Shown piece by piece: positions 1 through 64,000 of a DNA stretch of 64,000 nt (position 1 is its first letter; every line of letters begins with the position of its first letter). A program made the translations under genes and the position numbers. The stretch is from Lytechinus pictus (Eukaryota). The stretch covers positions 23,374,001 through 23,438,000 of the forward strand of contig NC_087248.1 of NCBI RefSeq assembly GCF_037042905.1, written 5' to 3'. The notes below the pieces were generated by a model that had not been told where the DNA came from, did not search any database, and saw nothing but the letters and a program-made list of their open reading frames with translations.

Positions 1-759
1 TCTACATCTTAAATACACTTATATCACGATATAAATTAAATTAAATAATAAATTGATACTGATAGTACATGCATTTGTTGTAAAATGTTGTATAAAAAAA
101 AAAAATAAAAAAAAAAAATAAAAAAAAAAAAGTACAGATTAATTAAAAATTCACTTAATCACGATCATCATCATTATCATCACCATCACTATTATCATCA
201 TTAATATCATTCTTATTTGTTTTATTATTACTTTTATTTTGTATACATTCTCTTATATTTTCATTCATTCATTTATATTTTTGAAAAATTATTCTATCCA
301 CTCATTTTTTTCTTTCCAAGGCCCAATCTAAGTCCTTTATAGCATGTGGGGTCAGGAAACCCTAACAGTTACTAAATCACTTTAAATATCACTGCACTAA
401 CATCGAGCACATACCCAGTTGGGATGTGATTGAACGTTACTGATTAACCCCATGCATTATCAATGAAATGGAATTATACATGTTTATCATGTGCAGTGCA
501 TGTCTGCCCTATCGGAGCATTCATATCAATTAGCTTAATGAGGACTCACAGACTTGCTTGCATGTTAGCCAGCCATGTAAACATCCATGCATCTACTACT
601 ATCCTAAAAGCAATGATAGAGACAAAGTCCTATATTCATCTGAAGGACAATACAAAAATAAAGAAACTCATGATTTTCCTACTTTTCATTTCATTTCATT
701 TTCATTTCATGCTTAAAAATTGTTTGTCTGCTATATGAGGAGGCAGGATACCTCAATCG

Positions 760-932
760 GCAGAGCAGGGGTTCGGATTCTGATAACACGGGCTCGATTC
801 CCATTTGGTGCGCCAGTGCCCTTTGGCAAGGCATTCATCCACATTACCATGTCCCTCGGAGAGGACCTTAAGCCTTTGGTCCTCTGGTTGCTTGCTTACA
901 AGCATTCATGCTTTCTAAGCAATCAGGTAGAA
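760..932 (+). mobile_element. tRNA-derived SINE fragment, family A (other copies 9380-9555, 36100-36225)
   Basis: B-box-like gctcgattcc followed by the shared body gtgccctttggcaaggcatt...gtccctcggagaggaccttaagcc...aagcattcatgctttcttagcaatcaggta, found three times in the window. Confidence 0.8.
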
Positions 933-1747
933 TGAAAGTCAAGCGTTATCTACACCATATGGTTGACTAACTGTTACCTGTTCCAGTTTATGGACATGAA
1001 TACTGATATGGCTGGTTATACAGCTTGTCAATGAATAACTCAAGGCTGACAAATGAGTTATATTCTTCCAGGGTACTTACTTCAAATGTTAAAGGTAATT
1101 TCAAGTTTTGATCATGATTTTGAAGAAACTGTCTCAAAGCGAGTTTCCCCCCCCCCCCCCCAGTATCGTGATTTTGAAGAATCTGCGTCAAAAGGATTGT
1201 GAAAATCAAGAGCAGCATGGGTTTTTTGCATACGCCTTATTGATTTGAGGCAGGAATCATAAGGAGGAAAGATGAATGTGAAAATCCACCAATTGGCAAC
1301 ATTTTCAAGGATGAAGAAAAATATCTAAAACAATCGAATAAAGGTGAATTTTTTTCTTCATTTTAAAGTAATCAAAATGCTTGCCTCATATTCTGTCCAT
1401 AGATATATTACATACATTTGTTGTCAATGTGGGGATAATTATATGATCAATTTCAGATTAAAATATATGCTGCGCTGGAATACTCAGTTTTGTAGAAAGA
1501 CAAATTTGTATTCAGTAAATACCTTATGTAAAATGGGTTTCCTTAGAATATATTTTCATCGAATGCAAGAATTACAGAGAAGTACCCACGTAGAGACGGT
1601 TCATGCATCCATGATTCCTTGAGATGTGGGGTTGAGAATAGATTTTTAGTTATGCCTTTTATTATTCTGATGTACTATGATGAACAGGGGTCACAGAATC
1701 GGGGGGGGGGGGTTGGGGAAGGTGGCTCCTGATGAATAACGTTTTAA

Positions 1748-2365
1748 AGCACAAGTCCGCCCCAACAAAAAGTTGATTTGAATAAAATGAGAAAAATCCA
1801 ACAAGCAAAACACTGAAAGTTTCATCAAAATCTGATGTAAAATAAAAAAGTTATGACATTTTTAAGTTTCTCTTAATTTCACAAAACAGTTATGTGCACA
1901 TCCTGGCTGGTATGCAAATGAGGAGACTATGATGTCATCCACTCACTATTTCTTTTTGCATTTTATTATATGCAAAAAGAAATTGCATTTTATAATATGA
2001 AATATGACATATTCTAATTTTTTCCTCATTGTCAAGTGATACGATTAATTCCTCCCTGAACATTAGGGAATTAGCATTGTTTAATACTATATGGTTCAAT
2101 CAAGTTGGTCCTTATTGTCAAATCTATAAAAAATGAAATATTGTATAATTCAAACAATAAAAAACAAAGAAATAGTGAGTGATGGACATCATCGACTGAC
2201 TCACCTAGTTTTGCATATCACTGTTTTGTGAAAAAAATAAGCGAAACTTTAAAATGTCATAACTTTCTTATTTTACATCCGATTTTGATGAAATTTTTAG
2301 CACAATGCTAGTTTGATTTTCCTCTATTTATTCATTTCAGCATTTTCCTGGGGTGGACTTGACCT
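1748..2365. mobile_element. Kolobok-like non-autonomous DNA transposon (fold-back MITE)
   Basis: TTAA on both flanks, AG...CCT termini, TIR ag(c/g)(a/t)caagtcc(g/a)cccc, long imperfect internal inverted arms. A second copy is at 24184-24629. Confidence 0.8.
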
Positions 2366-3749
2366 TTAAGTTGTTGCCTCTCTCTAGATAATCAAAACTA
2401 TTCCTAAAGAGAGAGACTCTAATCTTCTCTATTTGCACTGCTGTTCTACCACCAACAAATTATGCAATTTTCATCAGAAACCTAATAATATCAAGGCCAA
2501 GTAATGTTATTCAAAAGTTGAAGGGCCACTCTACAATCTGATTTATTTTCTCAATAATGGATTTTTTGTTTGCATTTAATAATACCATTGGATAAAATTG
2601 AATTAACAGGCATATTGAATTCCAGCAAGATGAAAAGTTTAATATACAGAGCGTCCCACTAAAAATAAAAAACAAAGAAAAAAATAGACAAATAACTTTA
2701 CCATTGTAAAGCTTAGTCTCCTCTTTCAACCGGTATGACTTAGGAGATTCCTCATTAACGCATGAGTGAGGATAAACAATTTGAAGAAAGAATAACAATT
2801 TGGTTGGCAGGCGGTATCTGAATTTTAAAAAGAAAATCAAATGTTCAAAAGGTTCAATATACTAGTATGATCTTACATTTGATAGCTCAATCACAGAAAA
2901 TAAATCATTTTTTTCTGTGAAGCACTGTATAAGCTCTGAATGATCAAGGGTAATAAAACAATATTAACTTGCAAAGCAAAAGACATGATATTAGAAAATC
3001 TCATTACTATACCTACAGTATGTATCACTGTAAAATCAACAATAAAATTAATATCTCACAATTCATGCGGGTATGAAAATTATCAATTATCATTTCATTT
3101 TATATTATAATGTTAAATACTTTTGAGACGGGAAAATATATTTGGGAATGCATGACAAAGTTTAAAGAGAAAATCAACCCCCACAAAGGTTTCACAAGAA
3201 ATAATTGGATATGTAGGGAGCCTATATGAAACTTCATGAATTTATTGAAATTAATTCCTAATGAAATGATATTAAAAAAAAAAAATGCTTTTCATACAAT
3301 TTACATTATGCTTCTCTTAAACATCTTGCATTATTCATAAGCATTTTCAAGCAACAATGTCATGAACAGCTAGTTCATGGGATACAAAACTGTTACTTAT
3401 AATTTATCAAATTTAATTGTGTGGTTTACACGCACAAATGCTAATATTTCCCTAGATCAAACCATTTTCTCATACACAACAGAAATATAGTCTAGTACAT
3501 TGACTTCATTCTTGGGAAGCAAAATAATTATCAGCATCACATCTTTCATTTCATATCCCTGCACAGCGCACCGACACGTAAGTGAACATGGGGGACCACA
3601 TAAACAAGCTACACCCAATGTTCATTCATGCACACACTCGGGAGTGACAGCTTAGATTGTACGAATATCAACCAATCAATGAACCCTAGGCTTGTGAAAC
3701 CAGACAGCCATGACATCTACAATTAAGACCTCGTTCAGAGACGACGACA

Positions 3750-4570
3750 TCACATGATCTAGCGTTGATATGAGCTCCCCACAGGAGACTTATATTGGAT
3801 GCCAATTTGAAGATTTTCACATGATCTACCACTGATATGAACTCCCCACGGGGGACTTCTATTAGTTGCCAATTTTAAACTTTTGACATTAACTTGTGAT
3901 TCGAACATAAAGGGGACTTACAGCAGTAGCAGATTTGTCAAATTTTACTTCATGTTGTCATTATATAAATACAATGGCACTGATATTTCCCATGATCTTT
4001 CATGAACATGAACTCTGCACAGGGGACTTAATACTGGTTGCCATGAATTTCTCATGATCTTCCACTGATATGAACTAATCAAATGCGATTAAAATTGGTT
4101 GCCAATTTGCAGAATTTAAACATGATCTACTCCAGATATGAACTCCCCACAGGGGACTTATATCAGTTACTAGTAATGCAAGTTTGAAGATTTTGACATG
4201 AAAGAAAAAAATACTAACTCTATACAGGAGAATTGGTTGCCAATTTGACAAGAATTTGGTGGAACATCTAATGAAAAGTTTTGTTTACTGACTAATTTGC
4301 TCTCGGCCAATCAGATGCAAGGATTTCAGCAGCTTATCACAGACATCAGTGAAAAATCAGTGTGTGTTTCATTTAATTAAATGCTTCCAAGAAATGAACT
4401 CTACAGCAGACTCGGTTGCTGATTTGCAAATTATAACATGATCTACTCCTGATATGAACTCATCACAGGGGAATAATATCAGTTGCCAATTTGCAGATTT
4501 CAACAAGATCCACCCTGATACATTTTGTATGATCACATCACTGGGGAATACTAGTCCTGATATGAGCTCA
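3750..4570. repeat. Degenerate ~60-bp minisatellite
   Basis: Recurrent catgatctac..tgatatgaactccccacaggggacttatattggttgccaattt, roughly ten decayed units, interrupted by a MITE relic at about 4255-4395. Confidence 0.8.
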
Positions 4571-4572
4571 CT

Positions 4573-5300
4573 GGTTCCATGACATTTGCTCTACAGCGAC
4601 AATTGCTCCGATCAAATATCTGCACATTAAGCCAAACATAAAATCTAAATAAACCCTAATAATCCTTATCTTTATATTATTCTGAACCAAGACTCTATTA
4701 CAATCCTAACTCTAACCCTGGGCTTTCTGAGATGTTACAACCAGACCAAATGTCGCAGGAGCAAATGTCGTATGCCTAACTCACCCTGGGCCCTCTGAGA
4801 TATTAAGACCAGAGCAAATGTCGCAGGAGCAAATGTCGTATGCCTAGCTCTAACCCTGGACCCTCTGAGATATTACGACCAGAGCAAATGTCGCAGGAGC
4901 AAATTTCGTATGCCTAACTCATCCTGGGCCCTCTGAGATATTAAGACCAGAGCAAATGTCGCAAGAGCAAATGTCGTATGCCTAACTCACCCTGGGCCCT
5001 CTGAGATATTACAACCAGAGCAAATGTTGCAGGAGCAAATATCGTATGCCTAACTCTAACCCTGGGCCCTCTGAGATAATACGACCAGAGCAAATGTCGC
5101 AGGAGCAAATGTCGTATGCCTAACTCTAACCCTGGGCCCTCTGTGATATTAAGACCAGAGCAAATGTCGTATGCCTAACTCTAACCCTGGGCCCTCTCTG
5201 ATATTAAGACCAGAGCAAATGTCGTATGCCTAACTCTAACCCTGGGCCCTCTGAGATATTAAGACCAGAGCAAATGTCGCAGGAGCAAATGTCGTATGCC
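4573..5300. mobile_element. Non-autonomous element whose 3' end is amplified into a 70-bp tandem array
   Basis: The 5' catgacatttgctc is inverted relative to the 3' gagcaaatgtcgtatgcc. Nine units of ctaactctaaccctgggccctctgagatattaagaccagagcaaatgtcgcaggagcaaatgtcgtatgc occupy 4706-5300 (68-70 nt, two of 55 nt). Confidence 0.8.
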
Positions 5301-6544
5301 AAACTCACCACAGGAAGATTAGAACAGTATATCTTTTGTAATTTGCTTTATTACCTTATTAAAACATTGCTGATGTTCAAGCTCTCCTGATTATGATATA
5401 CCAATCCAATCATTTCAAAATCATTGCTGTCTATATTATTAAGAGAAATATTCAGTCTCATTTCTTTTTATGAATGAAGCAACAATTATAATTTCTGAGT
5501 AAAAAAACATCTCCAATGACTACATTCATCATGTTTTTTCAACAACAAAAAAAGAAATATTCCCCAGTTCAACATATTTGCTAACTAGTATTCATTTAAT
5601 GCAATATGCATCAAATGCAAATTTCTAGTCAAACCATTCTGTTTAAAAAGAAATTAGCAGATACATGTATTAACTCATGCAAATGATTAAGTAAATAATG
5701 AAAATAATAACAATTAATATACATCTAAATTAAAGGAAGTAAATTTTGAAATTATGTCACATTCCCATTCAAGCATATCAGCAGAAAATAAGAATAAATT
5801 CCAAATGATTTGAAGAGTGAAAAGATCTTGCAATTCATGCCGTGCACTTCCCATTCTCCTAACGAAAGTATCAACGTTAGAAAAACATAAGAAAAATAAA
5901 ACATAAGCAAGGAAGTCGATATGAAGGACTCATTCACAAAATAAACTGTGTTTGATCAATCATGCCAATAAATTTGGACGGGAAGCTAGAAGAAAAAATA
6001 TGGGAAAAACCCTGGTGGGTATGCAAGAAAGCATCAACAAAAAAAGACGAAAATGGGAACACGACAAATGGAAAGGATGTCAAAATTTGATCAAACATGT
6101 CACTCAATGCAAGAGAGTGGTAGTCTTTCCACTCATGGTCCAATTTCTCTGATTTCCACCCGTTATTTCCAATTTGCCAAAATGCATTGTGACAAATGCG
6201 CTAAATGCGTTTGATCTGATCCGTCCCGTGACATGCAAGGGCATGCACGTTTTTACCGTTGCCATGGCGATTCAACAGCAGGATGGATGCCGGGGTTATA
6301 TGGGTGAACTGGGTGCTGTATGGGGGGGGGGGGGTAGGCAGAGGGGGTGGGGGAGTGACATTAGAAGCATTTGGTAGTTTAAGATGACGAACAAAATACT
6401 AGGTAACTTACAGCTATATTTATGTGTTTATCAAATTAATATGAATTTCAATACAAAATGATTATATTGCACTTTATAGGAGGGTTGTGGCAGAGTAAAG
6501 ATTAATTCATTTTGATAAGATCAAGAACATTTCCGCTATATTAA

Positions 6545-6915
6545 AGTGATTGGTTAACATTGGTTTGACTTTTAAAAAATCTGAGCTAGAAGGTCACACT
6601 GTGTCTGTGATATGTTACAAAAATGAAGCCCAGAAAAAAATTGCGTTCGAAAATAATTATTTAGTGCTTCAAAAATTGAAATATAAAGTGACCGAAAACA
6701 CCATCTTAATTTCATCCCATACACTTATGTGTACTATTTAGGCGTCTATAAGACGCCTATTTACAAAATCGGGGTTTGCCTTGTAGTGTTAGCTTTTCAT
6801 TCTCAATAATGGTTGTTTTCAGGGTTTATTAGTTCTAATACATGCACTTGTACACATGTTTCATCTTGGTTTGAGAATTTTTTAAATCGGCTGCTCACAA
6901 AGTTAAACAATACCT
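6545..6915. mobile_element. Kolobok-like MITE
   Basis: TTAA flanks and imperfect TIRs agtgattggttaac / gttaaacaatacct. Confidence 0.55.
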
Positions 6916-8686
6916 TTAAGGTGGAAGGAGTCCACATTTACAGGAATTGTATCATAAAGATAAATGAATAATAAGCATAGGGTGATCCTACTTTACTTTT
7001 ATGGGAAGAACGTGGCATAGAAATGATTGACGTCGATTGATTATAAGAGGTCTTGGAAAATGAATGAAATGGCTATAACACCTGCTGTGACAATACTGCA
7101 TGTAAAAAGAGGCTTATTACAGCTATCTTAAACATTTCACACATTTTGTACCGGAACCAGTTGTTTCCTGTACAAAATTGAATGATATTACAGAATTCAG
7201 TACTCGGCATTTGAAACTCGATTAGACCGATTCATACGAAATTGTTCCAAATGGATATTCATTTCGTGAATAACTCCAAAATACAATGCCTTTTTATATC
7301 CAATGGCAAGCACATTGAAACCAATTTAATGATGGATTCTACTTTATTCATGCGATCAACTCTTGCCCTACCCCAACTGAAATTATGTACGCCGTATTGC
7401 TGCTACACATATATTTGATAGACAAATAATTTGGGGTATTCAATCATCTTCGCAGCCATGCATACAATAGCTTGTTGTTGAATGCTGGTATACGATGTGA
7501 ATTACATTAGAGCAAAATAATGACACTTTTTGCAGTATGAATATGATCCGGCATGATGGTGGACTGGTGGTACAGGGTATTTAAAAAAAGGCACATCAGT
7601 ACAAATATTTTATAGCGTGGGACTTAATCATACAGTGAAATAGTTGATTTTTCTATACACTGTAGCCTAATGAAATTAATCATAAATCCAACTTTGTAGG
7701 ATCAAACTCAAAATTAGATCCAACAGAATCCACTAAAATGAATACACATATGTTTAATTTGTATTCATAAAAAATATGTGCCAATCGATGCTGGTAGAAA
7801 TGAGTTAATTGCTGAAAAATGTGTAAGATACTGTAACCATAGCATTCCAGGAAGTGGTCTGGCCTTTTCTTAAACAATGATAATACACTGACCCACATAT
7901 GCTTATCTGAGTTGGTGATCACCAGATTTAGCTTTTTAGCTTTTAAAGATTTCACAAAGCTAGATTTTTTTATAAATTTCTCCGATCTAGATCTTCAATA
8001 TGGACAAAATTAACCTTGATTTTGAAGACATTTTATAAAATCGTGGTTTGCTGCGACTTCATTAAGTGATCTTCAACTCAGGTATAGGTGTTGAGGTGTA
8101 GAGTTGTTGTGGCTCCGAGGATAAGTCTTTGGACTTTGGGAAGGTACATGTATTTATCTACATTTGCCTCTCTCCACTCATGTGTAGTAAATGGGTACCT
8201 GGTAGGAAGGAATAGCTTGAATACTATAGCACCTGATCAGACAAACAGTGCCAAGGCAAGGGTATAGAAACACCGTCGCAAGTGCTATATGAATGTCGCA
8301 AGTAACCAGCCACCCCAAAAAAAAAACAATAAGTTGCGAGGGAAGGTTCTCTATAAATGGCCAAAAAGCTTTGATATTATTTATTCTCGGCTGCTTAGAA
8401 GTCTTACAGAGAATACACAGTATGCATATTTCATGCTTGAGTGAAAACCCCAAACTTCAGACCTTGTTTTCTCTGACTTCTTGAAGCACTCACTGAATAC
8501 CTTCTGCATTCAATCAATAGTACTTGGGTAGGTTATCTTTGACCAATTTCGACGGGTTAGGTATCATTTCGAAGCTTAGGACGTGCTCTTTCAAGCTAAA
8601 TTAAAGTCTCAAAATTGATTTTGGGCGACTCATTGCTGGTTTTGGGGTGGATGATCGCATAAGACACGACTGGTTAAAGTTCTTAC

Positions 8687-8837
8687 CGGTTGATGCTTGC
8701 ATGCTTTCTCTATATGAAGTCTCCCGTCAGCTCTCTTGCTATCCTGAATGGTTCTCTCTGCTTCTGATAACCATGATGCTAAATCTCTCATATCACAGTG
8801 AAACTGTCTCCATTGGTCGAAGCATCGCTGGAATTGA
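8687..8837 (-). CDS. DMD: Dystrophin-family rod-domain exon, equivalent to human DMD exon 44
   Basis: Acceptor tgttctcttgcag|T, donor CCG|gtaaga. Reads QFQRCFDQWRQFHCDMRDLASWLSEAERTIQDSKRADGRLHIEKACKHQP, compared with recalled human RFDRSVEKWRRFHYDIKIFNQWLTEAE. The phase-2 acceptor completes GG+T=Gly from the previous exon. Confidence 0.93.
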
Positions 8838-9084
8838 CTGCAAGAGAACAAGATACCATCATCTCAAAAGAAATGCTCACCCGTTTGTTTGCCGTCCCAT
8901 GCCAAAAGGAAGCAGCTCTAATTTTTTTTTCTTCAAGAAATTGCCCTTTTCGTGATTTTTTATATTTCCTGCATGCTCTACATGATGGTAAAGAAATTGG
9001 AGTCATCGCAGCCCCCCTATCTTTGGAATATAGACATTTAAAAATCAAGCAACAATGACACAGTTTCCCCATTTCCTCACAACA

Positions 9085-9330
9085 GGTGTGTTGGCTCAGT
9101 TGGTAGAGCGTCCATCTCACAACCAGGAGCTCAAACCCCAGCCGCGTCAGACCAAAAGACATTAAAAGATGGGAGTTGCTACTACCCTGTTTGGCGTTCA
9201 ACAATTGAAGGGATAGAGCCTCGTCGATCTGATGTTGCACAGTGGCTGCCGGGCCCACTATAAATTGGGCAAAACAAATTTTCAGAGTATTTCATTTCTG
9301 ATGTCTATTTCGAACAATATTTTATGGATT
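9085..9330 (+). mobile_element. tRNA-derived SINE with a Meta-domain-like core
   Basis: A box tggctcagttggtagagcg. The core gtcagaccaaaagacattaaaagatgggagttgctactaccctgtttggcgttcaaca resembles the MetaSINE central domain as I recall it. The tail is (TTTCA)-like. Confidence 0.7.
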
Positions 9331-9379
9331 TTCATTTTTTTTTCATTTTAAACATTCCACAGGGTTGCATCCTCAGTCC

Positions 9380-9555
9380 ATAGAGCGGGGGTTTCAAATT
9401 CCGGTGGCCCAGGTTCGATTCCAACTTTGTGCGCTGGTGCCCTTTGGTAAGGCATTAATCCTCATTACCAGGTCCCTCGGAAAGGACCTCAAGCTGTCAG
9501 TCCTCTGGTTGCTTGCTGATAAGCATTCATGCTTTCTTAGCAATCAGGTAAAATA
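9380..9555 (+). mobile_element. tRNA-derived SINE, family A
   Basis: B box ggttcgattcc and a body highly similar to 760-932. Confidence 0.8.
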
Positions 9556-10026
9556 TCACCACCACCATCCTTTTGACATAGGATGGCAGTTCTCATATTA
9601 CACAAATGATATTCATCAACAGGGCAATAGTACTAATACAGTAATACACACAAGGCAAATTTAGAACAGTTTTAACACCAATAACACATAGCCAACTGTT
9701 CAAAGGTAACAAATATTTCTATATTCAATGTTTCTATGTTCCTCTATCTGTCTGTCTCTCTCCCTCTCTCTCTATATATACACAGTCTGTTTTTCTGTCT
9801 GTCTCTCTCTTTCTGTTTAATATCTTTCTATCTCTTTCTGTCTCGATCTGTTTGTGTCTTTTCACGTCTGTTTGTCCCTTTTTTTCTTTCTCACTCTGTC
9901 TCATTATTTCTTCTTTTCTCACTCTGTCTGTCTGTTTCCCTCTCCCTCTCTCTCTTTCTGTCTCTCAGTGTGTCTGCGTGTATGTCTGTCTGCCTTTCTC
10001 TCACACTCACATTCTGATAGTCTTAC

Positions 10027-10411
10027 CCATATCTTTCTTCATCTCCGTTGAGTCTTTGCCAGTTCTCTCTGAGGCGATCCATCATCTCCTGAATCTCTTT
10101 GCGTTGCGTTGCACCTCTCTCTCAGTGTGTATGTCTGTCTGTCTCTCACACTCATTCTCTGATAGACTTACCCATGCCTTTCTTCATATTCTCTGTTGAG
10201 TCGTTGCCAGTTATCTCTGAGGCGATCCATCATCTCCTGAATCTTTTTGCGTTGCGTTGCACCTCTCTCTCAGTGTGTCTGTCTGTCTGTCTCTCACACT
10301 CATTCTCTGATAGACTAACCCATGCCTTTCTTCATATTCTCTGTTGAGTCGTTGCCAGTTATCTCTGAGGCGATCCATCATCTCCTTAATCTTTTTGCGT
10401 TGTGTTGCACC
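10027..10411 (-). repeat. Three tandem partial copies of the 3' half of the exon-43-like exon, each with a splice donor
   Basis: Copies at 10320-10411, 10172-10263 and 10027-10115 match exon segment 10482-10573. Their donors are gttagt, gtaagt and gtaaga. Spacers are GA/CA microsatellite, and the period is 145-162 nt. Confidence 0.95.
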
Positions 10412-10481
10412 TCTCTCTCAGTGTGTCTGTGTGTCTGTTTGTCTGTCTCTCACACTCACACTCATTCTCTGATAGACTTAC

Positions 10482-10654
10482 CCATGCCTTTCTTCATATT
10501 CTCTATTGAGTCTTTGCCAGTTCTCTCTGAGGCGATCCATCACCTCCTGAATCTCTTTGCGTTGCGTTGCACCGACCTGAGACACCGCCACATGCTCCTT
10601 CTCTTTCACCGACTCGATGGACGGAGCCAAGTCATCCAACGATTCCTTGATAGC
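10482..10654 (-). CDS. DMD: Dystrophin-family rod-domain (spectrin repeat) exon, equivalent to human DMD exon 43
   Basis: Acceptor tttatcttttgcacag|GCT, donor CATGG|gtaagt. The 173 nt read AIKESLDDLAPSIESVKEKEHVAVSQVGATQRKEIQEVMDRLRENWQRLNREYEERH(G). This aligns by eye with the recalled human exon 43 peptide NIKDSL...QWEKVNKMYKDRQG, with the same length and phase (0->2). Confidence 0.92.
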
Positions 10655-11879
10655 CTGTGCAAAAGATAAAACAACTGTTATTCATGAGGAATATATCACC
10701 ATTACATTCATCCTGATTATCAGGGGTGGATCCAGGATTTTCCAAAAGGGTGGGGGCACATTTTCCCCCGAGGAAAAAAAAAGGTCCTCACTTGTGTATA
10801 AACGACATATATTCCCATTATGATTAAATGATTAAAATGATTCAATTAAATGATTTGCTGTAACTTTCAAAGGGGGGGGGGCACACTTGTGTAAGAATGG
10901 CATTTTTACATTAAATAATATTGACAATGTATGACTCTCAAAGGGGGGGGGCATGGGTCAGATGTGCCCCCTTATTATCTTTCCTCACTTTATTCATCCA
11001 TACAGTAGCTCTACAACAAGGTAAGAAACAGGGGTGGGACAGTAAAGCAGTTGACGCTACTGCATGTCACAATTAAATGTGTTTTTTTTCTCACATGTTT
11101 TCTGATTTATATTTTTTATCTGTTTCGGTCTTTGTACTCAAAATTCCATTTGACATATATTTCCTGTTTGTAAATTCAATTAAATTCTATACATTTTCAA
11201 TATTTCATGAAAACAATTTATTTAGAATCATGTTTTAACAAATACAATTTAAATTTCAATGATGAATACCAGGTGCTGGTGTAAGGCAAACACCAACCAA
11301 AACACTGTACTTGACATGAAACTGGTGTTTATATTGAACTCACTAGGTGTTGAGCTATCAAGTATCATTGTCATGAATCCACATTGATGTTGGAGCTATG
11401 TGGGGCAACATCATTCATGCTCTCAACATTTACATCACACATACATCAACACCAACAAGATCACCAATATCAACACCAACACCTGTCAACGCCATAATCA
11501 CCACCAACAATAACACACCAACATCAACATCATCACACTACCAACACCAAATCCATCATCACCACCACCACCTACACTAAGATACCAACATCAACACTAA
11601 CACCATCAGCAACACCAACACTAAAACACCAACACCATCACCACCACCACCACTAAAATACCAATACCAACACCAACTAGTTGTAACTGACTACTGGTTA
11701 TGTACATGAGCAAGGAAGCTCTCGGTGCCGAGTCCAGGTGAGGTCCGAAGAGGATCAATGAATCAATGAGGATGTTATCATATCATATCACGCTGGATGA
11801 CCATTCTCAAAGAGATCGCATCCCCAAAATGGGTCATTCCTAATTAAATGCCCTCAGCATCCAATGCACTAACTTTCTC

Positions 11880-12072
11880 TAGTCTACAAGCGCAGACTCA
11901 AATTTGACACTTTAACCCAAACCATGTCTCGAGTGAAGACTAGATACCAAACTCTGTCTGTGTCAAACGGTAGAGCCAGCCACAGGACGTAGTGAGTTTA
12001 GTCTCACTACTTCAGACTCTGCATTATGCACTATGCGAGTTGCGAAAACTTAGGGTCTGTGCCTGCAGACTA
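11880..12072. mobile_element. ~190-bp MITE family (other copies 22426-22621, 62135-62320, 63700-63889)
   Basis: TIR tagtctgc..gcacagac and a shared internal tagtctcactacttcagactctgcattatgcac in four copies, in both orientations. Confidence 0.85.
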
Positions 12073-12539
12073 AACTTTCCCTTGGGTGTCCTGTATTAGA
12101 AGCGAGTCATTATTGCTCTCTATTTCATAGATATACGATTTATTTTCAGAGCAATTGGCCGTTAATACCCAGATACAGGGAGCAATGGGTTTGACCATGC
12201 GTTAAACTATGGCATGGGAGTGAGTCACTTTACTTTCCCTGTAAATTAGATTCAAATAGATATACCCAGCGAGGCATATAGGCCTACTTGTACATCTAGC
12301 TACAATCATATAGTCATACCATGTCTAATTTCACTAAATTGGTTACTTTACTGATATTCAGATTACGTTAAACTACCATAACAAAAAATCCTGATTTATT
12401 ACTGCAAATACAAGATCATTCCAGTATTTCAATAGTAACAACATATCCAATATACCAAGAATGTACATGTATTTGCCCTGTCCGTAGAGAAAAAACCGAA
12501 ATATGAAAAAAAAACGAGTATGATACCTCATCAAACAAC

Positions 12540-13310
12540 GAGAGAGGGGGGCAGAGAGGAGGAGAGGGAGGAGGAAGGAGAATGATGAGGGGGCTGGAGC
12601 GAGGGAGACATGTACAGACAGACAGATTGGAGAGAGGGAAAGGGCAGTGACTGAAGTAGACATGATATGTGTGAGAGGAGAAATTTACAGAGAACAAAAA
12701 GGAAGAGTTGGCTCAAAAGAAGGGTGGCATATTTAGGTTGAAGACGAAAGTGCAGAGATTATAGAGAACTGACACTTCAGCATGACACGGGATGAAAGCG
12801 AATAGATGAGAGATGTGAGGGGGGAGGGAGGGAAGATAAGGGAGGGAAGAGAGGGTGAAAAAATTATAAGTTGAGGTAGCAAAATAAGACAGTGTCACCA
12901 ATTGTTTGTTTGTCCATAACATTACAATTACTGATGTCATAAACCTTATCTCATTCTCCAACTACTCGCTACTCACTCTCTCTCCCGCAGTCCCCCCCTT
13001 GCCTCTCTCATTTTCCCCACTACCTCATACACTCCCCCTCCTTCCCCCTCTGTCCCTCTTTCCCCACCCTCTCTTAGCCCTGCTATGTCCCCTCTCTCTC
13101 TCCATCTCTCTCTTCCCCACTCCCCTCCCGACCCCTCCCTATCAACTTACCTCCAACTTCTCCCGCCCCCCTCTCTCCCCACTGCTCCTATCCATCTCTC
13201 ACACTTTCTTTCCACCCCCCTTTTTTCCCTCCACCCTCCTCTCTCTCAATCAGCATCATATCTCTCCTCATGACCATCTCAACCCATCCATGCCATTATT
13301 TTTCCCCTAA
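12540..13310. repeat. Divergent GA-rich then CT-rich low-complexity tracts (similar tracts at 9740-10010, 30010-30800, 33030-33430, 39000-39830)
   Basis: Visible homopurine/homopyrimidine composition. Confidence 0.9.
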
Positions 13311-15506
13311 ATGTCACAAGGAAAAGTCAATTTGGGATGGCACTAACCAACAGCTCGCCTGGAGGGTTCCTCATCGAGAACCCGACGCGCTGGATAGCCG
13401 TGAAGTCGAAACCTAACGAGATACGGGCTAAAATCAATGATTTGCCAACTAGCTGGAAAGATATGGAAAATAAACATGACTCGCCGCTGCACGCTATGTT
13501 GGTAGGCTGGATGTCACGGCTACCATTCACACTTTAGAAGGATTCTGAGTCGCATGTTCCACTGCTCAAAATGCTTTCTAAAAAAACATCCAACATATGG
13601 ATGTGTTCTAGCTCATATTTCTTTTCTATCATGTTGGGAAACATAAGAATGGTATGAACACTATCTGTGTTTATTTAACATTTCACAGTATAATACAGTG
13701 CTCAGTAAGGAGTGGTATCATTTGTTGTTAATAATAATATCAGAAGTATTCTCTACAACATGTTCAGGTAATTTGAAGAAAAAAATTATCTGTGTCATAT
13801 TTTCAACATATCATCACTACTAAAAAATAAATGTTCATCACAAAATTTACATCATAATATAAATGTATATATGTAAGTAATCTGCTTCACCTAGATCTAA
13901 AGCCTGCTCAGACACATAATATTGCGTAACTGGTTGCCAAAGTTCAGACACAATGCACACTTATATGCTTTTGAGAACTTTCCAAACACTCACTGGCTCA
14001 AACCCTGGATTTGTCATCCTCTGTTTCATTATATCTTTAAAATTCTATCTGTTCTAAAATAAATATCATTTTAGTAGAGCCATACAACAATCAATGTGCG
14101 TGTGTCTGCCTGCATATGAGGTTGGGCCATCCGATAGCCTCGGGAAGGGTTTTGGGGAAAGAAAGAACGTAAAGAAGAACGGGAGTGAAAGATATTGGGT
14201 GTGAAGGGTGGAGGAGGTAATCAAAGTGATACTACTGGAAGGTGTAAACTCACACATTGTAGGAGAGAGGAAAGTACATACATAACACGAGGGTACATCT
14301 TTTGTTGCCCCTCCCCTTTCATTTTACCCCCTCCCCCCGTTGCTCTCTCTCTCTCTTTCCTCTGATTGAGTGGGTAATTATTTGTACTACACTGTTAAAA
14401 ATAATTTAAACAACGCTGTATACTATGTGAATCGCACAGTAGCTGTTCACAAACAGTTTAAACACATGTTTAATATCTTACACAATCATGCTTAAAATTG
14501 ATAAGTAAATATTTGAATTTACACTTTGTTCTTTAAGATTTTAAAATGTTTAGACAACTACTGTGCAATTTAAAAATAAACAACGTTGTTTAAATTAGTT
14601 TTAATAGTGTATAACATTTCACATTATTCTCCCTCCCCCCTCCCCCAAGAAATAAATAAATCCAGGGCAGAACGTTGGGAGTAGTACCATGTCAGTGATT
14701 TTGATTCATTCGTTTGCGAGTCGATCCGATGGGAGGATTTCAGTAGCATATAACAATACCAAGGGAACATTTATTCCTCAAAACACTTCCTTGCAAGATG
14801 AGCCTATAATAAGGACCATACCATGAAGAAAGGAGACAGAGTGAGGGAGAGAGGGGGGGGGATAAAAATCCACAAAATGAGAAACGCAAAGTATCCTGGA
14901 AACAAATTACAGGTAGAGTTATCAAACCAATCCCCAAGCTAGGGACCTATAGCGAAATTAATTTTGCCAGACATCTGAGGTCTATGGAGAAAATCTCAGT
15001 AATTGACTTTTTGCCTTTCATCCCAAGCCTCATGATTTTATCCCTATTTTTCTTTTCAAAGATGCGCAAGAGACTATAAAATTTGTGCATTACATGCATG
15101 AAGTATCAACTCAATCGCTCTTGGTGAAAGTCAATTTAAAGGGCCAACTTAAAGGGTCGATTCAAAGAGTCATTAAATATCTTGGACCACTGTGGTCATG
15201 ATCATCAAGATCTGAAACGGTTTGCTAAAAAAAAAAAATTTAAATAAAGTAATTAACCAAAATGGTTTTAGAATATTACCTTTTTAATATTTCATTAACA
15301 TTTCTGAATATTATATAATGAAGAATACATCCAAGGGTTCATGGGTCCTGATATTACAACAATAGTACATTAATTCTGTAATGAAATGCACCTTTATTAG
15401 TAAAATATACATATATTTCATTCACCTATTAAAATGTGCATTAAGAATAAAATAAAAAAAATTGCATTTATATCTTTCACATATGTTATAACATCTTCAC
15501 ATGACA

Positions 15507-17778
15507 ATAGAGTACCGAAGTGTGATGTCACAAAAAACTTTTTTTGCATTTCAGCGTTTTTGATACCATATTTTGGCAGCGCATGATGAAAAAACCCCAC
15601 TACCAAAATTTGGAGGCAATCGGTCCATGGGGGCCTTAGATATGACCTCATGAATACATAATTAGCCCCATTGAAGTCAATGTATTACTAGTATTGGCCT
15701 GGGGCGGTATTCTGAAAACGTTCTTATCTTAATTTTGTTCTTATCTACGTCATGTTCTCAAATTGGTATTCTGAAAACGTTCTTATCTTTTGTTCTTATC
15801 TTTTTTCTTATCTTGCTCTCCCTCCTATGCTGAGCGCGTAAATTTATAACTCGCGCATATAATACAAAAGCGCGCTAAAAGATAAGAACAAAATAAAGAT
15901 AAGTGGTATTCTGAAAACGTTCTTATCTTTTATCTTTCTTATCTCTTTACGATATTTATGATAATATTTAAGATAGCTAGAGGGTTATCACATCTCAGGA
16001 TGTCCGCGTTCTTTCTTTCCCAAAATCGATGGCCACTGGTAGTAACAAATATTCTTTCCACCCTTTCTTTCATTCACCCTTTATTTTGCCCATCTCTTTT
16101 TCTATCTCTTATTTCTTTCTGTATTTATTTTCTCCTTTTCTTCCTTTCTGTTTGTCTGTCTTTCTTTCTTCCTTTCTTTCATTTTTCATTTATATCTCTT
16201 GTTTATTCTTTTGAATCTTTTCTTTTCTTCCTTATTTTTCTTTTTCTTTGTTTTCCTTTTTCTTCTTTACTAAGTCTTTATTTTCCCCCTCTTTCTTCCT
16301 TTCTTTCTTCCCCTTTTTTTTTCTTCCTTCACTTTATTTTTTTTTCAGTATCTTTTTTATTTCTTCATTCTTTTTCTTTCTTTCATTTATTCTTTCGTCT
16401 TTATATTTGTTTTATTTATTCATTTTGTTTTTTCCTTATTTTTCTTTGTTTTCCTTCTCTTATCATCTTTTTCTTGTTATTTTTTATTCTTTCCATCAAT
16501 CTTAATTCGTTTCTTTTTTTTCATTCATTCTTTATTTTTCCCGCCTTTTTATTTTCCTTTTTCGTTTTTTTTTCTTTATTTCTTTACCGTTCGTTCCTTC
16601 TATCTTTCTTTAGTCTTTATTTTTGCTTTAATTATCCTTTCATCTTTTCTCTTTCTTCCTTTTTTTCTTTCTTTCTCTCCGAGTCTCTCTCTCTCTTTCT
16701 TTATTTCTGGTCTATTTTCCTTTTTTCTCTCTTCCTTTACTTTTTACAGTTTTTTAATTCCTTCCTTTTCTCTTTTGATTACTTTCTTTCATTCGTTTTT
16801 TTCTATTTTTTTTTCTTTTGGGGTTCTTTTATTCTTTCATTTTATCCTTTTTAATCTTTTTATTTTGTCCCTTTTGGTTTTTTTTTGTAAAGTTTCTTTC
16901 TTTTTCCTTCTTTATTTTCTTTCATTTTTTATTCCTCTTTTTATCATTAATAATCGTTCTATTCATTCCTCCTTTTTCTTTCTTTTATTCATTCTTTTTT
17001 TCTTTCTTTTAATTTTCTATTTTCTTTTAAGTTCTTTTTGCTTGCTTTCTTTTGTTTACCTTTTCTTTTTTTCATTGTTTTCTGCTTTGTTCCTTTCCTT
17101 TTTTTTTTGCTTCGTTCTGACCCTTTACTGTCTTCTTTCTTTCTTTGTTTTTTTTTCTTCCTGCTTAATTTTTTATTCGTACCTGCTTTATTTACCTTTT
17201 TTCTTTAATTTCTTTCTTTATTTTGTGCACGTGTCTCGAAATAATAATCAGTCATTGCGTATAAAATGCCTATCTCGCGCAATGCGCCAGAAACAGTGTA
17301 CGCGCAGCGCCCATGATATTCTCTTCACATAAGGAACGCTTCTATTGGTTAAACGTACAATATAACACGCATTTTGATTGGTAATATCCTAAAAATGGGC
17401 GTGTTGAAGATAAGAAGGAGGCAGTCCTTACAGAGATAAGAACGCGTTAAGAAGATTTTCAGAATACCGATTTGCAATGATTTTAGCGTCTTCTTATCTC
17501 ATTGAGATAAGAACAAAGATAAGAACGTTTTCAGAATACCACCCCTGGTTCCTAACTTTTAGAACTTTTGGGTTGTGGGGGTTTTTCACCATGCTCTACC
17601 AAAATATGGTATCAAAAATGCAAAAAAAAGCAAAAAGTGAAGGAAAAAATTCAAACTTTTTAGCCCTCCAAAGGCCTTTTATTGAGTCAAATGATATCAA
17701 AATATTATTACACAATAAATAAATGAACAACATTTCTCTCAAAGTGAAAATTGATGACATTACACTTCGGTACTCAAT
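15507..17778. mobile_element. MITE interrupted by a nested Harbinger-like element
   Basis: Outer TIRs gagtaccgaagtgtgatgtca / tgacattacacttcggtactc, with further inverted arms tttttgataccatattttgg / ccaaaatatggtatcaaaaa. Confidence 0.8.
15702..17544. mobile_element. Harbinger-like non-autonomous element with a 1.2-kb T-rich interior
   Basis: TIR gggcggtattctgaaaacgttcttatctt / aagataagaacgttttcagaataccaccc. CTG target duplication at 15699-15701 and 17545-17547. Subterminal repeats of the TIR motif. Confidence 0.85.
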
Positions 17779-18479
17779 AATTTTTTCAAAAATTTCTGTC
17801 AAAAATTTACTTTGTATGCCACATGAAGCCCAGCGCACCCTTTGAGACTTGATTGCCCCAAAGATGCCATTGCAACAAAATTACAGAGTGTACCCCAACC
17901 TACAATGCCCTCCAATCTGCTTTGTTGCAGCAGAATTGCAGACCAAATCTCAGACATCTGACGTGTCAAATCTTTCTGGGATATTTCTGCGATTTTGTTA
18001 ATTTTAGCCAATCAGATTCGTCCCAGACGATGACGTCATGGCCAATTTGCTGCGCTGCTGCAGCGCAGACAACGTACGTGCAACAGAAGAAGCGCCACGA
18101 AGATGCAGCGTGCCGCAGAGCTGTTGCTATGTTTACACTGGCCTGCAATGTGTGATATGCGATGGGCAACTTTGTTCCAATCAGCTCTTGGTGCAATTGC
18201 ATCGCGTAGTGTGCGCTGGGCTTAAGTCCAACAAATAAATTCATTAATATAAATGTTTCTAAGTGTACTAGAAAGAACAGGACAAGACAATGCGGAACAG
18301 ACGGATATTAAAAGAGAGAAAAAAGAGAGGGAGAGAGAGCTTTAAAAAAAAAAGATATTAATAAAGGGGAGGCAGGACTGATAACAAGCGAGGATGAATC
18401 AGTTTAAGAGGTTGGCAAACATTTGCCGGCTACATCTCAGTAAACACTATCATCCAGTTTTGCCCAGATTTACATTTAT

Positions 18480-19480
18480 GATTAATACCCCATATAGAGA
18501 GATCACATGTCATACATGCAGCATGATGCATGCTTGATATTAAGAGAGTAGGGAAGGGGGGGGGGTGTGGTTGAGGAGATGGGGGAGGGGTGGGGCTGGG
18601 ATTTACATTGTTTTTTTATCAATGTACATCATAAAGAGTGATCACATTTCATAGCTAGATCTATGCTTGATATTAGGAGGGCAGGGAAGGGGTAAATGAG
18701 TGGGGGCTGAGATCTCCCTTTTTTATATTAAATATACATCATATAGATCGATAACAAGTCATAGTTAGATGCATGCTTGATATTAGGAGGGTGGGGAAGG
18801 GGTAATTGAAGGGGGGGCTGGCATTTACATTTTTTTATTAATACCCGATATAGAGAGATCACATGTCATAGCTAGAAGCATGCTTGATATTAGGAGGGCG
18901 GGAAAGGGGTGAATGGGGGGGGGGGGGCTGGCAATCCTGGCATTTACTTTTATGATTAATACCCCATATAGAGAGATCACATGTAATAGCTTGCATGATG
19001 CATGCTTGATATTAGGAGGGCAGGGTAGGGGGGTGGGGGCTGGGATTTACATTTTTTTATCAACATACATCATAAAGAGTGATAAAATTTCATAGCTATA
19101 TAGATCTATGCTTGATATTAAAAGGGCGAGGAAGGGGGGGGGTGGAGGGCTGGGATTTACATTGTTTTATCAATATACATCGCATAAATAGATCACATGT
19201 CATAGCTAGACGCATGCTTGAGAAGGGTGGGAAGAGGTGACTGAGGGAGGGGGATGGGATTTGCATTTGTTATCAACATACGCCATATAGAGCAATCACA
19301 TTTCGTAGCAAGATGCATACTTGATATTTACGAGGGTGGGGGAAGGGGCAGGCGTGAGGGGGGAATCACATTCATAATTTATTATACCTCATATACAGAA
19401 ATTACGTCGATGTATGCTTAATAATATGAGGGTGGGGGAATCAAGGGGTGGGTGGGAGGGCTTGAATAGTTAGATGCATA
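18480..19480. repeat. G-rich minisatellite, ~9 units of ~105-140 bp
   Basis: Unit ataccccatatagagagatcacatgtcatagctagatgcatgcttgatattaggagggtggggaagggg...gggggctgggatttacattttt. Confidence 0.9.
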
Positions 19481-19853
19481 AAGTGGAGGTGTCGTGGCTG
19501 AGTGTTCTGATGTGCCTGACTAGACAAATGAAAGTCCAGTGTGCGATTCCCTGCCATAGCACCTCTGCCCTTGAGCAAGGCATTTAATCAACAGTGCTAT
19601 TTTATTCTACATTCAAATAAATGGAAATGCTATAAGCATTCTTTGCAAAACAGTGTGTGTACTTGGGTTTTTTTATAAGTAAAATAAATAAATAAGTGAT
19701 ATTAAAAGTGGATGGGGGAGGGGGAGGATGAGGGAGTGGGGAGGATGAGGGAGTGGGGTAGCTGGGGTATACACTGATAAAAGATAAACAGAGAAAAGAA
19801 ATATTTGTGTATATATCTTCTATCTTCCCATGTAAATTACCAACTGAATGCAC

Positions 19854-20011
19854 CTTGTACATTGCATCCCATTCACTGGAACACACCAGCTGTGATTCAC
19901 CGTCGTCGGCCGCCTTCTCTGTATTAATATGTTTACAATACATCCAGGCGAGATCGACGACAGCAGACGATCGGATATCTTTCTCACTATCCATTCTGGC
20001 GAGATTTACGT
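19854..20011 (-). CDS. Candidate alternative (isoform-specific) dystrophin exon
   Basis: ctaat branch-like motif, then ttttctcgaccgtt, then tandem acceptor aag/tag. Open frame (D)VNLARMDSEKDIRSSAVVDLAWMYCKHINTEKAADDGESQLVCSSEWDAMYK. The donor AAG|gtgcat is weak but in phase 0, matching the 10654 acceptor. An internal ATG (19994) sits in agaATGg context. Sequence is unique and CpG-rich. Confidence 0.35.
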
Positions 20012-22038
20012 CTACTTTAACGGTCGAGAAAATTAGACCAAGAGGATTTTCTCATGCAGTATTTATCTTCCCCCTCGCTTTTGACTAATTAAGCAATCAG
20101 TAACTGTATCGCTGGTCATTGCTTGAATGGGGGTGTTGAAAGTGTTATCGGCTGAGATCATTAGCTAAAAAGGAAAAAGGCTGTATACTGAGAGTGTGAA
20201 TGATGAAATAGGAGGCCCATAAATTTAATAAGATACGATCGCTGTCACCAATTTATGATATGCAAGTATACATGTATTCTTGAGTGATTAATGCCTACCA
20301 AATTTTTAAAAGTATACTTGTAGAATATACTGACAGAATACATTGCTTTATTCTGCCAATGTTGATTGGAGGTAAAATAACCATGTCACAATACATTTTG
20401 TGATGGTCATCATTATACTTGAACTTTACTTTAATAATTTACTTTACTTGATAAAAATATTTAAAATATAGCAAATAAAAGAAGTGTATTTCCAGAGTTT
20501 TACATCAACATTAGAATTATTTTTTTATCAAAAAACTTCTTTGATTTCCTTTTTTCCTTTTCCAGCTTTTGTTAAAGTATTATGACAGTTATATCGGGAG
20601 AATAAACCCACAGGTGGAAGTCATTCAATTCCCTTTTTCTTTTTCCAGGCATAGGTGAATCCGAACAAATACTATTGATGATGATGATGACGATGATGAT
20701 AACGACAATGATGACGATGATGATGATGGTGATGATAATGATGGTGATGATGATAATGATAACGATAACAACAATAATAATACCCCATAGATGGAAATCG
20801 TTGCTCGATTTAGCCTCTCCGTATCTCAAACACGCCACAAGGTAGAGAGGGATGGGGTTGGAAGAGTTACCCTTTGATAATCCAATCCATAAGAGGATGC
20901 CCTTCAGATGGGGAAAATAGGATTCTAACTGTCTGAAGAGGGGATATAATTATTGGATTGCTCACTATAAGCAGGTTTGGATCTAGGGGGGAGGTAAGTA
21001 CAACCTGTAAAATTTGAAAACATAATGGGCCCCTTGGTAGAATGCGTTACAAAACTAAAAATTTCGCATCCATTAAAATAAGTGATGACATATTCTTTCT
21101 GACCAATTCGCAACCTGTAGAAGTCTGACGCTGGTTCCGGACGCCTGATAAGGACCAATCATCCTCGTTCGCACAAGAGAGAATAAAAATATAAATTTTC
21201 AGAACTACTTCACCAAAAAGTGATCTTGTTGCTATGGGAAAGCTCTCAGCTTCAAGCGAAGTTAGAAACCGCAGTGTAGGCATTCTACACACAACATGTG
21301 CGAAGATTGCTTCCCGAAGAACGGTTGTGGTCTCACCTACACTTTACACACTAGTTTAACAAGGCCAAGCGATCGTGAAAACCACATCTTGAGGTGGTTT
21401 TGCAAACCAGTCTGGAAGATTGCTTCCAAGACCGCTTTGAGCGCTGATATAACATGTTAAACTAGATTCCACTAAACTAGTTTTAGGACTGTAATGGGAA
21501 CAGGGAGTCTAAGTCTATCCAGGGATGATAGCAATACTCTCTCATCCACTCTCTCTCTCACTCTCTCTCCACTCTCATCTTCACTCTTAAACTCTCTCAC
21601 TCGACTCCCTCACATACGAACACACACACGTCCATTCTTCAGGTTGCTTACATTGCCAAATGGCATTTGCAAGGCAAATCAAACCCACTCAATTATGATA
21701 TACTTTCAAGGGATCATCATCATCCAATTTGGTGCTGATGCACTTTCATAAGTGTACCAATAGATAGCATTGAACGTGTGCATTTCTGGTTCTTGTCTCC
21801 CAATGCATCATGGGACTGAATTTTGGTACGGGAGCAGCTGTGATAATACGAATACCATTTCAAACAATTCACTTTTGAGCATTGTTTGCTATTTGAATTC
21901 TTTCTAACGATCAACGAGAATAGGTTTGAGTCCAACTCATCTTAGAAGACGTTGCATGTAAGCGTGCCTCAACGTTGTATTGAATGCACTTGTGCATGCA
22001 GTTAGAAAACACCCCGTCCATCCGTCCTTCCTCCCTGT

Positions 22039-22328
22039 GGGGGCGTCGTGGTCTAGTGGTTATGACTCTCGTCTTTCAATCTGAGGGACGCGGGTTTGAT
22101 TCCTAGCCATGACATGCTTTCCTTCAGCAAGAAATTTGCCCACATTGTGCTGCACTCAACCCAGGTGAGGTACATGGGTACCCAGTTGAAAGAAATTCCT
22201 CAAATGCTTGAGTGCCAAGGTAGCCAACTTAAAGTCGGGGTAATAATAATCGCAGGGCCGACTGGGAGACCAGTTTACAGAACTGAAGTGTGGCTTCCCT
22301 GGGTAAATATACAGTTATTATTATTATT
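22039..22328 (+). mobile_element. Near full-length tRNA-derived SINE, family B (CORE-like)
   Basis: A box tggtctagtgg, B box ggtttgattcc, core ccttcagcaag...cactcaacccaggtgaggtacatgggtacc, (TTA)n tail. Related pieces lie at 8100-8215, 19485-19600, 47820-48025, 61375-61573, and a minus-strand head at 29767-29840. Confidence 0.85.
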
Positions 22329-23160
22329 GTCTATCGGATTGGACCCTATATTGCATGTTAAAACCAATAAACTATTCATGAAAGAGTAGGGTGTTCACTT
22401 GTATTCTTTACACCTACCGATTCCCTAGTCTGCAGGTACAGACCCTTATTTTTCACAATTCACATAGTGCATAATGCAGAGTCTGAAGTAGTGAGACTAG
22501 ATTGCCTACGTACTGTGGCTGGCTCTACCTATTTGACACAGACAGAGCCTTTGGCATCTAGTCTTTATTTTAGACCTGTTATTGGTTAAAGTGTCAAATA
22601 TGAGGCTTAGCTGGCAGACTACCAGCTCCCTGCAATGAGTGGGCTACTTATCCATGTCAACTTTGAAATTCAAAAGACCTTGACACCATATCAGATTTAA
22701 TATAATTTACATGTGCATGTACTTCACATTTTCCTAAACTTATGGGGAAAATTTCCTCATAAAATGTCAGTCATATCAAATTTTTGGGGAATGCCTGGTG
22801 GATGAAATTCAGATGTTTATTCCACCAGCATTTCTACATTTTTTTAAAGAATTTTTTTTAGTTTCATGAATCATGATACAAGCTCAAACATGATCTTCCA
22901 GATAATTTCATTGATTATATTTTCTTGGTCACCTCAATTTGATTTCATGAAAACATATTGAATTTTTTTTTCACCTCCAGATGTGATTCTTAGGGGGGTG
23001 TAACAAGAAATTATTTGCAATCAGTTGCAAATATTCTGTTGCAATTTTACAATCGATGGATCAATTTTAGCTGTAGCAAATCAGTTGAACACTCAGTGTT
23101 GCAAGAACTGGATGAGCAGTCTATTGCAAATTTTCAATCAAATGCAAGAAATAAATTCTG

Positions 23161-23368
23161 CTGGTTTCACAAAGATTTAAGTATGACTTAGAGTCGCACT
23201 TAAATGCCTAGTTGTGTGAGGTATGAAAGGCATAACCGCATTGGTCAGATCATGCAAAGAGGACGCGCACTATTGCGCATTGATCAATTAGATTGCGCGC
23301 TGCATGTCAGATACGCGTCAGCATTTAAGCGCGATTTAAGTCATACTTAAATCTTTGTGAAACACCCC
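23161..23368. mobile_element. Palindromic Harbinger-like MITE (sibling at 54446-54648)
   Basis: gtttcacaaagatttaagtatgactta / taagtcatacttaaatctttgtgaaac. Confidence 0.8.
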
Positions 23369-24183
23369 CTAAATTATTTGGGACCCCAAATAGATTTGCA
23401 ATTGATGATAAGGTACCGTGTCCAAACTCGGTGCCATGTCTCTAGCAAAGGATCCAGCTACAAACTTTGCACTTTGCGTCTTTTCATAGCGGTTTTCCTG
23501 CATCCCCCATTGTTTTGTCAATGACAAAGTGTGAGGATTGGTATTGAAAGGCCGCTTGCGGGATTCCTGCGCAAAAGACGGTGCTCTGACTTTTGATAAG
23601 GTATCCAAGTTCCTTAAAATGCCCCCATTAATGATTGATATGCAACAAAAATCCTCCCTAAAACAAGATAAGAATTCAAAATAATTAAGAAAACGGAGAA
23701 AATTCTTAGATAAACTGATCGAAAGGACACTATACCATCCTGGACATGATTAAAAAATTTTATGGAAAGAGAGCCAAATCATGATTGATGTAATATCTTA
23801 ATTTGAGGAGGAGCTCACTTAAAATGTGTGTGTGAGTAGGGGATGACGTTGTGGGAAAGATATATATATAAAAATCAATCATATACAGGCCATGATCCGG
23901 CTATCCTATATTGATTAAAATCCGCTTAGCCAAACAGTGATTCCCCAATATCCACCTCACAGACCTGACCTAAATCTTGCGAATCTATTTCAACCCTCCG
24001 TCTCTCTTTCTCCCTCTCTTTTTTTCCCTCCCGCTCTTTTTACACTTCCTTACAATATGTCATGCCCTCCTCTCTCTATCTCAATATCTCGAAACGTTCA
24101 CTGTAAATGCGGAGAAGTAAGAACTCTACTTGATTTTTGTTGTGCAATGCTGATTGGTGATGTCTGCATCTAAACACTTTTAA

Positions 24184-24629
24184 AGGTCAAGTCCACCCCA
24201 GAAAAATGTTGATTAGAATAAACAGAGAAAAATCAATCTAGCATACCATTGAAAATTTCATCAAAATCGGATGTAAAAAAAGAAAGTTATGGCATTTTAA
24301 TGTTTCGCTTATTTTTCACAAAACAGTGATATGCACAACTCTTTGACATGCTCGGGGAGTAATTAATCCTTGTTTCACTTGACAATGTGGAGAAAATTAG
24401 AATATTTCATATTTCATATAATAAAATACAAAAGAAATAGAGAGTGGATGAATTCATCAGTCTCCTCATTTGCATACCGACCAGGATGTCCATATAACTG
24501 TTTTGTGAAATTGAGCAAAACTTTATAACTTTATTTCACATCCGATTTTGATGAAATTTTCAGTTTTATGCTTGTTGGATTTTACTCTTTTTATTCAAAT
24601 CAACCTTTTTGTTGGAGTGGACTTGACCT
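24184..24629. mobile_element. Kolobok-like MITE, same family as 1748-2365 in opposite orientation, internally deleted
   Basis: ttaa|aggtcaagtccacccc ... gagtggacttgacct|ttaa. Confidence 0.85.
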
Positions 24630-24902
24630 TTAAACATCTCCTCACTATCTCTCTTTCTCTCTATATTGTTTCTTTCCCATTAACCCTTGCCCCTTGTAAC
24701 AGTAAAATAAAATCACCCCAGGCATGACACCTCCATGATAAAATCCTAAAACCCTCTGCTTTTTGGGGGATATAAGAAATATTGATTTCACCGGAAACAC
24801 ACGTGCACATGCACACAATACATTGAAAAATGACATCTGAAGAAGATATGAACGTACTAAACCACAACAAGTATTCAGTATAACAGAATATACACTCGTA
24901 TA

Positions 24903-25315
24903 CAGGGTGCTACATAACTTTTTAGAAGCACTTGCCCGATCTGGGAAGTAACTTTTTAAATAGTTGGAATACACTTGCCCAAAAATCTTTGCCTAAAAAA
25001 TCCTTGAAAAAAAAAGTTTTACCTCTTCAAAAGAGAGTTTTGCAGTTTTATAAACCATTGACCTTTTTATCTCTTTTGACATGAACTGATTTACCTTGTT
25101 ATTGCATTTCTTTTTCCAAAGTGATTTCATCTTGCCTGCCATGACCAAAATAAGGGTCAATATCATATATATCGACCCTAATTTTGGTCATTCTACTGTG
25201 AGAATTTTGCTTGCCCAATTCGGGCAAGTAGTTTTTGTCTTTACTTCAAAACACTTGCCCGACTGTAACTTTTACTTGCCCCGGGCAATCGGGCAAGTGC
25301 TTATGTAGCACCCTG
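24903..25315. mobile_element. MITE with CAGGG termini
   Basis: TIR cagggtgctacataa / ttatgtagcaccctg, internal cacttgcccg repeats, flanking 5-bp direct repeat gtata. Confidence 0.8.
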
Positions 25316-25454
25316 GTATATAATATTCAATATTGTATGCATATAACATAATGTTGTTTTGACTCTTGTAACTGTCTTCAATTATAACCAAACCTCGCAT
25401 TACCAATTTTGTTCTGAACTCTTTAAATCCATGAAATTTATAAAATTTATTCAT

Positions 25455-25661
25455 GCATTTTTTTTTGACATTTCTAAAAGGGTTATTTTTCAATTTCAAA
25501 TGATTTGAATTCACATCTTAATGCTTTTGAATTCAAATCTGTAAGATTAAAACCTATTCATACATTTTTTTTACATTTCTAAAAGGGTTATTTTTCAATT
25601 TCAAATGATTTGAATTCACATTTTGATGCTTTTAAATTCAAATCTGTAAGATTAAAACCTA
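25455..25661. repeat. Direct tandem duplication of ~107 bp
   Basis: catttctaaaagggttatttttcaatttcaaatgatttgaattcaca...aaatctgtaagattaaaaccta occurs twice. Confidence 0.9.
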
Positions 25662-27006
25662 AATCCTGAGTGCAATTGGACACTATACCAAATGAGTTTA
25701 TTTCAAATCCTTAATTAAGAGCATAAATTCAGTCATATATATATATATATATATATATATAATGATGATTATGATGATGATAATAATAATAGTAATAATG
25801 ATAATAATAATAATCATCATCATCATAATACCCAATATTTATAAGGCCCTTTTCCCAAATGGCCCAAAGCACTTACAATTTCAGTTTACCTTATTCATAC
25901 AAAAACAAATACAGAATGGCATTCATATAAAATGAAGGCAGTTGCCTAGAACAAAAAGGTTTTTAGGGACTTGATATTTTTCTTCAAAATTTCCTGTTAC
26001 TTTAGTTAGCAATCTGAACCAAATCATACACCACATGACTCCAAAATTATTTTCTCTATCAAATCAAGCTCCAATATTCCTGATACCCTTTAAGCTAATC
26101 AAGTTGAATATCTAGGGGGATATTCAAATCAATACTCTCAATCAACGCAGACTGGATTCTGGCTAGACGGCTTGTTCGCTCACCCGTACATGGCATGCGA
26201 TGGGATGTGAAAGCCGTCGCAGACGGAACATGGATAACGTGAAAAACATGCCCTTCGACATTTGATGATCGATGTTTTTTTTTTTTTAATGGAAACCGTG
26301 ATTGCTTGGTGGTATTCACAATAGTGCAGAGAGTGGAGAAAATTGAAATATGGTTTTTGAAATTGGGTTGTGCAGCTTTGATTTTCTACATGAATTGAAC
26401 ATCTTCAAATGAAACGAAAGTAACTACCTAAATAAAAAAAAGTCGCTATTTGTATAGAATATACAAATTTTAATTACATTTTTTGTTAAAAAAAATTTGA
26501 CCACTGCAAAAAATAGTCTTCGAGCCTGAATTTACCTTTGATAATATCCCCTAAGGTACAGCTGTAGGTCACAGGAACCACGTTGTAAATAGCTAAACCC
26601 TCTAAATGCATGCACTGAGCACTTATCATACTTTCAACTCAAAACGTCTGCCAAGCTAGATAGATCAGGTCACAGGGGGCGCGGTAATGGGGGGGGGGGG
26701 AGGTTGGGCCGTCTTCACCCCCTCCCCCTTTTCCAAAACAGTGTATAAAAATGTAAAACTGACCATCTGATTGTGATTTTTTGCTTGGTCAGCCAGCCCC
26801 TCCCTCCACTTTCAAAGCTGTTCCATGGCCCCAAGGTCATATCATTTTATAAAGGCTGCAGTGCATGGAATGCCGAAAATTGAAGGTAAAATCTCCAGTC
26901 TTTTGAGAACAGAAATTGCATTTCTCAATATCTTCTACCTACACAGCTGACCTATCATGGTCATATCAATTATCATAAACTCAAGAACGATTGAAAGAAA
27001 GGTCTG

Positions 27007-27600
27007 TGCCCTGTCTTACAAAGAGTTGCGAGTGATCCGATCAACCACAACTATGGAAAGCCAGCAATGTCAAAATCTTAAAAACATGTTTGTTTAAAAT
27101 ATTTTCTAGATATGATTGATGTACATGTATATTCAGACATTCACTGTTTTCTTGACAATTCAGTGTGCTTCTCTTTGTTTTCAAAGGACATTGGGCAAAT
27201 TTTCCTGAAGAAAAAATAATGACAATGATGTATTTCCTTATACTTGAGGTTGATCGGATCAATCGCAACTCTTTGTAAGATGGGGCGGAGGTGGGTGTTT
27301 CATAAAGCTTGTAGGTAAAATACAAATGACTTTACGCACGACTGGTGATCTTTTCTTGTGCTATATGTAATATCCCTATATAATTGATTTATGACCTAAG
27401 AACGTGTTCCAGTTGTGCGTAACTTTGCGAACAGCTTTATGACCTGGTGGGTGTTTCATAAAGCTGTTTGTAAGTTACGAGCGACTTTAAGAACAACTGG
27501 TGATCCTTTCTTGTGGTAAGTGGTATCAACGCGTAAGAAAGGTTCACCAGTCGTTCTTAAAGTCGCTCTTAACTTACGAACAGCTTTATGAAACGGCCCC
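27007..27600. mobile_element. Cluster of three adjacent Harbinger-like MITEs
   Basis: 27007-27285 is a sibling of 32001-32271. Two gggtgtttcataaagc...ctttatga copies at 27290-27600 are siblings of 42757-42915 and 61297-61680. Confidence 0.8.
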
Positions 27601-28349
27601 CAGGATAGATTCATAGACAGCATTCACAACCGGGCTTCAATTGATAGCACATCATCCTCCTCCCCTGAGCCTGACTTATCGATTCATCTCACTGGGGTAT
27701 CGACGGGTTAACATTCATGAGTCACTGATGCAATTACTTACCGGGCAATACCGCTCTGATCAAACATACCATTCATAATAATGACAGGCAACTCTATCAC
27801 GCAAATGCACATCAAGTGTACGAGCCCACCTGACAATTAATCACATTTCCCATTTAAACTATTACGCATATGAAATTAAAAAGAGATGCCTTGTGCAAGA
27901 GATTATGAAGTTCCTTTTAGGCAATCTTCGGCTCCTAATTTTGATAACATGAAATACAAATAACGACTGCAATTTGTTATGCATATACATGCAATTACAT
28001 TCCACATGATTTGAGAATGAGAAGTGGTGTATATGTGGGAAAATATGCTAACAGGTAAGCACCGATATTCCAGATTCAATATTCCAATCTATTCATCGTT
28101 GGACCTTTACTCCACATAGGCAAGGGTGTACGTTGAGTCAATAATGATACTACATGTTTATCACTTATTATCTGTTGATAAGCTGTACTTTTTCTGATAT
28201 AAACTAATAATGTGTATGCTGCTTTTTTATTTTTCATTTTTTATCTTTATTTTCAAATTAATTGTATTGTTTATATGTTATTTGTTACACGAAATCATGA
28301 AAACCCAATAAAAAAATATATATATATATATTAATAATATAGGGTCAAA

Positions 28350-28880
28350 ATCACTGCATAAAACCAAGGAGATATCTCCTTGATAAAACCATGGGGTATT
28401 CTTCTACTTCATACATAAAGGTTAAAACATTTTCAAGATACATATTTAAGAACCATCACTGCATCTATAAGCAAGGGTGAAAGGAAGTTGATATCATAAT
28501 AGCATCGAAATGCAACATAAATTTGGGGGTGAAAATGTAACAAAGTATTTTTTTACCTCAAATTTCATTTATGAAATATAATTTTAGAGGTGTTTCCTAG
28601 ATAGACACTAAAACACCATATCAACGCAAGGGCAAAGGTGTCAGTTAAAAAATCAATAACAAATGTCAAACCAGTGCATAAAATCAGGGGTTAAATGTAA
28701 CAAAAGTATTCTACTATTTCAGTTATATCAAGGTTGAAATGTTTCCGGAACAACATAGGCGAAGTTGTAAATGAAGTTGATATTAGAAACAATAGTGTCA
28801 AACCACTGCATAAAATCAGGGGTAACAGATAATGTGACGATAAAATGTACATACTACTTTATATATCAAGGTTGAAACCG
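28350..28880. repeat. Decayed tandem repeat
   Basis: Recurrent aaaccactgcataaaatcagggg and atatcaaggttgaaa motifs. Confidence 0.6.
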
Positions 28881-29766
28881 TCACTTCGCATTGGATGTAA
28901 CTCGACTCTCAACCATAACAATATTGACGTTCACAGAATGGACGGAAGGTGTCAAACTACGCAGTCAAACCAAGACGGTGAAATGTCAATGGTTTTTTTT
29001 TTCGAAACCACTTAATGATATGAGAAAGATACCAGCACGGCTTGAATTTCATCCCCAGAACACTTGTCAAGTAATTCCCCCTCCTCCTTTTCGTCTTGTT
29101 TAGAGTCAGAATTTGCAAGGTAGCGGTATAAGATATCAAATAGGAAGTATCGTTTGTTCGTTCTTGCAAGCGAGGAAGTTGATTTCTGGGTGTTCTGGAA
29201 AATTAGGTCAACAGTGTTCTCATTTCTTCAAAACAGATTCAGTTTTTATTGTTCTATGACACAAGTCGCAGCCATGGGCTGAGATAATGGATGGTCTTCA
29301 TAATACTAGTAGATTGAATCTGTTCTGTGAAAGTAATCCACGGACAAAACAAAATTTAAGTTTTACAATACTGGGCACGTTTATCATCTTATCTTCTTTC
29401 TAACTCCCTGTTTTATGTGAGTATTTCGTCAACTCTAAAAAGGTAATAATTGTTATCCAACTTTTTAGATATTCCATGAATACTCATCTGTATATTTTCT
29501 GCCTTTCCCTACTTCTACATATTCCCTCTTCTTTTTTTTCTGCTACATTATATTTCTTCTTCTTTGCATATTTTCCTTGTTCTTTCTTTATTTATCCTGA
29601 TCATTTCTTCTTTCGTCCCGATATGAAAGTGCAGTGTTATCTTGTTATGTATTTCCCACTTGACTTTAAATATTTAATTGACATGTAATAATTGTGTATT
29701 CAATTATGTGATTGTGTATTCAAATGTACCATTTTCATTTTTATATAAAAATCAGAAAAAGATGCA

Positions 29767-29840
29767 ATGGCTGGGATTCAAACCCACGACCCTCTGCTTG
29801 ACAGACAAGAGTCAGAACCACTAGACCGTGCATGATGCCC
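29767..29840 (-). mobile_element. SINE family B tRNA-like head only
   Basis: The reverse complement matches 22041-22110 (ggtctagtggttctgactcttgtct...gggtcgtgggtttgaatcccagccat). It is not a functional tRNA. Confidence 0.75.
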
Positions 29841-31375
29841 GAGATTGCTCGTGGGAATGGAGAGAAGAGGTTCAGCTGTCATGTTTGACTCGGTTCTGGG
29901 AGTGATTGGTCCCAAGTGAAAACCTGTTATTTAATGTGTATATCAATTGCATCAATGTGACTGGAGATTAAGCTGCACAGAGATCTATGAATCAGAGCAT
30001 GGTGAAATGGAAATAGGATGAACGAGACAGGAGAGAAAGAGAGAAAGTAGGAGAGAAATACAAGAAAAAATAGAGAGAAAAGGTAGAATGGGAGATACAG
30101 GATGAGAGGAAGAGAATACAAAGAAGAAGAGCGTCAGAGACTGAGGAGCGAGAAAGGAACAGACATAATAATTATACAGACTTACAAAAGGGGAATGTGA
30201 AAGAGAGATGGGGTGGACAGAGGTTGAGCAAGAGAGAGAGAAGAGAGAAAAAAAGGAGATAAAGGAAGAAAGAGAGAAAGAAAATAGGAATGACAAGAGG
30301 GGCAGAAACTGAGGAGAGAAAGAGACAGACAGATATAAACTGACACAGAGGAAAGGAGATGGATAGATAGACAGACCGACAGACCGACCGACAGACAGAC
30401 AGAAAGAAAGAAAGAAATAAAGAAAAAGAAAGAAAGATGAAAAGAAAAATGATTTTTTTTTAAGTGGATGTAGCAAGAGGAAAAAAAGAACAATTTGGAG
30501 AGGGGAAACAAATAAAAGGAGCAGGCAATGGTGAACACAAAATTATAAAATATCTAATCAAATTAACATTCTATCAAATGTTTCGAAAGAAATTAAAGGT
30601 AAATACATGTAACAAAAGAAACACACAAGGATATGGAAGGCACAGAGAGAAATTGAAAAAATATAAAAAGTTTCTAACAAAAAATGTTTAATCAATAGCT
30701 CAAAAGATAAAAGGTAAAGAACAAAAAGAACACAATTAGATATGGAACAGGATAGAGGGAGGGGGAAAAAAAAGAAAGAAAATGAAATGGGAAATAAAAA
30801 GAACCGGTCAAGAAATTGAATATCATACAGCTCCACCGAGTCCACCGGCCCATTTCAGGAATATGAAAATATCAATAATGTCAAAATTCTTAATCAAATC
30901 CCAATTCCTTGAAGAATAGGAAATAGAGATCATATTGCAATATTGGACATTCTGGTACCAAGCCATAGAAGAATTTATTTCATCATAACGACAACAACAT
31001 CTGAAATCCAGTTTGATAATTAATTTAAAGAAAAATTCCCCCCCCCCTCCCCGAGGAGTTTGTCTGTAGTGGACTATAACATAGTGTGAAGGAATTGAAA
31101 CAAAAATCAACTAACATACCAATACTATTTTTTTTTGGCCACATTTAGGTTTGTAATAATGTGTCGGGAGCAAGGGGTGTAACTTACACCCTACACCAAA
31201 AATGTCAAGGATTTAAAATAAACAAAGATCGGATGTGAATAGTGACCAGCCGAATATTAAATTCAGATTCAAATCGTTGTGGATTTGAATTTAAATCTTT
31301 TTGAGATTTAATTCGGCTGGTCACTATTCACAGCCAATCTGGATTTATTTTAAATCCTTGACATTTAGGGTGTAC

Positions 31376-31692
31376 GGCCCGTATTCTGAACTCTTATTTC
31401 ACCTAAACCATGGTCTAAGTCTAGTCTGAAATTATGGGAAGCTATGAGTGTAAAAAAAAAATGTTTAAACTTTAATGCTTAATGTGTTTAAAAGAATGCT
31501 TCCCTTGGTTTAATGGTGAAGAAGTCTAAATTGTAATTATCATTTCAACAAATTTTGTTTACGATTTGAATGCCAAATGTGATGATATATTGATCATCTT
31601 ATTATAGAAATTGACGTCACATTTGGCTTCTAATAGTTAAACCACAGATATAGACAATGGTTTAAGTTAAACCAGAGTTCAGAATATGGGTC
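31376..31692. mobile_element. Harbinger-like MITE (sibling at 36541-36852)
   Basis: ggcccgtattctgaactc / gagttcagaatatgggtc. It is preceded by a separate palindromic element at about 31186-31374 (aaatgtcaaggatttaaaataaa / tttattttaaatccttgacattt). Confidence 0.75.
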
Positions 31693-32000
31693 TATGTGTA
31701 TAGTGACATAAAACATTACAACCTAGAAGACTATGACAAGCCATGTGTGTGCATCAATTACATTATCTGAGCTTGAAAATATGCAGATGCTGTTCTTTTG
31801 TACATTTTACATTGCAATATGTGACAATATATGAATTGGATTTAATTGAATTGAACATTTTCAAGTCAAAGTTTTAAGTCATTACCCCAATACGAATGAT
31901 TAAAAGAAATACACTTCTAGTTTTTAATATGTTCTTTAATTAAGGGTCCAATTTATTGACAACCAATGCATAAATCTTTGATATCTGTAGTATGAATCTG

Positions 32001-32271
32001 GGCCCTGTTGTACAAAGAGTTACGATTGATCCGATCAATCGCAACTATGGAAAGCCAGCAAAGTCAACATATGAAATACATGTTTGTTAAAAAAAAATTC
32101 TAGATAAGAATGCATATCCATAAATTCATTGACTTCTTGACAATATGGGGTGTTCTCCTTTGATTACAAAGGACATTTTGCAAATTTCCTGTAGAAAAAA
32201 TTATGACACTGATGGATTTCCGTAGAGTAACGATTGATCCGATCAATCGTAACTCTTTGTACAACGGGGCC
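32001..32271. mobile_element. Harbinger-like MITE
   Basis: TIR ggccctgttgtacaaagagttacgattgatc / gatcaatcgtaactctttgtacaacggggcc, with CTG on both flanks. Confidence 0.85.
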
Positions 32272-32634
32272 CTGTGCTACGAATCTACAAATGAATCTAT
32301 AAATTTTTAAAGAGTGAAAACTTAAATGTCGTCTTTTCAAGCTTTATAAAGACGTCAGAAAGGCTCTTAAAATAATTCTCCCTAAGTGGTTACTCATGAA
32401 ACATCCCAACTGTCAAAGAAATATTAAAAATAATTTTTAAAATCCATTCACAATAAGCAATAATTCCATCCTTAATACTGTTGAAAAGGCAAGATGTACT
32501 TTGTACACGAGCCAGTATAACCATGCTTCAACGACAAGATAGCACAGATACTGTTCATCATGTCCGTTTTATGTATTATTGTACGAGGAATGAATTGCAA
32601 AATTGCACCGTGCAACAGACGATGTTGGACTTAC

Positions 32635-32677
32635 CGACAATCAGCGGGATAAATTTGACGCACAAAACGACGAGCAT
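32635..32677 (-). CDS. Candidate internal first exon (coding part)
   Basis: acaccATG in good Kozak context, reads MLVVLCVKFIPLIV, donor TCG|gtaagt (phase 1). The upstream region 32870-33010 is CpG-rich with a CCAAT box (plus-strand gattgg near 32933) and is followed by a CT/GA tract. Confidence 0.3.
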
Positions 32678-35600
32678 GGTGTGTTAACAAAAGGCAAGTC
32701 TCCTTACATAGCGGAAGAGAGTCCGATAAGCACAATGGAATTATTCCTCTTATTCATCCAATTTTTGATAGCTAAATGAGTAAACAACTTCTCCTCCTGA
32801 ACAACGATTGTATGTACCGTGAGATAGATAGTGAGGAGATAGAGGGGGGGAGGGGTATGTCAGGGAATTGCGCTTTACGTTCCTTCGTTACTGTGATGGA
32901 TCACGATTGCGAAACGTTGTTGGATTGAGAATGATTGGGATAAAGAACGAGAACGCCGGCGGGTTTTGCGAGCTTAAATAAATTGATCCATGCCGAGGAA
33001 ATAAAATGATCGGCTCATTGTTCATTCGCAGCACAGAGGGAGAGGGGACAAAATACAATTGGAGTAAGAAATGGAGAGAGGATGACAGAAAGAGAGAGAG
33101 AGAGGCAGAGAGAGAGACAGAGAGACATATATAGAGAGAAACAATAGATAAATAGAAGGAAATATATAGACAGAGAGACAGAGAAAATTAAAAAAAAACA
33201 GAGAGACAGGCAGACAGACATGCAGAAAGAGACAGTAAGACAGAGCAAGAGATAGAGAAAAAAAGAGAATGAGAGAGAAAGAGGGGAAAAGACAGACAGA
33301 GAATATCAAATTTGATCTATTTCATAGTTTAATTAATGTTTTGATGATGAAACAATGAGAAAAATCATGAGATGGACATGGAGAAAGTAAGAAAAGAATG
33401 GACAGAGAAAGAGGACAATTTTGAAGAGGGAAATGTAAGTGTGTCAGATGTTAAGTTTCACCTAAATTGTCTGTAATATCTGCTGTTGTTTTTCAACCAA
33501 TCAAAGAAATAAAAACACCTTGAATTTCTAAGGAAATATCGAGAATACCGAGATAATCAAGAATAACGTGATGGTTATTAATAAGAGGATGTCCTGAAAT
33601 TCTACACAAGGTGAAAGCATTTCATGCAAAGCCCAAGCTTTATATCATCTTTACATTGTCAATAAAGCTTATGAAACGAGATCAATAAGTGATTGTGGAT
33701 ACAAGGCTGTCAAAGTTAAATTGACATGAAATGAAAGTGTTTTAACACTCTAAAGTGGCAAAAGGGGTATTCTAAAATTTAGTAAAATAATAACAATAAC
33801 AATGATAATTATAATAATAATAAAAATAATATCAACATTAGTGTTAATAATGATACTAATGATGACAATGATGATGATGATGATAATAATAATAACAATA
33901 ATAATATTTAACCTTTCAGGAATATATTGTTCCAAGATCAACAATTCAAATTAATAACAAAGGCCTACCATTGATCAATATTTTCCAACTTTGATTATGA
34001 AAGCCTTTTCACCATTTGAAATAAATTTGGTGTTGACATCTGGTGTTAGTGTTTGGCTCATTCATACACAAGCCACTGCAACACAATTGAAATGGTGTTG
34101 CGACTGACTTCATCAGGTGTTGAGTTATCAAATACATGTATGTGAGTATCATTTTAATGTGAATCCATTTTTAGTGTTGGCGCTAGGTCAGACATTCACT
34201 CTCGAAACACCTTGAAATTATCAATCCAAAGCAAACCTGCTGATACATATGGCAGGAAGAGAAATCAGAAGTCTACCTATTTTTTTTTAGAAATATTTTA
34301 TTAAAAATGCAAAAAAATTCAAGACATCAAGAAAGCTCGCAGACCCTTATGACTTAAAATTTGTCCAAAATGACAAATACCAATGCTTGACCGACCTATC
34401 TGCTTACCTTTAATAAGTCATGCCTGGCAACGCCTCACTCCAGGAGGGAACAAAAATACAACCAAAAAGTGCATTCCTTGATAAACAAGCTTCCAATATT
34501 AAGACAGAAGGTAGATGTAATGAAGATGCTATATTCCATAGAGTGGAGCCATGAAGGCTTTATCACGTGAGATCACGCTACAGAGAAACAGATACTAAAG
34601 AACGCATGACTACCGGCTCGGCGGAGCCGTACACATTCGTAGAAAGATTATTTGCTCAGGGGCGTCCATTACTGTCCAAATAACAGCCAAGGTACGGGGG
34701 AGGAAGCAGAGAAATTGGCGTCAATTTTGCTGTATGCACGACTTAAGTCAACTAACCACTGCCACAGAGAGAGAGAGGGGAGGGGAGGGGGAGATATGTG
34801 AGAAAAATTCTGACAACATGCTTGCACATGAGGGTCATTGTTAATTTCGTTGTTGGTTTCGATGTCCATTTCGATTACATGGTGAAATGAACGAGCTTTG
34901 GAGTTTTAATGAATGTGCAGCCGAGCATGTGCAGAGATTTCCTGATCAAATATGCTTCAAATTGAGTGATCGGGAAATTTTAATATCAAGGAGAGGAATT
35001 TGTAGCTTTCATTATTCCTGATATCTCAAGATTAAGAGCCACAACTGGATTGAGGATTTAGGGATTAGTTAATTATTCCACTGATGTTTGTCGATAATAA
35101 GAATCTATGGTGGAAAGAACAAATCTGTGTTTTAATGGTAATGAACTTCACAACTAGTACTGATGATAGATTCGGAATAAATACAAATAAGGTATCTTAA
35201 TGTTTGAAATTAACATATAAATTGAGGAACACTAGAGTGCCGAATGATATCATGTTGGTGGTGACTTAAAAGATGTTAAGAGTGAGAATAGGTATATGCC
35301 CAATGTTGCAGAGACATTACATAATTATATATCATTAACAATTGATTATGAAAACTGAGTAATTGTTAATGGTTGCACAAAACTGAATTAGCTAGATATA
35401 AATTATTTCCTAGAACGTATGCTATAAATGAATATTCATGAAAGTTAGAGGTGAATAGGCAAAGGGATGTCATTAATTTCATTAAAACCTGGAACCTCCT
35501 ATAAACTGATATATTTATAAAAATATCATTATTATCTTTTTAGGCCAAGTGCATCTGCATATAAATTCTAGGCTGATTTATCGAGAGGCAAGGGACATAA

Positions 35601-37201
35601 CCTCTATACAACGATTCTTCTATCAATGTGAGGGGAAGCATCTACTTCTTCCCAAACGGAAGCAAGCACTATCTACTACAAGGTAGCACTCTTGTTTTTG
35701 AGGTTTGGCTCTGGCCATGGCCTCCATCCCTTAAAAATCAATCTAAATTATGTGGAAAGAACGTTAACGAAATCTTGCTTGATAGAATGTATACAATGAA
35801 TGATATCTTCAAGGCCGCGTCAATAGTTACAGTGTGTTTGTTTTCGTCAGATTCTTAGCTTTGGCGCCTTAGCAATGCCAGATCACTTTCTTTCTCTCTC
35901 TCTCTCTCTCTCTCTCAGAGCGCACTCCTAAAAGGCTTGCTCAGATATGGCAAGTGTAACCAGCTGATACAGTATTTCAAAGGAAGGAAGTAACTTTGCC
36001 TAGGATTGTAAACTAAAATCCCTGATCCAACTACTGAATCGGTGTGATTGAGCGGCAGTATCATCATCCCAGTGACCTACGTGTGAAACAAAGTCAAAGG
36101 ACTGGCGCCCTTTTGGTGAGGAGTTTATTCCCATTACCAGGTCCCTTAAAGAGGACCTTAAGCCATAAGTCCTCTGGTTTTTAACTAATAAGCATTCATG
36201 CTTTCTTGGCAGTAAGGTAAATAACCACCACTAACCATAACCTACAGTCAGTCGTGATTTCAGTCTGGCAAATACATACGAACCAGCAGACTTGCATAGT
36301 GTCTACCCCCTCAAGTGCTCAACTACTTAAATCTGGCCAAGTTTTTTACCCATAATGCAACAGTCTGAGCAATGAAGTATTGTATAAACATAGACCAACT
36401 TGAATGATTCATACAGCAATAATCATGTTTCCAAATAGCAAAGTAAGTACTTTTCCTCTCAATCCAGTGAGGTTTTTCTATACTAACATGATTATAATTA
36501 TGCTGATTTATTGTCTGTATTATTAATAGTAACTACAAAAGGCCCGTATTCTGAAGTCAGGTTTAACTTAGACCACGGTCTAAATATGTGCTAAAATTAT
36601 GGGGAGCCCCCAAAAACCAAAAAATTCAGCTTATATTGTATATTTTTTATATTTACTATTTTGTTTCCCTTTGCTTTCATAATGAAGAAAATATTTCAGT
36701 TCTCATTCTGAGACAGTTTAAATGATTTGAGTGTCAAAAGAATGAATAAATTGAATGTGTACTAATAGTGATTTGTGCCCCAATTGGCTCTCCATAGCTG
36801 AACTACAACTTTAAACCGGGTTAAATTTAAACCGGAGTTCAGCATACGGGTCAATGGGAATTTTTAAGACCATCTATCTATAATGCACGGTCAATGAGAG
36901 ACCGCACATAGTTGGTGTTGGTCATTTCGCTCTCTCTGATCATGCGGGGTCCCATTGCATAAAAGTTACTATTTTGCCATCCAATGGTAACTAACTACCA
37001 TGGTAACGATGCTCATCAGCCAATCAAAATCAAGGATTTCGGGAAAGATACCATTGCAAGGCAAACTTACCATAATGGTTACTTTTATGCAACGGCGGCC
37101 AGAAAGGAATGGGCAGACATTAAATCTTATTATCAAAGCGGTCAGATTTTAATTAAGATTTCAGTAATTTCATCTGTAATTAAGGAAGACCATGCTAGTA
37201 A

Positions 37202-37601
37202 TACCCCTTTCATAAACCCAATAAAACCCAATTATGCGGCTAATAGCAGCATAATTTGGTCGTAAAATCAGAGGAGGACAAGAGTTATCCGCATTATTCT
37301 GATGCTGCTATTATCCGCATAATAGCGGCATCGGGACAAGATTTTGAGTTTATGAACGTATTTCCAAATAATGCGGATAATTGCCATGGTGCGGTCACAA
37401 GGTCACCCTTTTCCAACACAACCGCATCGGAGGGGGCGTGTCCAGTTGTCATGACGATTATCCGCCTTTTTCAGGACGGGCGCTCGTAAAAATAATCCGG
37501 ATAATTTTCGGAGTTTGTGAACGCAATTTTTATTGAATTATCCGCATTACTCTTAGGCGGCTAATTGGAGGATAGGTTTTATTGGGTTTATGAAAGGGGT
37601 A
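37202..37601. mobile_element. 400-bp Harbinger/ISL2EU-like MITE
   Basis: 27-nt perfect TIR tacccctttcataaacccaataaaacc, TAA target duplication, internal ttatccgcat repeats. Confidence 0.85.
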
Positions 37602-37850
37602 TAAGATTCTTCTGGTAGTTTTTGCCTCTGCGTATGGCAACCCAAGTGAGCAGGCTACTAGGTGCTCTCCGGCACAGATTTCTGCCTATCCCCAAGGAGT
37701 TCATATCTACCTTTGATTTTGGCATAACGTGTTTTTGCTATCATGATTGGTGTAAGAGATACAGTTTAGTGCTATTGGCAAAGCCATTATCAAGACATTT
37801 CATACCTGTTCTTCTCGCTATCTTCCTTCTTTTTCCTCCTCTTCTTCCTC

Positions 37851-38061
37851 NNNNNNNNNNNNNNNNNNNNNNNNNNNNNNNNNNNNNNNNNNNNNNNNNN
37901 NNNNNNNNNNNNNNNNNNNNNNNNNNNNNNNNNNNNNNNNNNNNNNNNNNNNNNNNNNNNNNNNNNNNNNNNNNNNNNNNNNNNNNNNNNNNNNNNNNNN
38001 NNNNNNNNNNNNNNNNNNNNNNNNNNNNNNNNNNNNNNNNNNNNNNNNNNNNNNNNNNNNN
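37851..38061. other. Assembly gap
   Basis: Run of N. Confidence 1.
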
Positions 38062-41000
38062 ATGTAACTAAACAAGGTCCTGCTCAACTTGTGAATTGTC
38101 TCAATGAAACCATGACCTAAATATCCTTATTACTAATCTTTCTCACACTCACACTCATTCATTCATAACTTCATTCATTCCTTCATTAATTAATTAATTA
38201 ATTCATTCATCCATCCATTAATCCATCCATCCATCCATCCATCCATCCATCCATTCATTCATATGACAAGCTACTCACGTAACTAAACAAGGTCCTGCTC
38301 AATAACCATAACCTAAATATCCTTATTACTCATCTTTATCTCATCATTTTTCTTCCTGTTTTACCCTACTTTTCTTCTTCACCTTCATTATCTCCTATTT
38401 CTGTCAGAGTATATTCATAATTGTTTTACGATAGGCCGGGAACAAAATGAGTATACAAACTATCTCTAAAATTTACATAAACATACATATAACACCAGCA
38501 TAATGAATTATGATATCATAACTGGAAATATCCACACAGTCACATACCTCAGTATTTCAAAATCCTTCCAAGATAATTGGTACTATTCCTTATCGACAAT
38601 CCAAGCTAGCGGACATCCCATTAATCATAGATAACCGTAAAACCGAGATCTCTATTCACCGCGGTCTTCATAAAGCGTTAACGTTTTGCTTCTCTTTTAC
38701 GTTAGGCCCTGCCATCGAGACGTTAGATCACTGGAGTCAATGAGGAGGGTCGTTAATGACTGGTGCTCGAGCGAGGTAAATCAATTACGCAGCCCGGCCT
38801 CATCGACGCGAGTATCCAATGCAAACAGGTTGGGTTTGACCAGCAGACCGATGGCTGTCTTTCTTTCTCGATGGTGATCTCTTTCCATATTTTGATTTGC
38901 GGACCTCTCACCTTTCCTTCTTGTTCTCGGAGAAACCAGACTGCCATGGATACGAGGATCAGTGTTGGAGCAACATCCACTCTGCATCTTTCCCTCCATC
39001 TTCTTATCACTCCCTCGGGAAAATCTCTATCTCCCCCTCTTTCAGCTCATCACTGTTTGCTCTCCTTTTCCCACTCTCTCTCTGTCTTTCTTTTCACCAC
39101 TCACCTCCATTTCTTGTCTGTCTGTCCGTCTCTCCCTCTCTCACCATTTCTTTCTCTTTATGCTCTATGAATCATATGACCCCGCCCCTTCCACATGCTA
39201 TGTATTTCTTCCGTCACTTTCTTTCTCCCTCTCTTTTCTTTTCGATCAACCTCTCTCCACCTCTTACCTCTGTCCCTTTTCTGTTATCCCCTCTCTTTCT
39301 TTCTCCCTTTCATCCTTGCCATGCCTGTCCATCTCCTTCTCTTTATGCTCTATTAATCTGGCACCATACACCACCCCTTCATTATATATCTGTCTTGAGA
39401 CAAGTACTCTATGACATTTAAATTCCTATGATTCATTTTGGAGATACGTTTCTCTTCAGCTAGCTCTCGACAAAACATTCTTTACTCAAATCTAGTCCTT
39501 TTTTATTAGTTTTTTTCTGAACTGATATTGTCAGCTTATACGCTACATCCCTCTCCCCCTTCTTACCCTTTCTCCCTCTTTCTTTCCCCACCCTCTCCCT
39601 TTCTCTATCATCCTCTCCCTTTCTCTATCTCCCTCTCTCTTCCCCTCACTCTCTCTCTCCCCCTTACTTACTCACTTCCTTCTCCTCTCTTTCTCTCCCT
39701 CTCCAATCCCCTACCCACCTCAGTCTCTTTCTCTCTCTCTCTCCCTGTATCCTCTCCTCTATCTATATACCCCCTTTCTCTCTCCCCCCCCCCCTTGTTC
39801 TCCCTCTCTCTCTCTCATTCTCCATCTTAACAGGCACTCATCTATCCCTTGTGTCCCTTACGGGTGTCAAAAGTAATCCCGCCATTTCTGGACAATTTGG
39901 CACAAGATTTCATCTTCTAGAGAATCGTCCCCGTCATAATCCGCTATCAGAGCGGAGTCAAAAGGTGAAACAGTGGACTGCCTTCAATTGACTGATTGAC
40001 TTGAAGCACATAACACTCACGCTTGCCAGCTAATGAGTGCTGTTCACATATTGCACAAGATATACACGTACATGTACCACAAATTTCAACCCGGAACTAG
40101 TACCAGAATTTTCTTTCCACCTTACAAAAGGGATTGACCACCAGACTCGAATCCAAATTAAGTCACCAGCCAAAGTTATCTGGAACACTGATAAGCTCAA
40201 TACAAGTTTAGAAGAAAATCTAATGAAAATTTTTCTATAAAAAGTAACTTTTTTCCTATCTTTTAATTTAAAAGCACATACGGTACATAAATTTGTATGC
40301 TTCTGAAATATAAACTCTTCCTTAACACAGTGAAATTGCTGTTTACTATATAAACATTACAACAGCTGTCTTTACAGTTTAAACAAGTTTTTGAAATAAT
40401 GAATAACAAAGTTTAGTTTTTAATATTTAATTCTAAAAATTTCAAGCATGGTTGTTTAATAAACAAATAAGGTTTATGTAGTAAACAGCATTGCATAAAC
40501 TTTTAAACAGCTTTTTTTTAATGTGTATACCAACTAAAAATATGAAGATAACACATTTAACTAACAGAGATATAAGAGTACTTTGAGAACATATACTTTT
40601 GGAATGCTGAGAATTTCAAGAGAGATTGCATTGAATGCACATATCATGGTCCAGTGAATATAAAACTTCAAACCTCATTTTCTTCTTGTCATTTGAACCT
40701 CTTCATGATAATTTTCTATATTCAATCAAGACAATCAAATAATTATGGGTTATTTTTCATCACTTTTTACAAGTTGTTATCAAAAGTATTATCTGATTGT
40801 GTATTGTCAATTAATTTTTCCTTTGCTAATTCAAACTTTGTCTAATTTTAATAAAATTTTACATCTTATATTTTCTAGCAAAGAATCTGCAAAGACTTTA
40901 ATATAAACTTAACACCAACTTATTCTGTGTTTTGAGTCAAGCAGGTTATCTGATTGTTTCCTGTATATCAATTTAATCTTTGCTTTTTTATACAAAATAA

Positions 41001-41315
41001 CTCTAATAATGAAGCTTCCATGTGATAAGTAACCAGCATGGACGATTAACGTGATGAATGTCAATCATGCAAGTGTGAATAAAATGAATACACAATTAAT
41101 TAATATAGCTAATGAGCAAATGGTGCCGTGGTAATCTGTAGCGATCCAATTAAAGCCATTGTCTGCAAATGGGAACCATGATTGATCCAAGTCGCAGGAG
41201 TGAATTGAACAACATAGCAAGCGACGGAGCATGATCAAATTAACAAGTTCATCAGAGCCTTTTTTGTTCAATTTTTTTTATAGTTGAAAAGGTATCTAGA
41301 AATACATTCATCGCT

Positions 41316-41470
41316 GGGGCCCCGTCTCATAAAGAGTTGCAACTGTTGTAACTTTGCCACTATGCAACTACCATGGTAACCTCGATTTTGATTGGCTGCT
41401 GAGCCCTGTGGCCATGGTAGTTGCCATGACAAAGTTACATCAGTTGAAACTCTTTATGAAATGGGCCCTA
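41316..41470. mobile_element. Short CCAAT-containing palindromic MITE (relatives at ~4255-4395, 36945-37100, 42348-42508, 50300-50590, 52490-52630, 62795-62945)
   Basis: gggccccgtctcataaagagtt / aactctttatgaaatgggccc with a central gattggctg. Confidence 0.75.
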
Positions 41471-42963
41471 GGAGAAAAATATAGAGGTTAGAAAAAAAAT
41501 TGAAAAAATGAATTCATCAATAATATCTTCAGAACTTGAATGAAATAAAAAACTTAACAAGCTTTCAAATTCAAGTCTTGGATGAAAATTCGACACAATT
41601 TTTTTTTTCACATCACGTAGGGGGAGGTAATAGCTGATAACTATTATGTGTTTCCAATAAACTCAGATTAGTCTCGCAAAAAACAAGGGAAAATCCAGAG
41701 ATTTTGAGTGTCTTGGAAGTTTCCTAGAAATAAGGACACGTGTTGACGTTAGTTGCTAGGCAACAGGATGAAGCAGCCATCTAAGCGGTTGTTCACCCAT
41801 CACAATTATCATACATGTATTAATCCTATCCAGATGGGACGTGAAAGAGACCTTACTTTTCCAAAAAAAAAAGGATACAGCTGAATACAAATAAAAGTAT
41901 ACTGATCAGCTCTGATAATCGTATCTAGATGGATCACTATTGCCTCAAAGATACTTGATGAAAAAGAAGTCTTCATTAATTGCTTTGATGCCTCCATGAT
42001 AGCAAAATATCAGATCTTCAAAAATACTCTTTTTTAGGCCCCTTATTACACATGGATTTGTGCATTCACTGACTGACACACACCTGCCTAATAAAGTTGA
42101 TGAATTATTTACTGAATTATTTTATAGTTCTCACTTACTTCTGATTATTCCACTTTTATATAGCGCTTCATATATCAAAACGGAGTCTCTTACTGCTTTA
42201 CAAACCCATCACCTCTCTTGAGTTTTGGGGATAACTGAACTAGTATAATTTTAGGTTGTACTATTAAAAATAAGAGGTAACTAGGTAACTCCTGGCCTGA
42301 CCGGTTGCTGTCGGACCAGTAGAGACATTTAATTCAAGTCGAGCTCTGGGGAGTGTTTCACCAACCAATTAATTTTCACCAAAAAGTTGTGGAACAACTT
42401 TCCATGATTCTAATTGGTTGATGAGCACCGTAACCATGGTAACTGTGTGATGACACAGGACTTGTCGGATCAAACGCCTAACAGATTCTTTCATGATACA
42501 CTCCCCTAATCTCCAAATGCAAAAGAGCTAATCTAGTCTGTAATCACATGCCTCTAGGAGTGAAAGTAGGAACAAATCCCTTTGGAGTGAACTGTACCTC
42601 CTCATAGAGTGAATTATAGCTCCTTCTGGAGTGAACAGTGCATCTGTTTAGACACTTTCACTACAAAAAGAGGTAAAATCTACTCAAGAGAGTGCAAATC
42701 TCACTCGAAAATGAGTGAATTTGTCTCACTCCGAGAAGAGTGTGTTTAGGGACTGGGTGGGTGTTTCATAAAACTGTTTGAAAGTTAAGAGCGACTTTCA
42801 GAACGACTGGTGAACCTTTCTTACATTCTAAATATTCACCAATGAACATCATTTACCACAAGAAAGGATCACCAGTCGTTCTAAACTTACGATCGGCTTT
42901 ATGAAACAGCCCCCTGATATGCTATTTTGCATTTAGTAACAAAACAAGGTGGTATAGACTTAC

Positions 42964-43056
42964 CTGTATTTTTTTCTGAGCTCTATGAAGGCACTTGTGT
43001 TGATTCCACACAAAGGGGGCAACCACTGTCCACCGTCTCTCTCTTTTCTTGTACAT
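42964..43056 (-). CDS. Candidate internal first exon (coding part)
   Basis: Perfect donor CAG|gtaagt. aggATG opens MYKKRERRWTVVAPFVWNQHKCLHRAQKKIQ (31 codons), ending in phase 0, which is in frame with the 10654 acceptor. Sequence is non-repetitive. Confidence 0.3.
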
Positions 43057-44866
43057 CCTCCCTCTGCTTCTTGCCTTGACAGAGATTTTCCACAAGGTCC
43101 TCCAGGATTGCTGGCCGGCGAATGTCACAGAGCAAAGGTACACAGGTTCAAATATTTCACAACATTTGCAAGAGAACCGCCGATTTCAACCGCTGCAGAA
43201 AATTTGTTCCACCAGCAATGTATCTGCAGTTGTTGCCAACAAGGAAGCTAGTTTTCTAGGTTTTTTTTAACTATCTTATTTTTTGCTTGTTATAAGCTTG
43301 TTTTTAGCTATTTTTCAGCTTGTTTTCAACTTGATCACATACACCATCAACATGGAATGTCCAAATCAAAGTTCTCCTGAATGCAAGGCATATCCTTGTT
43401 CAAGAAGCAAAATAACTTAACCCATTACCTACAGGAACTTGGTGATACTTGTACAAAGTTTAGATAGGAATTGCAGAACTCAGATGTCACAGGTTAAAGG
43501 TGTAGGCATCCACAGATCCAACAGCTTGCACACTGCCAAAAACTTTCACTTTGCACTTGATAAGATGAAGACACGAGTCTGATGCTTGACAGGGCTGATG
43601 CTTTCGAATAAAAGTTAAATTGCATTGGTGAAATAATTCAGAAATTTTGATCCTCATGCAAATGAAATTCGGCAATTTTTTTTTAATGCTCGACATCATT
43701 TGAGTAGAAGTACATTTCAAGGCGTTTCAAAATGCTGTACTCTGATTATCATAATGTACCTCACTGCCACAAAGAATGCTACCTTTCACTGAAAAGAAAA
43801 TCATGAAGCATCTGGCCTGTTTGCCTTTCTTTTTAGATCTGGCCTCTGTAACATATAAGATCATTGTTGCACGTGCCTTTGGTTAAAAGCCGAGGGGAAT
43901 CACAAAACACAACGGGAATCGTACATTAGTCACATCAGTTCTACAAATAAACCTGGAGAGTATTTCATCAACAAGTTTGTCCACGAGTTGTGGGATCTGA
44001 CACTCTTCCTTAATTCTGATAAATTGAGAAGCACAGTTCCTACAGTAATCAGCGGATTAAACATATTTTGTTGGATAGAACATCAGACTGGGTTCTTGTC
44101 TTTTCCAGCAACTCAAAATGACATGATCCATTTTTTAAATTGTTGGATAAATAAACGAACAAGTCCTTACATGAAATGTTCCCCCTGGTTTTGATTCTGG
44201 ATTATACAATACATAAAAATATTATATTAACAAGAATACTTCATGATTTAAATGAAGAATTACAACAAGAGCTCTTCATGATTTACAGGGTGCACGTTAG
44301 AAATTGTATCTAACATTAACAAACTATTCAGTTTTAAATCATCTGTATCCATCAGTTCTATTTACTTCTCAAACACTGGCCTAATCCGCCTCGGAAGACT
44401 TGCAGGAATCCTAGACGACACTATTATCAAACCCCTCACAGAGGAGCACCAACATAATCTACGGGGATAAGGGTAAGAAGACACCAAAGCATGGAATTAT
44501 CCGTTGTCATGGATACCGCTCAACTTACTTTGTCGCATGCAAGGTAGATCAAATTTCTGCATATGCTTGAGAGATTCCGGGGGGGGGGGGGGGCCGGTAA
44601 GGTAAAGCTTAGAGACTGATAATAGGATTGAATTTTACGACTGATCATACACAATATTCAAACAATCAGTCGTAGAAGTCAGCCCGCATATCAATCGCTA
44701 AGCCTTATGTTACAGAGCCCAGATCTCCTTGGAGTGACACGTCTCGAGCGAGCTCACCGTGGTGCAGGATTTACAGAAATCTGAGAGGAAGTTAGTGACA
44801 AAATACAGGAATATACATGTACCTTGAAGGACAGTAGGAAATGACCTTGCCAATCGAAGATGTTAA

Positions 44867-45449
44867 AGGAGAATGAAACCCTTGAAACCAGCTGAATCCA
44901 TATCGAAGAGAAAAATCAAAGAAACATATTGTTGAAAGTTTGAGGAAGATTGAATGAATAATAAGAAAGTTATGACCATTTGAATATTGAGATCACTAGT
45001 GCCATGTAGATCTTCCCATCGGCAATGCGACCAAGATCTGTGATATCACACACGTACAACTCCCTCATTACTTTAGTACTTATTTCACTTATATTCTCAC
45101 TTTTATAGAGTCTATCACAAGGTGAGGTGTTCTCTTTATAAGATGACAAGTACAGAGGTTTCACAACATTATATCATTGATGAATCGTTTGTCATATGAT
45201 TAGAATAAGCAAAAAGAGATTTTTTGGGGTATATTTTCAGTGTCCAAATGGGAGAGTTGTACGTGTGTGACATCACAGATCTTGGTCGCATTGCCAATAG
45301 GAGGATCTCCATAGCATTAGTGATCTCGACATTCAAATGCTCATAACTCTTTTATTGCTAGTCCTATTTTACTCAAAGTTTTGTTGATCTTATTCTTTGA
45401 TTTTTCTGCTTTCACATAAGCTAACTTGCTTCAAGAGTTTCATTCTCCT
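44867..45449. mobile_element. Kolobok-like fold-back MITE
   Basis: ttaa|aggagaatgaaac ... gtttcattctcct|ttaa. Inverted arms of about 195 nt include caatgcgaccaagatctgtgat.tcacacacgtacaactc and its complement. Confidence 0.85.
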
Positions 45450-48400
45450 TTAAGAAAGTTGGGATTGTTTGTTCCTCTAGAGATCATTCAATCTTTATCT
45501 TCATTAATCTTTGGCAATAACAAATGAAACCCCCAGAGAAAATTCCAATGCTAAGAACATACTAAGAACCTGATGCATAGTGTGTTCACACCGGGAGTGG
45601 AACTGTTGAAACGCTCAAACTTAACAGCGTGAAGACAGACCCATGGTGGAACCGTTTTAAAGCAGAGCAAAGTTCCAGCTGAAGAAAACGAGTCGAACAA
45701 TTCCATCCATTTACCAGTGTAACTTAGTTACTGGAGAATTAATCGTTGAAGAATAGCAGTTTTTTTTTAGTCCAGAAGAAAATACTAAAATGTATTTATT
45801 GGTGGGAGGCATCAGTTTCAAAGCATTATTATCTAAACAATTGATCCAGAGCAAAAAACATAGAATACTTTCAAAGATCTGTAAACTGGTGATGAATAAG
45901 AGATGGCGGAAAATGGAATATCCAAGAAACATTTTCTGGCATTCACAGAAACCATAAACATTGACACATAAACCAACAAATAATGGCAAATCGACTTCAA
46001 TCCAATAAAGGCTGGAATTTCAAACTACTTCAACAAGACTTACTGCAGGTGAAGACGGCAGAGTCTTGAGTCGAGAACTAAAATGAATTTGTTATTTTTC
46101 ACTCACAAGAACATTGCCCCGGCTAGCATCAACCATGTGGGATCACGATGGCTTTCTGGATGATAATTAGTATTCACTTCACAATGGAAAGTCAACTCGA
46201 TGGAATGATATCCACAAAATAAGACGGCCCTAGGGCTAGTTTCTTCTCCTTTTCTCTTCCCATGCCACGCATCAGCCGCGTAACATTATGCAAACATTCG
46301 TGCTTAGCAAAATTCCCTCTAACATACTGTACTAGCATGTACATATACCTTACAAATGTGCCGACAGAGGCTGCGATTGTTCTCCAGCGGAAAGAATGCC
46401 TTTATGTAGACCTTTGCAACTATAAAGTAGTGTTCGTGCAAAAAGGGAAACATTTGGGGTCATATTCAGGATAGAATTAAAAATAGACTTTTCACGTTGT
46501 CCTTATGTACACATCATTCAGATTACGAAATAAGAAGGGATCAATTCATCGCTCGCTAGTTGGGTGCCTCGTATTTTCCACACATGGTATCGTATGTCTT
46601 CAACCAGCGAATAGCTAAAATTGGGTCCAAAAAGAGCTCAATAAAATCATCAAATAACAAAGAAAATAATCAATATAAAATTAGTAGGTTCTCATAAAAA
46701 AGGGACAGCAATTGGCATGCTAATGCTTTCTCATGTCATATCACCCCATCAGTTGAACCTTTCCAAAATATAGGGGACAGATATTCTAGCATCAAATAAT
46801 CTATCAAACTACAAGAATAATGAAAATTGTTATTAATATTTCAATTTACTTAATTCCTGCCATATGGGCAATACAAAGACAAGGCTTCGAATTCCTCGCC
46901 AGAATTTTCTGATCATTTCATATTCATAGGTATTGACTAACGCAAGACATCTCAAGTACTCGTAATGCACTTGACGTGCTCCGCATATCTTCCCCTCTAT
47001 TAAGACCGGCTGGTGGATAGGTTGAAAGAATGTTGAACTCGCTCTTGAATCCAAGGTTTGATGGGAAATACTCGTCTGGGAAGCAAAGTCCATTGGTCAG
47101 ATAGAGTTACGAATATCAGTTCTTTTTAATCAAAAACTCGAGTTACAGATGAGCTCTGGGATAATTATTGGGCAAAATGGAGTGACAGTCATTTTCCAGT
47201 TAACAAACGTCACATTTCCGTTTCTAAAAAACTTCAATTCCGTTTTGAACTTGATCTAAGATGAAAATTCCATTTTGTCATAGAAATGTACACAGCAGAA
47301 ACTGGATTCCGTTTTGCGAAGGTAAATTCAATGAATTGCTACATAAAAAGTTTATAAGATTTTCTGTTTTGATTTAAAACAGAAAATCACCGTTCCTAAA
47401 ATGCAGAGCAGGGATATGGCACAAACAAATTTCCTTCTTTATATTTATACCTTTAGCTTGAAAGTCGTAAAATACTGTAGGAAGGAGACACGTTCAGCTG
47501 TTGTTATTGTACCTGACTGCGTTAATGCTTTTTAGTTAGCAACTAGAGGACTTACTGCTTAAGGCAGTCTTCAAGGGACGGAACAATTACGATTAATGGC
47601 TCACGTAGTAACAGGTGGATCAAAATGGTTTGAGAATTCTAAATCAGCTACCTCCAAGTTTACTCTCATGGAGAAAGACCAGGATTCCAACACCAATCCA
47701 ACACTTTCAAATTCTTCATGACGTCTCACCAAACCCAAGTAAATCATTTTAAAAGCAGCTCCATTGGTTCTACAGATATTAGAGAAGGTGAGGAATTGAC
47801 ATTAGTGTATTCATCTGTGTAGCCACGTTTTCCTTCGGCAAAATATTTGTCCACACTGTGCTGCACTCAACCCAGGAGAGATGAATGGGTAACCGGTAGG
47901 ATTAATTCCTTGTTTGCACCGAGTGCTGCTGAAAGAAGTGGTAGCTCGAGCTAACGGTTGGGTAATAAAAGGTGCACTTTCCATCCTCTGGCCAAAAGTG
48001 CAATATAAATCCAGCTATTATAATTACAATAGAAGTAATAGTCTTGTAGTCTCAACGTAGATCTAAGAGACAAAAAGAAAAATAACCGATGTCAATATCC
48101 CACCTTTGGGTGAAATTTGATTCCAAGAATTTCATCAGAAGCTTTTGTATGAACATCTATCAGCCATGAAATAAAAAGCAAGAGAAGGCGTGGATCTAAG
48201 ATCTGGACGCAGATCTAAGAAACAGAAGAAAACGATCGATGCCCTGATCCCAATTTGAGTGAAGAATTTTATTCATAGACATAAATGTCTTACATCCAGA
48301 GTATATGTAGAAAATAAAATGAATTGTCACTTGCGGAGTCTACCTATTAATTGCCAATCAACAATAGGTCTCAAAGGACTCCAAAACCGCCAACTAGTCC

Positions 48401-48521
48401 ATTAGAGATAAACAGACAAACAAAATATATAAATGTGCCTCGGGTGACCAAGAAATATGATAATATGATATTTAAGATCGTGTTTTGCTTGCCATGAAAC
48501 AGCTATCTGTAGCTAACTAAC

Positions 48522-48676
48522 CATGTGCGGGCTGCCGTCGACGACGCTAAAAAGGTACAATTTGATATTTGACCCGTGCCGCAGGCTGAAGAAACATCGT
48601 CAAGAAAATTTGACACGTCTGCGGCTGGTGAACAATGGGAACGAGAGAGCGTGGGGAAAATAAACCAACGTGGCAT
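48522..48676 (-). CDS. Candidate internal first exon
   Basis: CpG-rich unique patch. gaaATG opens MPRWFIFPTLSRSHCSPAADVSNFLDDVSSACGTGQISNCTFLASSTAART, open up to the donor ATG|gttagt (phase 2 in this frame). Confidence 0.2.
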
Positions 48677-49384
48677 TTCCCACTTTTTGCGTTTTTTCCT
48701 CTCCTAGTTTTTGCGACATCGGGATGTTGTTCATGACCATCCGGAAATGATCGGGTGATGTTTTGCTTCGAGTCAAAGTGGAAGTTCTTTTCAGATTTTG
48801 AAGATGCTCTGATGTGAGATGGAACAAGGTGGATCCTACCGAAAACACCACAATCCCGTCATTCAGGGAAAAACTTTGGAAAGCTCAATAATGTCTAGTA
48901 TGCTCGCAATTCTCGTATATCACATTAAAATCAACTTTACACTATCAAAAGAGCTCCAGACACCATTGATACAATGAATAAAATGATACATTCCAGCATT
49001 ATAGAAAGAAGTTGAAGATGTCTTCACTGTTACCACCCATACCTCAACTGCCCAAACACCATAAAAGCAAAACACAACCTCTTTTAGGGCCAATTCAGGG
49101 GTGTTGCTTGGCAGTGTCTTGAGATCACGGCACAGAATAAACCTGAAAGATTTACCTCAAACAAGAGGGAGTGGGATGGATGAACAATTGACAAAACAGA
49201 CTGGAAACGGTGAAATATTGAGGAGAGATGATGAGGAAAGCACATTATAGTAATGGGAACTTTCACAATAGCCTAGAAGAGGTGTCATTATGGGATAATC
49301 AAAATGGTGATGGATTTTGGAGGGGGAGGAGAAAGGAGGGTAGGTGATTAAGGAAATGGGTAACGAGCTGAGAGGGATAGTTAC

Positions 49385-49608
49385 GGTGATGATGATGGTG
49401 GTGATGATGATGATGGTGGTGTGGTTGTGACGACGACAATGTCGACGACGATGATGATAAAGGCGAAGATAATGATGATGATGATGATGATGACACAGTG
49501 GTTCCAATGACAATGGCGGTGATGATGACAGTGGTGCTGATGATGGTGAAGATGATTATGATGATGATAGGGATGAAGGCGATGTTGATGGTGGCGATGA
49601 TGACGGTG
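49385..49608. repeat. (GAT/GGT)n microsatellite (similar at 20676-20785, 11450-11680, 33785-33910)
   Basis: Visible trinucleotide repeats adjoining an assembly gap. Confidence 0.9.
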
Positions 49609-49906
49609 NNNNNNNNNNNNNNNNNNNNNNNNNNNNNNNNNNNNNNNNNNNNNNNNNNNNNNNNNNNNNNNNNNNNNNNNNNNNNNNNNNNNNNNNNNNN
49701 NNNNNNNNNNNNNNNNNNNNNNNNNNNNNNNNNNNNNNNNNNNNNNNNNNNNNNNNNNNNNNNNNNNNNNNNNNNNNNNNNNNNNNNNNNNNNNNNNNNN
49801 NNNNNNNNNNNNNNNNNNNNNNNNNNNNNNNNNNNNNNNNNNNNNNNNNNNNNNNNNNNNNNNNNNNNNNNNNNNNNNNNNNNNNNNNNNNNNNNNNNNN
49901 NNNNNN
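49609..49906. other. Assembly gap
   Basis: Run of N. Confidence 1.
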
Positions 49907-52900
49907 GACAATTTCTTGTCTCTCTAGAGTGGTCTTTGTAAACAAAACTCAGCGCATTTCAATCAGAATCCAATCATTTCTAAACACTAACAAACCTACA
50001 GAATCTACCTGATTGTTTCATATCTAACTAAGACAGAATATGCCAGAAATGGGCAAGGGTGCATTATCTCTGTAAAGGTAGTACTGTATAGGGGTCACAC
50101 TACGTTAGCTGTACAAAATTTGAAAATGGCAAAGAATTCAAACACATTTCAGTTTTGCGATGTATACCCAAATACATTATCTTTCTGAATGATGAACCAT
50201 GTGACAAATCTATAGCAGTCTATCTGGACAGAGCAATACCATCGTGCTACACCACATGAAATGACCGCATATGGGTTAAAGATATAACTCTATCAACCAC
50301 AGGGAAGTCTTTCATGAAGACTTTTTCTCAGTGATTTTCTCCGACGGATGTTACAAGCTACTGCAAATCCTTGCATGTGATTGGCTGAGAGGAACTTAGT
50401 TGGTGAAAATCAGTGATCGAACCCTTCATGAAGTGCTCCACGAGAGAACATTTCATATGTGTCTGGCATTTCTCCATTCTGATTGGCTGAGGGGCACAAG
50501 AGTCTGATTGTTACTATGGTTACTGTCCGACAAAACAGATTAGTCAGATAAAATGTCCTTTTTAAAGTCCTTTTATGAAACACTCCCCATGCAAGTGTGG
50601 TCAACTCTAACAGTAACACTCTGATTGACAGAATCATTTCCGAATCAATACCCGGCAAAAAGTTCTAAGCAATTTCCTTTGGAGACAGTGTTCCTCCTCC
50701 CTCAATAATCCCTCACTTGGTAGCATCAGCTTATGATGACATCAATTAGCACTTTTCAAAGCCAACTCCATTGCCACCAACGCTGTTCCTCCGTTCCTCG
50801 CCAAACATTCTCAAAACATTTTGAAGCATCATGAGCTCTCTCCTCCGAGTCCTCCCGAAGAACATGATACACCTGTAATCCTCACCAATCCATTATGAGC
50901 TGGGATGTGAGTGATCACAAATAAAAAGAGTCCCAAAACGCTGAAGAGCGTCGAAACAGCCTAAAACTGAAAAAGCTCCCATACTTTTCGACAGAGGAAA
51001 GCTAAAATAAGCTAATTTAGCAGAAAATCAAATCCCCCAAAAGGTGAAATTTGCTAAAAAGCTGAACTCTCACACCCCTTACTATGACTGCCTCTTTTCT
51101 ACATTCTTCACATTGATGTACGCCGCTTCTGTCCTCGGCGATTATCATCCCGTACCTCAGCAGTTCCTCCCATCACACTTTCTCTCATGTTGTTGTTTGG
51201 TGAGGACGGCAGGGCCTGACAAACAGTTGTCTTATCTCATGAGCTGAGAGGACATTAGACTAAACAGATCAGGAGGAGAGAGGGGGGAGGGGGGGGGGAA
51301 ATCGGAGCAATTATTCAAAACACTCTTTATCTTTCCTCCGAGGGACACCTAAAGCTTTTCTCGTTAAACATATCACCTATTTGTCGTTCTATCTACACGC
51401 TCTCCTTTCCTTTCTTCTTCCTTCTCGTACACCATCTTCTTCCTGAATCTCCATTCTTCTTAAACACAATCATCACCTAGTCATATCCCTTTAATATTCT
51501 ACTATCACTTCATCAATTTATCTTCCCACCCATTGTTCTTTTCTCCTCATTCTAACATTCAACTTTATTCTGTCACTATCAATTCATCTTCTATTCCATT
51601 TTTCTTCTTTTCATGTTAGTTTATTTTTTCAAAAAAAGATTACTTGCTCTCCATCAATTCGCCCTCGTCTCCCCGCCCCCTTCCATTAAATTTTCTCTTT
51701 TTTCTTTAATTGAACTTTGAAAAAAATACAAACCCCTAAAAAAAGTTTGGAAATCTGAGTCTGGCCATTTATTTCTCCAAACTCCCAATTTTACACAATG
51801 CATGTTTGATATCATTCAAAAGATCATTTAATTCTCTTAAAATAATACCATGCTTGTTATGATCATGCCGTCACGAAAAGAGCAGGATTCAAAAGTGTTG
51901 GATGAGGTCTGAATTGTAAAGCTGCAAAACGAGCAGAAATAGTCATGAAGGGTCAATAAAGAACATGATTCTTTTGTCTGTGTCAATAGAGATGAAAATC
52001 TATTCAAATCAAGCCCCTGCTTCTTAATGTTTTGTTGTGATTTATCTAGTGAAGGTTTGAGTCGAGGTATGAAATACCCATGCATACCGGGTATTTGTTT
52101 GTTATGTGTTTGCTAGTGCAGAAGTGTGTTTGATTCCATGTTAATGTTGATGTTAAGGTGCAGGAAAAAAAAGAAACCGCTGAGAAACTCACTCATCACC
52201 ACGAAAAAAGAACAGTGATTTTCAATATTGTGTCACTTTGCAATTTTATAATTTTGACCTTGCCCCACATTTCAAGGGACTGCACCTCCATGTGAACCAT
52301 AATCATATCATGTAGGATATCGTTTTAAAGAGAATTAAATGATCTATTCATTGGTATCAATCACACATTAATATTTACTAAAACCGAGGAGGGATTATCG
52401 ATCAAAGTCAGATTTTCAAACTTTTTTTTTAGGAGTTTATACTTCCAACTTCCCATCCTCACCCTCAATTTCTCGCTACAACTCATACCAGGGGAGCATT
52501 TCATGAAAAGCTTTTCAATGAGTTTATCTTAAAACTGTTATAAGCTACTGAAATCCTTGCATCTGATTGGCTGTAAGAACAAACTAGTCAGTGAATATCA
52601 CTCACAAAATTCTTCATGAAATGCACCCCACACCATTGTGTTTTGGGTGTTTTTTTTTGTAAAGTAGAGTTAATAAAATCCAGCAGATTTTATACAAATG
52701 AATTACATGGAAAGGAGAAAAGTTAAACATGACTTTTGTGATGAATCCAACTATCTATTAACACATTAACAAACAGCATTCAAAAGGCTACTTACACAAA
52801 AACAGCAAGAGTTTGAAAGAACTGCCAACGTCTTCACAGGAATTTAGAGGAATTGCCAAAATGCATGATTTTAAGATTTCAGAAACGATGTACAGGAGTT

Positions 52901-53191
52901 CGAAGGAGCTGCCAAATCCATGATTTGATGAATTCGCAACACAAATCTTTGATAGATTGACTGCAGTAACCTGAACTTCTCACGAAACTAATTATTGAGG
53001 AGAGCACCAACGACAGATAGGGGAGGGGCGGGTGCAGTCTCCAGAGCTACAACTTTCCATAGATCCAGTACATGGAGGTATCATGTGGCTACCATTGAGT
53101 GAATAAATGCAACTTGAAATTTCCAACATATTTGCAAATTTCCTCCAGTCATTACTTTTAGGCAAAGCCAGGCAACAATATTAACTGTCAA

Positions 53192-53510
53192 CAGGGTTCC
53201 CACAGAAATTTGAAAACAGAATTCCATGACTTTTCCATGACTAAATTGCTGCTTTCCATGGCTTTCCGTGACGTCCCCGGAATTATGTAGAATTTGGGAT
53301 GTCACAAAATTGGAAAAAATGGAAATCGTGAACACCAATCATAATAGCAGAGTATGAGTGTTGCGAGACACGACAAACTGGAAAGCTGCCATAGCCAAGA
53401 GGTAAATGCAATTCCATGACTTTTCCTTGAATTTTCACAAATTTTCCAAATTCCCTGACTTTCCATGACCACAAATTTTTCCAGGATTTTCCATGACTGT
53501 GGGAACGCTG
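53192..53510. mobile_element. MITE with 6-bp target duplication
   Basis: TIR cagggttcccacag / ctgtgggaacgctg, tgtcaa on both flanks, internal ttccatgac repeats. Confidence 0.85.
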
Positions 53511-56500
53511 TGTCAAGTAATTATGGAATACAAATTTCTATCTAACAAAGGTCTGGTATAAGGTTAACCAACTCTAAAGTTGACAAACTGGATTACTTAT
53601 AAATCCCATAGAAATACTAAAGAGACATTTCCAAAGCGCTACCTGATGCCAGAAGAATACTCGATGACTCCCGAGCGAGCGTAACCCACCCAAGCCAGGT
53701 ACATATAAGTAGAAACATAAAACAAGAATTTTGAAGTAGTGACATCAGCGTAAGGAGCTCTTTCCCCTCAATCTGTTGTGACAATATTTTCATGAAATCT
53801 ATCCTCTCTCATCTTGGATTATAACTAGGAAAAAAAAATCAGAGAGGTAGCCTTGACTCTGGATGTCATTTAATATTCACATATCACCATGGCAACGGAA
53901 CACTGTCCTCCAAGGTGGAATTTAGCCTTCATGTAAGGAGCACAAGCAAGAGGTGTAAATTGCTTACTATATTGTGCTTGGTAATTTATTTTTTCTTTTC
54001 ATCTTGTCTGACCTAGAATGCAGAATTTGAAGAAAGTTTCACCAAAAAAAAGACAGCTGTATGAACTGAAAATAAAGAGATACTAAACTCAATCCAAATT
54101 TCACATATAATGACCCACTTTCTTGAATTGATCATTAAAGCTATGTGGTTTAAATGCACTGTTAATTGAAAATGAAGATAGGAACCTTTCATCGATATCA
54201 AGTTTGCCAAGTTCATACAAACACAAATGTATGAGAGCAAAGTTGATGCACATGTATCCAATGAGTGGAACACTACGTGTAGTCTCAACACCATGTGTCC
54301 ACTTCAAAAAAATAAGGTACATTTTTTTTTTCTTTTATGAAAAATTCTCTCCAGCAAAATAGTACCCACTGAGGTTTCTAACACCTAACGTCAAGTCCAT
54401 ACACTGTAGCAAATTTGTAGCAAATTTGGGTGTTAAAACAGACACCGGGGGATGTTTCACAAAGATTTATATATGCCTTAGAGCTGCACTTAAATGCCTA
54501 GTTCCGTGCAGTATAAAAGGCAAAAGCGGATTGGTCAGATCATGTGACGCGCACTACTGCGTATTGATCAATATCGCACGTTGCATATCAAGTATGCATC
54601 AGGATTTGAGTGCGAGTCATACCTACATCTATATGAAACACCCCCCCTCCGTTGATTTCCATGGAGCACCAAACACTGAAGTGTAGCAATTACACCCTAG
54701 AGTTAAAACAAAACACCACAGAGTGTTAAAGTAATGACCACAGGTGTTGTAATGACACCCATGGGTGCTGGACTGACACCACCAATCTAGCTCCGGAGTT
54801 AAGGGACTGGTGTGGTCCCTGATGTACACAATTAACACCACAGCTCTCGCTGTATATAAAAGGTCATTCAAGTATTAACGTCGACAATTGGTTACAATAA
54901 AGATAAAACAATGCCTTCTCCCAGTCATATTACACTGACAGCATAATCAAAATGAAAAAAAAAATAGACAAAGTTATCTCTGGAAGGAAATACCGAACTG
55001 AAAATTAGAGCCCTAGCTCAGTGGCGACAAATCCTGTAATTCCCAACGGGCAAACAATGAAGCAAAACAATCCTTATGCTCATGAAGCAACAACACAGAT
55101 ACATCGAGTGTTCACAGAAATCCACAGACCAAGTACCTCCCGAACGATTACAAAGTTTGGAGTCGGTGCAGGCCTATCCTCTTCCAGTCGCCGCTATGAA
55201 ATTCAACTGAGCGTTCGAAAGAGGAAGTGAACTTACACAAAGGCAAAGACAACCTTACCATCAAAAGGAGACAGGGAGGGGAAAGAATAAATTGAGAGGA
55301 GGTTCTCCCTTTTATTTGTGTCGTAACACTTCAGCCCGGGAGAGGAGCCAGAGGGTCCGTTCTGAAGAGTTACGGCAGTCTTGATTTATATTGCAGCTCG
55401 GCATCCACATGCGGTTCTTGACACGGTGTATTCATTACCACCCCAAGATGAAAACCACCACACAAACAAATCTAACAGAAAATAGAGCGAATATTATTAA
55501 ACAGAGGAAACAATACTTGAGAGTAGGATAAGGAATTTCGTCTTGGGAGAAAAGAACAAAAGTCTTTTCCTCGTGGGAGTATGAAATAACTTGATTTCCA
55601 CATCAGCTAGCCATATAAGATTGTGATTAAAAGAAACACGGAGCACTAACAAAAACTCCATCCCCTTGATTGGGCGTCATGACCGTATATTTAATATCGG
55701 AAGGGCTAACCCTAAAGCATATTTTTCCTTTTTTTGAGAGAGAGAGAGGATGTGGGTTTATTGAGTCGGTACACCACACGCACCCCCCGATATCACTTCC
55801 AGTGCGCTTTTTGTCCTCGGTTACCCTAGGGCATTTTTTCCATCGAAGGAATCATCTCATTCATGCTGATTAGCTGGAGTTTTGGAAGATGCCCTGACAA
55901 TGTTCTATTTCGTTGGAAATAAAGAAAAATACCATCGCAGATAGGCATGCACTCCACGTCAAATGACAGGCACTCGTCGGCTCTGAAGTGGTTTCCAATT
56001 CCTGTTGAGTTTGCTGAAGGTTTCCGTTGATTGAATTTATGATTCCATAGCAAAACAGGAATTGAGAGAAAAAATATTATGATATTGAACAACATTTTTG
56101 TGTTGTAAACTCCTTTACCATTGCACATCACCCACAATGCACTTCTTCAATGATGTAAACACCATTTCCAAGTTTTCCATCTTGAGATGAAAGAAATTCC
56201 TCACAAAGTCCAGTCTCAATACTTACAAAATATGTTATATAGCAAAAAAAACAATATATGCTTCCTACAATTAATATGATAAAGAGAGAGAGAGGAAGTT
56301 TTTCATGACAGGGTCTCTGAATAGATCTCTAAATCAACAACCATTTCTAATCCGTGGGAAAGCAACTCTTCTGAGCTGCGTAAATCAGTGACGGAGTCCA
56401 GTGCTTCCAGTGTCCACTCTCTCTCTATCTCTCTAAGGTAGATGTGGAATAAGTCCAATGAAACAACTGCAAACAAATTACAATTTTAAAAACAATGCAC

Positions 56501-57721
56501 GCGAGTCACTTAAAGAAAGCAATCACACAAGGGCACAGGAAGTGGTACAAAACTGACTTCACAATGTTGGAGAAGAATCCTCTCTTTTTCAACGAAAAAG
56601 TACTTCTAAAAGCAATCGGCTAGTTTCCCTCATAACCGCTCCGACAAGGGCATAGAAAGGTGGTACCAAACTGTCTTTGCACTGCCACAAAAGAACCTTC
56701 TCTCAGAAAAGAAAAACGGCAATTAAAAAAACAACCTGCATAATCATTTCATAGAAAAAACTCCCACAATCGCACTTTCATGAGATCCGCATATTGAATA
56801 ACTTCCTTATTAAGCTCATCTGTTGCCGAGAGCAAGACGGTCGCTAACTTTATATCAGGATGTCTACGAGTCAATGCCCTTCTGGCATTCAGGTGATTTT
56901 ATCCTAGCAATTAGGAGCCTTCTCAGGAAGGACTTAATATCTCCTCTATGAATTATTTCTCATATTTTCCTCCCTGCATCAATAATCCACTTTGATTTCC
57001 ACCTCAAATCAGTTAGGCAGTGGCGATATTAATAATTCTTTTCCCCTTCATGTGGCTTTTCTTTGGAGACACCGTAAACTGAGATTTTCTTATGAGCTGT
57101 CATAGCGGTTCAAAGTGGAAAAGCATTATAAGAATAGAAGGTTTATAGGAGTTATATTATGTTATATTAATCGTCTAGAAGGGCTCGCTTTGAGAAGGTA
57201 TATAATCATTTTGGCAGACCATAATAGCTTCAGGCAACTTAGGGCAGGTGCTCATTTTTCTCATTATAGAAGAAAAGTGCTTCGACTGAGCTCCATAATT
57301 TTTTTTATCAACATGACACATTCATGTTCCCTTTCTCTCTCTCTCCTCCTCTCTTTCTCTCTCCCTTTGTACAAGTCTTTGAGACACTGAAAATGAACGT
57401 TGAGAAATGGTGCCAGAATCTGTCAAGAACTCTTAACCAATCACAATGAGAGAAGAGTTCCTATGAATCAGAAACAAGGACAGTAATAGTTCAGCACATT
57501 TCCAAAATGTCAAAGCAGCGTCTTTTCCCCATCGGAATCTGCAAAGCATCTTTTGATCACTCATACCTCAGTCACATTTCCTCTACGGCGGCTGTACCGA
57601 GGTATAATCTTCACATTTCGTCACGGACAAAACAATTGAAAATCTATGTACATGAAAGCCACTGTAAAAGACACTTAGCATCAGTAGTATGGGATACCAA
57701 GAGCTGCCAATTTTAATTGTG

Positions 57722-58902
57722 AACAAGTGGAACGCCTCTGGCAGTCTCGCCTGCATTACGCAATTTAATATAGCAGCAGTGCTAACTTTGAAAACTACTA
57801 TAAAATAATCATTCACAAAAACATCATTCATATAATGACATAATACCACGTTCATTGACCATAAATGACATTTGAACGGAGACTTAAGACTGTCAACTAC
57901 ACCCATGTCCACATTTCATTCACTCTATCCATAAACTTTCAAAGTTATGATGGCACTTCAACAACATGGCCTAAGTTTATTGACCTTAACTGACCTTTGA
58001 CTTGGTTTTGTGACCTGAAACTCACAGGGGATGTTCAGTGATGCTTGATTACTCTTATATCCCAAGTTTTATGAACTAGATCCATCAACTTTCAGAGTTA
58101 GGATGGTAATTTAACATATACCCCCAACACGGCCAAAGTTCATTGACCTTAAATGACCATTGACCATTGACAATGGTCATGTGACCTGAAACTCGCACAG
58201 GATATTCAGTGGTACTAGATTAACCTAATGTCCAAGTTTCATGAACTAAATCCATAAATTTTCAAAGTTATGATGGTAATTCAACAAATACCCCCAACTT
58301 GGCCAAAGTTCATTGAACCTAAATGACCTTTGACCTTGGTCATGTGACCTGAAACTCAGGCAGGATGTTCACTAATACTTGATTAACCTTATGTCCAAGT
58401 TTCATGGACTAGATCCATAAATTTTCAAAGTTATGATAGTAATTCAACAAATACCCCCAACTTGACCAAAGTTCATTGACCCTAAATGACCTTTGACCTT
58501 GGTCACGTGACCTGAAACTCGAGCAGGATGTTCACTAATACTAGATTAACCTTATGCCCAAGTTTCATGAACTAGGTCCATATACTTTCTAAGTTATGAT
58601 GTCATTTCAAAAACTTAACCTTCGGTTAAGATTTTGAAAATAATTTTCCCAACATGGTCTAAGTTCATTGACCCTAAATGACCTTTGACCTTGGTCATGT
58701 GACCTGAAACTCAGGCAGGATGTTCAGTAATACTTGATTAACCTTATGTCCAAGTTTCATGAACTAGGTCCATATACTTTTTAAGTTATGATGTCATTTC
58801 AAAAACTTAACCTTAGGTTAAGATTTGATGTTGCCGCCGCCGCCGCCGCCGTCGGAAAAGCGGCGCCTATAGTCTCGCTCTGCTATGCAGGCGAGACAAA
58901 AA
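57722..58902 (+). mobile_element. Helentron/HINE-like non-autonomous element with internal tandem repeats
   Basis: 5' aacaag start. Subterminal inverted repeat gtctcgcctgcat / atgcaggcgagac. 3' hairpin gtctcgc...gcgagac followed by aaaaa. (GCC)n microsatellite. Five ~163-192-bp units containing tgacctttgaccttggtcatgtgacctgaaactc. Confidence 0.8.
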
Positions 58903-61862
58903 TCCTAGTCTTTATTTCTTTTTATCCTATTTTCAAGTCCCAACTAAAATCCTATTTTTCTTAAAAATTTTGAAAAATATACCCAAAATCATCATTCGTT
59001 TAAAAGATCCTATTTTGGGGGGAAATCCATTTTAGCGTCATGTTCCCCTTAAAATTCCTACTACATATGACAAGATCCTACTAAATGGCAGCTTTGGATA
59101 CCGCATAAAAGGTATCGCACAGACTTCGACCCCGATGCCTACACCTAAAAGGTTTTGTTGACCAAAAAATTTCTTAACACTAGTGCATGGGCATGGGAAA
59201 ATGGCAATACACTTTAGTATAATAATTACACCTGTCCTTATCGGTGTCCACGGAATTGTTTCAAAACTTAGAAGGGGGGGGGGGGGGCTGCCCCTGAAAA
59301 TAAATACTTGCATTACCTGTTAATGCTCTTAAATAAGGCAGCATGATTACACTGGCTTTAGCAAAGCAGCTGTTATGCAGCAATATTATGGAATAACATT
59401 TTACTGGTTAAAAAAAGCTGGAATACATGTATGGACCCATGACCCACTTTTTAATAGACACGAGGAAGAGAGTAATTTATTATGTTAATCTTTTTGGATA
59501 ATTGCTTGTTATTTGATTTGCAGCTGCTATTGATGTGTTTTGTTTTTTTCTGGTTTGTTTTTTCATTTAAAAGGTATTGATAGAAGGCATAACAATTCAG
59601 TGAGTAAATACAATAGAGCATGGTTATACAGTTCATACTGAATGTTTGCTATATATGCAATGATAATCCATCAAAGTGTTTTTTTTATCCATATAAAGGA
59701 CAAACATTCTAAGAAAAGAAGGAAGAGGGGGTTCAAATCAAATCCTTCACATTGGACCATTTGCCCATCTTAAATTCCATAGCACAAATTTCCTGACAAC
59801 CAACTTTTGCCTTAAATTTTTTAGGGCTAGATGAGGATTATTAATCACCATCATATAAACCAACGGAATTGAAGCTTAAAGCTCTTAAAAAATATATAAA
59901 TAATAACATAATGAAACTCTTACTGAACCTGTTCAGCCGCATCAAAAATAGTAAACTTCTCACAGTTGTGACCTGGAATTAAAAGTGCTTCCTGCTCGGC
60001 TCTCATGCATCCACAATTATTTTTATTCAAACAAAAATAGGTCCAGGAGGACCCAAGCATCATTAGGCATTCCATAGATAGATTTAGAGTAGGTTAGTAT
60101 GATAAGCTACCTATATTGGAAGCGGCTTGGTAAATGCAATAATATCGGTTAGGTGCGACCGCTGAAAGTACAGTCGGTTAAGATAGATATTTACCAAGCC
60201 ATTAGGATAGGCTTCAAATTTTGATTTCGACGGATTCCTATGTGAGATTAATCTTTCCATACTAATAGTAGCATTATCATCTACTCTCATTCTTTCTATC
60301 TCTCTAAATTCTGTTTACCTTTTTTCTCTCCAATTCCTTTCTCTATTCTCATTTTGTCTCATCCTTCATTCTATTTATCTATCTTGCTTTACACTCTTTT
60401 CTTTTTAGTGCAAAGCATGACCCATGACATATGAATCATCTTGAACAGTTCATTGTAATTGCCAAAAATTACCATATGTAGTCACAACGTCACTTGATTT
60501 ATATTCACACATACACTGATTGCTGCGCTTCAAAGCAGCTACTTCTTAATATAGGAGGGTCTTGGGCACCTATCAATGAGGACCACGTGCATTATACAAA
60601 TATCCTAAATCAATAAAGAAAAAGATCAAGTTAGTTCAAACCCAAGCTAAAATTATTGAACATATTTCTACATTAAGATTAAGAAGCTAACTTGGACGCT
60701 ATAAAACTTTTAACCATGTACATCTCAGAAATAGAATTTTGAGATTCAGAGTACGGTTTCATTTTGCATGCTCTGTTTCGTCTTTTCTCAAATCATTATC
60801 CCCCTCCATTACCTCCTCTTAAAACTCTTACTATTACCTCCATCTTACTTTCTTTTTCATATATTATCGAAAACTCTTTACTTCTATTCCCCTATTTCGT
60901 TTCTTCTTTTAATATCTCCTCTTAAAACTCCATACTATCACTTGTTTCTTCTTTTAATATCTCCTCTTAAAACTCCACACTATCACTTGTTTCTCTGTCT
61001 GGCTTGTACGATCATCCCCCACAGATGGGATCACGACTCCGCACCACGCCGCCGTACACGGACGTTCAAATTCACCGCCGGTGCCACCGGAGACCAATAA
61101 TCAACCATTTGCCGGTGCCATCGGAGACCGATAATCCACCACTTGCCAGCTCAATCAATAGAGCTTGAGGATGACTTCAATCCTCCCATTCCCTTCTCTT
61201 GTTTCGTCCTGATCAAATTCCCAGCCAGTTAAAACTTGTATAATCCCACTCAACAAAGCCTAAGAGGGCTCCCTCTTCAAGGTGCCGTCACACCTTGGAG
61301 GTGTTTCATAAACCTGCTTGTAAAGTTACGCACGACCTTACGAACGACTGGAACATGTTCTTTGGTACTAAGCCATTCTCACCCAGGTGCTAATTGGGTA
61401 CCGGCAGGAAACAACCGTCATTGTGGTTGGTTTAGCAAGTTTGCGCCTAACAGGCTGCATGGAATGCTATGAATCCAGTGACCGGGTAATAATAATTGTG
61501 AAGCGCTTTGAACAGTCATAGATAGATAAAGCGCTATATAAATGCCAATTATTATTATTAATTATTATTATTAAGTCAGCTACATAGAGATATATCATTG
61601 ATTTAGCACAAAAAAGGGTCACCAGACGTACGTCATGTCATTCTTAAGCAACGGACAGCTATATGAAGCTCCCTCCTGGATCCTTTGGCCAGCGTATGCC
61701 GACACACGCAGTCGTTAATCCCAAATCTTAATATCAAGACTTGCACAAATAATTCCCCATACCAACAATTTGAATCCTCAATATCTTGTGTTGTAATCTA
61801 ACAAATTAAAACTAAAGCTAATAGCCAGACTTATATAGAGCCAGATAGAGCCAGATAATACA

Positions 61863-62000
61863 ACTTACTTACTTTATTACTGCCCTTTATGCCTCCAATG
61901 GCATGTAGGGCAGCAACAAATGTCCTCCACTTCTGTAGGTCCTGGGCCAATTTCTGTATAGTTCTCCATGTGTTCCTCAGGTTTTTCAGTTCTCCCTCTT
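61863..62000 (-). mobile_element. 5'-truncated RTE-clade LINE 3' end
   Basis: The peptide EGELKNLRNTWRTIQKLAQDLQKWRTFVAALHA resembles the RTE ORF C-terminus (W..I.KLAQ.R..WR.FV.AL) and is followed by a (GTAA)n tail. Confidence 0.75.
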
Positions 62001-64000
62001 TGCCAGAGGATACAAAGAGCAACTATAATTACCCCGGCTTCAGCTGGAGCTGCAACTTTTCATTAAATGCATTTCTTGATACCAAGGATGGGATACTTGA
62101 TAAGAAAAATTGGATTCAAGGAGGCAATGGCTTGGTCTGTGCCTGCAGACTTTTGGTTTTCAGAATTCGCATTGTGCATAATGCAGAGTTTGAAGTAGTG
62201 AGACTATAGATTCACTATGGCTCTTACTTGACAGTGACAGAGATTTTGGAATCTAGTCTTCACTCAAGACATGGTATAATTGGTTTAAGTGTCAAACATG
62301 AGTCTGTGCTTGTAGACTAGCAATGGCTGGCCCCATGTATTATGGAGGCTAAGTTGTTATATGCTGGCTCCAGTGTATAGGTGTGACAGACACATATAGA
62401 AGGTTCTTTCTCTTAGAATGGGTGATTAAATAGAGGGCATAATGGAAGAATGGCGGTCTACTAAAGAGTTAAACGAGGAAAGTGAGACTTTATGTGATAT
62501 CAGATTGACAGGAAAAAAGCACACTTTCTGAGAGGGAAACATATGAGAGCAGTCCACCTCTAAGTTATTATACACTGCAGGCACAGACCCTGATTGAAAT
62601 GTTGATAAACAAGTGGGTTTTCACACAAGACTAGCCAAAATGCAACTTGCTGTTCCATTGATATGAGAGGGACCTTAGTACAAAAGTCATTGGCAGAGAT
62701 TAGGCTGCATATTCAGGCCACTTTTCCTGAGTGAAGGGGTTGCACAGCAGACTTATGCTACTATGCCAATGGGCCCTACATGTATATACTCCTTAGGGCA
62801 TTTCATGAAACAGAATTTATGTTTCACCAAAGTAAGTTTCACTGACAACTGTTGTAAGCTACTACAAATCCTTACATCCGATTGGCTAAGAGTGAATTAG
62901 TCAGTGGAAATCACAGATAAAGTTTTTTTTGTGAAATCCTCCCCTGGTAGTTGATTAATGAAATGTGAATCTCCATCTAAAACCCATGATTAGTCAGGTA
63001 AAATGAATGAGAATTCAGTCAATACAGTTTGAAAAGAGCCGATCCTAAGCTTTCTCAAATTTCAAAATGAAACAATACTTGTAAAAATGTCTGAAATAGA
63101 ATCCCATTTATTCAAATGCACAGGAATTTGAAAGAGAAGTCATTTTGAAATGAAGCAAACTGTGTAAAAGCACATTAAGAATGAATTCATACTTGCACGT
63201 CCAAAGGAAGTATCAAGTACTTCCAGAATAAAGACATTCTACCCCATTCATTAATGTAGCATTGCAAGTTTGAGATAAGCTTAAAAGGATTCCAGAGAAA
63301 AGCCCCCTACTTTGTAACGAGAGATCCTCTCAAAGCGGCCGAATTTTGAACGGCCGCTGTTGACCCACCGATTCTCCCCAATCATTACGTTCGAGGAGCG
63401 CTTAATCTTCTATCAAGCATCCCGAGTGCAATCGTAAATAAGTCCGTTATGGGTGTAAACAAACCCCCCTTCAAAAGCGTTCTTTACCCTTGTCTTTTGG
63501 TAAATACCAATGGGGCATCGTGATGCAAGGTACATGTGACTCAAACTTTAGAGGTTTTCAGTCTGGTTTGGCAAAGTGAATGGGAGCTACTTTACCTTCT
63601 ACGACAGTGCTACAGGCAAAATCAATTGCATTTTGCCCACAGACATTGGACGGTGGTAGAGTATTATATGGAGGCTTTCATCATGATAAAGGTTTAAATT
63701 AGTCTGCCTGCACAGACTCTTTTTTGATACTTCAACCAATAACAGGTCTAGAGTGAAGACTAGACTCCAAAGATTCTGTCCTTGGTAGAGGCAGCCACAG
63801 TACATAGTGAATCTAGTCTCACTAATTCAGACTCTGCACTATGCACTTTGCGAATCGCGAAAAACCAAGGGTCTGTGCCGGCAGACTAGGTATAAATGCT
63901 CCATGAGACGTTATAAAATGATAGAAATTTTCGATAATATGTTACAGATGATCTGTTTGGGACAAAAGTTGTTCATTTACAGAAGCATAGTAACTCTTTT

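What the first reader, a model, noticed from the sequence alone, without database searches (positions are those of the whole stretch)
10027..10573. Half of a dystrophin exon plus its donor repeated in tandem three extra times, all copies still in frame
Seen: the copies read GATQRKKIKEMMDRLRDNWQRLNREYEERHG, GATQRKKIQEMMDRLRDNWQRLNREYEERHG and GATQRKEIQEMMDRLRENWQRLNGDEERYG. There are no stops, the only indel is a net 3 nt, and all GT donors are kept. The copies share variants absent from the main exon (ATG-ATG vs GTG-ATG, AAC vs AAT), so this is not a simple assembly stutter. An AG one base before each GGT would make symmetric phase-2 cassettes (93/93/90 nt) adding extra spectrin helix segments, but the introns would be only ~55-69 nt with no pyrimidine tract. 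Reading through the true donor hits GGG TAA at once, so using the distal donors would give truncated or NMD-targeted RNA. Inference: a natural decoy-donor array, or exon duplication caught at an early stage.
Basis: partly seen in the sequence, partly recalled or inferred. Interest (0 to 1): 0.75.

Follow-up and report, generated by a model that had tools for sequence, protein, structure and literature searches.

The report
Splice-donor minisatellite in dystrophin intron
The last 92 bases of a dystrophin exon, its splice-donor signal and about 56 bases of intron have been copied in tandem three more times inside the following intron, but assembled RNA joins only the first, genuine donor to the next exon, so this is an ordinary, tolerated "border" minisatellite of a kind already described.

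Summary
On the minus strand, TRF finds a 148-base unit in 3.9 copies (9983-10573, 90% match). Unit 1 is the real exon end (exon 10654-10482) plus its GT donor. Units 2-4 lie in the intron and keep GT donors and an open frame.

The gene is a dystrophin-type gene of an invertebrate. All named homologues are invertebrate dystrophin or utrophin. Matches are collinear over about 146 kb, and dystrophin-type EF-hands lie downstream on the same strand.

Spliced RNA contigs from two samples join 10482 directly to 8837. They show nothing over the array. Amphioxus and crustacean dystrophins have no extra 31-residue segments at this junction.

The "cassette" acceptors have no pyrimidine tract (0.30-0.35 pyrimidine against 0.70 at the real acceptors). 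The open frames are what neutral drift predicts: P(no stop) is 0.53-0.60, and the silent share is not in excess (p = 0.18).

This is a boundary-spanning minisatellite, known from human F7, IFI6, CBS, LMNB2 and PDGF and from amphioxus "mirages". The first donor is normally the one used. Earlier notes of this scan report at least eight more donor-spanning arrays elsewhere in this genome.

It is a new member of a known kind, of low interest. Rare use of the distal donors and copy-number variation were not testable.

The parts
10482..10654 (-). Authentic coding exon (173 nt, starts in phase 0, ends with 2 extra nt). It encodes the end of a spectrin-like repeat. Its last 92 nt (10573-10482) form the exon part of repeat unit 1.
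   Evidence: RNA contigs X2 rec 9 and X7 rec 24 lie on 10482-10656. The acceptor is ...TTTTGCACAG|G. Pfam Spectrin positions 46-100/105, E 9e-4, below the cut-off. Amphioxus dystrophin residues 134-190 align here.
10480..10481 (-). Authentic 5' splice site GT (TGG|GTAAGT), the donor used in RNA.
   Evidence: In both RNA contigs 10482 abuts 8837. Sequence.
10412..10573 (-). Repeat unit 1 (162 nt): 92 nt of exon, the donor and a 70-nt intron tail that carries 14 extra microsatellite bases.
   Evidence: Alignment A1; TRF.
10264..10411 (-). Repeat unit 2 (148 nt). Its pseudo-donor after 10320 is weakened to GTTAGT. It is the sister of unit 3.
10116..10263 (-). Repeat unit 3 (148 nt). Its pseudo-donor after 10172 is identical to the true one (TGG|GTAAGTC).
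   Evidence: X1 contig 10209-10322 covers the unit 2 / unit 3 junction with 1 mismatch.
9983..10115 (-). Repeat unit 4, the most diverged: a 3-nt deletion, a pseudo-donor GTAAGA after 10027, and a decayed tail.
9737..9982 (-). Purine-rich (GACA)n/(GA)n microsatellite stretch of the intron that follows the array. The right-hand breakpoint of the duplication lies in sequence of this type.
8687..8837 (-). Next coding exon (151 nt), the start of the next spectrin-like repeat. Acceptor ...TCTCTTGCAG|T, donor G|GTAAGA.
   Evidence: RNA contigs lie on 8685-8837 directly next to 10482. Splice sites. Amphioxus dystrophin 191-236 aligns at 61% identity.

Best explanation
This is a boundary-spanning ('mirage'-type) intronic minisatellite in a dystrophin-type gene.

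Inferred origin: a tandem duplication had its left breakpoint inside the exon, just before GGTGCAAC at 10573. Its right breakpoint lay about 56-70 nt into the intron, in (GACA)n/(GA)n microsatellite sequence, with about 1 nt of microhomology. That event copied the exon's last 92 nt, the GT donor and the start of the intron. Unequal exchange or replication slippage then raised the number of units to four. Unit 4 is the oldest. Units 2 and 3 come from the most recent duplication.

Shown: the first unit is still the working exon end, and the spliceosome pairs its donor (10482) with the acceptor at 8837. Units 2-4 are therefore removed as intron.

Inferred: the distal donors stay silent because they have no upstream acceptor to define an exon, and because 5' splice sites are chosen from the upstream side. 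The array has no function of its own. Its open frames are left over from its recent origin.
For: Array and register.

Splicing: RNA contigs of two samples (X2 rec 9, 2976 nt; X7 rec 24, 3152 nt) place 8685-8837 and 10482-10656 back to back. Both have zero depth over 9618-10400.

Homologues: amphioxus dystrophin residues 190|191 fall exactly at this exon-exon junction. Crustacean dystrophins also run straight on, with no 31-residue insert.

Neutral decay:
- Pairwise differences are 2-9% in the exon-derived part and 3.5-16% in the intron-derived part.
- I count about 10 substitutions, 6 replacement and 4 silent. The expected silent share is 0.23 (p = 0.175).
- P(no stop after 8-10 random substitutions) is 0.53-0.60.
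- By contrast, in the real next exon 4 of 4 differences in X7 and 7 of 8 in X3 fall on third codon positions (positions, frame).

No usable acceptors: 0.30-0.35 pyrimidine before the pseudo-AGs against 0.70 at both real acceptors.

Background: 7.3% of the window lies in arrays of period 20 or more. Six of these other arrays have units of 100 nt or more.

Precedent: human F7, IFI6, CBS, LMNB2 (100-bp units) and PDGF (81-bp units) (PMC1557585), and amphioxus 'mirages' with 150-160-bp units that do not disturb splicing (PMC3087553).
Against: The RNA evidence comes from assembled contigs. These drop rare isoforms and cannot measure levels, so minor use of donors 10320, 10172 or 10027 is not excluded. 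The kind of the runs is only guessed as RNA; the multi-exon joins show that these contigs are spliced. Copy number was not confirmed by a spanning read. The exon-derived parts are somewhat less diverged than the intron-derived tails, but the tails are microsatellite-like and mutate and align differently. The same exon's donor is also spanned by independent arrays in two distant species, which a purely random model explains only with P of about 0.1.
Confidence: 0.85

Rival explanations
1. It is a working decoy-donor array. The distal donors would be used at a regulated rate, giving transcripts that run into GGG TAA and are destroyed by nonsense-mediated decay, and so tuning dystrophin output. 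Alternatively they would recruit U1 snRNP to help recognise the exon.
For: Three extra GT donors are kept, and one has the same 10 bases around the cut site as the true donor and the same 24 exon bases before it. An in-frame TAA follows the true donor directly. Independent donor-spanning arrays sit at the same exon in L003 and in a shrimp.
Against: Both spliced contigs use only the first donor, and nothing from the array appears in these RNA runs. The copies show no constraint beyond neutral expectation, and one donor has already weakened to GTTAGT. Arrays of this kind in human genes are silent or by-products (PMC1557585). The coincidence among species has P of about 0.1, given a tandem-repeat density of about 7%.
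Confidence: 0.07
2. It is a nascent exon duplication. Units 2-4 would be, or would be becoming, 93/93/90-nt in-frame cassette exons that add 31-residue helix segments to the rod.
For: The geometry is symmetric and in frame, with an AG one base before each GGT and open frames in all copies.
Against: There is no pyrimidine tract (0.30-0.35 against 0.70) and the pseudo-introns are only 55-69 nt. No RNA contig holds a cassette. Homologues have no such insert. The unit length of 148 is not a multiple of three. The open frames are expected by chance. Adding 31 residues would break the three-helix register of a spectrin-like repeat of about 105 positions (inference from the Pfam model length).
Confidence: 0.02
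3. It is an assembly artefact: a single copy stuttered by the assembler.
For: No read or contig that spans the whole array was seen. Tandem arrays are prone to wrong copy numbers in assemblies.
Against: The units differ by 2.7-10% with a nested, tree-like pattern: three states are shared by units 2 and 3, and two are shared by units 2-4. The X1 contig 10209-10322 holds the novel junction from intron tail to exon-like start with 1 mismatch. In a second organism (X3), a contig that crosses the acceptor from intron into exon stops at 10509, inside the repeated part, as expected if it too has extra copies. This last point is only suggestive.
Confidence: 0.05

Closest known systems
Human exon/intron-border minisatellites: F7 intron 7 (37 bp), IFI6/6-16 intron 2, CBS intron 13, LMNB2 (100-bp unit), PDGF intron 4 (81-bp unit), as reviewed and tested in Borensztajn et al. 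2006, PMC1557585
   Same: The first monomer spans the exon-intron boundary, so the donor is repeated in the intron. As in F7, LMNB2 and PDGF, only the most upstream, authentic donor is seen in use. The unit size is of the same order as in LMNB2 and PDGF.
   Different: The exon share of the unit is much larger here: 92 nt, against 4 nt in F7. There are only four units, and they have already diverged by 3-10%, whereas the F7 pseudo-sites are identical. The host is an invertebrate and the gene is dystrophin. Polymorphism in copy number, and activation of a pseudo-site when the true donor is lost, were not tested here.
'Mirage' minisatellites of amphioxus (Adh3, Canestro et al. 2002, PMC117041; globin genes BflGb6/BflGb9, Ebner et al. 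2010, PMC3087553)
   Same: They are tandem duplications of an exon/intron boundary in an invertebrate deuterostome, with units up to 150-160 bp and 81-100% identity between units. Splicing stays regular. The end unit is the most diverged and the inner units are the most alike.
   Different: Length instability and differences between haplotypes were shown there and were not tested here. The orthologous amphioxus dystrophin intron itself has no array.
Tandem exon duplication giving cassette or mutually exclusive exons
   Same: A coding segment is repeated in tandem within a gene, in frame on paper.
   Different: Only the 3' half of the exon was copied, without an acceptor or a pyrimidine tract. 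The copies are absent from the RNA contigs.

Membership tests
Boundary-spanning ('mirage' / F7-type) minisatellite | Head-to-tail tandem units of minisatellite size (about 10-160 bp) in two or more copies | tested here: met
   TRF: period 148, 3.9 copies, 90% matches; alignment A1.
Boundary-spanning ('mirage' / F7-type) minisatellite | The first unit contains the authentic exon-intron junction, so the splice-donor sequence is repeated within the intron | tested here: met
   Unit 1 is 10573-10412 and holds the donor used in RNA (10482|GT). GT is kept after 10320, 10172 and 10027.
Boundary-spanning ('mirage' / F7-type) minisatellite | Regular splicing persists: the most upstream donor is the one used, or the main one | tested here: met
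   Two spliced contigs from two samples join 10482 to 8837. There is no array sequence in those runs. Rare isoforms cannot be seen in contigs.
Boundary-spanning ('mirage' / F7-type) minisatellite | Copy number varies between alleles or individuals | not testable with these tools
   The single read-laying run returned short contigs only. None spans the array.
Dystrophin/utrophin family gene | Rod of spectrin-like repeats | tested here: inconclusive
   Pfam Spectrin matches the exon (model positions 46-100) and the next exon (positions 2-28), with E 9e-4 and 6e-3. Both are below the curated cut-off because single exons are short.
Dystrophin/utrophin family gene | The closest named homologues are dystrophin or utrophin, and they align collinearly | tested here: met
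   Five of the six phmmer hits that carry a name (nine hits at E up to 1e-3) lead to Branchiostoma, Panulirus, Halocaridina or Cherax dystrophin/utrophin, by their own name, their UniRef entry or a cluster member. The two exons match consecutive amphioxus residues 134-190 and 191-236. Crayfish protein P0013 matches five places on C4 minus strand, in order, over 146 kb.
Dystrophin/utrophin family gene | Dystrophin-type EF-hand region (PF09068, PF09069) C-terminal to the rod | tested here: met
   Both families match above the cut-off on C4 minus strand at 23202.8-23197.5 kb. That is downstream of the window's exons and in the right order. It was not shown that they belong to the same transcript (about 180 kb away). 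WW and ZZ domains were not tested.
Tandem exon duplication (cassette exons) | Each copy has its own functional 3' splice site and appears in mRNA | tested here: not met
   Pyrimidine fraction is 0.30-0.35 before the pseudo-AG against 0.70 at the real acceptors. No cassette is present in the RNA contigs. Homologues have no insert.
Regulated unproductive splicing (decoy or poison sites coupled to nonsense-mediated decay) | Transcripts that use the alternative sites exist, and the sites are conserved beyond neutral expectation | tested here: inconclusive
   No such transcript appears in the contigs, but contigs drop rare forms. There is no excess constraint. One donor has already weakened to GTTAGT.

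The most novel reading that the evidence does not exclude
The donor end of this particular dystrophin exon may be a recurrent birthplace of border minisatellites in distant animals. Independent arrays span it in this genome (148 nt x 3.9), in an unidentified invertebrate (L003, 49 nt x 12.3, filling about 85% of a 690-nt intron with 15 AGGTRAG sites) and in the shrimp Halocaridina (118 nt x 1.9). That could point to a local mutational hot spot, or to a benefit of extra U1-binding sites behind this exon.
Probability: 0.06. Interest if true: 0.5.

Novelty: new member of a known kind. Interest (0 to 1): 0.15.

Why it matters
It matters little for dystrophin biology, because the protein made is the ordinary one. 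The array is a natural test case for how a spliceosome chooses among equal donors: unit 3 carries a donor with the same 10 bases around the cut site as the true donor and the same 24 exon bases before it, yet it is not seen in use. It adds an invertebrate giant-gene example to the F7/'mirage' class. Together with earlier notes of this scan, it suggests that such arrays are common in this minisatellite-rich genome. That is worth knowing for gene annotation, because the open, exon-like copies can mislead gene predictors.

Tried and rejected
1. The word-index protein search with the 57-residue exon found nothing. The exhaustive phmmer search was then used.
2. The only other genome hit of the unit (C7, L002) looked like a possible paralogous exon. 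It is just a (GACA)n microsatellite.
3. An RNA gene or tRNA-derived element in or near the array: Rfam at E up to 0.1 and ARAGORN found none.
4. A gene on the plus strand: the long plus-strand open frames over the array are low in complexity and have no Pfam match.
5. Selection on the copies: the stop-free frames and the silent share do not differ from neutral expectation. My first simulation used a wrong frame and is void.
6. A recurrent hot spot at this exon: 2 of 8 other species or loci have a donor-spanning array. At a tandem-repeat density of about 7% this has P of about 0.1, so it is noted but not claimed. Short-read contigs tend to break at arrays, so the 'no array' loci L005, L011, L012 and L013 are weak negatives.
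7. One locus (P0016) gave no DNA.
8. Read laying failed twice for machine reasons before it succeeded.
9. Correspondence to a vertebrate dystrophin exon was not tested. The two exons were searched separately by reference, and the joined model was left out.
10. The N runs at 37851-38061 and 49609-49906 were left alone.

Full report
**1. The observation**

The stretch is a real tandem array. TRF reports 9983-10573 with period 148, 3.9 copies, 90% matches and score 888.

Read on the minus strand, the exon-like part of each unit begins with GGTGCAAC at 10573, 10411, 10263 and 10115.

The four-unit alignment confirms the other details.
- There is one 3-nt deletion, in unit 4.
- GT is kept in every unit: GTAAGT, GTTAGT, GTAAGT, GTAAGA.
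- Two states are shared by units 2-4 but not by the exon.

Reading through the true donor gives GGG TAA.

The exon-derived sequence is unique in the 812-Mb genome. The only other hit is a (GACA)n microsatellite.

**2. The gene**

The real exon is 10654-10482 (173 nt). The next exon is 8837-8687 (151 nt). Both have pyrimidine-rich acceptors and GTAAG donors.

Pfam places the first exon on the last half of a spectrin repeat and the second on the start of the next. Both matches are below the cut-off, as expected for single exons.

The word search found nothing. The exhaustive phmmer search gave nine hits. Five of the six that carry a name lead to invertebrate dystrophin or utrophin (Branchiostoma, Panulirus, Halocaridina, Cherax), by their own name, their UniRef entry or a cluster member. 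No vertebrate protein reached E 1e-3.

Local tblastn shows amphioxus dystrophin residues 134-190 on the first exon and 191-236 on the second, the latter at 61% identity.

A crayfish dystrophin/utrophin protein matches five places on contig C4, minus strand, in the right order over about 146 kb. Dystrophin-type EF-hand families PF09068 and PF09069 match above their cut-offs further downstream on the same strand.

"A dystrophin exon" is therefore supported, in an invertebrate. Earlier notes of this scan name the sea urchin Lytechinus pictus. I could not check that.

**3. What RNA shows**

One read-laying run was allowed.

Two long spliced contigs from two samples of organism A carry 8685-8837 and 10482-10656 back to back. 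They are X2 record 9 (2976 nt) and X7 record 24 (3152 nt). The first donor is thus joined to 8837. The two extra bases at each outer end are alignment overhang into the neighbouring exons.

Both runs have zero depth from 9618 to 10400.

Run X1 holds spliced and unspliced pieces. One 114-nt contig (10209-10322, 1 mismatch) contains the new junction between the tail of unit 2 and the exon-like start of unit 3. This supports the array from a second data set.

In organism B (X3), a contig that crosses the acceptor from intron into exon stops at 10509, inside the repeated part. There is also depth over units 3-4. This hints that the array is shared, but it is not conclusive.

Contigs cannot show rare isoforms.

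**4. Do the copies look selected?**

Units 2 and 3 are sisters, with 2 + 2 differences. Unit 4 is the most diverged.

I count about ten substitutions in the exon-derived parts, six replacement and four silent, plus one 3-nt deletion. With a 6.1% chance of a stop per random substitution, P(no stop) is 0.53-0.60. Four silent of ten, against an expected share of 0.23, gives p = 0.175.

Open frames are therefore not evidence of use.

The real next exon behaves differently. All four differences in X7 and seven of eight in X3 fall on third codon positions (positions, frame).

**5. The cassette idea**

The 20 nt before each pseudo-AG are only 30-35% pyrimidine, against 70% at both real acceptors. The pseudo-introns would be 69, 55 and 55 nt.

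No homologue has an extra 31-residue segment at this junction, and no RNA contig has one.

**6. What it is**

It is a boundary-spanning minisatellite. The left breakpoint lies in the exon. The right breakpoint lies in microsatellite-like intron sequence, with about 1 nt of microhomology.

The window is rich in such repeats. 7.3% of its bases lie in arrays of period 20 or more, and six of the other arrays have units of 100 nt or more.

The kind is known. Borensztajn et al. 2006 (PMC1557585) list human F7, IFI6/6-16, CBS, LMNB2 (100-bp units) and PDGF (81-bp units). They show for F7 that identical pseudo-sites stay silent because the most upstream donor is selected.

In amphioxus such arrays are called "mirages". 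Their units reach 150-160 bp and they do not disturb splicing (PMC3087553; Canestro et al. 2002, cited there).

Earlier notes of this scan report at least eight more donor-spanning and two acceptor-spanning arrays in this same genome. I treat these as unchecked leads. They agree with my reading, which I had reached before I saw them.

**7. A coincidence noticed**

The orthologous exon in a distant invertebrate contig (L003, 38% identity) is followed by its own array. That array is 49 nt x 12.3 and starts 27 nt before the donor. It makes up about 85% of a 690-nt intron and carries 15 AGGTRAG sites.

In the shrimp Halocaridina the intron sits nine codons earlier. There a weak 118-nt x 1.9 duplication also spans the donor, and it is the only one of 26 mapped exon boundaries that an array spans.

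Amphioxus and five other loci show none. Four of those loci are short contigs.

Two of eight, at a tandem-repeat density of about 7%, has P of about 0.1. I record this but do not claim a hot spot.

**8. Other checks**

There is no Rfam family or tRNA in 8000-11500. The plus-strand open frames have no Pfam domain.

**9. Verdict**

The functional readings (decoy device, nascent exons) are not supported. The array is a new member of a known kind.

**10. Limits**

No raw reads were available and there was no read spanning the array. Relatives close enough to date the array were not available.

No human sequence was used. The N runs were not touched.

Noticed in passing
L003:4287-4895 (exon about 4139-4312, next exon about 5001-5150): In a distant invertebrate contig (ENA ERZ26052449), the orthologous dystrophin exon end plus its GTGAG donor is repeated 12.3 times with a 49-nt unit and a 195-nt higher-order period. 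The array fills about 85% of the intron with 15 AGGTRAG sites. A second array (3731-4146) runs up to and just past the exon's acceptor.
   Followed up: partly
L010:41798-42021 (Halocaridina rubra contig JAXCGZ010017428.1): A weak 118-nt x 1.9 duplication (75% match) spans the donor of the corresponding shrimp exon. It is the only one of 26 mapped exon boundaries of that gene model that an array spans.
   Followed up: partly
L010:41664-41813 and L012:643-831, compared with window 10482: In two decapod loci the intron lies nine codons upstream (after ...EEWAQ) of its position in this genome, amphioxus and the other loci (after ...ERH-G/R). This is either a shifted intron or an independent one.
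   Followed up: no
window 9085-9560 (partial copies at 751-933 and 36102-36229): A dispersed repeat sits in the same intron. Summed contig depth is 10^4-10^5 in all four runs of both organisms, so it is a very abundant interspersed element. ARAGORN finds no tRNA in it.
   Followed up: partly
window 10662-10922: A second high-copy element lies just upstream of the exon's acceptor, with contig depth up to about 9000 and many length-variant joints. It has no other copy within the window.
   Followed up: partly
window 4705-5309, 16124-16413, 18592-19348, 25441-25661, 57962-58601, 58469-58826: Six other minisatellites have units of 100 nt or more. 7.3% of the window lies in arrays of period 20 or more.
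   Followed up: no
window 8696-8813: Differences in the next exon are 4 in sample X7 and 8 in organism B (X3). They are almost all at third codon positions. This indicates high silent diversity and purifying selection on the real exon.
   Followed up: partly
G000 C17:31827616-31838042 and C11:21003178-21006869: Two further loci carry dystrophin-type EF-hand_2/EF-hand_3 matches. They are probably dystrobrevin-like or other family members.
   Followed up: no
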